The notes under the pieces are model-generated. The model did not search any database. It was given only the letters and a program-made list of their open reading frames with translations, and had not been told where the DNA came from. Positions 1 through 64,000 of a stretch of DNA of 64,000 nt are shown here, in pieces. Source of the DNA: Guillardia theta CCMP2712 (lineage: Eukaryota; Protista; Cryptophyta). Position 1 is the stretch's first letter. The number at the start of each line of letters is the position of its first letter. Both the position numbers and the translations under genes were made by a program. The stretch lies in NCBI RefSeq assembly GCF_000315625.1, contig NW_005434592.1:177225-241224 (forward strand). Direction: 5' to 3'.

Positions 1-347
1 CATACCAAACCCAAGGATGCCGTCGACTCCTAGTAGGTCAAACCATCAGATCGCGACAGAGATAGGTAGAAGGGGAAGGCGGGGGGCGGGGGAAGAAAAA
101 GGAGAAAGGAAGCGAGAGGGGAAGAAAGGAAGGGAGAGGGGAAGTAGACGAAAGGGAGGAGGAGAGAGGGAGGAGGAGAGAGGGAGGAGGAGAGAGGGAG
201 GAGAGAGGGTCGGGAGATCGCACCGTTAAAGTCAGGGCTGTTGCAATCCGTGATGGAGCCAAACTGAGGTCTTGCATATCAGATACAGAAGGGGCAAGCA
301 AGATCGAACAGCAAGAATGAAGGTGGACGAGAACGACGTCAGAGTAC

Positions 348-399
<52 letters not shown>

Positions 400-1467
400 A
401 ACGATGATGATAATGACGACGATGATCACATCGTGAAGAAATGTTGGGAAGCAGGGGAAGCACAAGCCGTACCTTGGTCTCCACGAAAAAATCTCCCAGT
501 TGCACGACATCCCTGCTCTGAACAAGCAGTCACAAACCTATTCCACCCTCTCACCCATTCCAAATTTCTCCTCTCCTCCTCCTCTACTCCTGCTGCCCTT
601 CATCCTCCTCTCCGTTCCACTGCTGCTTCTTTATTCTCCTTGACCTTCTCCTCAACTTACTTGAAATCCCTTGAGATGAGAGTTATCTGCGTATGCGAGC
701 AAGAACATCTGCGCATCAAACATCACCTTCATCTCTCTTCCCTCCCCTCCCCTCCCCTCCCCTCCCCTCTCCTCTCCTCTCCTCTCCTCTCCTCTCCTCT
801 CCTCTCCTCTCACCTGCTTGGGCACCACATGGAAGCTCTTGCTCTTTGACGGATCGTAGACGGTCGAGTTCTTGGGGTAGAAGGGGATTTTGAACCCGCT
901 GCTTGCCGACGATGATGACGACGACAGTTCCTGGAACTGCCCTCCGACCCCAGAAAGCGTCCCGAATGTGGGGCTGAGCACGCCATGCGTCAACGGTAGG
1001 AATGGAAGAAGGCAGCAGAGGAAGAGCTGGAGGGTCGGGACGACGATGATGACAAGGCAGGGGAGAAGCAGGAGGCAGGGAGGGGGACAGGGAGAGAGAG
1101 GGAGAAAGGAAGGAGAGGGAAATGTTCGGGTAGGAGACCTTGAATGTTGATCTTCATCCTGCAGCAGCTCCTGCAGCGCTTGACTTCCTGCATGCCATGT
1201 CAGCATCCCCGTCCTTGTCGCCCTCGCTCCCTCACCCTCCTCACTGCTGCTCATCTCTGCGATCCTCTCTGCCGCGTCCCTCTCGGAAGGGCTCAACCTC
1301 AGGCTGCTCGCGTGCCCACATATCAACGTTGCGCACAACAGGAAGGGAAGGATCCTGTCAGCGGGAGGAGGAGGAGGAGGAGGAGGAGGAGGAGGAGGAG
1401 GAGGAGGAGGAGGAGGAGGAAAAACCGTTAGAAGCGGAGAGTTGTCAAGAAGGATGGCGTACCTCAT
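1..1467 (-). CDS. Secreted pepsin-family (A1) aspartic-protease-like protein, multi-exon, 3' end runs off the window
   Basis: Manual GT-AG splicing gives a signal peptide MRILPFLLCATLICGHASS, then STVYDPSKSKSF, FLLAYADNSHLKGFQ (flap), SRDVVQLGDFFVETK and FGSITDCNSPDFNGVDGILGFGM, in the order expected for the A1 N-lobe (YDPSKS; YxDxS; DGILGxG). Confidence 0.75.
347..426. repeat. (GAT)n microsatellite in an intron
   Basis: Direct read of the tgatgatga... tract. Confidence 0.95.
1364..1420. repeat. (GGA)n microsatellite in the first intron of the protease-like gene
   Basis: Direct read. Confidence 0.95.
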
Positions 1468-2089
1468 TGCCGTCAACCAAGTCTGGGTCACTCGTGTGCC
1501 CGTCTCCTCCTCCAAGTGGTTTGCTCCTCGTTGATCTCTTCCTGCTCGAGGCGTCAAACGCTTCCCCGGCGATCCAGAATGGCAGTAACGAGTGGGGTGA
1601 AAGAGGGTGCGGCATGAAGGGACGCCGGGAAAGAGCGTCCGCACGCAAGGGACGGACGCGTCAAGGTCTTTGGGGGTGCATTATGCAAGCGAAATGGTTT
1701 CAGTGAGGAGGAGAGGAATGGTGGAGAACTGTAGGTCAGTGAAGGATAGCAGCGGTGACAAGTCGGATCGAATCGGCAGGGCAGGGATACGGCGAGGATC
1801 ATGGAGAGCGCTGGAGAGCTGTTCGATGGCGGAGATCAAGAGGAGGAGGAGGAGGAGGAGGAGGAGGAGGAGGATGAAGGAGAAGAGGAAGAGGAAGAGG
1901 AAGAGAAGGAGAAGGAGAAGGAGGATGATGATGAAGAGGAGGAGGGTTCTGATGCGCCAGGAGGAGGTGGTGGTGGCGAAGCAAGCGCAGTGGAGCAGCA
2001 TGCAGCGATGGTGAGTCACCTAGTCTGGCCCTCATCCCCACACATGCAGATCGGATCGGATCCCAGGACTTCATTGCCGATATCATAGT

Positions 2090-2480
2090 CTTTACTCAAA
2101 GACAGTTAAGCTAAAAATTAGTACGAGGACAATCAGGAGACCCTGACACTCTGTCGCACAGGCCATACGACTCCGGCCGGGCCGGGGCCACGCGCCGCGC
2201 GCCGCCCGGCCGGTCTGAGAGTCACCGCCGGTCCGGGAGCCCGGCGGGGTGCCCCCCCCGGCCCGCTCGCCGGGGGGCCCGGCCGGGCCCCGGCGCTACT
2301 AGGCTACTGGGCCGCCATACTACTGAGCCCGGCGTTCACGGTTCGAATTGCACCAGTGAGCCGTTCGACTCGAGTCCGAGTCAGCCCGCCGGCCCGGCAG
2401 CAGGCCCCCCGGGCCGCCTGGTCCGAGTCGCCGCGGCCGCCGCAGCAGTGGCCGCAGCCAGGTTGGTAGGAGCCTGATCC
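2090..2480. repeat. GC-rich micro-palindrome island in a divergent intergenic region
   Basis: Dense CCGG/GGCC/GAGTC/GACTC words. It opens with CTTTACTCAA...AGTACGAGGACAA-TCAGGAGAC, also present at 54877-54945. Confidence 0.65.
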
Positions 2481-2582
2481 GATCCAAACCACCCCATATC
2501 TAAGAGGGGTACTCATCTATGCCTAGGAGGGGTACTGTCACCTGCCACCTATGGTAAGCAAGCCCGCTTCAGCGCCGCAGGC

Positions 2583-5500
2583 ATGCCGCGTCGTAACGCT
2601 GTTCCGGTGAGTAGAAGGCGGGAAGATGGGGCGGGGAGGAGGAGGTATGCTGTGACAATGAGAGGAAAGTAGAACAGCATGCTTGTTCTCACTCCATCCC
2701 TCCACGGAAACCTGCGAGATCAGGGCGAGAGACCGGCTCCCTGACCCGACCATGATCCCGACGAGGAGGGAATGGCTTCGTCCCCTCAGGACGCAAGTCT
2801 CGCTCCCGTGTCTTGTCCTCCTGCACCCTCTCCCTGTCTCAGCTCCCCATCCTTTGGGATCGACAACCAACCCCTCCGCCTGCTCTTGTTCCATGCCGTG
2901 ACCAGCCCTCGACTGACTCGCTGCTACAGGAGAGAGTTTCAGGGGAACAGCAGCACACGGAGGTAGTGACGGTGAAGCTCCCGCACCAATGGATGCCCAA
3001 AGCCCGTATGAAGGCGGTCAGCCCCCTCGGCATTCCCTTCGAGTTCGTCCCTCACCCCGAGTCCCGGCCATGCGGCACGCTGGAAATCCGCGTCTACTCA
3101 ATGAAGGGACCTCCTGGGGAGACCTCTACGAACGCCGACAAACCCGTGCCATGCCGCGTCGTCGGCAAGGAAGTGAGTGCGTCAGAAACGACGGAGGAGA
3201 CGGAGGAGACGGAGGATGTTGGTTCTCTTGCTCATTGTAGGGTGTGCAACGACGGAGGCGACGACGAGAGCATGCTGCTGTGTGACGTTTGCGACAACGG
3301 GTTTCACATCTACTGCCTGAGTCCGCCACTGGCGGCGATACCGGAGGGAGAATGGCATTGCTCGGAGTGCTCGAAGAACATGCCGGATTGGGCGAGATTC
3401 AAAGTCAATGACAGGTAGCTGGACAGGTCAAGTATGCTGGAAAACTTGCAGCCTGACGCTGAACGGCAGATGCGTTGCCTTGTTCGAACAACAATCATGG
3501 CTTGTCAAGATCTTGAAGATAGATGGCCAGGAAGCCTTCGTGCACTTTGATGGGTGGAAGAAGAAAGAGAATATGTGGATCCAGCGCAAGATCCTGAGGC
3601 CCGTTCCCCCCAAGGAGGAGCTCACCAGAGTGTACAAAGGGAAGTTATTGACAGAGGAGGAGGAGCAGCAGTTGAAGTCGAAGAAGTTGAAGAAGAAAAA
3701 GGAAGACAAGAAGACCGCCAAGATGAAAAAGAAACTCAAGGAGATTCAGAAGCTTATCAAGTCGGTCGAGGCAGAGAAGAAAAAAGGGAACGGGGAAACG
3801 TCAGCGAGCAAACTCTCGAGCTCTTTCATCGAAGAGCTCAACAAGGTAGGGAAGGCTTCAGCGAAGCAGGCGTGTGAGAGCTCCAACACAAGTGCTTCCA
3901 CGGTCGATCAGAAGTCCGAACGAGAAGCTATCAACGCGAGATGGATGCTTAAGCTGAAAGGCAGGATCCATCACACCAACTCCCTCCCCAACATCACCAC
4001 CCTGTCAGCTGGATGTGACGACGGATGGAGCGACTGTTGTGTGGAGTGCGGCGAGACAGGAGAGTTGCTCTGCTGCGACACATGCCCGAGGACCTTCTGT
4101 CTCGACTGCACGCGCCTGAACAAGGTGCCCAGAGGAAAGTGGAGCTGCCGCTCTTGCGTCAACTCCCAGCGGATGATCGCGACAGGAGGAGGGATAGGAA
4201 GCGACCAGATCCTCCTGCAGATCCAGAGGTTGTGCGAGACGTTCCCCATGACCCACTTCCTAGGCGCGCTCTCCTTTGACATCGCGCGCGTGCGGGCACT
4301 GGCGCAGGCGTGCAGGAACGAGGGAATATCTCTGAACGGGATGCATGAGGTCTCGACAGCCCGGGAGGCCGTCGACAAGCTCAACGGCCTGCTGGAGAAA
4401 GCGACGGTGGTCAATGGCGGGGAGAAGCCTGGGGATGCGGAGAAGGAAGGAGCCGAAGCAGGGGCGGGGAAGGAGGAAGGAGGAGGAGAGCAGGGGGGCA
4501 GAGGAGGGGCAGGAGAGGGCCAAGGCGACAAATCGACGAGAGTCAGCAAGGTAGTTGCACCGATAGCTCTACCTCCCAAGTACCAGAAGTACGAGGAGGT
4601 CGTCACAAAGTTCTGCCAGGACGGAGTTTGCCGGCCCAACATCGCCCTGACGGCGGAGCAGGTGGAGATGTGCAGGGAGGCTGTGTCGAACTACTACAAC
4701 CGAGTCAAGTACACCATCCAGACGCTGCAGCTCAACGACAAGCTGGAGCAGCAGGGCTTTGCTGAGTTCAAACTGAGGTGCGCCGGTAGGTACGACATGC
4801 AGGTCCCGGAGCTGGAGACCGAGGCCTTCAAGTTCCTGCGGGAGGACGCGCCATGGCTGGAGAGCGTGCACGCGATCTTGGGAGAGGACTGCAAACTGAC
4901 CGTGATCGGCTGCATGCTGTCTCAGCCCGGCTCGCAGACGCAGCAGTGGCACTCGGATGGAGATCACTTGAGCGAGCACGAGCACCTTCCCCCGTACGCC
5001 GTCAACATCTTCGTCCCTCTGGTGGACATGAACTCAGCGCTCGGGCCCACCGAGTTCGTGCCGACGACCCACCTGCTGTTCAACTACGAGCCGATCACTA
5101 GCATCACCCCCATCACCATCTGCACCCCAGCAGGAGAGTGCCTCTTCTTCGACTACAGGATCAAGCACAGAGGCCTCGGCAACCGAGGTCACTACGCGCG
5201 CCCCATGCTCTACATCACCTACGGGACCAAGGCATGGGCGGACAAGGCAAACTTCAGCAAGAAACGCTACGCCAAGCTCCCTCCCCTCCTCAATCAAAGG
5301 CCTCCCCGCAGCCAGCTGCCCGTGGACAGGGAGGACCGCATGAAGTTGCTAGAGGCCACAACAAGCCCGGACAAGAAGGGGGGAAAGAAGCGGACGATGA
5401 AGGCTGACGGGGAGGAGGGAGAGAAACCCCAAGAGGAGTCTAAGGATGGAGACTCTCAGAAGGCAGCTGAGAAACCCCAAGAGGAGGGTAACGAGGGAGA

Positions 5501-5597
5501 CAAGGCAGCTGCTCCCCCCAAGGACAGCCAGAGGTCGGCAAAGCGACAGGCTAAGAGCACAGTGACCAAGATGAAGAGCGAGCCCAACAATGCCTGA
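2583..5597 (+). CDS. PHD finger - chromo-barrel/Tudor-knot - PHD finger - PhyH-like Fe(II)/2-oxoglutarate dioxygenase fusion protein
   Basis: ORFs 2813-3418 and 3408-5597 join across a short intron. PHD1 CRVC..MLLCDVCDNGFHIYCLSPPL..PEGEWHCSEC; chromo-barrel AFVHFDGWKKKENMWI; PHD2 CVECGETGELLCCDTCPRTFCLDC..WSCRSC; dioxygenase QQWHSDG..VNIFVPLVD..GPTEFVPTTH..AGECLFFDYRIKHRGLGN..RPMLY. The start codon is tentative. Confidence 0.85.
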
Positions 5598-5639
5598 GGA
5601 TCGACAATGATGACCTTCGAGTCGCCTCCTCATCAAACA

Positions 5640-6050
5640 GAGTGACAGTGACGTCTGATCACCCGGGCTATCACCGGGTTATTGCAAGACTCTCAGTGTT
5701 CCGAATTCAATTAGTATCATCAGACCAGTAAACAACCATGTACATCACTAAGTCGCTCGACTTGACAAAGGAAGTTGGCAAGCCGCTGAGACTGTCTCAC
5801 TGCCGTCACGCCGATTCACTGCGGTGCCGTACCATGATGGCCCGCTCCGAGTCGGCGATCGGACTCCGGAAGGGCGGCCCGGCCCGTCCCGCCCGGCGGC
5901 CCGGCCCCGGCTTCATCGAGTCATCACTAGCCCGGGCGCTTCAGCTGCAGTCATGCGATTCATCGTAGTCACAGGCTCAGGCCTCCCGGATGCCTGCTGA
6001 CGGTCCCGGGGCCCGCCGGGCCGCGCCGCAGGCTCGCCTCGCCTCAACTC
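5640..6050. repeat. GC-rich micro-palindrome island upstream of the glutaredoxin
   Basis: CCCGGG, GGGCCC, GCCGGC and GAGTC words cluster here; no credible ORF. Confidence 0.5.
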
Positions 6051-6065
6051 ATAAAGGTGACAATC

Positions 6066-7384
<1,319 letters not shown>

Positions 7385-7667
7385 TGTATGAGAGAAGAGT
7401 AAAGAGTCTTCCTTGTTGTAGGATGCGGAAGGAACGAGGTGGAGGAGGTAGGTAGTAGAGGGGTTGAAAGTGATACTTTTGAGAGATAGACCAAAGTTGG
7501 GGCAGAAGGGGGCAGGCAGTAGCAGAGGGAGGGAGGTCAAGAAGGGGAAACGCGGAGGGGAGGGGAGGAGGATGAGCAGGAGGAGGAGTTTTTGGGAGGA
7601 GGAGGAGGAGGAGGAAGAGGAGGAGGAGGAGGTTGTCAGATCTTTATCACAACGTCAGCAAGCAGCA

Positions 7668-10809
<3,142 letters not shown>

Positions 10810-11715
10810 GGCTGCTCAGCTCTAAGGACACACCACAAGCTCCACCGCAGCTCCTCTCCCTTCAAGCTCTTCTCCTGCCCTCACCAAAGCAACCCTGAAC
10901 CTCCTGCTTCTTCCATTCGATCACTGATGACGTCCCATGACTTCCACACTTTTGGCTGACCAGCTTGGAAGGCTGCAGCAGTCAAATATGTCAGTTTGCA
11001 ATCCAACTAATTTTCGTGTTCGAACATTCAGAGAAGGAAAGGGAGTTCGGTAAAATCCTAACAAACCTTCACTTGAAACACTATTAATCAGCAACAGCTC
11101 TCTTACGAAAGACCCCATCATGAACTTTGTCTCAACTGAATGAAATTATCTCTACAATACTATCCTCTGGCCCCTCAAGCTTGATATTCATCAACCTCAC
11201 ACTATTCTCGAAGGATCATATGCTAGTTGTCTACTAAAAGAGCCGCCTGTTTGTCTCAACAAGCTTGATCTGATTCCGATGTGAGTGACCCACATCAATG
11301 CCTGCCAGACCTTTTGATCTCTTCTCCTCTCTTTCTTGCTTCGGATTTATCGATTCATCTGTGTCTTACCCACTCACAGACCCTGCTCTTGCTCCTGGAC
11401 CCTATCTCGCTCTTCCCAACACAATGTGTGCATCAATGCACATAGGAGCATGGCGCGCCAGCAGGGCTCATGATCACAAACTTCATCAAAATCTCAAACA
11501 CGAATTGATCTTCTTCCATGTTGCAGCATCATGCGTTCTCATCCCGCTTTTCCTCTATCTCCACGCCATCGCTTACCTCATGCCGCCGAAAACCGTTTAT
11601 ATCGTTACATACCGTTGAATATCGTTATGTCATTTTTCCCGGGTCCCTTGGTTGCCGGATGGCCGGTGGTTCCGCAACTGGACGCATCTAGCAGTCCATG
11701 CAAGGAGGGGACGCC

Positions 11716-13189
11716 ATGGAGGAGGAGGAGGCGCAGGGAGACCTGAGGAGACCAGGGAGAAGAAGAGAGGAAGGGGATCAGAACGAGAGTCCGCACGTCT
11801 TCGACTACATGCATGAGGTTGCGCTCGTTGTGCGATCGTGCTTCGGGCTAGTTACATGGAACTTCTGCAGATCAAGACCGGAGAAGGGAGGTTTGCCGCC
11901 CATGCTACTCGGTCGACGTCGGGGGAGGAGGCGAGGCTTTCGAACGATGCAACATGGGGGCTGCTGACGCGCGTCACAGGATCAAAGGCCCGTGCTCTTC
12001 ATGCTCCATGGGGCTGGTCAGTCATCATGGAGCTGGAGCCGACTGGGCAAGGAGCTCCGTCAGAAATGTGAGTTGCTAGCGCTGGATCTCCACGGACATG
12101 GCGAGACGAATGTTCCTTGGCAACCGTCATCCAGGTGCATGCATGTTCCCTCCTCGTTAGGCCGAGGTGATCGATTGCTAACTTTAACCGCAAGCTTGCA
12201 AGCGACGGCGAAAGATATCGCAGAGGCTCTGAACCGCTCTCATGGAGGAGGCAGGAGCTGCCCAGTAGTGCTCGTAGGCCACAGCCTAGGTGGAGCTATT
12301 GCTGTCGAGATCGCCCAAAAGGTGACACGGTTGTGAGGTGGGATCCACTGGTTGGGTGACCTGACAACCAGGAACTTATACACAATCTGAAAGCGATCGT
12401 AATTATAGAAACCTCAGAGGGATTGGTGAAAGACAGCATGTCGAGAGCAAGGCAGTTCTTGGGTGATCGTATCTCTGGACTTTCTGACGGATTCTCATCT
12501 CTGCGACGGTAGACAGGAGGCCGACTCGGTTTGGCAGCGTAGACGAGGCGGTGAACTGGGCTATTGATTCAGGTACGGAGACCTGATGGAGATGGAAAGC
12601 TGACTTCGAGAAGAAATCTACAAGAGTAGAGAGGCTGCAGAATCATCTGTCCCGAGGATGTTGGTTGAGGATGGTGATGGTATATCATCAGAAATGTTTC
12701 CTTTCCACTTGCCTGATCTCCGAGCCCTGCAGGGTGGGTTTGGAAAACCAACCTTTCGGAGAAGTTAGAAGATGCGAGCAAATGGTTTGAAGGGGCTTCA
12801 AACAACTTTATCAAATTGTGATAGAGAACCGCGGATGAGAGTCGGAGCTGACAGTGTGCAGGAAATGTCATAAGTTGGTGATTGTCTGTGCCAAGGAGAG
12901 TCTAGACTGCAACCTCATGGTAGGGAGCATGCAAGGGCTTTTTCAGGTGAATCGTTGCAGGAGTTTGAGCAGCATTCAATAATGGAAAAGCTCACTGAGA
13001 TCAACCAGGCGGAGATTATTCCCGGCGGTCATATGATACACGAAGAAAGGTGCGGCCTGTGATTGCGTTTGCAACAGTCTTGCTCAACAGTGTATGAGCA
13101 GACCAAAGGATGTAGCAAAGCTTATCATCAACTTCCTGAGCCGATGGAAGCTTTTAACGCCTGTGCAAGGCAAGCCGACCTCGCCTTAA
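11716..13189 (+). CDS. PPME1: Protein phosphatase methylesterase 1-like alpha/beta hydrolase (many short exons)
   Basis: LHGAGQSSWSW, ALDLHGHGET, LVGHSLGGAIA nucleophile elbow, IETSEG, RPTRFGSVDEAVNW, WVWKTNL, WFEGASNNF, LMVGSMQGLFQ and GHMIHEE match the PME-1 motif series. Confidence 0.75.
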
Positions 13190-13283
13190 CGCACCGACGG
13201 GGAATAATAAGAATTCAAAGCCGCAAGAGGCTACCAGTCCGAGTCAAGAAGCTTGTGTACTTTAGACGTTGTCTTGCTTGTCT

Positions 13284-14350
13284 TCAATCCTCGATCCAAG
13301 TATGTGTTGATCTGATGAGTGTCAATAAAGGGCATTCGTGATAGACGAGAGAACTCACTGCAAGCCCTTTCCCGGGCTCGTTGACAATGAATTCATCTGT
13401 GAATTCGCCTGGAACGGACAATGCATGAGCGGCGTACTCAGCAAGTGAAGGCGCATGTCCGGTCACCTTGTCTGCCCCTCCACTTATTAGGCATGTCAGC
13501 TACTCGAGGGGCTTTCCCCCCAATCTCGTGTGAAGTTGTTGTATAACATGGGTGCTGAGACAACGGTCAGAGGGAAAGATCATTGCCCGGGTAGGTTTCA
13601 CACCTGTGACTTTGCCTTGTGTGCAAATGCGCTGCATTACAAAAATCAGAGTCAACGATAACGAAATGGAAGAAAGTGTGGCAGCGACATGCCTTGCATC
13701 TCTGAATCTCTCTGGTAACACATTGCTGTTACCAAATGGATCCACAAAGACTTGTGTGTCTTGCTGGTCCTTGCTAGCAAACGAGCTCCATGTCTTGAAC
13801 TCATCGAAAGTGATGTACTCAGCGTCCAGCTTCATCATCTCGTTTACAACGTTTGCTTCGTCAATTTCAACAATCCCCATCTGCACATGGGGAGAATGGC
13901 TGAGCAACATGGTGAAGCAGAAAAATGGATATAACACCTTTCGGACTTCAGCTACGTACAGGACGAGATCATCGAGATTCAGCTTTCCGTCTCTGTCCTT
14001 GTCAAAAATACTGCAAACAGAAGTTTACGATCTCTGAGTTGTCCTCCTAATAGGCTAAAACGTGTTCATGTGGAACAATCTATCTATCAGTATGGAGTAT
14101 CCAAGAGGAACAGATTCATCAACTTGAGACTATGTCGTAATACATGACAATTCAAACATCGTTTCATCGTGTTGGTGGTGTAGTCCCTCCAATATTGATT
14201 TCCTTGATAACGGAAAACCTCCCTCGTGACCAGCTGATTTTGCTTGTCCTCCTGTCCTCCTGTCCTCCTGTCCTCCTGTCCTCCTGTCCTCCTGTCTTAC
14301 CCGAAGAGTTTCCGCAGGCATCGCCATGATGAATCTTCCTCCGACATTTT
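13284..14350 (-). CDS. EF-hand-containing hypothetical protein (exon structure uncertain)
   Basis: Canonical EF loop IFDKDRDGKLNLDDL near 13970-14010 and a degenerate second hand (MMKLDAEYITFDEFK), with flanking GT-AG sites. Confidence 0.5.
14245..14297. repeat. (TCCTCCTG)n 8-bp tandem repeat in a probable intron
   Basis: Direct read. Confidence 0.9.
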
Positions 14351-14802
14351 TCAACGGATTCTCAACCGCCTCTGACAGTCACCTAGATTAGCAACCCTAC
14401 CCCCAACTCCAATCTACCACCCACCCCACCCCATACCACCCCACACTACCCCGCCATATACCCATTGTTCAGCCTTTATATTGCATCCCCTCTTTCTGGG
14501 CTACCCCTTCGTCCTTTTGTACCCCACCCTAGTCTTCCCATATGAGCCAGCCTGTTGGTAGTGGGGGGTGGGGGCGGAGGGGTTCTGGAAGGGCTCACTG
14601 GGCTCAAAATAGCGCTAGAGGTGAAAACGGCGCAGCGGGTGAAGGATGCGGGTGAAGGATGCTGACATTGGAGCAAGTGGGAGAGGGAGAGTGGAGGACA
14701 GGACAGGTGATGAGAAGCAGCGGCGTCTGCATGTGAAAGACGGCTGTAGTTTGAAGGGTAGGCCAGTGGTAGTTCATTGCATGCCATGATATTACGCTGT
14801 TC

Positions 14803-15373
14803 ATGGGATATCGGCTCACTAGGCAGTTTTGGAGGAGGATGCACAGAAAAAGAGTGTCACATATAATGTTTAAAAGACAAGTCCATTGACATCTTCGCAT
14901 GACATTGCCGATGTGTAGGACTGATGTGAAGGAGTACAATTTTTGCCTGAGTAGTTTGTGGCGTTTCTGCAATTACGGAGAAATTGGATCTTGACACAGT
15001 AATCGATCATTGAAAGAGCTTCACTCAACCTGGCGCTGATTGATGATATGGCCATAACAATTTTGCAAGTTTTGGGCCAGTAACCTGACTTGGGTGCCAA
15101 ATGGTACCGTGATAGACCTATCCTTCGAGCCCTCACATCATATCCTCCGTATTTGAAATCGGACTGACGAGCTACTCGCAGATGTTTAGCACCATCCAGA
15201 AGTACTCGGAACTTCGCCAATCTCAGTTCTCCATGCTTGACGGCTACTCATTGACTGACGCAGATGTTCAGAAGTCTGCTCAGGACTGGGTAGATGAGAT
15301 CTACCCTGCATGTGGCGATGCAGCCAGCATGGCGGGCTGCATTCCCGCTGACAAGCAGCCGTGGGCCTGGTGA
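14803..15373 (+). CDS. Possible small hypothetical gene or gene relic
   Basis: Segment 15182-15373 is preceded by a ctgac...cag branch/acceptor signature and reads as protein-like; upstream exons are unresolved. Confidence 0.25.
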
Positions 15374-15439
15374 TTGATCGATCACTCGGCGACTCGGATC
15401 TTGATCAACCTGCCTCAGTTCAAGGTGGACTCCCTGGCG

Positions 15440-16560
15440 GTGCCACTTCATCGTGATGATTAGTTCGTCTAGAGTCAAGCTCGGGTGCCGCGCTAAATTA
15501 CTAAAGACAAGTTGGCGAATTGTTGTTCATCTGAGTGTTTCACTTCGAGTCAGTCAGATCGCCACTTCGAAGTCAAGTTCGTTCGAACTTCGAGTCAGTG
15601 GAAGTTCGCTCCGACGACTCAGCGAGTCACGGTCGAAGTTCGCTCGGCTCCGAGTCAGTCGACTGAGTTCGCTCTACTCAGCCTGGCAGTGAACCGCCGC
15701 TAGCCTGACTTGAAACTCCCGAAGTTCACAGGCTTTAAGTTCAGAGTCGGAGGGGAGTCACACTGTACTAGTGACTGAACAGGCTACTACGGTCACAATA
15801 AAGATGCCTCGGATCATATACCGCCCGGCCGGGCCCCACCGTCACGGTGGCATCAAAGGGCCCGGCCTGTAAACCAAGAAGTTACCGCCGTGTTTCAAGG
15901 CGGCCATGTAGCATGTCACAGTCACCCGGGACGCCGGAAGCAGGGGGCCGCTTTCTACCGTGAGCCGCTCAGAGTCGGAGCTGTCGGACGGTCACCGGGT
16001 CTTGCCGCGCTAGGGCGCGGCCGGCGCCCCTCTGCCGCGCGGCGGCTGCCCGACCGCTGAGCTAACAGAGTGTACTGTACGGTACACCAAGTTGCCGCGC
16101 GGCGTGGGGCGCGGCAGTCCCCCGGCTGACTGCCGCGCACTCCGCAGTTTGCCCCGGGCCGCGAGCGGCCGGGAGGTCCGTCCAATACTAAGCACTCAGT
16201 CACTGCCAGTAGTACTACCGTAACTTTCATGACACAGCTCGTGGCCCGGCGCCCGTGACTCGAATCGTCTGGCGGCATCCGGAGCCTTCGAGCGGCTTCG
16301 AGTCACGGCGACCGTCTGCGGGTCTTTGTATTAGCTTTGAAGGCGGACCGTCACGGCATAATTGGTCACGGGGTTCAATTCGATCCGTAAGTACCATGAA
16401 GTTTTAGTTACTTGACTCCGGCGACAGAGTCTGTATCTGAAGCAACGTGACGCGCAACGAGTTAGCCGGTCAAGTGGTGGAGCGAGGGGGCTAGGAGGGG
16501 TACGGTACTGAGACTAGAGTCAAGCACGGGTGTGATATCAGACTGCTGGGCTCGGCAGGC
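15440..16560. repeat. Large micro-palindrome island
   Basis: Iterated GAAGTTCG/CGAACTTC and GAGTCA/TGACTC words, then a CCGG/GGCC-rich core; AGGCTACT at 15781; CTAGGAGGGGTAC at 16491. Confidence 0.65.
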
Positions 16561-17490
16561 AGGAGTTAAAAGGTCACGATGGTGGCGAGAGGAACTTCCC
16601 CCTCAATAGCTCATTTCGTGATGTACATATGAAAAAGAGTGGTTTCCACTAACGACCACCTCAACAGGCTAAAAGAATATTGTAAAATCGGTTCTAAAGA
16701 GGTTAGTCCCTTAAAATGGATCCTATAATATTATAAAGTGTTTCCGCAAAGTGTCACGGATGCAGGCTATAGATGGAACCGGGTACTACTACGGTACACT
16801 GTCAGCGATTTCCTGGCTAAAATTTTAGCTGTTGGAGGTGATCAAAAACGTTTTTAAAACTGGCAGGTAGAATCAGCAACATCACCCTACCCCAAATACT
16901 GTTTTGCCTGTTTCTTGTCACCGGTACTTCTCAATATGGAAAGTACGGGTACAGCTTGGCACACCTACCCCACACACCTTTAACCTCTTCTGTTCCGTGA
17001 TAAAACTCCGAGTTTTAAACCACTCCCACCCACCCTGTCTCAATGAGATTTCCACCACCTCCTGTGTTGCCTCCAAAAGACAACTGCAAGGCTAGCATCC
17101 TCAGTTCTTTATGGTACCCACCTTTACATCACTAAATTGATAGTAATATGACCCGTACTTTCCCTAACGCTAGTGAAGTATGAGGGGTGCAGCAATGATT
17201 TATCAACTACCCCACCCTCGAAATGGATTTCATGTGGACCCCACCCATCTCACAATCTTCCCCGATAAACCTTCCTGTCGACAAGCTCTCCTCACGCGAT
17301 CCTGTGGCCACGCCATCTGCAGCACGCAAACAAGTGGCTCCTCCCAGTCATCCTTCTTGCTCGACGTCTCTTCGACACCTCGCTGCTCTTTAGCTTCAGT
17401 ATCGCAGTTCGCAGGACGTGAAAAGGTCATCGTACACTTGCCTGCTCGAGTTCCGAATTCGCCACAGTATTACACCAACGGAAGTTTGCA

Positions 17491-17937
17491 ATGTGTTCTG
17501 CAATGTCGATTCAGGTCCAAGACTTTTGCTTCATGTCCATAGATGCTTCTTTGGACTCTAAGCAGGATGAGTCTGACGGAATGAACTATGGCATCTTCTT
17601 CTTGGGAAGCGACTCCAGGAGCAACTATGATGGACATACTTCGAAGAATCAAACCTCACCAATGCTCCACGAGAAGACTTCTGGAAAGGTTGATCATAGC
17701 TCGGAGTCTCATGTGACCATCTCTCTATGTGAGGATATTTCCAATTTGCATGTGTCGTCATGCGCCGCACCCGAGCATTTCTTGACTTACAGTGCGAAAT
17801 ACTCCAAATATCGTCCATTTAGGATTCAATCCAGTGGAACTAAGGGAATTTTGCTTGGCAACGTCAGAAAGGCACTGGAAAAAACTGTTGCCTCAAAGAG
17901 AAGTTCCGTGGTGAAGGGAGGCAAACATGTTCACTAG
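17491..17937 (+). CDS. Hypothetical protein
   Basis: 148-aa ORF of non-repetitive composition; no recognised motif. Confidence 0.3.
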   Translation: MCSAMSIQVQDFCFMSIDASLDSKQDESDGMNYGIFFLGSDSRSNYDGHTSKNQTSPMLHEKTSGKVDHSSESHVTISLCEDISNLHVSSCAAPEHFLTYSAKYSKYRPFRIQSSGTKGILLGNVRKALEKTVASKRSSVVKGGKHVH

Positions 17938-18099
17938 AAAACTACATGACCTTCATTGTGATTCTCTGCCTTCCCATTTTTTCCTCCTTTCACACATGTA
18001 TATGTATCTGTCCTGTACAACTGAATTCAATAAATTGACAATTTGCTCTATATGTTCTTGATTTTTTGGATTCCACAATGGATGGGATGGGGAGGAAAT

Positions 18100-18490
18100 T
18101 GGTGACTCCGAGTCTCAGTGTAAGTCGACCTTCGTCCGACTGGCCGCCGGGCACCGTGCCACCGTGACGACGGGTCACCAGGTAGCAAAGATACTCAGCC
18201 TGCCAGCAGTGACTTGAGTCTCGCCTTGCCGCGCATTGCCACCGTGACAACCAGTGCGTACCATCACTCAGTGCCAGTGAGTCAGAAGGCTCTCATCGGA
18301 CTTGATCCGGGGGCCGGGGGGGCGGCGGCGAAATTCGACACGCATCCGACGCCGCCGGACCGTCGGATGAGGAACGACTCCGGGTCCCCCGGCCCGGTGC
18401 CGCCGAGTCCGGCGCCGGCCCCCGGGCGAGCGGCCGACGGCCCGCCCCGGCCGGCCGGGCCGCCCCGGGCCCGGGCCGTTGACAGCAAGT
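18100..18490. repeat. GC-rich micro-palindrome island
   Basis: Dense CCCGGG/GGGCCC/CGGCCG/GTGAC words. Confidence 0.6.
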
Positions 18491-18747
18491 TTAATGTTAA
18501 ACTTGAACAAATTTCTTATTGTTTTTACTAATTTGGCCTAAAACGAGGGCACGAGTACTTACATTCCCCTCATGATCGAAGCCATGAGAGATCTTTAGTT
18601 ACTGAAATTCTTGGGTAGTATAGAAAACAAGGAGGGGTTGTCTTTAGTTCCCTACACGGGGGTGGATTCACAATGTTTTTGTTTCGATCAGACGCAATTT
18701 CTTCTCGATATGGTTTTGAGAGGACTGAGGGAAGACAGAAAGCCGCG

Positions 18748-18848
18748 ATGAGGTAGAGATGGTAGAGATGGTAGAGATGGTAGAGATGGTAGAGATGGTA
18801 GAGATGGTAGATGAGGTAGAGTAGGTAGATGAGGTAGAGTAGGTAGAG
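18748..18848. repeat. 9-bp tandem repeat (GATGGTAGA)n
   Basis: Direct read. Confidence 0.9.
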
Positions 18849-19371
18849 ACAAGAGGGAGAAGAGTGAGAAGAGGGAGAGGAGAGGGAGAGGAGGGAGAGA
18901 GACACGGATGGAGTAGAGAGAAAATCTGAGGGAGGAAACATCCAGGGAGATTGAGCACAAGGCGAGTCAATAATAAGGATGAAGAATATCACGAAAGGAA
19001 GAAGCCCTCCACGGAGAGGGACTGCGCGATATGAGCGATGGGGAAGGGAAGGTCACTGGGTAGAGATGCGACGGAGAGGGAGGGAGTGGGAGAGGAGGGG
19101 TTGGATGAGCGAGGAGACAAAGATGACGAGAAACCAAGGGAAGGGATGAGAGGAAGGTTGGGAGGAGCAGAGTAGTCTCATAGAGACGGGGCGCAAGAAA
19201 AGGGGGGAGAGGGCAGGGACCTTGAGGGTGGAATTACTGATACCTCGATGCAGATTTGGAGATTTTCATTCCTTGATGGGGAAGAATTGAATCCGACTCT
19301 CCGATAGAACCGAGGACCTGAGCTGCTCTGTCGAACGCAAGTAGGCCAAGTCTATCGTAGGCTGATCGAGC

Positions 19372-20068
19372 ATGGACGGCTCTAAGGCCCTGAACTACAA
19401 CGTGGAGTGGATCAACGATCGGGGGACATGGTGGTTCTACCTGCTCATGCTGGGGCTGTCGCGCTGGTGCTGCTTCCTGCTGGGAGTCAACGAAGAGTGG
19501 GCCTGGTCCTTCGTCCTGATCAGCCACTCTATCATTACGTGAGGCCGAGCATGCATGGATCGCGCTGACTGAGCTGAAGGTTCTGGCTGGTGCATTGGAA
19601 GACTGGCTCGCTGCTGACATGGGAGGACGACTCGGGCAAGTATGATGGGATGACCTACTGGGAGCAGATCGACGATGGCGTCGAGAACACAGGAAACCGC
19701 AAGTTCCTGCGCATCGTTCCTCTAGTCCTGTGAGTGAGGAGGAGGGAGGGAGGAGTGGAGGGCAGCTAGTGGAAACAAGGAAGGAGAGGAGAGGAGGTGC
19801 TTGAGGAGGGAGGAGGGTTCATTCGCATCCTCCGCAGGTTCCTGCTGGCATACAGGTACTCGACTGGGTGGTTGACCTATGTCAACCTGTCGTTCACGCT
19901 GCTGGTGCTCGTGCCCAAGATTCGCTCCTTCCGGCAGCGAGCAAAGAGAAGGTGTGCTGCTGTCGTGTCGTTGCTGTGATGGCGCCTGAGGGATGCCTTA
20001 GCTCCGGGAGCTTCGAAGGAATCATCAAGCAAGCTGGTTTCCGCAGCACAAAGAGGTCAAGAAGATGA
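19372..20068 (+). CDS. ORMDL: ORM1/ORMDL family sphingolipid-synthesis regulator
   Basis: Spliced: LNYNVEWINDRGTWWFY..AW..FWLVHWKTGS..DDSGKYDGMTYWEQIDDGVENTGNRKFLRIVPLVLFLLA..VNL..LVLVPK. The stop is at 19979 or, with one more intron, 20068. Confidence 0.88.
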
Positions 20069-20339
20069 AGAGCAATGGTGTGGTCGATGACTGTTCTTCA
20101 CAGCAATCACAAGCGCGGGTCGAGCTGGGGGGGAGATAAGTGCGAGTAAGTAGCGCCTGTGTTAGGAGAAGCAGGAGCAAGAGCAGGAAGAGCAAGAGGA
20201 AGAAGAAGATTTGGTGATTGAGTGTGACATCAATTGATTGTTTATGCTATCGTGAAGTAAGGTTAAAATATCTCCTGAAGGAGCAGCTGTTGACTTTGAC
20301 TAAGTTAAAACTATCTAACAGTAACTGTACACAACAAGT

Positions 20340-23300
20340 TTAGAAGGAGGGGCGAGCAACAAAGAAGATTTCTCCTCCAAAGTTGTTGCCCTCTACGTTC
20401 CTCCCATCGTTGTTTCGTCCCGCTCTTATTGCAAGATTTCCCCCACTGCCCATCTGCTGCTTGTTACCTCCTTTGAATCCCAAGGGCTAGTGCAGCAGTC
20501 AGCATGACTGCCCCCACCTTTCTACCTCGTACCTGCCCTCGGATGCGCTGATCTACCTGAGCCTGCCAGGTTTCAGTGAGGAGAGCAGATGTAGATAAAG
20601 CGGATCCCGGATGATGGAGGAGGAAGAGGAGGAGGAGGAGGAGATAACGGGGAAGCAAGGATCAGATGGCACGAGAGCTGTATGTGCTGTTCTAGAGAAG
20701 GAGTAGACCACGACGACGAGTAGACAAAGAGGACGGGAGGGAGGAGGAAGAAGAACAAAAATGCAGCGAAGATTGAAAATCCACCTCCTTGTTCGATGAG
20801 CTGCTGCTGAAGTGATGCGGGGCTACTGACCGATCGAAGTGCTGATTAATAGCAAACCCCTTCCCCACATGTCACCAGGGCCTCCTCCTCCTCCTCCTCC
20901 TCCTCCTCCTCGAACTTACCTGCAGCTGAAGTCCCGAGCTGCCCAGCCCAAACTTGGACGCATCACGAGGAAGGGTATCTTTGTCCGGCGGGGGAGCGAG
21001 ACTTGACACTCGGCTGAAGATCCTCTTTTCTTCTGCGTTTCCTCTCACGTCATCTTTGTTAGAACTTGCGTTGTGCGCGGGAGCATGCGCGAGCTGCAGT
21101 TTTTTCCCTCTGTTGCTGTTGTTCATGTACAAGGGTTGCTGTGTGGGTGGGGGGATGAATCCGGGCGGGTTCTGAGAACTCAGCGATTAAACGGGGAGAG
21201 CGAGGAAGAGAAGGGAAAATGGACGGGAGAGGAAGAGAGGAATCGAGGGGAAAGGAGCTGGAGTGGGAAGAGGGAGGGAGGACCTCGTCTTGCTGCTTGC
21301 TCGGCTTATGAGGTATGATCCTGAAGCCTGTCACCCTGGAAGGAGGCTTGCCCGACGGCCTCCGGTTCCTGGCCTGCGAGTAGTCCGGCGAGGAGGTCGG
21401 GCGGGCATGCGGCGGGTCTTCGCCATTCTTCGCGCCCTCGCCTGCATTTTCCAACTGGATATGCTGCTGGAGCCATCCAGTGAGGTCGTCGACGGCGGTG
21501 AAGGCCAGCGGCATCCCTCCCTAAGCAAGCCCAGTCACGTCAAGAGAGGTCGAGGGGCCAGGACGAGTCTTACCCCGTGGTGACTGACGTCCTCCGGCGA
21601 GTCTCGCTCCGAGTCTCTGCTGCTCCTCAGCTCGTCGAGCTCAGAGTCCCAGGACGTCACGATGTCGCTCGGTCTCATCGTCTTGCTCTTGGAAGTGCCC
21701 CAGAGAGGTCCCCGCAACGGGCCCTGCGGCAGCCGCATGACTGTGTGTGAGCAGAGAGGCTGCTCTCCTCACCTCCTGGATCGCCGGCGCCAAGAAGTCC
21801 AGCAGCTCCGTTGAGCTTCGATTCTGTGAAAAGGTCAGCAGTGCTCCACCCTCCCAGCAGCATCCTCCCAGCAGCACCCTCCCAGCAGCATCCCTCCATT
21901 CTCCCAGGTTCTCTCCATCACCTGGCCCTTGGGACTGCCAGACGTCGAAGGGGTGGAAGGAGCGGAGGTAGGACGCATGTCCCGATGAAAGGGCTGGATC
22001 CCTTGCCCCGACCTTGCGTCCTGCGAGGCCGCAAAATGCGGCTGATCGTTGGGGTTCTGCAATGAAGCCGTTCACGATGAGGGCTGGATGAGTCGAAGCG
22101 AATTCTTACGAGTTTAGCGTTGGGCGATGGGTGGGGAGTACCGCCATACAGCGTTCGGAACTTTCCAGTGACGAATCCGTTGTTGGTGGCCCAGTCCCAC
22201 CAGATAGGCTGGAAATCTTTTAGAAGGTGTACACGCAACTTGAGCGAGTTCAGCCACCTGGTGGCTGTTCCGCCGCTTGTCTTCACCGTTGGATTTCCCG
22301 AAATGATCCGCAACCATGGTCTTGGCGCTGGTCTCCGCCTACCAGGCAGTCAGCGAGCGACAAGGCTCAGTTTGCTTCCTCACCTGACTCTTTGCCGAGG
22401 ATTCTGTTGTTGTCCCCGTGTGGTTGACAAGCTGACTCATCATCTGCTCTGTCGACGGTCGCTCCGTTGGATTCTGCGCAGGGAGGGTCAGCCAACATGC
22501 ACAGCAGACGACGATTCTGACTTGTCTCAAGCACGACCCCAGCAGGTCTTGAACAAACGCGCTGTAACGGCTCGGCAACGGCGCATACTCCCCCATAAGA
22601 ATCTTCTTGATCACTGCCCCGTGGTTGCCAGCATGGAAGGGAAGCCTCCCTTGGGAGCAGATCTCGTACAGCAAAACTCCACACGCCCATACGTCAGACT
22701 TGGCGTCGTAGGGTTGACCATTGCAAAGCTCAGGCGACAGGTACAGCGGGGTTCCTACCACAGAGACTGCCATTGGCTGAGCTGTGTTGAGCCTCTTTGC
22801 TACCCCAAAGTCTCCGAGCTAACATGTGGGATCAGGACAGGAAAGGGAGGCAGAGGAGGGAGGAGGGGAAGGAGGCAGGAAGGGGATGCAAGGAAGGAGG
22901 GAGAGTGAGACAGGTGCAAGCTGGGATTGAGAGCGGGTGCGAGATGATACTAACTTTTGGTATGTGTTGCTCGCCGATGAAGATGTTGTCAGACTTGAGA
23001 TCTCTGTGCAAGATCTTCTTTTGGTGGAGGTATGTGAGGCCCTGGAAAGCCAGGTCAGTCCATCCCTCATGGCAGTCGTCAAGTCACGTTGATGATGTTC
23101 TGGAAGATCCACATCGCATTCTCCTCGGGTAGAGCAGCGGGCATCGTGCTCAAGTTTTGTTTCAGAGTTCCGTAGGGCGCGTACTCCATCACCTTGGTGC
23201 ACAACTGTGACTATGGTGTCATGTTATGTTCAAACTCACAATGTGGAGCATCTCGTCGTCGATGTAATCTTCGTAGAACTTGATGACGTTCGGGTGAGAG

Positions 23301-23529
23301 AGCGAGGACAACAACCCGGACTCGCTGGATGCAGAGCCGTCAGACTGAGCCTTTGCCAATATGAGCAGGAAAAATACCTGATTGCACTGTCAAGCTCCTC
23401 CTGCGCTACAAACGACAGGTCGATCTGTTTGATAACAAAGATATGTCCTTGTTTGTCCTTGATCTTCCTGCAGACTCCACTTGCTCCCCGTCCTAGGACC
23501 TCCAAGAACTCGTAGTCGTTTCTTCCCAT
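20340..23529 (-). CDS. NIMA-related (NEK) Ser/Thr kinase with long C-terminal extension
   Basis: YEFLEVLGRGASG, VIKQIDL, LSHPNVIKFYE, ILHRDLKSDNIF, LGDFGVAKRL, VVGTPLYLSPELCNGQPYDAKSDVWACG. The C-terminal exons are tentative. Confidence 0.88.
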
Positions 23530-24643
23530 GCTCAACCTGGCGGCACGCTATCAGGGGGTTTATTCAACGGACGCTTGCCAAGTGGAAGCAGACGGAGGTG
23601 CGTATGCACAGCAAACAAGCAAGCAAAGTCATTGAGCGCACATGCCATCAAACTCATTTGAGACCATCGCATGGATGTGGCAGTAGGATTCTTGCAGCTT
23701 AATTTCAGACCGCAACGCAGAACAAACGGTTTGTTTGTAAACAGCAACCATTATCATAGCCCACAATCGCACATGAGATCAGTATGAATGGTTCAGATCC
23801 CACGATTGACCACAAAATGGTTCATATTTCAAGCAGGGTGTTGCAAACCAATCCAACGAATACTCGCGAACAACAAGACGGAAACAACTCAGATAATACA
23901 GCAGACTTACCCCGATATTATCCCGCCTCTCTTGGTCAAGATTGCATGGCAGCAGCAAAGCGTGATGATCTGTTACTATGAACAACTTCGCGTTCAAATC
24001 TGCCCATCTCTTGTCCTGCTACTCACCCTCCCCCTTCTCCCTCGTCCTTTCCCTCATACTCCATCCCAGCCATTGTCGTGGGTCCAATGTTATAAATGTA
24101 GTTGTAAGTTCTAAAACTTTGGTTGTTGGAATTAAAAATGTTTTTGAAGCTATGATCACAGAGATTTACAACAGAAAACGAACCCATGGCAGTAAAGAAA
24201 AAATAAAATACATATATATACAACTGATATCTTGGTACACAGACTTCAAATGTAACTCAAATTTGTACCAAAGTACCGAAATGGATTTATTAAAAAAAAG
24301 GTTTGTGCTACTTTAGAATTATATAACTATTTTTACAAACAAGCTTTTTTGTTTCCATGGTGTACAATTTGTGTATTTGGTTCCTGATAGTTTCAAGTTT
24401 AGGCGAGTATTTTCGATTTATCAGCTCAACATGTACTCCAAAACTTGCGTACAATCAAAAATAAATCCGGACCCAGAATTTAAAATACATTTTTAATTCT
24501 CAGTCCCGTGCTGTGCGGTTCGTGGAGCCGGGCCCGGTAAAGCTTAATTTATATTAAGGTGCATCTTAATTGGAATTTGAGGATTAAGGAGACAGGAGAT
24601 AAAAAAAATCGCTCGTGCTGGAAGGCCTCGTGCCTCCCCCGCC

Positions 24644-26033
24644 ATGCCGCCCAAGCGATCGGTATCACGCGCGAAGAAGATCAAGAATGTCGCCCTCAAG
24701 CGCGTCAAGGTGAGCTTTCTCCTTGCTCTTCTCTTCTTCCCCCTGCGTGTGGCTTGAGCTCCCAGACGAGTTGAGATGTGCGATGTTGGTGAGGGCGAAC
24801 GGCCGGGTGCGTGATGGCAACGTACCGGCGTTTGGGTCAAATGGCTGAAAGCATGAGAGATCCAGCAGTGGCTTTGATATTGACAGGAAGAAAAAACAAT
24901 TTGGCAATTTCAGTGGTTCTGAGTTGTTGTTCTGAGTATTCAGTGAGCCAGACATCGTGATTCAAGATGTGACGTTGGTTTGACACATGATTGAAGGACT
25001 ATGTAAATGTGGAAGATGTCGAATGATTAATAGTTAGTCTGTTGATATTTGCTGTGTAATTCGGGTTTATCTTTATCGAATGGCCTTCCTGGTGTTAGAA
25101 AGAGTTTTGTCTTGCAGCTTGTTGGAACAGTTACCAGTAATAGTTCATTTGCCTGTATCGTATGCTAACGTATGTATGCCGTGTTTCCTTTGTGTTCTTT
25201 GATGTTCCAGTCTCATCGTCATCTCCTTGACTATATGAAACTCCTGTACCATACCGATATTGATATTTATCTAGATCGGCAAGAAGGCGCATGCCCCCTC
25301 TGCGCCTGTTGGACGCAGCGCTTCGTATCACCGCTCCGGCAAGTGGGCTGTGAAGGCCAAGAACGGCGGAAAGTTCCCTGTGCACCCTAAGCAGAAGAAG
25401 GAGGAGGAGAAGAAGACTGCTTGCCGTTACTACCCTGCTGAGGACATCCCCCAGCCCTTGAGAAGACGCAACGTCAACAAGGCTGCCAAGCTCAAGGCCA
25501 ACTATGCTCCTGGAACTATTCTTATTCTTCTCTCCGGACGGTAAGACCTTCTGCCGATTCATTGTTGTTCTCATTCCTTCCTTGCAGCTTCCGCGGAAGA
25601 CGTGTTGTGTTCCTGAAGCAGCTCGAGAAGTCAGGCCTGCTCCTTGTCACTGGTCCTTACAAGTACAACGGCGTTCCTCTTCGCCGCGTCAACCAGGCCT
25701 ACTGCATCGCCACCTCTGCTAGCGTGTCTCTCGATGGAGTGAACTTGGACAAGTTCAACGACCAGTACTTCGAGAAGGTCAAGACCGCCAAGCCCAAGAA
25801 CGCTGATGGATTTTTTGCTACTGATGATGCCAAGAAAGAACTTAGCCCTGAGCGCAAAGCCGACCAGAAAACTGTAGACACTCCGGTGAGATCATGTTGA
25901 GACGAGATGTGGGCCGGTCTGACGTGCCTTGCAGATCATCGCGGCCATGAAGAAGACGGAATTCTTGAAGCCCTATGTCAGCTCTCGCTTCACGCTCTCC
26001 AAGGGCCAGGCTCCACACACGATGGTATTTTAG
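24644..26033 (+). CDS. RPL6: 60S ribosomal protein L6 (eL6)
   Basis: [83 protein letters not shown]; 4 exons. Confidence 0.96.
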
Positions 26034-26189
26034 ATCTTAGAAGGGGAATGAAAAGGAAGTAAACCGTCTCTCGGTTTAGTCTCAGCACTATCATCCCAAG
26101 GTCCTCCTTTTACGATTATCATTCTTAACTGGTAAGTTGTCGCACTTCTCGCCCCGTGTCAGGTGTAAGTTATCGAGCTAGTCTCCCCA

Positions 26190-29100
26190 TTACCCTGCAA
26201 CCTCGTCACCGAATGTCGTGTGAAGGTGGGCAAATACCTGATATCCCCCGTACGTCACCGTAGGGTCTCGCAAGTGAGCAGACAGACGGTGGTAGTCCAA
26301 GTCTCTTGCGGGATCAGGTCGAACTCTGACCTTGTCCTGCGTTCTCTTGACGAACTCTTCAAAGTCATCGTCCTCCGTCTGATCACACACGGACGCTCCT
26401 CTCTCCCCCTCCGGCTCGGAGGCTTCAGGGGTCACGTTGACACTCGCAGGATGATGTGGCACCTCGCCGCTCCTCCCGGGGGACCCGTGACTCCCCCCCC
26501 CCTCCTCCTCCTCCTGCTTCTGAATCCATGGCCTTCGGGTGAGGGAGAGTTCAGTTGGGACCTTGACGGATCCTCTCCTCGACTCCTCCGGCACAATGAG
26601 AGCAGTCAGGTGCGATCCCTGGGGGAAGCAGGTCAGAGGAGGAAGGGGAACGGAGCATCGACCTCGGGCCCTTGGAGGAGGCGGCGGAACTGCTGGCTGG
26701 ACAGATCTACCACTGGAGTGTCGTCGATGGCTATGATCAGATCTCCCAGCTTCAGCTGCGGGCTGCTCCCTCCGTCCACCTCAGCCACGGCAAAACCTCC
26801 TCCGCTCTTGGCAAAGATCACTCCTGTCATGCGCGTCAGCCCCCGCGCCCCTTCGCCTCGCGGCGCACCTAGCCCACAGTCCTTCTTGAGCTCTTGCGCA
26901 TGCTTGTGCTCAAAGCTGGTTCTAAGCCGAGCAAGCTCTTGCTCCAAGTCCACGTTCTTCATCTCGACTTTCCTCTGCCTCATGCCAGCTGCGTAGAGCT
27001 CGTCTTCGGTGGCTTTGAGGCGCTCCTGCAACTCTTTGATGGTGTTCTCGAGGGCCTTGGCGCTTGACATCTTATCGAGCTGCGAGGAGATCTGAGCCTC
27101 TTGCAGCATCACTATCTGGTCGTTGAGCTGCGAGATGATCCCCTCGTCCTGCTTCCCCTTGGCCGTGAGGACGTTGCAAGCTTCTATCGCTCTCCTCGCC
27201 GTCTCCTTGGCCTCCTGCAGCTCTCGGTTCTGATCCTTGGACCGTTCGTCCATGAGCTGCATCTCACATCAGCAGCAGTCAACCGGCATCGCTGTCACAG
27301 CACCTTCCGCTCGTTCTCGACATCCTCGTACTCCTTCTTGAGCTCTTCGATGAGCTTGAACTTGGACAGCAGCTCCTTGCTCCTCTCTCGAATCTCCTCC
27401 AGCTCGTGATCCTTCTTCTCCAGCTCCCTCAGAAGAGCTACCCTATCTTCCTCTTGCGCTTTATGAGAAGCTCTCACGAGGTCAAGGTTCGAATGCAGTT
27501 GTCCCCTTGCTTCTTCAAGCATCCTGCAGGAAGGAGCTCAACGAGGTTATCAAGGAGGTTGACATGCACAGACCAGAGCTTCTGTTCGAGATCATACTTG
27601 TCGTTCTCGAGTTTTGACATCTTGGTTGTCAGGTTCTTTTCTCTCTCATCCAGAGCGATTCGCCGTGACTGCTCGATCTCAAGTGCGTTGGTTGTCTCTA
27701 CCAGCAACCGCTGGGCCTCGTCGATCTCCGACGTCTACAGGGAGGATCACAGTCGGAGCATGCAGCACATGGAGCAACAGCGGCAGCTCACCTGCTCCTT
27801 CAACGTGATGAGAGCACTGGCATGCTCATGCCTCAACTTGCTCAGTTGTGAGGAGATGAGCTCGTGGTCTTGCCGCAGGTACTCGTGCTTGTTCTCCAGG
27901 GATCGCAGGCCCTCTTGTGCTACAGTCAGTTGCTGACGAACTTCTCGCTCGCGAGCCTCGGCCGATATCTTCTTGGCCTTGTCATCTTCGATCTCGGCGC
28001 TGAGTTGTGAAATCCTGGCGTGGAGGGAGAGGATTTCGTTGGACTGCAGAGCCTTCTCTTCTGTCAGGACCTTCTGCTGCTCCCCGATCTCCTTGTACTC
28101 CTGGCTGAGCTTGGAGAGGTCTGACTTGTGCCGCAGCACCTCTGCCTCAGAGTCCTTCAGCCTCGCGTGCAGGTCGTCGATGCGGGTCATGAGCGTGGCT
28201 ATCTGGCTCTCATGCAGCTCGTTCTCGGCCTGGGACAGGTCACTCGAGGGCCCAGCACAAGCAGAGCTGCACCTTGACGTTCTCCATCTCCTCCTCCTTG
28301 TGCTGCAAGCGGCTCCTCAGCAGCTGGTTCTCGCTATCTGTAGCAGCGAGCTTGGCCGAGGCATCCTCGCAGCTCGCGCGCAAGAAAGAGAGTTGAGAGT
28401 CGAGGTCTTGTCTGGTCTTGTCGTGACTTCGAGTTTCTGTCTTGAGCTCGTAGTTTTCCTTCTCAAGCTTGGAATAATCTTCTCGCAGCCGATTGAACTC
28501 CACAAGATCCTGCGGGTTCGTCAGGGCGGAGCTGCTAATAGCCATGGGGTCTGACCTGCTTCCGTCGGGACTCGAGCAGCCACAGCCGCGAGTCAAGCTC
28601 TCGCCTGCTCTCCTCGCTCTCTAAAAGAGCATTCTGCATCTTCTTCTCCCTCTCTTCCTGATTCTGCCTCCACATCCGATACTTCTCGGTCTCAGAGCTT
28701 GCACTCTCAGCGTCCTGTCCACGGCACGTCACCAAAGTTCGCACAGCACTGACGAGGTTACAAGGGAGAGGTCTTCGAGCTTGGACCGCAGGGTCTGTAA
28801 CTCAGTCTTGTCAATCTTCCTTTGAGTATTGAGGTTTGCAATCTCTCCTACACCAGAGGTCAGGCTACCCAATTGACTTACGGTCGCTCGGCCGAACCTT
28901 TGGCCTTATCCATCTCCTTCTCGAGCATGTCATTCAGTGCTCTCAGTCGTTTCATCTCTGCTGAGAACTTCTCGCTGCCGTATCGTCTCAGTGGTGAGTG
29001 CGGGAGGGTCAGTCGGCACCTCTGGACGGCAAGAGCTCGTTCAGAGTCCTCCAGCTTCTCGAGCTGAGCGTTCTTAGAGTTGACCTGCTCCTGCAGCGCG

Positions 29101-31319
29101 TTGCACTTGCGAGAAAGAGTCTCGACCTCCAGCTTTAGCTTCTTATTGCTCGTCTCAGCCGCCTTGATCTGATCTTGCCACTTGTTGCTACACCACTCTC
29201 GTGAGTCCTCGAAAGTCAAAGGACAAGACAGGACAAGCCAAGACACGATACTTTCAGAAAAGACAAGATCGGGAAAGACCAGACCTCCAGGTGGAGTACT
29301 CCTTGGTCTTGTCCTTGTACTCTCTCTCCCTCAGAGCGAGCTTGTTGGACAGCTCTTCTACTTTTGCGTTGGAGTCCGCGAGCTACCGGAGTCATCCGCG
29401 AACGCTCAAGGGTCTAAGATTTACCTGGCTCTTGGCGCTTGACAGAGAGGAACGCAAGTGCTGGATCTCGGAGGAGTTGTGGGACTCGATGTTCTGCCGC
29501 CTTGACGTCTCTGTGGCCCCGTCAGCTCCTGCTGGTCGAGGACCGAGGAGAGGACGAGAACCTTCCTTGAGCTTGTGATTTGACTCCACCAGCACCGCGA
29601 TCCTTGACCTCGTGTCCTGAAGCTGAGAAATGACAGTCAACCCGTAGGAAAGAGAGGCAACGAAATAGCCGACTTTCATCTGGAGGTCTTTGATGGCAGC
29701 CTTGGAAAGAGAATACGTCACAAGTGAAAACGACAGACAAACATGATAGAAACAAGTTGCAAGACGAGGCTATTTTACATGATTGTTTGCCTCCTCGCTC
29801 TTCAGCCTTTCGATTTCTTTTGCGCCCTCCTGGATATCAGGAACTGAGATACGCTCTTGTTCAACTTACAGCACCTGATTCTTGCTGTCTTGTCGAGCTG
29901 ACTCTTCCCTGCTCGAAGCAACTAGTTTCTCTAGTTTGCGAATTTCCTCTTTCATCTCTTCATTCTTCTGGTGCTCATCATACCATTCCTGATATCTGCA
30001 TTCTGTGTCAAGTGAGTCTATGTAGCAGAGATCTTAGAAACCTTATTCTCTCTCTTTCCATCGCCTCCTTCTTGAGAGTTTCTTCATGCTGACGATTTTG
30101 TTCCTCAATTCTTTTCATTTCTTCTTCTTGGTGAAACTGCAGTACATCAGCTATCAGGTGCTGCAAGCGTTGTCATTCACAGCACCCTAATCTTTGCCTC
30201 ATTCAGGTCAAGCCGACATGTTGTAAGCTCGTTCTTCAGGGTCTCAATCTCGCTTGTCAGCATCAAGATTTGTTCGTTCTTCTTTTTTTCCAGGACCTGT
30301 GCCAACGTCAGGGGAAACGACGTCAACGTCCTTCCTCACTGAGTAGGGGTCAGCGGAACTTTTGTTGGTGTTCAGAGACAGCTCAGCAGGAGTCGCTCCA
30401 TCCTCGCCGACGTCGATGGGAGCTGTAGCCTTGTTCCGGATCTGCCATGCCAACTGTCATCTGCCGTGAGCCTGGAAGGCCTCTTACGCTGAAGGGAGTC
30501 GGCCAGGGGCTGGAGAGGTTCTTCTTGCTGGGCTGAGGTCAGAGGAGCACCTGGAGGCAAGACCGGGAACCTGCTGCGCTGCAGCTCCAAGAGGGAGATC
30601 TCACTGGCGTTCAACTCTTCCTGCTGCTGCATCGACTCGAAATCATCGTCGGTGAAGTCGAACCCTGCTCGTCGTCGTCAGTGATTCTCCAAGATGAGCA
30701 GACACGGTCGTTGCCGTTGCCGTCTGACGACTCTCGGTTGACGTTGATCTCGAAGACAAACTTTCTTCCCGTCTTGAGGTCCAGCCGCTCAAATCCGAGT
30801 CGAACAATCGTACCAGGACTGCCGAAGACCTTGAGAGCAGAGGTCAGCAAAGCAAAGGAAGAAGCTGCTCTACCATATCTCGAACTGTTTCAATGTCGTC
30901 CTTGTCAAGTCTCGATCCAGACACGCGGGACAACACATCCCCGGCCTTCACCATCCCGTTGCTGATGAAGATGTCAAACCTGAGGTAGACGCAGCCGCAT
31001 CTTACATCGCAACGGGTCCATCCTTGATGATACTCTGGACCACTAACTCTCCTTTCTTGGCGTGCAGGACAAGTCCAACTGCAAGTGAGGTCAAGACTGA
31101 GGGCAACAACAGCAGACTTGAACCTCCGCCTATCCCTGAGAGGTCAACAGTCGCCAGCTTCTCATCGCTCTCGAGCGAGAGGTCCTCCCCTCTGACGCGA
31201 GTCTCCCTTGCCTGCTTCTGGTCAGATCAACTCACCCCAGCAGCTCAAGTCACCATGCTTGCTCGAGCAGCTCCGACCCTCCTGGTCTGTGTGGAGCGAC
31301 GAAGCAACTTCGACGCCAT
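26190..31319 (-). CDS. Large coiled-coil protein with N- and C-terminal PDZ-like domains
   Basis: N-terminal GIGGVGLVLHAKKGELVVQSIIKDGPVA..VFGSPGTIVRLGFER; many heptad-rich E/K/L/Q exons; C-terminal GVIFAKSGGGFAVAEVDGG..LKLGDLIIAIDDTPV..FRRLLQGPE. Confidence 0.75.
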
Positions 31320-32358
31320 ATCTCGCTCGTCTTCCCTTGCTTAGTGGAGCGACTGGCACTCAGGCCCTCATGCTACCTCGCCCTGAGACTGAATAAGGAG
31401 GAGAACGGAGATCAGACTGAGATCACTTTTCTTACCATCCTAACATGCCTCGGATGTGATGCCCATGAACAAGAGATAGAAGGGTGACCACTCATATGGC
31501 AAGATTCTTCTCTTACAGAAAATGCATTAGCTCCTCCTGCAACATGTTCACAGACAAGTTACTCATCCATGCTCTCGAAAGGATCTCGCTGTGTGAACAA
31601 TGCCTCTCAATCTTGAAGTTGCTCTGATTGATAAATCACTTGACTACCTCCTCTTTCTTTTTGCCTGAGTAAGAAGCGCGGCAAGCAATTTGACATAATC
31701 CTAACTTCTTCCTCATCTACGAACAACTTCCACCGTGCCATTTCATCCCTATGTCTAATTGAGGCTGTTCCATTCTGTCACTTACTGCTTACTCGATTCG
31801 TCGGATCCGAACATCTAATACCACTGAGTTTTCTTCTTCAGATCATGTCAATGCTCGCATCTATGTGCCATGCCACGGCAGCGGCGATTTGCAATCCTGC
31901 CCTACGGTGCCATACGGTGCACCCGCGGCTACTACTATCACTAACTGATGGCTCGGATAATCAATGATGATCATAGGAGACTCGTGCTGCACTGCAGCAT
32001 GATCACCACAGGATCATCATGAGCGCGTCAATGCGCGCATGGCGCTCCTAGCGCCGGGTCGCCGGCATGGCCGACATTCGTTACATCGGATGCCCTTCGC
32101 ACTATTGTCCTGCGAGTCCTGCTGGCCTTGCGGCCCTACAGTCACACGGAAACAACATAGTCACAGACAACAGCTGCCCCCACTTTTTCTAATTAATATG
32201 CTGAGGCGAGTCCGACTCACTACCACCCTTCTGAAGACCCGGGTCCTTGTGCGGAAATTTTCCCATAAAGGATGGTGGGTGTGTCGGGTAGGGTACGTTA
32301 ATAGGAAATTGGAGGGGTACTACAGGATGGTGTGGCGAAGGGCGAGCGGGAGCTAGGA

Positions 32359-33362
32359 ATGGAGCGGGGTTATGGGAATGTGCAGCGGGCGCTGCTGCAG
32401 CAGATGATGGTGAAGAGGTTCGTGGAAGAGCATGATCTCATCGACTCTATTAGAAGTCTCATCAACAAGTTCCCCTCCGAGCATGTTGAGCCGCCAAACG
32501 ACGGGATGAATCTTATGTAAGTTTCAAAGACTGCACCTACACCTCCTAATCGCAATCGAGATGCTTCTGCCTATGGCACTTTGTTGAACTGAACTATGAA
32601 TATACAAGACGTTGCTGTCTGAATGATTGCTGTAGGGAATTCTTCAATGACATGAACAAGGAGATTGGTCCGGATGGTATTAATTTCGCTGAAATCGTGA
32701 GAATCAAGTCTGAGAACAACCCCAGCGTCTTCTGGTGCAAACATGCGCTGAGATCTCTCATGGTTTGATGTGTGTCTTGTGTCTAGGGGGCTAAGGAGCG
32801 TCAAGAGTGTGATCGAGGATGAGCCAAAGGAGAACGAAAACCTTGATGAGAGCCTGTACACTGAAGCCGAACTTGCACTCTTCAAGTTAATCATAGAAGA
32901 ACTGGTCGAACTTCTTCTTGTTTGGTTTATGCTTTTTTCTTGACATTGCTCTGTCATCAGGTAACAAACCCTATGGATAAAGGGTGCATTGATCATAATA
33001 AGGCGATAAATCTGGGGCTCAAGATCAAACCCAAGAAGATAGATGCCAAAGAGTCAACAGAGTTGATAGATCGCCTTGTGCAGGAGCATTGGCTGTCTAG
33101 ATTCCAAGACGAAGATGGGAGAGGAGGAAGACATACTGCGACAAGGATCACGTTCGGCATCAGATCGTTGCTGGATCTGAAGAACTATGTCACCGCCACT
33201 TGGCCCGAGGAGGATTCCAGGTGTTGCACGTGGGAAAACGATTGGTAACGTGCGCGCGCTGGTGTCGAGGTGTCTTACCTGGTCCTCAGGCTGTTCCGAT
33301 GGACGGTGGAAAATCGGAATGCACGGCAGTCCGCGGAGGGCGAGGAACAAATGGAGGAGTGA
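32359..33362 (+). CDS. Nse1-like (SMC5/6 subunit) winged-helix protein, RING not seen
   Basis: YGNVQRALLQQMM, YTEAELALFKLIIEEL, ESTELIDRLVQEHWL and ITFGIRSLLDLKNYV resemble conserved Nse1 WH-A/WH-B blocks. Confidence 0.62.
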
Positions 33363-33447
33363 GACGTATGGTAAGAAGGGGAGAGGCAAGGTTCGAGCAT
33401 GTTTGTTTCTGCAGTTTTGAGATGGTACAATACAACATCTGGTGGTG

Positions 33448-33488
33448 AGCTCAGCTCAGCTCAGCTCAGATCAGATCAGATCAGATCA
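33448..33488. repeat. (AGCTC)n-(AGATC)n pentamer array between convergent genes
   Basis: Direct read. Confidence 0.85.
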
Positions 33489-34658
33489 GTTCGTCGTCGC
33501 TTCTTCCGACTTTCTGCCTAGCTGCTGCTGAGACTCGATTGCTAGAATACATTGTGATATTGAGGACTTGCGGGACATGGCCTCGATCAGTGCCTTGAGC
33601 GACTCCTCCCTGTTCTTCAAGATGGTGAAAGCTGCTACACACCCCCACCGTACTCTTTCCTGCTGCTCCCTGTCATTCAGCCTTGGGCGCGATCTGTAGA
33701 GGAAAGATTGGAGCTGCGAAAAATCAGCGTATCCCCCTATCGCATCGCCGAATCGAATGGCTTCTGCGACAACCCCAGCAGTCGACACCGCGCACAGGAC
33801 GTCAAGAAACTCGTGCGAGATGCTGTCCTCCTCTGAATCGAAGAACTGCACAGCATTCAGGATCGGGTCATCGGCTGAGTACGCTGCTATCGGGAGCCCA
33901 AGGCAATACCCGACCAGGAAGTGTCCGGCTTCATGCCACAGCAGCCTCTCCCTGTACTCTTGGCTGGCCGCCCTCCTGATCTGGATAAGAACGAGCTGCA
34001 GCAGCCCGGGAACAGACAGTCCCATCCCAAGGAACGCAAAAGGCAGCGATCCCAGCCCAAAGGTGACGACGTAGCGAAGGAGGTCTCCTTGAAGGAACGG
34101 GAGGTTGGGATACTCGGGTATGAAGCATGCGGCCAATGTTGACAGCAGCATGCTGGACAGCAGCGTTGCGTAGAAGGACACGTTGAGAACTTCCATGTCG
34201 TTGTTCCCACTCAGGTCGAATGTATCCTCCTTGACCAGACCTCTCGTGAGCAGTCTCACCTCACCCACCGACACTCTTCTGTACAAGGAGGGCACGCTGT
34301 CCCACATTGACAGCTGCGAGCGCTCTTTGAGGGAGTTCAAGGCATCCACTACATCGTCTTTGCTCCAGCCCTCGCTGTTTTCGAGCTTCTCCAACCGCGA
34401 TATCACATCTCGTATCTCTCGAGCCCCCTCGTTCTTCGTGCTACTCACTGCCTTCATCGTTATGCTCGTTGCGAATCCCCCTGGCGTGAATCTTGTGGCA
34501 GACAGGCAGCGGGCACCAGGAGCGGTCGTCCCGAGCTTGATAGCATGGAACGTGAAGCCAAGAGAGAGGTCAACGAGCAGCAAGAGGAGGCAGCACTGGG
34601 AGAGACACCTGCATCTGGTGGTCATCCCTCCCTCCCATCCCAAGTCAGCAGCGAGCAT
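33486..34658 (-). CDS. Plastid-targeted FtsH/M41 peptidase-domain-only membrane protein (VIR3-like)
   Basis: Intronless 390-aa ORF; signal peptide then GF; two TM segments; RERLLWHEAGHFLVGYCLGLPI zinc motif; AGVVAEAIRFGDAIGGYADF; no AAA domain. Confidence 0.85.
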   Translation of the reverse strand: MLAADLGWEGGMTTRCRCLSQCCLLLLLVDLSLGFTFHAIKLGTTAPGARCLSATRFTPGGFATSITMKAVSSTKNEGAREIRDVISRLEKLENSEGWSKDDVVDALNSLKERSQLSMWDSVPSLYRRVSVGEVRLLTRGLVKEDTFDLSGNNDMEVLNVSFYATLLSSMLLSTLAACFIPEYPNLPFLQGDLLRYVVTFGLGSLPFAFLGMGLSVPGLLQLVLIQIRRAASQEYRERLLWHEAGHFLVGYCLGLPIAAYSADDPILNAVQFFDSEEDSISHEFLDVLCAVSTAGVVAEAIRFGDAIGGYADFSQLQSFLYRSRPRLNDREQQERVRWGCVAAFTILKNREESLKALIEAMSRKSSISQCILAIESQQQLGRKSEEATTN

Positions 34659-34749
34659 GGCTTTGTGTGTACAAGAGGCTTGCGCGCTGACCGAGATCCG
34701 GACAAAAACGACTAGTATTCATCATCTGCCGCAAACTATACATTAATAT

Positions 34750-35290
34750 TCATCCTGAGGCGAGTCCTCCGGGAAAGTTCAACCGTGTGACCCGCCGGGC
34801 ACGCGGCGCACCGTACGGTGGCGCGATTCGGGCTCCGGTTAGGCCGCAGTAGCCTACTGCGGCGGCGGCGGGGGCCGGGCCGGGCCTGGGCCGCCGGGCG
34901 TGCCACGCCGCCGCCGCGGGACCGTACGGTACGGGAGTCCCGGATCGGACGGAGGCTCGAGTCCGATCCCAGCCCGAGTCCGGGGGCCCGACCCGGATCC
35001 GGGACCGGGTCCGAGTCGGCGACCGCCGCGGGCGGCGTACGCCGTGACTCGGCGAAGTCACTGTGGAGTCCGGGCCCTAGGCCGCGTAGGCTGCGCAGCC
35101 GCCCCGCGGCACCCTGACTCGGGCGAACCGTTGAACAGCGGCACTGGCAGGCCGCCACTGCCGATTCAGCACCGTGCAAAGAGCAAAGACAGTCGGAGAA
35201 CCAGCCATCACCCTGCCGATTGCTGTCCCCCAACTTGAAACCCAGCCTCCGAGGCTCGGTTTTCGGCCTCCGCATGACTCAGTAATGGGT
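34750..35290. repeat. GC-rich micro-palindrome island upstream of the VIR3-like gene
   Basis: CCGTACGG twice, GGATCC, GGGCCC, iterated GAGTCCG; AGTAGCCT at 34848. Confidence 0.65.
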
Positions 35291-35416
35291 CTTTACTACT
35301 AGTAAGCTACTTCACAATGCCATGTACAACAAACTTGCAAAAATAATCAACATCACAACGGAAAAATCGCCCACCAGGTTCACAACTTGGAAAAGCAAAC
35401 CTGCATCGAGTCACAC

Positions 35417-36352
35417 TCACAAGCACGCCCGTAGATAGCCCTCCCCTTGCAGCCGCTTCAGGCTCCTCCCCAGACCCTCGTCCGTCATGATCGCCCTCAC
35501 CGTCCCCCTCATCGACACCTCATACAGCGCTATCCCCCGCCCCCCGCCCTGCCCTCGCTCGTACCCTCCCTCCCCGCAGTGATCCCCCAGCATCTTGGTC
35601 AGCGTCTCCAGGCCGTGCGGGGGGGTTCCTTTCTTGTCCACGTACAGCGGCAGCTCTACCTTCTTCTCCCCCACCATCCGCCCTGCCTGCCAGTACTCCA
35701 CCTGCAGCTCGAAGAACCGCATGCTCACGCTCTCGAACTCCCCCGCCCCCACAGGACTGTGCCTCCCTGTGTCCACCTCCCCTTGCTCCCCCTGCTCCGC
35801 CTCCGTCCATCCCCCCGCCTCTGCCCCGTGCCTCTCAGACCCGACCGCCGGCGACCAGTCCCCGCCGTCTCCCTCTGTGGCCTTGCAAGGCTCGGCTCTC
35901 GGGGATGCTGCGTGCTTGCGATCCTCCCTGTCTGCCAGACCGTGTCGCTCCATGAAGTGCTGGTACCAGCTCATGCATGCCCGGAAGCCCTTCACCTGCA
36001 GCTGCCTCGCTGCCTCCTCGGCGAAGCCGCACACCTCAGCTCGCCCACGCACCCTTCCCTCACCAGACAAGGCATAGTTGTGCACAAGCCGCTCTAGCTC
36101 CGGGTTGTGCTTGACGGAGCATCGCTTGCGCTTGGTGTCCATGCCCGCGCTCGCAAGCCCCTTGAGCCGGGCGACGTTGTCAGGGCGGAGGATCTTGTCG
36201 ATGGCGGTGCGGCTTTTTCCGTAGATGACGGAGAGCTGCTTGGGGGTGCGATGGAGGGAGGGGTCAGTGGCCTCGTAGGAGTGGATGATGTCGAGCTTCT
36301 GAGCGAGGGTGAGCCGCTCGTTGGTCTCTGACTGGTCGACAGGAAAGTGCAT
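35417..36352 (-). CDS. CENP-B/pogo-type bipartite HTH DNA-binding protein, copy 1 (no DDE domain)
   Basis: LTLAQKLDII..LSVIYGKSRTAIDKIL (psq-type HTH); PELERLV..AEEAARQL..FRACMSWYQHFMERHGL (Tc5/CENP-B HTH); intronless, 311 aa. Confidence 0.82.
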   Translation of the reverse strand: MHFPVDQSETNERLTLAQKLDIIHSYEATDPSLHRTPKQLSVIYGKSRTAIDKILRPDNVARLKGLASAGMDTKRKRCSVKHNPELERLVHNYALSGEGRVRGRAEVCGFAEEAARQLQVKGFRACMSWYQHFMERHGLADREDRKHAASPRAEPCKATEGDGGDWSPAVGSERHGAEAGGWTEAEQGEQGEVDTGRHSPVGAGEFESVSMRFFELQVEYWQAGRMVGEKKVELPLYVDKKGTPPHGLETLTKMLGDHCGEGGYERGQGGGRGIALYEVSMRGTVRAIMTDEGLGRSLKRLQGEGYLRACL

Positions 36353-36652
36353 TGTTGTCTTAGAGACCAGGAAGTTTTGTGCTAACGAAGCACAGAACAG
36401 TACCTTCTTGCAAGATTGAAGGGAGATGGTTGGCTAGGACACTGAGAAAGGATGATTGTTGTTCGGGTAGGAAACGGAAGTGCAAGAATGGCGTTGGGTT
36501 GCGAGGGGTGGGAGGGCGATAGTTGGGGGATTGCACAGGAAGGGCCTTCGTGGCTATTGATAAAGTGGGACACGTTGGGCTGTTATATCTCCCCCGTCAC
36601 GGGGCACATTAACAGAACGATGTGAAAACACATTGTTACAGAGAAACAAAGG

Positions 36653-36674
36653 TGACCTCTCGTCCCAGAGGTCA
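36653..36674. promoter_or_regulatory. 22-bp palindrome TGACCTCT-CGTCCC-AGAGGTCA upstream of HTH copy 1
   Basis: Perfect 8-bp arms; its reverse complement is identical to 38699-38720. The regulatory role is inferred. Confidence 0.6.
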
Positions 36675-37025
36675 TACACAGACTACGTATTTCGACCTCT
36701 GGGGGTCAAAGATCGTCAAAAATAATTTTTGAAACAATATGTTACAATGAAGCAGTGTGATTTTGATTCGTACTTGACCTTGAGATTATCAGGCACTTGA
36801 ATCATTGACATATTCAACTCTCCAACTTAGCGCGTGGACGCATGACGACCTCTCGTTTCTAAACGACATCAGCAAGAAACCCGAAATAGCCAATTGAACC
36901 ATTACTACATGTAATGACTGCACAATCATGTCACTTGTCACGGTGCTGGCCTCGAAGAGAACGAAGAGAGACCACAACGCTCTGATCATTTTACTGAGTA
37001 GTAAATACTTTTACAGGGCAACTGC

Positions 37026-37047
37026 TGACCTCTCGCACCAGAGGTCA
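37026..37047. promoter_or_regulatory. 22-bp palindrome TGACCTCT-CGCACC-AGAGGTCA upstream of HTH copy 2
   Basis: Same arms and 6-bp spacer; TATAAAA follows at ~37156. Confidence 0.6.
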
Positions 37048-37196
37048 GAATTGGCTACGAAATCAGCCAAAACCACAGCGTTTCAAAACGAACAACCGTG
37101 ACAAATCCCCAGCTCTGTATCTCAAGACTGCGACGCCCATACAGCGACAACCCCCTATAAAAGCGGCCGGGCGTGAAACCTGAACACGAGGGCGGA

Positions 37197-38145
37197 ATGC
37201 TTACGTCGTGTGGGCATCAACCCATCCTCTCAGAGACCAACGAACGGCTCACCCTCGCTCAGAAGCTCGACATCATCCACTCCTACGAGGCCACTGACCC
37301 CTCCCTCCATCGCACCCCCAAGCAGCTCTCCGTCATCTACGGAAAAAGCCGCACCGCCATCGACAAGATCCTCCGCCCTGACAACGTCGCCCGGCTCAAG
37401 GGGCTTGCGAGCGCGGGCATGGACACCAAGCGCAAGCGATGCTCCGTCAAGCACAACCCGGAGCTAGAGCGGCTTGTGCACAACTATGCCTTGTCTGGTG
37501 AGGGAAGGGTGCGTGGGCGAGCTGAGGTGTGCGGCTTCGCCGAGGAGGCAGCGAGGCAGCTGCAGGTGAAGGGCTTCCGGGCATGCATGAGCTGGTACCA
37601 GCACTTCATGGAGCGACACGGCCTGGCAGACAGGGAGGATCGCAAGCACGCAGCGTCCCCGAGAGCCGAGCCTTGCAAGGCCACAGAGGGAGACGGCGGG
37701 GACTGGTCGCCGGCGGTCGGGTCTGAGAGGCACGGGGCAGAGGCGGGGGGATGGACGGAGGCGGAGCAGGGGGAGCAAAGGGGAGGTGGACACAGGGAGG
37801 CACAGTCCTGTGGGGGCGGGGGAGTTCGAGAGCGTGAGCATGCGGTTCTTCGAGCTGCAGGTGGAGTACTGGCAGGCAGGGCGGATGGTGGGGGAGAAGA
37901 AGGTAGAGCTGCCGCTGTACGTGGACAAGAAAGGAACCCCCCCGCACGGCCTGGAGACGCTGACCAAGATGCTGGGGGATCACTGCGGGGAGGGAGGGTA
38001 CGAGCGAGGGCAGGGCGGGGGGCGGGGGATAGCGCTGTATGAGGTGTCGATGAGGGGGACGGTGAGGGCGATCATGACGGACGAGGGTCTGGGGAGGAGC
38101 CTGAAGCGGCTGCAAGGGGAGGGCTATCTACGGGCGTGCTTGTGA
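37197..38145 (+). pseudogene. CENP-B-like HTH gene copy 2, frameshifted
   Basis: Nearly identical to copies 1 and 3. An extra A at 37777-37779 (gagcaaagggg vs gagcaagggg) splits it into ORFs 37173-38042 and 37786-38145; this could be a sequencing error. Confidence 0.7.
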
Positions 38146-38698
38146 GTGTGACTCGATGCAGGTTTGCTTTTGATCTTATTGGTTTTATACATTTTTCATG
38201 CTAAATTTAAAAGGAAATGCAATATCTGTTTTTCTATTCTGAGGTGCTTCGAAGCCAATCAGATGTATCGATTTTTACTGTTAGCCAATGAAGATGGCCT
38301 GCTCATATTACCTCGCTCAATGAAAGAACTACAAGGCCAGTGAATCTTTGCACTGCCAGCACGACAAACTCAGCATTGAAGCGGGAAGCATTCCCATCCG
38401 AGTCAGGTTGCTGATACTGGAAATGAAGCTGATACGTTGCTGATAGCGAATGGTGATACCTGATTGCCTCTCAATCCGGCGAATCTTAATTAATGAAATA
38501 CTCGCCCCGTGACTAGTGTTGGGCCATGACTGTAGTTTACCACTGTGCTCTTGTGGTCATCGTTCCATTCGGAGCTGCCAGAGAAAGACAACCTTTCATA
38601 CTTGTCCTTCGTGTCTATTATAATAATGCAATGTTTCGTCAATTTTACCTCCATTAAAAACTATTTACACGGTCCTTGAGATTCAAAGGTCGAATTCA

Positions 38699-38720
38699 TG
38701 ACCTCTGGGACGAGAGGTCA
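38699..38720. promoter_or_regulatory. 22-bp palindrome TGACCTCT-GGGACG-AGAGGTCA upstream of HTH copy 3
   Basis: Identical 22-mer, in the same orientation relative to its gene as for copy 1. Confidence 0.6.
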
Positions 38721-39085
38721 TCTTTTTGTTGCGTTTTCTCAACGCATCGCAATATTCCACGAGCTCAAAACCTCAGATACTTCGAAAGGTACTTCACATT
38801 GGGGGTAGGGTGTCACGGAAGGGGCCCAACGGAGCAAGGTAGAAAGATGCTCATAAAATATTAGATACTCACATATACATTCACCCTACTGTACAGCATC
38901 TATATATGGTAAGTGTACCTCATAGATCAACACAGTGGGTGGGGGTACTCCAAGATAGGCACACATCTCCAATTTCTTCCTCTCCCCTCCTTCCTCCTGC
39001 TTCGCGTTCACATACACGTCAGACCACCAGCTCCAACGCCAAGACGACAGTTGAGCAGGAGATAGAATCCTGTTCCCGTGCTGAC

Positions 39086-40021
39086 ATGCACATTCCTGTC
39101 GACCAGTCAGAGACCAACGAACGGCTCACCCTCGCTCAGAAGCTCGACATCATCCACTCCTACGAGGCCACTGACCCCTCCCTCCATCGCACCCCCAAGC
39201 AGCTCTCCGTCATCTACGGAAAAAGCCGCACCGCCATCGACAAGATCCTCCGCCCTGACAACGTCGCCCGGCTCAAGGGGCTTGCGAGCGCGGGCATGGA
39301 CACCAAGCGCAAGCGATGCTCCGTCAAAAATCACCAAGAACTAGAGCGGCTTGTGCACAACTATGCCTTGTCTGGTGAGGGAATGGTGCGTGGGCGAGCT
39401 GAGGTGTGCGGCTTCGCCGAGGAGGCAGCGAGGCAGCTGCAGGTGAAGGGCTTCCGGGCATGCATGAGCTGGTACCAGCACTTCATGGAGCGACACGGCC
39501 TGGCAGACAGGGAGGATCGCAAGCACGCAGCATCCCCGAGAGCCGAGCCTTGCAAGGCCACAGAGGGAGACGGCGGGGACTGGTCGCCGGCGGTCGGGTC
39601 TGAGAGGCACGGGGCAGAGGCGGGGGGATGGACGGAGGCGGAGCAGGGGGAGCAAGGGGAGGTGGACACAGGGAGGCACAGTCCTGTGGGGGCGGGGGAG
39701 TTCGAGAGCGTGAGCATGCGGTTCTTCGAGCTGCAGGTGGAGTACTGGCAGGCAGGGCGGATGGTGGGGGAGAAGAAGGTAGAGCTGCCGCTGTACGTGG
39801 ACAAGAAAGGAACCCCCCCGCACGGTCTGGAGACGCTGACCAAGATGCTGGGGGATCACTGCGGGGAGGGAGGGTACGAGCGAGGGCAGGGCGGGGGGCG
39901 GGGGATAGCGCTGTATGAGGTGTCGATGAGGGGGACGGTGAGGGCGATCATGACGGACGAGGGTCTGGGGAGGAGCCTGAAGCGGCTGCAAGGGGAGGGC
40001 TATCTACGGGCGTGCTTGTGA
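39086..40021 (+). CDS. CENP-B/pogo-type HTH DNA-binding protein, copy 3
   Basis: 311 aa; differs from copy 1 at a few residues (MHIP/MHFP, KNHQEL/KHNPEL, GMV/GRV). Confidence 0.82.
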   Translation: MHIPVDQSETNERLTLAQKLDIIHSYEATDPSLHRTPKQLSVIYGKSRTAIDKILRPDNVARLKGLASAGMDTKRKRCSVKNHQELERLVHNYALSGEGMVRGRAEVCGFAEEAARQLQVKGFRACMSWYQHFMERHGLADREDRKHAASPRAEPCKATEGDGGDWSPAVGSERHGAEAGGWTEAEQGEQGEVDTGRHSPVGAGEFESVSMRFFELQVEYWQAGRMVGEKKVELPLYVDKKGTPPHGLETLTKMLGDHCGEGGYERGQGGGRGIALYEVSMRGTVRAIMTDEGLGRSLKRLQGEGYLRACL

Positions 40022-40471
40022 AGGGTGCGAACCTAAGGACGCAACGGAGTGGAAGGATGTAGATTAGAAACGTGGGTGAAGATAAATGCGATGATTGAAT
40101 AAATTGATGAATTAAGATGACTACACTTATTGCATTGAAAACATGAAGAGCAGCAGGATGTTGTTTCTTGTCTCGTCCGCTTGCTGCTTCTTGTTCGTTC
40201 ACTTGTGTGCTTCTCGTTCTATACAACAAGCAACGATGGTACAGTACCCCTACCCCCTCAGCTACCCTTTAATTATCTGGGAATGTAACCGGTGCGGTAT
40301 CACCCCTACCCCAGTGGCTCTCGTGTTGGACAGCATGAACAAAGCCGAGGAGAGGATGATGAGGGTGTAGGGGAGGGAGGGGAAGAGAGGCTGAAGGAGG
40401 GAAAGCTGAACAAGTTGAATAGAAGATGGAAGAGAGCGTGGAGGGGCCGGAAGGGGGGGGGGGGGGGGGGG

Positions 40472-40571
40472 NNNNNNNNNNNNNNNNNNNNNNNNNNNNN
40501 NNNNNNNNNNNNNNNNNNNNNNNNNNNNNNNNNNNNNNNNNNNNNNNNNNNNNNNNNNNNNNNNNNNNNNN
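40472..40571. other. Assembly gap (100 N) after a poly-G run
   Basis: Direct read. Confidence 0.99.
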
Positions 40572-40799
40572 TAAAGGAGTCTGTTCGTCCCCCCAGGAAA
40601 TATTAAAAATGGGGGTCAGGTTTCCAGGGGTTCCCCTCTTCCTTTTCCACTGAAATATTTGTTAGGTTCCGGGCTCTCTTTTTTGGGGGTAAACCCCCCC
40701 CAACAAAGACCCACCATAAGCATAATCACCTCTATTCCCCCCCCCCCCCCCCCCACTCCCTCTTCTTACTCCTCTCATTGCACACCCCTCCCACTCTGT

Positions 40800-42330
40800 G
40801 ATGTTGACATGCTCGCAGGGCATCGCAGACGACCTGGAGCCCGTCCGACTGGCAGAGACGTATCATGACAAGTGAGAGGAGGGGGAGGGGAGGCGCCTTG
40901 CGGTGCTCATGCCTTCTGCAGGACACTAGATGACGTCAGCTTCAGACCGGAGTTTATGACCTTCAATCACCGAGGGCGGGTACGAAGCGAGCTCGCTGGC
41001 TCGGCAAGGGCTGACGCGACAGCCTCCAGGTACTCGGCCTCCTCAGCCAGGCGGCGCCGCCAGGACAAGCAGGCTCCAAGAAGACAAACTGAAGGGACAG
41101 ATCGTGTACATTGAATGGCTCAAGACTGCCCACCAGCCTCCCCTCTACATCTCCATCCCTCATCTTCAGCATCGTAGAAACAGAAGGACGAGACTATGAC
41201 CGGATAGCGCGCCCCCGCCACCTGCACCTCCCATCCTTCGTCCTCCATCTGCTCTCCTGCCTCTGCCATCGCCAGCCGACGGCTCCCCCAGCGAGTGCCC
41301 GTAGCTTGCAGATCGGATAGTTTCGACTGTGGTGCCATAGTTGATCAAGGGCTCGCCATGGTAGAGCATGACACTGGGATCGAGGACCAGCACGTGCAGC
41401 ATTCTCCTCCGTCTCCCTTTCCTCTCCACCTCCTCCAGTAGCTTCTCCAGTACGTCTCTTCCGCCAGGAAACCTCCAGGCTTGTCAACGGTGCCAGGAGG
41501 AAAAGAAGCCCGCATCAAGAACTGAGTCTGTGTCGTCAAGCTCTTGCCCGAAGACCCATCCTCGGGCTTATTAAAGCCTTCAGTCCAGCATGCCGTCCCT
41601 CCCACATGATCGCGTCGTAGACTTGAGTCGCCTCCCCGAATGAGCAGCTCGTAGCCAAGCTCACCCGTCAGTGACGTCCTGCTGAAGATCACCGACGTTC
41701 GGTCACCCAGCCACCTCGAAATTCAATATGGCATCGTAGTCCTGTACGCTTCCAATCGCAACACTGAGGCCTTTTACTACTTCGCTAGTCGTAAAGTCGA
41801 ACATGTAACGGCAAGAGCCTCCAGCCATCTGATACTTTGACTCCACCAAGTTAGCTCCTGCTTCATCGTCGTTCGCAAGCCTCCCGCTGCTGACATCCTC
41901 GCTCCTATCCATCACATCAGCGACACTATCATACAACTCATGATAATGCCTTCTGGTACTCCTCCAGCGTCCACGAGTACACGGTCAGCTCCTTCACCTT
42001 GTTTACTTTGTCGGTCTTGTCATAATTCCTCCCCCCTCGAGATCCCATCGATAGGCTGGCCACAAGTCGCCGATTGGCCATGTCCTCTTGGAACCATGTT
42101 GTACAATAACAAATCCTCATCTGGACCTGTCATGTAACCGGTCTACTAACCCAAGCCTCTTCTTGTTGCAAGTCCATTCCTTGAGAATTGCCATTAAATT
42201 TGTTCCTGATCCCTACGGAGTTTGCATAACAGTCACCTTCGCCTTGCCGTCCACTATCTGCAAGATCGCCTGACACATTCTTGTCTACAGATCCGTACGT
42301 ACATCACTGTCCATCGAGTCCCTCCATGAT
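40800..42330 (-). pseudogene. Decayed Crinkler (CRN/CR-RHS)-like effector gene
   Basis: Fragments in different frames: RRLVASLSMGSRG..ELTVYSWTLEEYQKAL, LYDSVADVMD..LVESKYQMAGGSCRYMFDFTTSEV, resembling CRN central NTPase-like region motifs (SWTLEEY..A; KY..AGGS.R.MF); multiple stops and frameshifts. Confidence 0.5.
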
Positions 42331-42479
42331 GCTCTGCGACTCGATAGCAGTAACGAAATCGATGTCATTGTCTTCCCCGTTGGGTGTTCCTTGCGGACCA
42401 AGGAGAAAACACACTGATCGTACTGACTGTGGGAGGGTGGGCCGCGCCTATCAGCCTGGGCCACTGGGCCAATGATTGC

Positions 42480-42940
42480 AGCCTCGGAAGTTCCGAACTT
42501 AGAGTCACGGTCAACCGTCACACTGTCGATCGGATGACTCACTGAGTCAGTCGGACCCGGTGACCGAGGCCGCTACTTGAGGAGTCACACTGAGCCTGAT
42601 CGGATCCGATGATGAGATTCAGGCTCCTTCAACGTGACAGGCAACCGTCCTGGCCCTCGCCGGGGAAGTAGTGCACGGTCAATTGAAAGTTTGATCGGTC
42701 CGATCGGAAGCGGCCTCAGTGAGCCGAGCCGTTAGGCCCGCCTTCAACCGGACCGTCGACGAGTCACGCCGCGGCCGCCTGTGACGGTCCGATCCGATCT
42801 GATGATCGGACCCGGCGGCGGCCCGGCCGTTCAACCGGCCCCCCCGCCGGCAGGCCCGAGTCCGATCAACGGAAGTTTTCCGACTCGAAGTTCAATGTCG
42901 GATTCAAGTTGCAAGGAGGCTCAGATTCAATTGAGTAAAG
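42480..42940. repeat. Micro-palindrome island ending in TTGAGTAAAG (reverse complement of CTTTACTCAA)
   Basis: GATCGG/CCGATC, GAGTCA, GAAGTT words; boundary motif at 42931-42940. Confidence 0.65.
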
Positions 42941-44511
42941 TTTATGGTACAGTGATTTGAAAGGGTTCAAGTTTGTTTGCTAGGGTTTGGTAATACCCCT
43001 GTGGGCCATTCAAACTACCCCCACCCCCATTTTCTATCAGTCTCCATCGCATCTTATAAGTACCCCTTCTCATCTCAAAACACCCCCACCCCCTTGAAGT
43101 CAAAATGACATGTTCGGCACCTCTGCTCTCTCTTTCGTCCCCACCACTTTCAGCAGACTTTCAGCCTGAAAATGATGGTAGGGGTGGTGCCCCCCCTGTG
43201 AGGAGGGGTTCTAGGGGTACCTCTGAGGGCACTTGTTGGTCACGTAAGGGGTTGGGGTGGAATTCTTGGAAGCACGAGCCAGGATGGGGTGGGGTAGGGT
43301 GGGGTTTTAGCGAGGATCCTCTTTTGAGGGTGGGTAGTCTCCGAATCGACTTATGGAAAATGAGGTCAGGTGGGGTAGTCAACAGACAACAGGGTGGTTG
43401 CAATACCACCGGTCCTGTTTCCAATTGAGGCGTAGATGTGAATGAAGCAGGGAATCGAGGGAAGGGTGTAGTAGGGGTACATACATTATGAGATTTTACG
43501 ATGGGGTGTTTGTGTGGGTGGGGTTTTGTGATATGACCCCTGGGGACCCAATGAGAAATAGATTGAAAGGGTAGGGTAGTCAAGAGTAGGGTAGGGTCAA
43601 ATTCATACTTGAGCAGGGGTGGGTACTGGGCTGTTCGCTCTCGGGGCCGCAACAAATCACTTAAACCAAACCCTCGTTTACCCTATGTTTGTTGTGTTTT
43701 TTTGAATGTTTGGGGGGTGGGGTAGCAGATAACCCCTGCAAATCCATAGAAATCAGATCCCGAACTTGGGGTGAACTCCAAGGGGGGTGTCGAATCCTGA
43801 GGGTGGGGTGGTTTGGATGGTGGGTAATGGAAGATCATGTGGTTTAGTTCCGATTTACCTAAATCTTCAAACAAACCAACTGGTGATCCATGCAGGCTAT
43901 TTTTGAGATCCATCTCCAAATATGGTCTTCAGTTTGAATATTAGCTCATATAAATACATAAATATTTCAAAATATGCAACGAGAGTACCCTCTGCGAAAA
44001 AGTTCAGAGATGTTTCTTTGATCCTCCTCTTCATGCAGGGCGGGGGAAACTGGGGGCGGAAGAGGTAGAGGATTAGGGTCAGAAGGTGTCGAGAGACTGG
44101 CAAACAGTTGCGAAGATGTATGCACTGCCATGAGAATAGATCTTGCATGCCATCACTCCATTGGAGTGAACAAGTGTCCAGGGAATCAAAAACAAGACTG
44201 TCGAAGACATGTACAACAGGGGTACGACACCCTCGTTTCTGTAGCTAGAGGTGTGTTTTTAGCTTGCATTGAGTGCATACGATGCCTTGTGCGTCATGGC
44301 GGCCATCGTTCCTAGTATGTAGAGGAAGAATGACGTTTGGAGTGAGAGAGAAGGGATTTGCGGATCACGGCGACGTCATCAAGCATGTTAGGGTGTTTTT
44401 CAATTATGATGTAAAGGGATAAGATTGTTGTACCTCGTAGGAGCTCTCGTTCAGATAATTCTGCTCGCGCTAAGTCTGTTCTAAGGTCCTGGATCATCTG
44501 GTTCTGGCTCC

Positions 44512-47500
44512 ATGAGACCGGATCGGAGTACAGCTCCCCCTTCGGAGGGTTCGAAACGGCGGTGGAGCGCATGGTACCTGAAGAAGCAGAGGGTTGGGTT
44601 CGGCAAGAGGCTTTGGATCTTTCTGAGTTTGGTTTTTGTTCTCCTCTTTCCTCTGTCCAACGAGGAACGAGCAGGTGAATGCTTTGTCATCCCTCAACTA
44701 TTTAGCTACGTGGGTGGAAGATTGCTCAACTCAATCTGCTCGTTGTCTGAACTCTCCTGTGTTGAGTTGAAAGTGTAGATGATGTGTTGTGACGTATACC
44801 TCTGACAAAGTTGTTTTTGCAGCTGTAAATGCGCATGTGAATAGTGGATCTGGCCTCGCTTTCTCTCAGATTCGTTGCTTGCTGAAACATGAGCGAGCTA
44901 GGGGTCGCCCTGTTTTCCAACTGCCACTTGTCAAGACCGACAGGATCGAGAAGAGCAGGAGGGCAATCCATTCTCCTTCGATGGTTGCTGGCTATGCACG
45001 CAATGCAGATGATGGAAGTGGGATGTCGTTCGGGAGCAGGAGGTGGTTCCTCTTTCCTCTCAAGTACGAGGCGCAGGCCGATGTTGCCAAGGTCAAGCCC
45101 CCGGTCAAACAGAAGATCAAGAGCGCTTCAAGGAACAACACGCAACCAGAAATGCAGAAGAAGGCTACTTCTGGGAAGAAAGCAACCAAGTTCCTGCTCG
45201 AAGGAGTCATCTCCCTCGGGCTGGCTGCTCAGTCCATGCTGGGAAACTCGTCACAGGCAGTTGAAACGAGTGAGGTGTCCGACGTGTCAACATCTGACCT
45301 CTTAGAGGATGTTGCGGCTCGCAATGTTACGAAAGAGGAAGGTATCCGAGGAGACGCTGCACCCTCAAACGCGCAAGTTCCCACCAACTCCGTGACAACA
45401 CCGGAATCTAAGGATGCGCCATGGCAATACACGTGGACTCCGGAGAAAGGAGATTATTGGGCGTACGAGCTCGGCTATCGTCTCAGCTCTAGTGCTGTAT
45501 GTCTACCTCGTCCTCAGCTGGCTGAGCTCCTGATGCTCTTCGCAGGTGTCGACGATCGCGTCTGCTCTGGATTACGCACGCGGGAAGATTTCTGTTTCGG
45601 ACAGCAACGAAATCAAGAATGCCGCAGGTAGCAACCAGACTGCAGGGGCTCCGCTGCTCCTTAGTACTGAGCTGTTGGAGAAAGACAAGGACGAGAACAC
45701 AACAGCTGTTCTTAACAGGGTGCTTGACGCTGTGAGATCCACAAACGCAGCAGGTCCCAGCCTAGCCAGGGAGGGAGCAGCGAGTGTTAATGACTCTCTT
45801 GTGGAAGCAAACAGTATCCTTGAGGCTGCACCGCAGAACGAACGCCGCTCTAAGAGAGAAGAATTCTTCCACTTCATGCAGAATCTTGCCTTCTGGCAAA
45901 TGGAATTTTGGAAGGCTGAGGAACCTGGAAACTTGTCGCTGTCCGAACGCAATAGGACGGATCTGCTCTCCGACCAGGAGGAGCGAGTTTTGGAAGCGTG
46001 GAAGGAGGCAGAAGCTTTTATCAAGGAGGAGAAAGTCATGAACTCGTCTTCAGAGTTGGCTGGCAGCGTCTTGTTCCAGGGCTTGCTCGCAGACAGCATC
46101 AACGGCGATGGTCTTAAGGAGTCGAACGCCTCTGCAATCGATGGATTGACGGGAGTGGCAAAGGATGAAGTGCAGGATTTGTTCGTTGGGCTCTTTGAAG
46201 GGATGAGCCCAGTTTCCTCCTCCCTCCCCTCAAAGTTGGACGCTGCCGATCTGTTGCAGACCGACTCATCCGAGCCTGAGGCTTCACCTGCGACAGGAGG
46301 GACGCAGAGCTTTGCGCTTGCTTCATCCTCGTCGGGGTCGTTGGCCGACGCGGTCGTCCGCCTCTTCAAGAGTGTCGGCCTTGATTCAGGTGACTCGTGC
46401 TGTTGGATCCTCAACCTCCCCCTGACTTGCTCCCCTGCCCAGCTGCATACGAGCAGAAGCTGGAGGAGGCCAAGGTGACGCTGCTGCAGTCGATTGGGGT
46501 GGGAAGCAAAGGTCCCCTCGACGAGTACTCGCCTGACTGGCAGCAAGCACCAAAGTTTGATATGTCGCTTGCTGCCGTGATGGCTCATTACGCGTTCGAG
46601 AGCTACAACTACCCGGTGGATGGCCGGTGGGAGGAGCATCTTGACGGGACAAGAACCTGCTACTTGTCTCCCGGTAACTTGGCTGCTGCTTCTCCTTCCT
46701 CCTCCCTCCTCTCTCGCCGTTACGAACGTCATCGTCTCCCTTCAGCCTTCTCCTCATTCCCGCATCACCACATGACATGATACTCGCAGACATTGTCCGC
46801 TCGCTTTACGACGGAATCATCTGTATGAAGATCGCAAAGCTTCGCCAGTCGGCCCATGCAGATGACAAGAGCGGAGAGGAGCTTGACCTCGCATCCAAGG
46901 CCATGCGCCTGCAGTGCAAGATGCCCGATTCCGTTCACAGCACGCGACCGATGCGAGCGGCGGAGAGCAGCAAGAGAGAGAATCGCACGTTTCTCATGTG
47001 GGACGATACTCTCTTCATGTACGCAACCAACAGCAGGAGGCAAGACGGCATTGCTGACTCTCTCCTCCTAGAAGCGGTACTGCCCTCTCATGTCCTCTTC
47101 ACTCTGTCCCCTGACTCCTTTCACAGATTGCAGAGAAAGGAAACTTTCCCTTCGGCCCAGAAGAAGTCTGTGGGACGGCGACGATCCCACTGAAGAAGCT
47201 GAGAAACTCTAAGAAGCAGAGATTCCACATCCCCGTCTTCTCCTGCAAGGAAGAAGAGGTCGACGTGCTGGATGCCTCTGACTCTGTGGAGCTGGCCAGT
47301 GAAGCAGAGCAGGACCTCAAGGAGGATCTCAGGGACGAGCGCAAGCAGCTGCAAGGGAAGGAGTCCCAACTCCCTATCCCACTCCCTCTTCGTGGGGATG
47401 GGGAGTTCGAGCGGTTCTCCCTGCTCGGGGTAGACCTTCCAGCTGGACAGGTAGCACAGGTGACGAGCTCCATATCGGACGAGCTTGTCCGGTCCAAGGA

Positions 47501-50049
47501 GGAAGCGAAGCAGCAGGAACTTGTTGCGCGGAGGAGCATGAAGTCAGCCCTGCAGCAGGGGCTGCCGCTCGTTGCCTCCCTCAAGTCCTCCGACGTGGTC
47601 GGGTGGCTCCAGGAGATTGGACTAGGAAACTTTGCTCCTACTTTCGGGAGCAAGGGAGTCGATGGAAGGTAGGAAGAGGGGAGGAGATGGAGGGAGAGGA
47701 AGGGGTGATGAGGAAGGAGGAAGTAGGAAATTTTCTAAACATGCCGTGCAGGTCACTGGTTGAGATGGGATTTTTGCTTGAAACGGATCCGAACTTCCTG
47801 TACAGCATGCTGCGAGATGAGTTCGGGTTCACGCAGATTGGCTCCATCCTCACCTTTTCTGCTGAGCTCCGTGTGCTCCTCCGCGCAGCTTCGCAGAAGA
47901 GCCCCTGGCAGGTCGAGCACGTGAAGGAGGACAAGAAGGGAGCTGAGCAAGAATCGACGAGAACTGGCTGGGAGAAAGTGGAGGGGAGAGCCGAACGTGC
48001 GATGGGGGACTCGGCCAAGGAGAAAAAGCAGAGCAAGGAGGGGCTGGACTGGGCTGTGTCGAGGCTCAAGGAACTTCTTGATGGTGAAAGCACAGAGATG
48101 TCGGAGGAGGCTACTGTACGGCCTTCGTCTTTCAAGGAGCGATCGTCCGACACACGGACGAGGACTGGGAGGATCGGCCTCCTTGAAGTGGAGACTCAGT
48201 ACTTCCCCTTTTCCGATGGCCCCTACGTCCTCGGTAAGAATTTGCGGCCCTCTTCCCTTTCCTGCCCCGTCGCTCACTCTCCCTCGTCTGCTCACTCCTC
48301 CCTCATGCTCCTTCTGCAGGCCCTCAGTCTGGCCCCCTCCAGCTCCGTTCTGGCGTGCTAGGCAGGTGCGAGGCCTGGCCGTCGATGGAGCGCTGGAGTC
48401 TCTTGACCAAGCTGGCCAAGGAGCGAGGGAACGGGTCAGTGCAGTCGAGTGAGCTGGGAGAGCTCGCGAGCTTCATCGAGGTCAACTCGACCGACACCCA
48501 CGTTGTCGTCTGGCGAGACAAGACGCACAAGAGGATAGTTGTCAGCTTCCGCGGCACCGACATCAACTGGAAGGACGTCCTGACGGACCTCATGTGCTTT
48601 CAGACTGACGTCTCCTGGCTCTTCGACCCCCAGCCAACGTCCTGCTCTCCTCTTCCTGTGGCCTCTCACTGACCTTCTCCCTCTAGGTCTCTTCCTGAGC
48701 CTCAGCTCGATGGCCCTGAGGTGCAGAAGGCCGCGGGCCCTGACCCGAGTGGGCTCGGCAATTTCGCGTATGAGGGATCAGAATCGCCTCCTCCTAAGGC
48801 CCACATCGGCTTCTGCATTGCCTACGCCTCCTGCCGTGAGCAGGTGCTCCTTGCCATCCGTCCTCATCTCCTTGTCCCTCTCCGCGTTGTTGTTCCAGCT
48901 CTGTCCTCTCCCTCCCCATGCTTTCTTCCAGACCCTCCCCATCCCTCCCCTCCATCATCACCGGCCTGATCTTGTTACCTCTCTCCTGCTCTCGTTGCCA
49001 CTTGAGTTCTTGCCCTGGTTGTTCTGCTTCCACGATCTCGCCTCCCATCTCTCTCCCTGACCACCTGACCCTCCTCTCAGCTCACCAGGACGCTGCGGGC
49101 TCTCTTGCCTGAGGACGAGGAGGAGCTGAAGAAGTGGACCGTTTGCAGCACCGGACACTCACTGGGCGGCTCTCTCAGCACCTTGTTTGCGGTCGACGTG
49201 GCAGTTCGAATCCCCGAGCTGCAGGTCATCATGTACAACTTCGGGGCCCCCAAGGTTGGGGACGACGAGTTCGTCCGCCGGTACAACGACCTAGTGCCCA
49301 ACTCGTTCAGGGTCGTCAACGATGCTGACGTCATCGTCCGTCTGCCGAGGAACAAGGGGGTCGGCAGCATCCCCGGGGCCACCAACTACTATCATGTGAG
49401 TGATGGGACTGCCTCTCCTCCTACAACTAGATCATGTCCATCGCAACCACCGCCCCCTCCCTCTCCCTCTATCATCACCATCCTCATCGCTGTATATTTC
49501 TCCCCTTTCTCTCCCTCCTTGTCGATCTCTCTTCCCCTGCCTCTATCCACCGCTCTCTCCCACATCTAGCCACATCTTGTTGCTTCTTGCCCCTCCTCCC
49601 TTCCTCGCTGCTTGTCGTGACACTCTGGCAGATCGGACGTACAGTTCTGCTCTCCCCTGATGCCCCAGTGTGGGTGGAAGGAGAAAGTGCTGGTGACGAT
49701 CCTCTAAGGTGAAAAGCAGCAAGATGTGTGAAGGAGGAGAGGAGGAGGGGATGTCAAGGAGAGGAGGAGCAAGAGGGTTCCAGGAGAGGAGTTGGAGGTA
49801 TCAAAGAAAGGAGGAGTTAAGGAGGACGGGGAGGAGACGGCAGAGGACTAACTGAGGTGCAGCGAGCGGTGGGAGAGCTTGTCGGATCTTCTGGAGGCAG
49901 AGGTCAACCTGATGCAGGTAAGAGGCGAGTACTTGCCCTCAGCTGGGCATTGACAATTTGACAGACGTTGGTGGAGGGACGAGGTTTCGTCCAGCATGTC
50001 GAGAACGGATACTATGAGGTGAGAAGAACGAAGGAGAGGGAGGAGAGGG

Positions 50050-50112
<63 letters not shown>

Positions 50113-50287
50113 GCGGGTGGAGGAGGAGGAGGCGAAGCAGATTTTCTCAGAAACCTTGCTGAATCGATGGCAGGCGATGCTCAGCATGCTACAGAGGACT
50201 CGACCCACCGGCATGACGCTGACGGAGGGAGAGAGGAGCGACATGACGCTGACGGAGGGCGAGAGGAGCGTGAGAGGAGCGACTTGA
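44512..50287 (+). CDS. Class 3 lipase, HIL1/PGD1-like plastid galactolipase, with a SAM-like insert
   Basis: Hydrophobic signal + CF; PKFDMSLAAVMAHYAFESYN..TCYLSP..RSLYDG block; RIVVSFRGTD..WKDVLTDL; STGHSLGG; MYNFGAPKVGD; FRVVNDADVIVRLP; C-terminal QHVENGYY. The start is tentative. Confidence 0.8.
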
Positions 50288-50403
50288 AAAATGAAACTTC
50301 ATAGATGCAAGGGCACACGATACTCCCGAAGTACAGAGAGGGAGAGAAGAGAGGAGGAGGAGAGGGCGGGAGAGGGGAAGGAGGCGGTCAAGGGTTTTCA
50401 TCT

Positions 50404-53400
50404 TCACCATCCAATGGCCTGAAAGTGTGTCAGCAGCTATTGGCTAACTCCCTCCCCCCTTTCTCCCTCCCCCCTTTCCTTTTCCTCTCCTCTCCTCCCC
50501 CCTCACCTTCCAGTCGATCCACTGATCCCCGACAGCCACTTTGACGTCTCCTCCTCCTGGGAACAGTCCGAGCTTGTAACCACCCAGCACCGCGTCCTGC
50601 AGGAACATGAGGAAGGCGATGGAAGTCATATCATCTCACCTGTTTGCTGATCTCGATGACTTTCTGTCCTTGCGCGCTCGTCGCCTGTGCTCAAATCACT
50701 CCTCCCTTCTCCCCCTCTCCCTTCTCCCTCCTCCCTCACCGTGCCCGGCTGAGTTTGACAGGCGCAGGAGGTGAAGAACCAGGTCACCAGGTTTCCAGCT
50801 GAGTTCCAAACTTTGACGGTGTCCTTGGGCTGCGCGAGGGAGCTGGTGACAGACCAGCCGATGGTCAGCTGGAGGGTAGTAGAGGAGTACTGGTAGCCCT
50901 TGAAGCTCACAGCCGCCTGCCGGCAGGTCGCAAGTGAGCGGAATAGAACAGAGAGGAGAGGAGAGGAGAGGGGAGGGGAGGGCAGAGAAGGAGCGACAGG
51001 GAGCGAGAGGAGGAACAAGGAAGAAAATGGAAGAAACTTGTTGTGGAGAGGAGGGGGCGGGGCGAGGAGCACCTTTCCAATCGAGAAGGCAATGGTAGCG
51101 AACACCGGGGTCCACTGCTTCTGCAGCTTGAGGGTGTAAGAGGCTCCATCCGGCAGGCCCTCTGAGAGGACGACGTTGACGCATCCCTCCGCAGAGTCTG
51201 GGACGGGGGAGGAGAAGCCTGCTCCCTGCATGCCATGCGTCACTGACCTCTCACCTCCCCCTCTCCACCTGCTCCACTACTCTTACTCCCAGTTCTCCCT
51301 CAGCAAGTGAAGCTCTCTCCACTACCTCCTCTTCGTGTTCCTCTTCCCCTTCCTGCTCCTCTTCGTTGTCCTCCCCCTCCTCACTCGTACACGAGCACCG
51401 CCGGCCACTGCCTCCTCCACAGCATCCTCACCTGCAACCCATCGGGGTAGTAGTTGCCAGAGCTGCCATCGCCCTCATACAGCACCAACGCCTTGGGGTT
51501 CAGGTTGAGGGAGGGGGGGACTACGTAGCAGACCTCCTGCTGGGCGCCAGTGGCCCACAGGACCGGGTGGCTGCTGCTCATGCCCGAGATGCTGAGCTCG
51601 GGGACGGGCTCGGTGGCTCCCGCTGCTGCCATCTGACTCAGCACGGCCTCAGCGGCGTCCAGTCGGCTGTTCATGAGCTCCTGGGTCTTGGCCTCGGCGG
51701 CCTGGAGGGCTGCGATTTTGGCCGACAGTCGCGCGATCGGGTCGTTGAGCTGCTCGACGCGCTTCAGTTCGGTTGCCGTGCACATGTCAGAGGACAAGGA
51801 GCTGATGTTGGAGATCACGTCCCCCGCCGCCACCTCCACGGGGTATCCGTCCTGCCCGAACTCGTTGGGGGGTTTGTAGCTCATCAGCGCCACCTTGTAC
51901 TCGCCGGCGGGGAGCTGGGTCTTGAAGCTGATCTGACCTGAGGCAGGGCAGAGGCCGCCGTTGGAGTTGCTGTTGTACTGGGAGGAGCAGAGGTACTGGG
52001 CGGCAACGAAGCTCATCGACTTAGTCTCGGAGATGCTGTAGAGACCTACAAAGGACTTCTGCGTCGGGGGCTGGGCACCACCGGTGTAGGAGTAGGAGAA
52101 GGAGAGGGTGGTCTCTCCCTGGCAGCTCGCTAGAGGAGACGCCTTGATCCCCCCGTCGCACTCCAACCCTGAGAAGCCTGAAGGGCAGATGCACTTGCTG
52201 CAGTCAGCAGCCGCCACTCCCCCGTTCTTGCAGGAAAGGCTGCAAGTCTCGCAGGAGGGGCCGGTCCATCCTCCCCGGCACATGCACGTGCAGTCCTTGA
52301 GGTATCTGCCAGCGTTGGCACAGGTCACGCTCGAGCACTTGGACGGGGTCTCAGGCTTCATGACGATCATCCCGTACGTCTCAATACCGCACTCGTTGCT
52401 TCCCTTGCGGACCTTCCACATCCCCTCATCCCCCGACGACTTGCCCCACGAGTTCTGGACCAGCCAGTAATCTACCCCGTTCTCCCGCCCCCAGCCGACG
52501 AGGACGACGGCATGCCCTCCGACCTTCTGGGCCTTGGCAGACTTGGTGTAGACTCCGCTCTTGTAGGAGTAGAAGTCATCGTACACGTCAAACACGACAA
52601 CCCCAGGGCCATTCTGCATCAGTTCCAGCTGCATCTGCTTGATTCCGTCCGGAGTTTGGTCTCCTACAATCAGGGCTGTGCCTTGCAAGCCCGTGTAAGA
52701 GTTGCCGTTGGAGCAGTATCCTCCGCACGTCTCCTTGACTTGCGTGTAGGGATCGCAGAAGTTCTCTACTATCCTGGCACTTCGCTCATCCGCAATCCTC
52801 TCGTAGAGGGACAGCGGCCATCCTCCATCGCATCCGTTCCCGCAGTCCATTAGCTCTTGCGATGACGCCACCATGTTCCACTTCCTGTCCGTCATCTTGC
52901 ACATCCTTGCACTGTAGGCTGTGCCAGAAGCGAAAGCGTAGCATGAGCCGCAGGAGCCTTGATCAAGAATGTCGTAGGACAAGCACTTGGACTCTTTCTC
53001 TCGATGATCACGAGCATCGTATGATGCAGGCGGCTGGAACCCAGCAGTCGAAAGCTTCACCGTCTTGGCCACCTTCTCCGCCAAGGAGGGTTTCATGAGC
53101 CCGAGACCGAAGTCCGGGATCACTTTGCCGTCGTGTGCCGCCTTGTGCTGAGCAGTCCACGAGAGCTGCTGCTGGTTGATGCTCCTTGCCTTGAACTCCG
53201 AGGACGCGAGTTGAGACGCCATACCATCCGCGCACACCTGGGGAGACACGCGCATGACGCGGAAGCGCCCGAGGTAGTTGTGAGGGTCTGAAGAGGCGAG
53301 CGAGGGGTCGGCGAGCTGACTCGCTCGAGGAAGGTGAGCGACGCGAGCAGCATAAACGCTGCCGTCGTACTCAATCTCGAGGCGATACTGCCCCCTCTGA

Positions 53401-54474
53401 TCCGCTACCATGCCGTACTTGGCATAGAGGATCTTGGGAGGGCCCTGCTCGGTAGCTCGGATGGGGCAGTTGACCCGCCTCATGAGGTTCATGTACTCGA
53501 GGAGAGCTTCACCTGCCCTCATGACCTTGGGGTCGTCGAGCGGCTGAACTTCCAAGGCATCAGAGTCTGAATCTGAAGGAACCACGTCGTTCCTTGATCC
53601 AAATACATGGTCGGCGAGGTTGGCAAACGTAGCAGGGCACCAGGCCTTCTCTCCGCTTGGACCATTCTTGCTCAAAACGTAGGAGGCGAACATGGCACGG
53701 ATGCTCTCGAGGCAGGGGTAGCTGCACCTCATCTGCAGCTCGGGGTTCGAGTCCACATGGATCACGTCTGTGTATCCCTTTGAGAAGCATTGGCAGGTAT
53801 TCGAGCCTAGTGTAACCTTTCCCTCTACGGTCTCGGTGGATGTGGAGAGAAGGCAACTCCCGACCACTGCTAGACATGGGTGCTTGAGGAAACCGCAGGA
53901 CTCAGTTACATCTGTGTCCTCGTCTAGCGTATCAGCATTGAACCCCACTGCCTTGGTGAACGATCTTGACTGGGCAACAAAGGGCAGGATATCGGCGTCC
54001 TTGGGTTGTTTGGAGGCGTCAGTTGGGGCAACAGGAGCTGATATCAGTCCTGCATTCTCAATCTGAACCATTTCAATGACATCTGCGCGATTCGCAAGCG
54101 AAACGATGGTAGCCAATACCAACAAAGCCATAGTACCTAGCAGACAATCAGGCCGTGTGGGAGCCATACGTTGGAAAGTTGATAGAACAAATCATCAGGA
54201 GACACTTGACATTCATGTAAGACAGAGAAGAAGTACAACAGGCTCCTTGGAATGAACCAAAGAGGTCGCAACAACACGGCAAACAGTCGGCATGCCACAA
54301 GCAGAATAAGACAAAGTCTTGGTGAGCGTAGTAAAGTCTACCTGATATGATAGCGACGGTCTTCGCCGATCTCTTGCTGTTCCATGATCGAGTAGTTCCT
54401 CCTCCTCCTCCTCCTCCTCCTCCTCCTCCTCCTCCTCGTCCTTCCTGGGCCATTGTACCGTACCCGCCTGCCAT
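50404..54474 (-). CDS. Membrane-anchored papain-family (C1A, cathepsin B/C-like) cysteine protease with EGF repeats and C-terminal beta domains
   Basis: DQGSCGSCYAF (catalytic Cys), GCDGGWP, GGHAVVLVGWG (His), YWLVQNSWG (Asn), GSNECGIE; two EGF-like repeats; main ORF 51381-54167 plus a short first exon and several 3' exons. Confidence 0.9.
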
Positions 54475-54699
54475 AGCCCAATCCCCCAATACCTCCACCA
54501 CCTACCCCGTACAAAAGACTATTTGATTTTCGCTGTACCCCCACCCACTCAATTCATATATTTATTATAACACCGGTATGGTCTTAAAACGACCATATCC
54601 ACCCCATGGGAATTATCACCCCCTAGATACCACGAAGGGTCAGACCACCCCGACCTGGCAAACGAAAGGAGAAATCACGGGTACTCATCACCTTGTCAA

Positions 54700-55590
54700 G
54701 TCCGGAGGCGGACGGGCCCGGCCGGTCGGAGCCTCCGCCGTCGGAGCTCGGAGACTGAGATGACAGCCACTCAGTAGGCTTTGAGCCTGAGTGGCAAGTT
54801 ACTCTTCAAAGTTAGTCACTAACTTAAAACTTGAATCATAACCCCGGAGGACAATCATTGGCACTCTCCCGGTGATCTTTACTCAACTTGCCAAAGTTAA
54901 CTTCATTAAAGATCAGTACGAGGACAACTTTCAAGTTCAGGAGACTCAGTTGCGCCGGCCAGGCTTCCGACCGGGTGACCCGTCACCGATCACGGCCCGC
55001 CCGGTGCCCCCGTGACTGCGGCGACGGTGGCACCGGGGCCCGGTCAGGGCCCGGGGCCGGTCAGGCGGCGACCGTCCGGCGAACCGTCCGGAACTTCCCG
55101 GAAACTTGCGCCCCAGTGTCACAGTGTGTCTCGGAACCCGGGCCGGCCCGGCGGGCGGCGCGGCGACGTGTGACCGTCGGACGGTCGGGACACTGAGCTT
55201 AGGCTAGTTACTGTTACCAGGCTACTAGCCTGAGCCCACCCGCCGCGGCCGCCGGTCCGACCGCCGTAATCCCGGATGATCATCGGATCACTCAGTGAAT
55301 CACCGTCACGGCCGGGCGGATCCGATCTGCCCCGCCGGGACTGGCAACCCCGCGGGCCCGAGTCAGGCTCGCCGCCGTCACACGCGTGACGGGCGGCCGG
55401 CGTCCGTCGGACCGTACCGAACGGCCAGTGTCGGCGGACTCGCCTAGTACGGTAAGGCGCCGCGGCGGCGACTCTGAGCCGAGCCTGAGGGCCCGTGCGC
55501 AGACGGAATGGTCAACGGAACTTCCGAAGTTCAGCGGCCGCCGCGCCGCATTCGCGGCACGGCCACGGGCCGCGCCGACAAGGCAAGATT
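54700..55590. repeat. Large micro-palindrome island with the shared boundary motif
   Basis: CTTTACTCAA 54877, AGTACGAGGACAA 54915, TCAGGAGAC 54937, AGGCTACT 55219; dense CCGG/GGCC/GTGAC words. Confidence 0.65.
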
Positions 55591-55784
55591 CTTGATTCTA
55601 TTCCAAATTTGATGCCAGTATGCAACAACTTGGCTAACTCACAAACTTCAACAAGCCGATCAGATCGGATACATCTTGGACCGATCTTCTCACACTGAAT
55701 CTCGCCTCGCTAAGCGAAAACTAACGAGCCAGGGCCACAAGGCCCGATCATCTGCACCAACACGTCTGACGGTTTCCTCGGAGT

Positions 55785-56356
55785 CTAGAAGTCGGAGACT
55801 CGCCTGCCATCACAACATATAATCAGCGAAATATTGAAGAAATATTGGAACACCATCTGGTAGAGATATTGAACATTGCTTATACATCGAACAACCATCG
55901 AACATATTTGATGATACTGCATTCAGCTCAAACATCATAATCATACCCGTTGAGCTCCCAGTCTCCGAACCTTGTTGGCTCTGCACCTCGCAAAGATCCT
56001 TTCGGCCCTCCGATCTCACCCGTCTCTTTGTTCTGCCATGGCGTGAAATCATCATCATCATCCACTGTGTCGACATGCATATCCGCCAGCTCCTCCATCG
56101 CCTTCTCCTCCATGTTTTTCATCATCTTCGGCTCTGACTGGCTGGTGCCACAACCGCTGCCACCTCGAAGCTTCCACATCTCTGAAGTAGCAGCGTTTGG
56201 ATTGCTCGAAGAAGCCTTGTCTCTCAATGGCACGCTCGAACTCAACTTTGCTATCCTGGCATATCCAAAGCCCGCAGGCGTCCTGAGATGAGGTCTATGC
56301 AATGATCCAATGGCTGAACGCAGCAAGTTGCAAGTGCCTCGGTATGAAGGTCGCAT
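55785..56356 (-). CDS. SDHAF4: Succinate dehydrogenase assembly factor 4 (DUF1674), mitochondrial
   Basis: Arg/Ser-rich presequence; NKETGEIGGPKG..EPTRFGDWELNG, intron, then RVSDF-stop. Confidence 0.9.
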
Positions 56357-57001
56357 ATCCGACAGTTCTGGATAAAAAATCATTACAATCAAGCGACATG
56401 TCTGATTCAGCTCATGAACATTCGCAGACGATAGGGTGTTGCACGAAATCAAAATAAGGAACAAAGACTGCCAGACAAGAGCACAGAGAGTATGAAAGAG
56501 GTTCTAGAGAGAAACATGTACATGTTGAGACAACTGCACGCGTTTTCTTCATTGGAAACAGATGACATGGATGGAGCGTTTGATTGACTTGATTCACATA
56601 AGGACCTAAGGGCTCTTGGTTCTTGCTCCGCTGCTTTTGTTTTGTACCTTCACTTAGTCCCTCCTGTTCTCCCTTGCTTTGTATGCATACCCCTCCTGCT
56701 CTCACTGCCGTTTACTCATCATTTCTATTTCATCCACACCATTCTCGTAAGTTTGCGTTGCACGCCATGGCCATGGGAGCGGTCATCAACTTCTTATTTC
56801 CTCAGCTACCTCCCCCTCCTGTCTCTCCCCGTCTTGTCTCTCCCCTCCTGTCTCTCCCTCCTGTCTCTCCCTCCTGTCTCTCCCTCCTACCTCTCCCGCA
56901 TCTCGCTCACTTTCCCTGTTGCCCATGGCCTTGAGCGTCTTGTAAAACTATTATAATCTTTGATGAGTAAACGTTTAGTCATTGCCGTTAAAACAGTAAC
57001 C

Positions 57002-58385
57002 ATGGGCAGGGCAGCGGCAGCAGGGGAGCGGCAGGTGGCGCGATGGCTGCAGAGTCGAGGGCTGACGGACGTGGATGCAGAGCGAGTAGAAGAAAGGTGG
57101 TTGTGGAGGAGGAGGAGGACTCTGTGACCCCGCTGCAGGCTGAAGGACGGCGTTCTGCTCGGGAATCTTCTGCTGGGGCTAGATCCTGGGTTGGACATGC
57201 GAGGCTTCAACCGACGAGTGCTCTCCCGCAAGCCTGCCTTGTCAAATCTAGAGATGATCTTGAGTGCGGTGTGGAGGAAGGGAGCGCTGGGAAAGGCGAT
57301 GCCATCCGCTGCTGAGATCTACGATGGCCGTCGAGACAAGATCTTCTCGCTGCTCCGAATGATCATTGAGGTCTATGTTCTCCGTCCTGCGAGGAAGAAG
57401 CATCGCGAGATGTTGCAGGTGAAGGACGATGATGGAAAGATGTGCGATCGTCAATGACGCTGATCGCAGTGGATCCACAAAGTGATCTCACCCTACAACA
57501 TGGAACTTCCAAAGAATGTACGTGCCTGCCGACATCTTCATCCTCTTACGTGCATCATCAGGTGTTGAGCGCCGATCTTGACAGTCCGACAGGAGTGACA
57601 ACAGTCTGGCAAGCTCTTAGCAATGGAGTTGTGCTGTAAGCATCCGGCTCCTTGTCTATCATGCTGACTCTCGCTCCTCTCCTCTCCCCTTCAGTTTCTG
57701 CGTCCTGCACAGCTGCTGGCCAGCGTCCCTTCGTCCCGCTCCTCATGCTTCCTCCTTGTATTTCGCTCCGACTTCACGTGATGAGGTTCTGAGCAACCTG
57801 GACATTGTCTTCGGATGTCTGCAAGAGCTGCAGGAAAGTTGAAGAGGAGAAACAAGATCAACAGGAGGAGGAGATGGTGGTTGTGATGAAGGAAGAGCAG
57901 AAGGGTGATAAGAAGGAGGGGCGAAGGGAGGGAGAGGAGGAGGAGGAGGAGGGGGAGGGGGAGGAGGAGGAGGAGTTGACAGCTCCAACAGATCTCAGTC
58001 ATCATCGAGCCGAAGGAATTTCTGCTGAGGCCTTCAGATGACATCTTCCTCTTGCAACTCAATCTCATCTTCACTTGCCTCTACAACCGCCATGGGCAAC
58101 ACGCTGGGATCGACGTGCTGAGCCTGGGAGAGCTGAGGTTGAAGGACCAGAAGTTGTATGCCGAACAAGATGAGACTTGTTGCAGGTTCAAAGACCACAA
58201 TCGTCTGCAGGAGAGGTTGAACCGGATCATGGCAGCTCACAGCGCAAGGGCTGATGGTGAGGAGGTTGTGAGGGGCATGAAGAAGCGCTGATGAGGTTTC
58301 AGACTTGACAAGAGCAAAAGCTCTGCTGGAGGACGAATGCAAGGAGCTCCTGGAAATCAGATACGAAAAAGCGATGGAAGCGGTG
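57002..58385 (+). CDS. Tandem calponin-homology (CH)-like domain protein, truncated by the gap
   Basis: ALSNLEMILSAV..EIYDGRRDKIFSLLRMII (CH C-terminal half), MLQWIHKV, VWQALSNGVVLFCVLH, VLSNLDIVF; short introns; continues toward the N gap. Confidence 0.55.
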
Positions 58386-58494
58386 AGAGGATAATTGAGA
58401 CTTGTCCTGTTCCTCCCCCCCCCCCCCCCATAGTTTCATTGTTTTCCCTTGGACAACTCTCAATGTATTTCTGGGAAGTCTGAAAGAATTAAAA

Positions 58495-58594
58495 NNNNNN
58501 NNNNNNNNNNNNNNNNNNNNNNNNNNNNNNNNNNNNNNNNNNNNNNNNNNNNNNNNNNNNNNNNNNNNNNNNNNNNNNNNNNNNNNNNNNNNNN
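58495..58594. other. Assembly gap (100 N) flanked by low-quality poly-C sequence
   Basis: Direct read. Confidence 0.99.
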
Positions 58595-59005
58595 CCCCCC
58601 CCCCCCCCCCCCCCAACCACCCCCCACTTTTTTCCCACCAACCCCCCGCCGGTTGCCCGCAAAGGCTGGTTCCTTCCCTCTCAAATCCCCCCTCCCTCCC
58701 TAAATGGGCCCCACAACCCCCCCCCTTTTTTTTTTTTTTTTTTCCCACCGCCCCCCCCCCCTCTCCTCCATATCGTCCACCGCCACCACCACGACCTCCT
58801 CTTGTTTATATCGAGCGACTTCGCTGGTGAAATTTTCCTGACTACTTTGTACAGGCAAGCTACGAGATTCTAGCAACATGACAAGCATGGCTGCTTCTGC
58901 ATTTATTGTACATGACTGTAAATGTGAAATATCAAGTCTAGGATGAGGAAGAGGAGGAGACAAGGCGAGAAAGACTTGAGTGGATGCGAACAAGGGAAGC
59001 GACCG

Positions 59006-59556
59006 CTAGCAGGAGGCGCTGGTGGTGATGGAAACTCCAGAGGTGTCGAGGCATGGCAGTGAGAGAGGTTGCTGTAGCTCTGCTGGACATCTGCAGAAAG
59101 TTAGCAGGAGGGTACGACGAGGAGGGCAGGACCTGTCGACGTTCTCCACTTTAGTGAAGGAGAACTCGAAACAGCAGGAGTGACCCTGAGCCGCGTCCTC
59201 CACCCGTGACGCCAGTGTGTTGGCCTCCCTCGCAAAGACTGAGTGCAGCAGTGTCATGTGAGGAGTGACCGGAAAGGGGCAGGGGCAGGAGAAGTGGAGG
59301 AGGAGAGTGAAGGACGAGGTACCCTGTAAGCCCATCGTGTCCAAAGTCCTAGTGAGGCGGAGCATCTGCTGGAACGTGGGGTTGTGCAGCTGGGGCGAGG
59401 GGCGTCAGAACCAGAAGTGCTGCGTGGGGCGATACCTCAATGACAATCTCTTGGATGTTGAGACCTGCAGGACAGTGAGACAGAGCAAGGGCAGAGCAGG
59501 AAGTAGGAAGGAGCAATCAGAATCAAGAGTAAGAACCCAGAAAAGCGAAGAGTGGT

Positions 59557-59594
<38 letters not shown>

Positions 59595-60561
59595 CAGCAG
59601 CAGCAGCAGCGAGCAGCGAGCAGCAGCAGCGTCGTACCCTTGAGAGACTCTACGACTTCATACTCCTTCCCTTCGATGTCCATCTTTACAAAGTCGACCT
59701 GCGCCGCGTCACCTTCACCTCCCCCGGGCTCGCCTCACCCGACTGTGCCCGAGCTCTCTCATGATCGTCCTCATGGTTTTGATCTTTCCTCCCGCATCGT
59801 CCGCCGCTCCTGCCGTACCAGGAGCTCGGAGACTTCCCCTCCTCCTCCTCCTCCTCCTCCTCCACTTCCTTTTCTTGCAGCTAAAAGACTCCTCCTCATC
59901 CCCTTGGCCCCCTGCCCCTCGTCCTGCTCCTCCTCCTCTTCCCCCTTCCCATACTTTTCCTCCTCTCCCTCTCCGTCCTCGTCCCCCTGCCGTCAGGAGA
60001 CGCAACCTCCTGCTCCTCCTGCTCCTCCTGCTCCTCCTCCCCTTGCCACTCCCTCACCGATCCCCACGTTGTGAATCTTCCAGTTGGGCCGCGCGTCGAA
60101 GATATGCTGGATGCGCTTGATGGGCTCGGGGTCGATCTCGAAGGCGTGCAGGAGGCAGCCAACCTCTAGCGTTGAGACATCAGAAGGAGGAACAGGAGGA
60201 GGAGGAGGAGGAGGAGGAGGAGGAGCAGGAGAAGGAGCAGGAGCAGAAGGAGAAGGAGAAGGAGAAGGAGAAGGAGAAGGAGAAGGGGAAGGGGAAGGGG
60301 ATGGGGGCGGGGGGGAAGGGGAGGAGATCTCACTCTCTACCCCCAGCTCGAACGCCACGTCATCCCACGTCCCGAAGGAGTAGATGACGCAGGGAGGACG
60401 GAGCGTGTGCAGGCGGCAAGTCCACCTGGCGCCAGGAAGTCAAGTCGCTCCATGCCTTGCATGCTCTCTCCTACTTCCCTCCGTCGTAGAGCGGCCCCGC
60501 TCGCTGCATGGTGGGGCAGGAGAAGACTTCAGGGAAGAAGTACCAAACCTGGAAGAAACGT

Positions 60562-60645
<84 letters not shown>

Positions 60646-60721
60646 CAGGAGCAGCAGGAGCAGCAGGAGCAGCAGGAGCAGCAGCGGAAGGAGTAAGAGC
60701 AGGAGCAGCAGGAGCAGGAGC

Positions 60722-60758
<37 letters not shown>

Positions 60759-61402
60759 TGAGCACTGCAGTCAATCACCTTAGCAGGTTCGAACTGAAAA
60801 GGAACTTCTTTGAACATCCCTAGAGCGCTATCGTACCTGCATGGAGTTCAACGCCCGTCCTCTTCCTCTTGCTCCACCTCTTGCTCGGTTTCTCCGTCAC
60901 GCTCAGTCCTCGCTCCAGCTCCTTGTACTTGCACTGCGTCCGCATGGCACAGTCCCTGCGCTGACAGAAGTGCGAGAGGAGGAGCGAGTTGTGCTGCGTC
61001 ACTTGCGCCTAGAGGCGATGAATGTTCATGAGACTTGAATGGGGGGAGGAAGGGAGCGAGAGGGCGAGCGAGCGAGGGGAGCGAGGGGAGGGGAGGGAGG
61101 GGAGGGAGAGGAGGGGAACTTCTTACCTCTGTTCTCTTCGACGAGATCTCCTTAAGCTCTTTGTGCTCTTTAACCTTGTCCTGCAAGTTCTTCACCAGCC
61201 TCTCCAGTCGCTCCACCGTCGGCATCAAGCTCTCGTTTCTAGCAACCCCTGGGTCTGCATGCTCCAGCGTCGCCTCCTCCACGCGTCTGCTGCTCCTCCT
61301 CATCCTCGTCTGGACTAGGAGGGAGAGGAGAGGGAACAGCAGCAGTAGCGCCCACAGCGACAGCAGACGCCATCGTCCCCGCTGCCCCGCCCCACGCACC
61401 AT
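59006..61402 (-). CDS. Type II membrane SAM-dependent methyltransferase (METTL24/Methyltransf_22-like)
   Basis: N-terminal TM + coiled stem; PEVFSCP; PPCVIYSFG..VAFE; GCLLHAFE; KTMRTIMRELGH; VDFVKMDIEGKEYEV; FAREAN..CCFEFSF. Confidence 0.75.
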
Positions 61403-61459
61403 ACCCGCCCCCCTCCTACACCTGCCGTCTCCCCGACAATTTGCCCAGATTCCTTCCCC

Positions 61460-62746
61460 ATGGCAACGAGGCTGCAGCGGCTGGAGGAGGCGGCGGCCGA
61501 GGACAAGGGAGGACGGGGCATCGGGCCCCTGCTGAGGGAGGGAGAGCTCGAGGAAGCGACGAGGAGCCTGCAGCATGTCAGGGCCGTCGCCATTCTCACA
61601 GGCTACCCATGTTGCTCCTCTTCCCCCCCCACTGAGACCGATGGCCCCCCTGGTGCCCTCGCCATCGCCCGCGCGCTCATGCGCATGGGGAAGAGAGTCA
61701 TGCTGATGACGGACGAGATCAATCGTGAACCTATCGTGGCAGCAGAGGAGGAGGGGCGGAGGAGTTACGGGTGCGATCCAGTTCCGGTCCTCTCGTTCCC
61801 AGGAGGGAGCGTAAACGCGCAGGAGCTGGTGGAGTCGCTAGAGCTGGACTGCCTGATTGCCATAGAGAGAGCAGGGCCGGCGGAGGATGGAGGATACTAC
61901 ACTATGAGAGGAAGGGACATGTCGCTCTCGGTTCCCATCGCCAAGCTTGAGAGTCTGTTTGCATGCACGAGCAAGGACGGCAAATCGCTCGTGACTATCG
62001 TACCGCAGCATGTCAAGTGCTCCTCCTCTCACTCTGGGTTGGCAGGGTGTGGGAGACGGAGGCAACGAGGTCGGCATGGGCAAGCGCATCAAACTTGTTC
62101 GCGCGCATGTTCCGTTAGGGGACAAGATCGCATGCACAGTGAAGGTGAGGGAAAGGGTTCACGTTCGTGCTCAACGTTGTGCTGATGTTGTAACGTCAGG
62201 CGGACCACCTGATAGTTGCTGGAGTCTCCAACTGGGGAGGGTGGGCCCTTGCTCTTGCCCTCATGATCAGTCAGGTAGATTACCTTCCTGCCTCCCTCCT
62301 ATCCCACCATAGTAACGAAACAACTCTCCTCCATCTCTCGCGCTCCCCCGACTCCCTCTCCTCCCGTCTCCCTCTCCCTCCCCCTCCCCCTTCTTTCCTG
62401 CTCCTCGTTCCCCTCCCCGTTGCCTTTCCCAGTTGCCTTCCCTGTCCTCGCCACTCCTTCCCTCCTCCCGGCGTTTCCCCTGCTGATTTTCTTCCAGCAA
62501 TCTCACACGGACCCTCACGTTCTCAGCCTCGACGGCGAGAAGCGCATCCTGCAGGCGATGATCGCAGCTGGAGCTCGTGACGGGTGCGCCTGGTCCCTCC
62601 TGGTGCGAGCTCACTCCTTGTGCAGAGTCACGTCGAGCGACCAGCTCTCGGTGGACGGAATGCCGTGGGAGACGCATGAGGAACTCCTCAAGACGATGCT
62701 GAGCATAGCTAGCGATGAGGAAGAGATGAAGGATAGAGGAGGTTGA
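61460..62746 (+). CDS. DUF4392 / D-glutamate cyclase C-terminal-domain-like protein
   Basis: ILTGYPC..ETDGPPGALAIARAL, IAIERAG..DGGYYTMRGRDMS, GVGDGGNEVGMG, ADHLIVAGVSNWGG, GARDG..SVDGMP. Confidence 0.85.
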
Positions 62747-62813
62747 GAGCAGCAGGCAAGTTCGGGGAGGTATACAAGTGTACAGAAGAGAGAGGAATAT
62801 ACAGGGACGGAGA

Positions 62814-64000
62814 TCAACAAGCGACTGAGCTGCTCGTTGAGTTTGTGCTTGCTTGTCGGCCCGTCTGACGAAGGTACGGGTCCTGCCATGTCATCATCAG
62901 CCAGCTGGGGTCGAAGTGGAGGGGGCAGACCTGGAAGATGGTGAGGACGTTGGGTCTATCCTGCTGCTTGTACGAGAGGCACTTGCGGATGAATTCCTTG
63001 GCCTTGTCCGACACCTTGGGCACGTCTTTGCCCTCAGGGAAGGAAACGCTTGTCGACTTGGTGATGGTCTGCCATGCTCGAATCAGGCCGGCCTGTCGCA
63101 CCCAGCAAGACTTCACCTGGTCGCGCAGCATGTGATCCTGGGACATTCCATGCCCGAAGGGTTTTGTCCCGTAGAGCATCTGGTAGAAGATGACTCCAGC
63201 CGACCACACGTCAACCTTTGACGAGATCTTGGGGGGAGACGTTCCAACCTGCTCGCACATGTTTAAGATTGAGCGGCACGGCAGGGAGATGGCGGAGACC
63301 TCGAAGCATTCGGGAGGGAGATACCAGTAAGTTCCAGCTCCTTGAGAGGTCAGCTCGATCTCGTTGGAGTTTTCCGAGTGCTCTTCCATGACTTTGGATA
63401 GCCCGAAGTCAGAGATTTTCACCTCTCCTTTGTGAAAGAGGATGTTTCCAGGCTTTAGATCAAAATGAATGACCTGTGAGATAGTTCAACAGCGAGTTTG
63501 GCGGGAGAAACTCAAGAGGAGAGAGACTGGAAGGAGGAGATAGAGGACTTGGCATAGGGTGAAACAAAGCAAGGTATACGGAGAGGGACGCGAGGAAGAC
63601 AAGAAGGAGTGGAGAAGAGGCGCAACCTTCTGTTTCTGCTCATTGAGATATTTCAGTCCTGCAAACACTTGCATGATGATGGAACGAGCCTCGCGCTCTG
63701 AAATTGTCTTTCTCTCCTTGAGCACCTGATCAAGTACTCGTCACAAGCAGATGCAACGCTCTACAGACAGACCTGCTCTAGATCGCCTTCGTCACAATGC
63801 TCAAGCACGGTGCAGAACCCATTGGTAGAGACTTCAAAGACATCTATCAATCGAACTATCCTTGGATGGCACAACTTTTTCTGAATCTCGTATTCTCTTG
63901 TAGCGTGCTTCATGTAATTCGTTCGCTTCTCTTCCTTCCATTGAGGATTCAATTCGTGGATTTTACATGCGACATCCCTCATTTCAACCAAATCGAAGGC
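62814..64000 (-). CDS. TLK: Tousled-like kinase, 5' part outside the window
   Basis: [95 protein letters not shown]. Confidence 0.95.

Follow-up and report, generated by a model that had tools for sequence, protein, structure and literature searches.

The gene and its transcripts

At positions 2583-5597 on the + strand of the window (the whole stretch of Guillardia theta CCMP2712 DNA that we analysed, 64,000 nucleotides) lies an expressed gene of three exons whose product is 878 amino acids long. The spliced coding sequence begins with an ATG at 2583 and ends with a TGA stop at 5595-5597, the same ends that had been given in a first-pass annotation made from the letters alone. The gene is laid out as follows.

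2583..2606, + strand: exon 1, the ATG plus seven codons (MPRRNAVP), lying where the assembled transcripts start or very close to it
2607..2929, + strand: intron 1, 323 nt, GT..AG, often retained
2930..3414, + strand: exon 2, encoding an unconserved N-terminal region, PHD finger 1 and the barrel's first strand
3415..3469, + strand: intron 2, 55 nt, GT..AG, phase 2, within the barrel
3470..5597, + strand: exon 3, up to the stop codon
5598..5736, + strand: 3' UTR, minimum extent

The proposal that all of the domains described below belong to one gene is borne out by the transcripts. A single 2908-nt, cDNA-like contig corresponds to positions 2587-5549 minus only the 55-nt intron and carries every domain in open frame, and the joint of this intron (3411->3467, cut +3) is present in contigs from three RNA runs belonging to three studies; the RNA therefore does not split the gene. 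Exon 1 is supported by the loose end of an X2 contig, which matches 2583-2605 (22 of 23 letters) and is joined to 2929/2930, and there is no RNA coverage over 2200-2580, upstream of the ATG, in any run. Intron 1 is spliced out in record 3 of X2 and retained in record 1 of X1, and its sequence is also covered by record 2 of X2 and record 5 of X3. In transcripts that keep this intron, Met30 (2993-2995) is the next start in frame, and the protein may begin either at Met1 (2583) or at Met30. Record 4 of X2 sets the minimum extent of the 3' UTR, and RNA coverage past 5755 is nil. We note that expression of the gene may vary with conditions, since the raw RNA run X17 gave just one read at the locus. 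No paralogue of the gene was found elsewhere in the window, and the adjacent open reading frame at 6057-6839 has no Pfam match.

Reader modules and the dioxygenase domain

The protein can be divided as follows, with residues numbered according to the gene model.

3233..3373, + strand: PHD finger 1, residues 110-156, canonical C4HC3
3398..3602, + strand: Royal-family beta-barrel, residues 165-214, MBT/Tudor/chromo-barrel-like, split by intron 2
3675..3788, + strand: Lys-rich tract, residues 239-276, by its sequence NLS-like or coiled-coil-like
4032..4157, + strand: PHD finger 2, residues 358-399, an all-Cys variant (C4-C-C3) of the AIRE/BHC80/CHD4 type
4203..4400, + strand: conserved four-helix module, residues 415-480
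4416..4532, + strand: Gly/Glu-rich linker, residues 486-524, assigned from sequence
4578..5300, + strand: PhyH-type Fe(II)/2OG dioxygenase domain, residues 540-780, C-terminal
4950..4958, + strand: His664 and Asp666, the metal ligands of the HxD motif, unchanged in all 30 domains aligned and matching the H-x-D of KanJ
5166..5168, + strand: distal metal ligand His736, invariant in 30 of 30, aligning with the HRG of KanJ
5199..5201, + strand: Arg747, predicted to bind the 2OG C5 carboxylate, 11 residues past the distal His, invariant
5301..5594, + strand: C-terminal tail, charged and rich in Lys and Glu (98 residues, of which 22 are Lys/Arg and 20 are Asp/Glu)

PHD finger 1 matches Pfam PF00628 well above threshold (E 4.8e-13, 49.3 bits, cut-off 24) and has the C4HC3 ligand pattern; its sequence matches in the PDB (E 1e-20 to 1e-12) include CHD4, KMT2C/D, Lid/KDM5 PHD1, WSTF, BAZ2A/B, DPF, ATXR5 and UHRF1. 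PHD finger 2 falls below the Pfam thresholds (13.6 bits against a cut-off of 24 for PF00628, 15.8 against 27 for PF23011); it has eight zinc ligands with PHD spacing, and its fold in the AF2 model (pLDDT about 80-87) is that of a PHD finger. The model superposes on AIRE PHD1 with 45% identity and an rmsd of 1.6 Å (Foldseek) and on PHF12 with a Z of 6.9, an rmsd of 1.1 Å and 40% identity (VIA); BHC80 and CHD4 PHD2 also superpose. A Cys does occupy the place of the canonical His in this finger, as had been remarked (RTFCLDC, 4089-4109), and the replacement is common to the two closest relatives only, the other homologues retaining His.

The barrel is legible only with the 55-nt intron spliced out, because intron 2 interrupts it. 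Against Pfam MBT the single spliced peptide scores 18.8 bits (E 0.0019), under the cut-off of 22. A profile that includes family relatives finds, among PDB entries, the MBT repeats of L3MBTL1 (3.5e-14) and the Tudor domain of PHF20L1 (1.6e-7), and the chromo-barrels of EAF3/MRG15 at 1.5e-5 to 2e-3. Judged by these matches the barrel is a member of the Royal-family superfamily that appears closer to MBT/Tudor than to chromo-barrel domains. The first-pass annotation had called it a chromo-barrel; the motifs on which it relied are present (VHFDGW, 3540-3557; NMWI, 3570-3581) and the assignment to a Royal-family barrel stands, but by sequence MBT/Tudor domains are nearer than the narrower label implies.

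The PHD types of KDM5/Lid PHD1, BAZ2A/B, ATXR5, AIRE, BHC80 and CHD4 are specific for H3K4me0. It had been suggested that the two fingers recruit the enzyme to methylated H3; this we did not find, as both are nearest to these readers of the unmodified H3 tail. Our guess, drawn from their nearest relatives, is that PHD1 and PHD2 would resemble such readers in specificity, and the barrel would then be the only plausible module of the protein for reading methyl-lysine.

Between the readers and the catalytic domain lies the four-helix module, which about 19 of the 43 family members possess and which is 79% identical to that of a metagenomic orthologue. It has no Pfam match and no specific fold match in Foldseek or VIA-align, and when the module by itself is searched against a database, only the three closest relatives come back. 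Lys-rich tracts exist as first described (residues 239-276 and the C-terminal tail), and they may act as nuclear localisation signals.

The assignment of the dioxygenase to the PhyH rather than the JmjC type is upheld by Pfam and by its neighbours in sequence and fold alike. The domain matches PF05721 over profile positions 1-211 of 213 (E 9e-13, 49.4 bits, cut-off 22), whereas JmjC families give no Pfam match even at E<=1 and no JmjC chain is among the best 50 structural matches (Foldseek, VIA-align). In the AF2 model (pLDDT 92.6) the double-stranded beta-helix is closest to PhyH-type structures, with KanJ (VIA-align Z 22.1), AsqJ (21.0), EasH (19.6), PHYHD1 (17.1), EctD (17.1) and PHYH (16.9), as well as AviO1, as neighbours; the Foldseek matches point the same way. 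An ESM Atlas feature search gave PhyH-like leads that were weak only (score 0.76), and an NCBIfam scan assigned no family. We note that nearly all of the top structural neighbours are small-molecule enzymes, an observation that runs against the function we favour below.

The catalytic motifs that had been quoted are all present on the + strand: WHSDGDH at 4947-4967, KHRGLGN at 5163-5183 and RPMLY at 5199-5213. In an alignment of 30 domains with 38-77% identity to that of the window, some 20 further positions around H664, D666, H736 and R747 are invariant as well. From what is known of the PhyH family, Arg747 is presumably the residue that binds the C5 carboxylate of 2OG. An intact active site of this kind predicts a catalytically competent oxygenase, and a halogenase variant is ruled out, since the Asp of HxD is kept and invariant.

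Among solved proteins, KanJ, the kanamycin B dioxygenase of Streptomyces kanamyceticus (PDB 6s0r, 7cl2), comes closest both in sequence (E 6e-12) and in fold (Foldseek E 3e-15, TM 0.69; VIA Z 22.1, 215 residues at 3.3 Å). It hydroxylates an amine-bearing carbon, with oxidative deamination as the result (PMC13707489). Both proteins belong to the PhyH family and share the HxD...H...R arrangement, but KanJ is a stand-alone bacterial biosynthetic enzyme with an aminoglycoside substrate and has neither reader domains nor the helical module, and its chemistry cannot be confidently transferred to the G. theta protein because the identity is only about 22%. Human PHYH and PHYHD1, and the ectoine hydroxylase EctD, fall in the same Pfam family, PF05721, and are more distant structural neighbours than KanJ (Z 16.9-17.1); they are peroxisomal or cytosolic small-molecule enzymes that lack chromatin modules.

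A recurrent family in distant protists

The same catalytic core accompanied by chromatin modules is found in haptophyte relatives, in one pelagophyte and one apusomonad, and in many marine metagenomes, the fusion partners being PHD, chromo, MBT/Tudor-like, MSL3-like or HMG modules. Among 44 family proteins, Pfam detects PhyH in 42, PHD in 22, Chromo and HMG box in seven each, and MSL3 chromo-like and Tudor-knot domains in two each, and further members carry Tudor-like domains. Domain order is variable (in P0002 the PhyH domain comes first and the barrel last). The metagenomic orthologue is 76% identical, with all five modules conserved and collinear, and transcriptome-derived relatives (MMETSP and EukProt open reading frames marked complete) likewise have PHD and PhyH together. 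Stand-alone relatives without readers also exist (P0041-43 and P0100) and form a separate, long-branch clade. The first-pass annotation had supposed the enzyme to be lineage-specific, a view that does not survive the finding of the family in Cryptista-like, haptophyte, pelagophyte and apusomonad sequences. No animal, fungal or land-plant member is among the named matches. A protein search with the domain alone returned mostly short metagenomic fragments; none of its matches was a named relative from bacteria or a protein that has been characterised.

Fusion of a PhyH dioxygenase to chromatin readers is nowhere described in the full-text literature that we searched, which was that open without subscription and included surveys of Jmjd6/DSBH proteins, of the evolution of eukaryotic chromatin and of peptide-modifying dioxygenases. 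The family to which the protein belongs, recurring as it does in several protist lineages far apart from one another, has apparently not been described before. Because the core is repeatedly fused to five kinds of chromatin modules, its architecture argues for a role of the family in chromatin.

A candidate chromatin oxygenase

To our knowledge the chromatin-directed 2OG oxygenases fall into three groups, JmjC, TET/JBP and AlkB, and we know of no PhyH-family member that acts on protein or nucleic acid. We regard the G. theta gene as a good candidate for a chromatin-modifying enzyme of a new class. The explanation that we favour, and consider probable, is that its product is a nuclear, competent, KanJ-like PhyH oxygenase that is held on nucleosomes by three readers and oxidises a chromatin substrate. 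PHD1 and PHD2 would grip the unmodified N-terminus of H3, the MBT/Tudor-like barrel may bind a lysine of low methylation, and the oxygenase so docked would attack a C-H bond of a nearby chromatin substrate, most likely, in our judgement, the side chain of a Lys or Arg in a histone tail. Were the carbon alpha to nitrogen hydroxylated, demethylation or deamination would follow (N-demethylation rests on the same alpha-to-nitrogen chemistry as the oxidative deamination of KanJ), and hydroxylation at other positions would leave a plain side-chain hydroxyl. The analysis shows how the gene is built, that it is expressed as a single transcript, what its domains are, that the active site is intact and that chromatin modules accompany the core across the family; the nuclear location, reader specificities, substrate and outcome of the reaction are all things that we infer.

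In design the protein would recall the JmjC demethylases with readers (KDM5/Lid, KDM4 and PHF8/KDM7), which also place a Fe/2OG oxygenase and PHD, Tudor or chromo domains in one polypeptide; the fingers that most resemble its PHD1 are those of CHD4, KMT2C/D and Lid/KDM5. The catalytic fold subfamily differs, and since there is neither a JmjC Pfam match nor a JmjC chain among the best 50 structures, the protein is an analogue of these enzymes and not a member. A further parallel, by analogy only, is with the product-reader circuits of LSD1-BHC80 and KDM5 PHD1, where the linked demethylase yields unmethylated H3K4 and the fingers bind this product. Of the fingers in the G. theta protein, PHD2 comes closest to BHC80, AIRE and CHD4, and PHD1 to KDM5 PHD1 and BAZ2, but the oxidases of those circuits are flavin or JmjC enzymes, whereas here the oxidase is of the PhyH type.

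Other explanations have to be weighed against this. The enzyme could act on bases in the manner of TET/JBP or AlkB, oxidising or demethylating a base of DNA, or of RNA associated with chromatin, wherever the readers find their mark. HMG boxes, which are DNA-binding, occur in seven members of the family, and a PhyH-fold subunit of a trypanosome RNA-editing complex scores strongly as a structural neighbour (8fnc chain 14, Z 18.0). Such boxes, however, are often found in histone-directed chromatin proteins, the G. theta protein itself has no DNA-binding domain, and TET/JBP and AlkB give no match among the families that Pfam lists, with neither fold among the best 50 structural matches; nor do we know of any PhyH-family enzyme that acts on bases. 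We therefore regard a base-modifying enzyme as unlikely. We hold it equally unlikely that the oxygenase is simply parked on chromatin, whether as a sensor of oxygen, 2OG or iron, as a local maker or destroyer of a metabolite, or as a hydroxylase of a non-histone chromatin protein. All of the characterised close structural relatives do act on small molecules and the stand-alone paralogues P0041-43 and P0100 lack readers, but fusion to five types of chromatin module has arisen recurrently and independently, with the domains in either order, and would be difficult to account for if the substrate itself were not on chromatin.

The intact and invariant metal triad, 2OG-binding Arg and some 20 more positions across 30 diverged members make it very improbable that the domain is a catalytically silent scaffold, even if PhyH-fold subunits without known chemistry do occur in large complexes (8fnc). 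The possibility that separate reader and dioxygenase genes have been read together draws on prokaryote-style gene callers, which give only fragments (the 227-aa P0084 at this locus and the 647-aa P0001 for the orthologue); it is effectively refuted by the transcript contig that runs from PHD1 to PhyH in open frame, by the transcriptome-derived relatives that join the two domains and by the collinear modules of the orthologue.

Going beyond the single gene, we tentatively raise the possibility, which we hold with less assurance than the nucleosome-tethered oxygenase itself, of a fourth, unrecognised class of chromatin 2OG oxygenases beside JmjC, TET/JBP and AlkB. Such PhyH/KanJ-like enzymes might oxidise histone Lys or Arg (by demethylation, oxidative deamination or hydroxylation) on nucleosomes picked by H3-tail readers, and the class could be an old one with a wide distribution among protists (cryptophytes, haptophytes, pelagophytes and apusomonads). 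It would have gone unnoticed so far because the named matches hold no member from animals, fungi or land plants, the organisms on which current models of chromatin are based. The highly conserved helical module adjoining PHD2 is a further puzzle of the family. Conserved, reader-fused PhyH enzymes in several major protist lineages point to chromatin or epigenetic chemistry that is missing from those models; they may add to these models a modification of histones (or bases), or an eraser, that is new, and would tie chromatin to the supply of oxygen, iron and 2OG in ecologically dominant marine algae.

Gene structure and surroundings

We have found that the gene at 2583-5597 (+) encodes an expressed single multidomain protein in which an intact, family-invariant Fe/2OG site is joined covalently to histone-reader modules. 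Two long plus-strand ORFs in different frames of the window (2813-3418 and 3408-5597) are linked by a 55-nt GT..AG intron (3415-3469), and its joint is present in three runs from three studies among the public contigs aligned to 2200-6000. A 2908-nt contig (X1 record 1) covers 2587-3411 and 3467-5549, placing PHD1, barrel, PHD2 and dioxygenase on a single transcript; the split by RNA-seq named beforehand in the first-pass annotation as refuting its single gene is not seen. A contig from a second run, X2, joins 2583-2605 (22 of 23 letters) to 2929/2930, which defines exon 1 and intron 1. The spliced CDS (2583-2606, 2930-3414 and 3470-5597) is an open frame of 878 aa whose ends coincide exactly with those first annotated. 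A gene-model artefact is effectively excluded, given one transcript contig and a collinear orthologue. Contig coverage in 2200-6000 is zero 5' of ~2583 and 3' of ~5755, as expected for transcript assemblies, the RNA nature of the runs being a guess.

Features of the gene and its flanks
2583-2606 (+), exon 1, from the X2 contig joint
2607-2929 (+), intron 1, GT..AG, from the same joint
3233-3373 (+), PHD1, strong Pfam PHD match
3398-3602 (+), barrel, divided by intron 2, from the family profile against solved structures
3415-3469 (+), intron 2, 55 nt, GT..AG, joint in three runs
4032-4157 (+), PHD2, eight Cys in PHD spacing and predicted structure
4203-4400 (+), helical module, four helices, 66 residues, directly 3' of PHD2
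117-207, 348-426, 733-811, 1364-1420, 1840-1945, simple repeats 5' of the gene
6682-6815, 7056-7256, 7806-8041, simple repeats 3' of the gene

We note that a considerable fraction of the transcript contigs still contains intron 1, which is kept in X1 and partially covered in X2 and X3 (a third run). With the intron in place, the ATG at 2583 opens an upstream ORF of 29 codons, and the likely start shifts to Met30 (2993-2995); domain content is the same from either start, and the 5' end may be regulated. In the protein collection the locus is represented only by P0084, a 227-aa piece that begins at an internal Met and ends with the gene (4914-5597), much like the output of a prokaryote-style gene caller; such automatic predictions conceal the reader-oxygenase fusion. 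On both sides the gene is bordered by closely packed microsatellites and by simple repeats rich in purines or in pyrimidines, with units including (GGA)n, (GAG)n, (TGC)48, (GCAGGA)39 and (CTCTC)16. Downstream, an ORF at 6057-6842 (+) has a CPFC motif in a glutaredoxin-like context (...FSFSKCPFCLRSKELL...) before it enters simple repeat; as read it has no Pfam match, and probably represents one exon of an intron-interrupted gene of glutaredoxin type.

Oxygenase and reader modules

Residues 540-780 match PF05721 (Pfam, E 9e-13), and a Pfam scan of the product gave no JmjC, TET or AlkB profile match. The best solved relative by sequence is KanJ (6e-12), with the HxD, HRG and RP motifs in line. 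AlphaFold predicts the fold with high confidence (pLDDT 92.6); Foldseek ranks KanJ top (E 3e-15, TM 0.69), as does VIA-align (Z 22.1), followed by AsqJ, AviO1, EvdMO1, TlxI, EasH, SnoK and AndA, with PHYHD1, EctD and PHYH further down (Z ~17) and JmjC chains absent from the top 50 of both. On these grounds the domain is PhyH-type, as first annotated, and does not model as JmjC. All four active-site residues noted previously (His and Asp of HxD, the distal His, and the 2OG-site Arg, which lies at +11) are invariant in 30 of 30 aligned domains sharing 38-77% identity with this one, as are ~20 further positions. We also note a strong structural neighbour in PDB 8fnc chain 14 (Z 18.0 over 206 aligned residues). 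This chain belongs to the RNA-editing RESC complex of trypanosomes and so sets a precedent for PhyH-fold subunits in ribonucleoprotein complexes.

The nearest solved relatives of PHD1 are CHD4, KMT2C/D, Lid/KDM5 PHD1, WSTF, BAZ2A/B, DPF, ATXR5 and UHRF1. PHD2 scores below the Pfam threshold, and its model superposes on AIRE PHD1, BHC80, CHD4 PHD2, TRIM24/33 and PHF12. The Cys reported at its canonical His position is indeed there; among relatives only P0001 and P0010, the closest two, have it as well, and the remaining homologues retain His. The single barrel sequence is sub-threshold in Pfam, and a profile from eight family barrels matches MBT repeats (L3MBTL1, 3.5e-14), the PHF20L1 and PHF20 Tudor domains and the EAF3/MRG15/MOF chromo-barrels. 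By profile similarity the barrel is a Royal-family member at the superfamily level, and the earlier assignment holds to that extent; MBT, Tudor and chromo-barrel are all candidate subclasses, with MBT/Tudor the nearer by sequence. The helical module (motif L..I..LC..(F/L)P.(S/T)HF) occurs in ~19 of 43 family members, twice in the relative P0021. It matches no Pfam family, and structure comparison of its predicted model turned up nothing specific.

Family and distribution

Database search with the catalytic region returned 43 relatives. Those named come from the haptophytes Diacronema lutheri and Emiliania huxleyi, the pelagophyte Chrysophaeum taylorii and the apusomonad Thecamonas trahens, a range drawn from few named matches that speaks against the lineage-specific origin first proposed; the remaining sequences derive from MMETSP or EukProt transcripts or from marine metagenomes. 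Over 44 proteins Pfam finds PhyH in 42, PHD in 22, Chromo in 7, HMG box in 7, MSL3 chromo-like in 2, Tudor-knot in 2 and further Tudor types. Domain order varies (in P0002 PhyH is first and the barrel last), and in a maximum-likelihood tree architectures track clades, with reader-less stand-alone relatives on a separate long branch (support 98/99). The closest relative, on a marine metagenome contig (76% identity), preserves the full set of five modules and their order: PHD1 is 50-64% identical, the barrel 43%, PHD2 67%, PhyH 77% and the helical module 79%, conserved as strongly as the catalytic domain. In this orthologue (L001, 5280-7866) PHD1 lies in two pieces in different frames, indicating one extra intron. 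The varied fusions and the collinear orthologue show that the architecture is conserved and recurrent; it is not a chance juxtaposition.

Proposed function

The fingers nearest to PHD1 and PHD2 bind the unmodified H3 N-terminus (H3K4me0). For this reason docking on unmodified H3 tails is more likely, judged from relatives, than the PHD-mediated recruitment to methylated H3 first suggested; the PHD fingers would hold the enzyme there, and the barrel may contribute a methyl-lysine contact. N-demethylation rests on the same alpha-to-nitrogen C-H hydroxylation as the KanJ reaction. In kanamycin B, KanJ places a hydroxyl on C2', the carbon that bears the amine, and oxidative deamination follows (PMC13707489). 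Given this chemistry and the predicted H3-tail docking, the substrate we favour is a Lys or Arg side chain of a histone, whose oxidation would result in demethylation, deamination or hydroxylation.

Rival readings are base modification, to which the HMG boxes in some family members lend weight, a non-histone or small-molecule substrate, and an oxygenase domain that is a pseudo-enzyme. The likeness of the PHDs to KDM5 PHD1 and BHC80 would fit, purely by analogy, a product-reading, feed-forward eraser.

Family members go by generic names in public records ('hypothetical protein', 'PHD-type domain-containing protein', 'ectoine hydroxylase-related dioxygenase'). Full-text searches of mostly open-access literature yielded no account of a PhyH dioxygenase joined to chromatin readers, and neither did a broad survey of peptide-modifying dioxygenases or one of eukaryotic chromatin evolution. 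The enzyme family and the reader-plus-oxygenase design are each known; their combination appears new, and would imply a new functional class.

Follow-up and report, generated by a model that had tools for sequence, protein, structure and literature searches.

A 22-bp palindrome, TGACCTCT-N6-AGAGGTCA, stands upstream of each of three nearly identical helix-turn-helix (HTH) genes of Guillardia theta, and it is a conserved non-coding element, clearly above the surrounding non-coding DNA in its conservation. We give a probability of about one half to the reading that this dyad is a cis-regulatory promoter element, for which selection and protein binding are deduced from the sequence, and we regard the palindrome as a good candidate for a control site that serves this gene cluster alone.

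A palindrome confined to one locus

The three exact copies occupy positions 36653-36674 (site 1), 37026-37047 (site 2) and 38699-38720 (site 3) of the window, that is, of the whole stretch of 64,000 nucleotides that was analysed, and all fall within 2.1 kb; shuffles of the window give an expectation of 0.05 copies. A scan of 87,145,349 bases of the genome returned these three as the only exact matches, and the reversed-pattern control returned none. The initial annotation, which had placed the motif at these positions and nowhere else in the window, thus holds even genome-wide. No copy with one mismatch was found in the 87.1-Mb genome, while copies with two mismatches are at background (36, against 27 for the control) and none of them lies less than 5 kb from any HTH paralogue. 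The arms in inverted arrangement occur genome-wide at this locus alone, at any spacer from 0 to 30. Searches of the genome with the exact motif, with up to two mismatches, with spacers of 0-30, and with the arms in everted and direct arrangements gave nothing above the control, apart from purine-rich tandem repeats that are unrelated.

Measured from its near edge to the ATG, the palindrome lies 301 nt (site 1, TGACCTCTCGTCCCAGAGGTCA), 151 nt (site 2, TGACCTCTCGCACCAGAGGTCA) and 366 nt (site 3) 5' of the respective gene, in line with the 150-370 bp estimated earlier. The 22-mer of site 1 recurs at site 3 as its reverse complement, so that sites 1 and 3 present the identical sequence in the same gene-relative orientation, as had been proposed, and with their flanks 27 of 28 nucleotides agree. 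Site 2 differs from them only at two central positions; its core is oriented on the plus strand like that of site 1, and its gene-relative orientation is therefore inverted with respect to the other two. The arms extend to 9 bp at site 2 when the flanking C/G is counted, and likewise at site 3 with the flanking A/T. Read in the orientation of the spacer, all three sites conform to TGACCTCTCG-NN-CCAGAGGTCA. The palindrome is hence invariant at 20 of its 22 positions, the arms are identical across the copies at 48 of 48 positions, and variation is limited to the two central positions of the dyad, a placement expected once in 231.

Two partial copies, also reported initially, proved real. The sequence at 36694-36708 (GACCTCTGGG/GGTCA) is a degenerate inverted copy that lacks 6 nt; its counterpart upstream of gene 3, at about 38672-38690, has decayed further. 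An isolated 10-nt half-site, GACCTCTCGT, is found on the plus strand at 36847-36856, where the chance expectation for such a match in the 845-bp intergenic region is about 0.002.

Conservation of the motif against its surroundings

No pair of copies shows homology over the 295-365 nt that separate motif and ATG (p 0.46-0.73), and in the 3' flanks homology does not extend past 26 nt. Sites 1 and 3 share an alignable stretch on their gene-distal side, of about 40-45 nt at 72% identity (29/40) with a 12-nt indel, and a residual-homology island around site 1 (36618-36730, minus strand) aligns with one around site 3 (38656-38745, plus strand). The flank alignments revealed no significant homology of site 2 with the other sites. 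The earlier remark that the rest of the upstream DNA does not visibly align is therefore correct for the proximal 295-365 nt and incorrect for the distal 45 nt or so of sites 1 and 3.

Alignment of the three upstream regions, which the initial annotation had named as a check, places the motif far above its surroundings, where the 72% flank identity is available for one pair only. Taking this generous value as the background, the probability of 27 identities in 28 is 1.4e-3 and that of 20 in 22 is 0.036, giving about 5e-5 jointly; the comparison is one among paralogous promoters of a single genome. Another paralogue cluster (C2) also contains similarity islands, of 37-55 nt and 84-92% identity, which are non-palindromic, and we count this against the cis-element reading.

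Gene copies, transcripts and promoter elements

Genes 1 (35417-36352, minus strand, ATG at 36352) and 3 (39086-40021, plus strand, ATG at 39086) each encode 311 aa and are 98% identical in protein and 99% in DNA, the identity being bounded by the ATG and the stop codon. Gene 2 (37198-38145, plus strand, ATG at 37198) differs in its first seven codons and carries an extra A near 37782 that shifts the frame within the linker, so that its PB1-like domain is out of frame. This copy may be a pseudogene or a truncated form, or the shift may be an error of the assembly; RNA reads are present at the 3' end of the gene. Since the coding regions of the three copies are 98-100% identical and have sharp edges, gene conversion is clearly active at the locus.

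The RNA contig of gene 1 spans 35602-36549, indicating a 5'UTR of at least 197 nt, and the contigs of gene 3 start at 38977 and 39004. Between the 5'-most of these ends and the palindrome there remain 104 nt at gene 1 and 257 nt at gene 3, and no aligned RNA contig overlaps any of the three palindromes, bearing in mind that contigs show presence and not absence. The motif is therefore probably located 5' of the transcription starts, which are approximate. From reading of the sequence, a TATA-like box follows each motif, as first noticed by the initial annotation: at 36584-36589 on the minus strand for gene 1, 35-40 nt 5' of the contig end, at 37156-37163 (TATAAAAG, plus strand) for gene 2 and at 38901-38907 (TATATAT, plus strand) for gene 3. 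The distance from motif to box differs among the copies (64, 109 and 181 nt, respectively), which together with the inverted site 2 fits an upstream site that would work independently of orientation.

The encoded protein and its family

The gene 1 protein consists of a bipartite HTH region (aa 16-149), a disordered linker and a PB1-like beta-grasp domain (aa 210-310). A Pfam search with this protein gave no match at E<=1, HTH_Tnp_Tc5, CENP-B_N and PB1 included. All ten paralogues tested, which are 35-47% identical to it over aa 10-140, match HTH_Tnp_Tc5 above the cut-off, with CENP-B_N just below. In the AF2 model, pLDDT exceeds 90 over aa 11-140, and Foldseek aligns this region with the CENP-B(1-129)/DNA structure 1HLV_A at a TM of 0.58 over 130 columns, with a weak E-value of 0.017. 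On the basis of the Pfam matches of its paralogues and of this predicted fold, we assign the protein to the CENP-B/pogo-type bipartite HTH class, as initially annotated. Neither the Pfam search nor the model contains a DDE domain.

The C-terminal region presents the DSSP order E-E-H-E-E-H-E over aa 210-310, corresponding to the bbabbab beta-grasp fold, and Foldseek ranks PB1 domains highest among its matches (E 7e-4, TMt 0.55-0.64). By sequence it has no match in the PDB or the Atlas, and BLASTP against the PB1 domain of the paralogue L017 returned no similarity. The canonical acidic OPCA motif of PB1 is replaced, the position reading YVDKKG, which we count against the cis-regulatory reading preferred below. 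The fold search thus suggests a PB1-like domain, one that matches PB1 neither in sequence nor in its OPCA motif.

The HTH family counts about 80 paralogue loci, some of which carry a PB1 domain, and is cryptophyte-specific, being found in Guillardia, Hanusia and Rhodomonas. The only orthologue found, from Hanusia phi, is a 5'-truncated, transcript-derived protein in which all but about four positions of the HTH part that aligns (aa 44-139) are unchanged; no contig encoding it was found. A protein-guided metagenome scan returned no relative, and a metagenome scan for the motif gave at least 120 chance matches; none of those listed lay by an HTH gene or resembled the locus in its flanks. To our knowledge, almost nothing has been described of promoter elements and sequence-specific transcription factors in cryptophytes, and our literature search found nothing on such elements or on CENP-B/pogo-type factors in this group.

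No evidence for a family-wide regulon

The initial annotation had also proposed that a master factor co-regulates the family, and had suggested a genome scan for enrichment upstream of HTH paralogues. The palindrome is absent from the roughly 80 paralogue loci, and the half-site is enriched neither there nor elsewhere. Upstream of 21 paralogues, palindromes with arms of at least 7 bp are as frequent as in the window background (about 1.2 per kb), and no two of these regions have one in common. With the motif absent from the paralogue loci, the proposal of a master regulator of the family is not supported.

Alternative explanations

The three upstream regions could derive from one duplicated segment, in which case the motif would be a functionless leftover or a gene-conversion patch and its symmetry incidental or inherited. 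We regard this as possible, with a chance that is real and clearly a minor one. Sites 1 and 3 share distal-flank homology, orientation and a similar distance to their genes, as would result from an inverted segmental duplication. Conversion is active at the locus, so that recent patchy conversion may underlie the likeness of the motifs; the islands of C2 are known to exist without palindromes, and a motif with no further genomic copy defines no regulon. Such a history nevertheless requires three survivals with all arm positions intact beside sequence that cannot be aligned up to the coding region, it has to place both differences precisely on the dyad centre, and it finds no significant flank homology at site 2. 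Moreover, recombination is known to need far more homology, as a rule, than a conversion tract of 22-28 nt isolated by some 300 nt of unrelated sequence would offer.

The origin from transposon ends that had been suggested initially is improbable. On this account, sites 1 and 3 would be the terminal inverted repeats of a pogo-derived cassette of about 2.08 kb (36648-38725) containing copy 2, or relics of ancestral transposon ends. They do form a 28-nt inverted repeat of 96% identity, 2022 nt apart, around copy 2, with imperfect homology extending inward, the HTH of our protein is of the pogo/Tc5 transposase type, and transposase HTH domains are known to bind the terminal repeats of their own element. 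Yet the protein lacks a DDE domain, the genome has just two DDE_1 loci, neither with related inverted repeats at its ends, and the motif, without other copies anywhere in the genome, is no dispersed repeat. The supposed element would itself contain a third motif copy and the partial copies, its outer boundary is not sharp, as weak homology continues gene-proximally, and no TA target-site duplication is evident on reading of the sequence. Because copies 1 and 3, which lie outside, extend the inverted symmetry, a larger inverted duplication explains the apparent terminal repeats. More improbable still is a role as nucleic-acid structure, be it a cruciform or hairpin with a part in recombination or in replication, or the hairpin and T-run at the end of a small upstream RNA. 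Each site does fold, with an 8-9-bp stem and a 6-nt loop (DNA dG -6.4 to -8.2 kcal/mol, z -2.3 to -3.3); T-rich runs lie gene-ward of sites 1 and 3, both of which a terminator scan detects, and about 45 nt upstream of these two sites are conserved. Against this, none of the eight pairs shows a compensatory change, and invariance as such says nothing for structure; no T-run follows site 2, conservation of the second, upstream hairpin does not extend to gene 3, and terminator-like matches are no commoner than in shuffled sequences. An Rfam search gave no match, the sites lie outside all aligned RNA contigs, and, since the sequence between them and the homogenised coding regions is non-homologous, the palindromes are not places where conversion starts.

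A candidate cis-regulatory dyad and its putative binder

In the cis-regulatory explanation that we prefer, purifying selection would hold the spacer-oriented sequence in the promoters of all three gene copies, about 100-250 nt 5' of the transcription starts. Most likely the dyad would be recognised in double-stranded form, by a sequence-specific protein that binds as a symmetric dimer, and the weaker copies at 36694 and 36847 may add a small homotypic cluster in the control region shared by genes 1 and 2. The nuclear HTH/PB1-like protein encoded by the cluster could itself be the binder and so exert feedback on the dosage of a multi-copy gene. As the full site is found nowhere else in the genome, this product is the most economical candidate. 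We propose such self-binding tentatively, as a part of the cis-regulatory reading, and more tentatively still that a domesticated pogo-type HTH protein, forming dimers or oligomers through its PB1-like domain, binds a dyad private to its three promoters and would thereby have retained a transposase's recognition of its own DNA. A CENP-B-type bipartite domain is known to act as a monomer on an asymmetric site of about 17 bp (1HLV); the 22-bp dyad is thus not a textbook target for such a domain, and this counts against the proposal, as does the fact that a transcription factor with perfect sites solely at its own promoters is unusual.

Autoregulatory operators of the lambda cI/Cro, TetR and LacI types share with our sites a dyad of 16-22 bp upstream of an HTH gene, a free dyad centre and graded sites in a divergent control region, and here, too, the dyad-symmetric site lies in the control region of the HTH gene itself. 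Unlike these prokaryotic and phage operators, the dyad stands at a nuclear gene of a eukaryote, with TATA boxes and with a bipartite pogo/CENP-B HTH product whose binding is putative, and the sites lie 64-181 nt 5' of the TATA box instead of overlapping the promoter. CENP-B resembles the cluster protein in its N-terminal bipartite HTH and in being a host protein that derives from pogo and lacks transposase activity, whereas its box is asymmetric, 17 bp long, bound by a monomeric domain and present in thousands of satellite copies, as opposed to a symmetric 22-bp site in three promoter copies; the CENP-B C-terminus is a DDE remnant with a dimerisation domain, that of our protein apparently PB1-like. 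The terminal repeats of pogo/Tc1-mariner elements are comparable in the HTH_Tnp_Tc5-type family and in the inverted pair formed by sites 1 and 3, but the locus has no DDE domain, dispersed copies, defined termini or related genomic element.

Domesticated pogo-derived regulators, namely the Pipsqueak/psq-HTH proteins, POGK, JRK, fission-yeast Abp1/Cbh and yeast Pdc2, retain of the transposase its DNA-binding module alone and join it to a protein-interaction domain. As with these regulators, we deal with a host gene whose family has expanded in one lineage, the difference being that this family is cryptophyte-specific, with PB1 in some paralogues and a predicted PB1-like fold in this member. The outer hexamer of the arms (AGGTCA/TGACCT) and the symmetry recall nuclear-receptor response elements. 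The likeness is one of letters alone; the hexamers are everted with 10 nt between them and 10 nt per half are conserved; nuclear receptors are metazoan, and we do not propose such a mechanism.

The locus pairs a genome-unique 22-bp candidate site with a candidate binder from a lineage-specific, pogo-transposase-derived HTH family. If the product does bind its own promoters, a transposase DNA-binding module would have been turned into a gene-dosage feedback device, and the locus would amount to an operator-like feedback module, complete in itself, within a eukaryotic nucleus and would provide the first pair of transcription factor and cis-element to be defined in a cryptophyte. If it does not, the locus would still be a clean case of selection keeping a small dyad while conversion homogenises the coding regions alone of the duplicates.

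Results

The palindrome is private to one locus

The palindrome TGACCTCT-N6-AGAGGTCA matches exactly at window positions 36653, 37026 and 38699 (sites 1, 2 and 3), one upstream of each of three near-identical genes for an HTH protein (copies 1, 2 and 3), and no further copy was found in the window with up to two mismatches allowed (0.05 in shuffles). Across the whole assembly (87,145,349 bases, 669 contigs), the exact matches are the same three, and the reversed-pattern control gives 0. Allowing up to two mismatches adds 36 places compared to 27 for the control; all 36 carry exactly two mismatches, so that there is no one-mismatch copy, and all of them are more than 5 kb away from any paralogue, that is, another locus encoding a relative of the HTH protein. 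Freeing the spacer to 0–30 nt still returns only sites 1, 2 and 3 genome-wide, and an everted arrangement of the arms occurs 3 times versus 1 for the control. Direct arm repeats were rejected as related sites: they belong to unrelated purine-rich tandem repeats. Since the genome-wide counts stay near the control and exact matches occur at one locus only, the palindrome is real, private to the three-gene locus and no dispersed repeat. The initial annotation, which placed it at these positions and nowhere else in the window, is thereby sharpened to the whole assembly.

With the asymmetric spacer used to set the orientation, each site reads TGACCTCTCG-NN-CCAGAGGTCA. Twenty of the 22 positions are invariant, the two variable ones being the dyad centre (TC in sites 1 and 3, CA in site 2), and the symmetry reaches positions 10/13. 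Intrastrand template switching could maintain complementary arms within a copy but would not make them identical between copies. Sites 1 and 2 run in the same direction along the plus strand and site 3 in the other, so the gene-relative orientation is shared by sites 1 and 3, as the initial annotation had stated, and is opposite in site 2. The partial versions it reported near 36694 and 36847, in the intergenic region shared by copies 1 and 2, proved to be a weaker inverted copy lacking 6 nt (36694–36708) and a 10-nt half-site (36847–36856).

Similarity between the gene copies collapses outside the coding regions

Copy 1 (35417–36352, minus strand) and copy 3 (39086–40021, plus strand) share 99% identity along a stretch of exactly 936 nt that runs from ATG to stop codon. 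Copy 2 (about 37198–38145, plus strand) matches copy 1 from codon 8 to 26 nt beyond the stop; its N-terminus is replaced relative to the other copies, and one extra A near 37782 shifts the frame within the linker. Near-identity in 35391–40021 is thus limited to the ORFs, with unalignable flanks and no 3' flank similarity past those 26 nt. The initial annotation described the rest of the DNA upstream of copies 1 and 3 as not visibly aligning, which holds for the 295–365 nt from palindrome to ATG in every pair (p 0.46–0.73 versus shuffles) but not for the gene-distal flank of sites 1 and 3, where 29 of 40 positions are identical beside a 12-nt indel. Locally, the surroundings of these two sites align over about 110 columns (score 70 against 28 ± 3 in shuffles), including a 28-nt core that is 27/28 identical, and site 2 has no significant flank similarity to either in the same comparison. 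If no more than one mismatch is allowed, the longest stretch shared by the two upstream regions measures 28 nt, compared to 11–14 nt in shuffles. When the neutral expectation is set, generously, at the 72% identity seen in the best-aligned flank, the probability of 27/28 is 1.4e-3 and of 20/22 is 0.036 (joint 5e-5). Because similarity collapses outside the coding regions, the palindrome stands as an island of conservation.

Other paralogue clusters present related patterns. Locus L166 (G000:C2:1039500–1049499) contains three copies, one inverted relative to the other two, with blocks at 98–99% identity, as well as a 151-nt fragment copy, and locus L169 (G000:C139:76000–84000) holds head-to-head copies identical at 100% over 657 nt, with flanks at 85% then 77%; homogenisation limited to the coding region looks like a general trait of the family. 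Just 3' of copy 1, a GC-rich block (34780–35130) is crowded with short palindromes (CCGGGCC- and ACCGTACGGT-type words), and several paralogues (L009, L011, L020, L024) have comparable blocks upstream. Adjoining copy 1, a 390-aa ORF (33486–34658, minus strand) carries a HEAGH zinc-protease-like motif, its Peptidase_M41 match being sub-threshold (E 0.09). An assembly gap of 100 N, 430 nt downstream of copy 3, is preceded by poly-G and followed by poly-C (40452–40571 and 40740–40760), and the sequence around it may be unreliable.

The sites lie upstream of known RNA ends

The RNA contigs come from presumed RNA runs and show presence rather than absence, so positions relative to RNA ends are approximate. 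The gene 1 contig reaches 36549, giving a 5'UTR of at least 197 nt, and ends 35–40 nt downstream of a TATA-like box (36584–36589); gene 3 contigs begin at 38977 and 39004, downstream of a TATATAT (38901–38907). None of the RNA contigs mapped to the locus includes a palindrome, which leaves about 104 nt between site 1 and the known RNA end of gene 1, and about 257 nt between site 3 and that of gene 3, the site being upstream in both cases. The TATA boxes of genes 1, 2 and 3 follow their palindromes at distances of 64, 109 and 181 nt. At the 3' ends of copies 2 and 3 there are also raw, 3'-biased RNA reads. Between genes 2 and 3, a 371-nt presumed-RNA contig (38206–38569, depth 6.8) ends 130 nt before site 3 and could be a long copy-2 3'UTR, an unannotated transcript or DNA carry-over.

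The genes belong to a cryptophyte HTH family

The HTH protein itself has no Pfam match, and its N-terminal 130 residues have at least 79 genomic matches, frequently in tandem or inverted arrays. HTH_Tnp_Tc5 scores above the curated cut-off in all ten paralogues tested, with CENP-B_N just below its own, and two of the ten also contain PB1. AlphaFold2 predicts, at a mean pLDDT of 80 that rises above 90 across aa 11–140, a pair of three-helix bundles, then a disordered linker (aa 150–205) and a C-terminal domain ordered strand-strand-helix-strand-strand-helix-strand. In Foldseek the N-terminus matches CENP-B(1–129) bound to its box (1HLV, TMt 0.58), and the best PDB matches are PB1 domains (E 7e-4, TMt 0.55–0.64). 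With no sequence similarity to the paralogues' PB1 and YVDKKG at the acidic OPCA position, the C-terminal domain is termed PB1-like in predicted fold only. Among 5.8 billion clustered proteins (1.84 billion representatives), the sole full-length relative is a transcript-derived Hanusia phi protein (75% identity), whose aligned HTH part (aa 44–139) is invariant save about 4 positions while the linker varies freely; the gene is under purifying selection. Relatives in Hanusia and Rhodomonas (Rhodomonas salina) make the family cryptophyte-wide, and the roughly 79 loci form a large cryptophyte-specific expansion of short pogo/CENP-B-type bipartite HTH genes, many in tandem arrays (for example on contigs C23, C167, C30, C312 and C221), some with a canonical PB1 domain (L017, L022). 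The HTH protein lacks a DDE domain, and the genome has only two DDE_1 loci, neither with related terminal repeats.

Discussion

Among the explanations weighed, the most likely (probability about 0.5) is that the palindrome is a selected, dyad-symmetric upstream element of three promoters, putatively recognised in double-stranded form by a symmetric dimer. This is suggested by arms that are invariant while the dyad centre is free, by indifference to orientation and TATA-box distance, by the accessory weak copies nearby and by the position of the sites upstream of known RNA ends. Selection would then maintain the dyad upstream of all three gene copies. A functionless remnant or a micro-conversion patch is a less probable, if still appreciable, explanation: conversion is evident at the locus and non-palindromic similarity islands exist in the C2 cluster, but it is disfavoured by arms that stay invariant in all three copies, beyond about 300 nt without homology. 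That the palindrome is the relic of a transposon end is quite unlikely, as the 28-nt inverted pair of sites 1 and 3, which does enclose copy 2, is explained by a larger inverted duplication, and none of the further hallmarks of a terminal repeat is present. Action as a hairpin, cruciform or small RNA is more improbable still; although the sites are foldable and sites 1 and 3 have T-rich tails, the arms show no covariation (no compensatory pair change among the three sites), there is no Rfam match, and the mapped contigs give no RNA coverage of the sites.

As to what might bind such a promoter element, the cluster's own HTH product would be the simplest candidate, given that the full palindrome is unique to the cluster. 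We nevertheless consider self-binding doubtful. Against it stand the classical behaviour of CENP-B-type domains, which is to bind an asymmetric site as a monomer, and the oddity of a factor with no perfect target elsewhere, although the latter would disappear if the core that is recognised were shorter than the conserved block. From the initial interpretation there remains a conserved candidate site beside a pogo/CENP-B-type HTH gene; the transposon-end origin and the family-wide regulon are not retained, and a master regulator of the HTH family is not supported, the palindrome being at no paralogue locus and half-sites not in excess there. Under the promoter reading, the palindrome would be a conserved promoter dyad.
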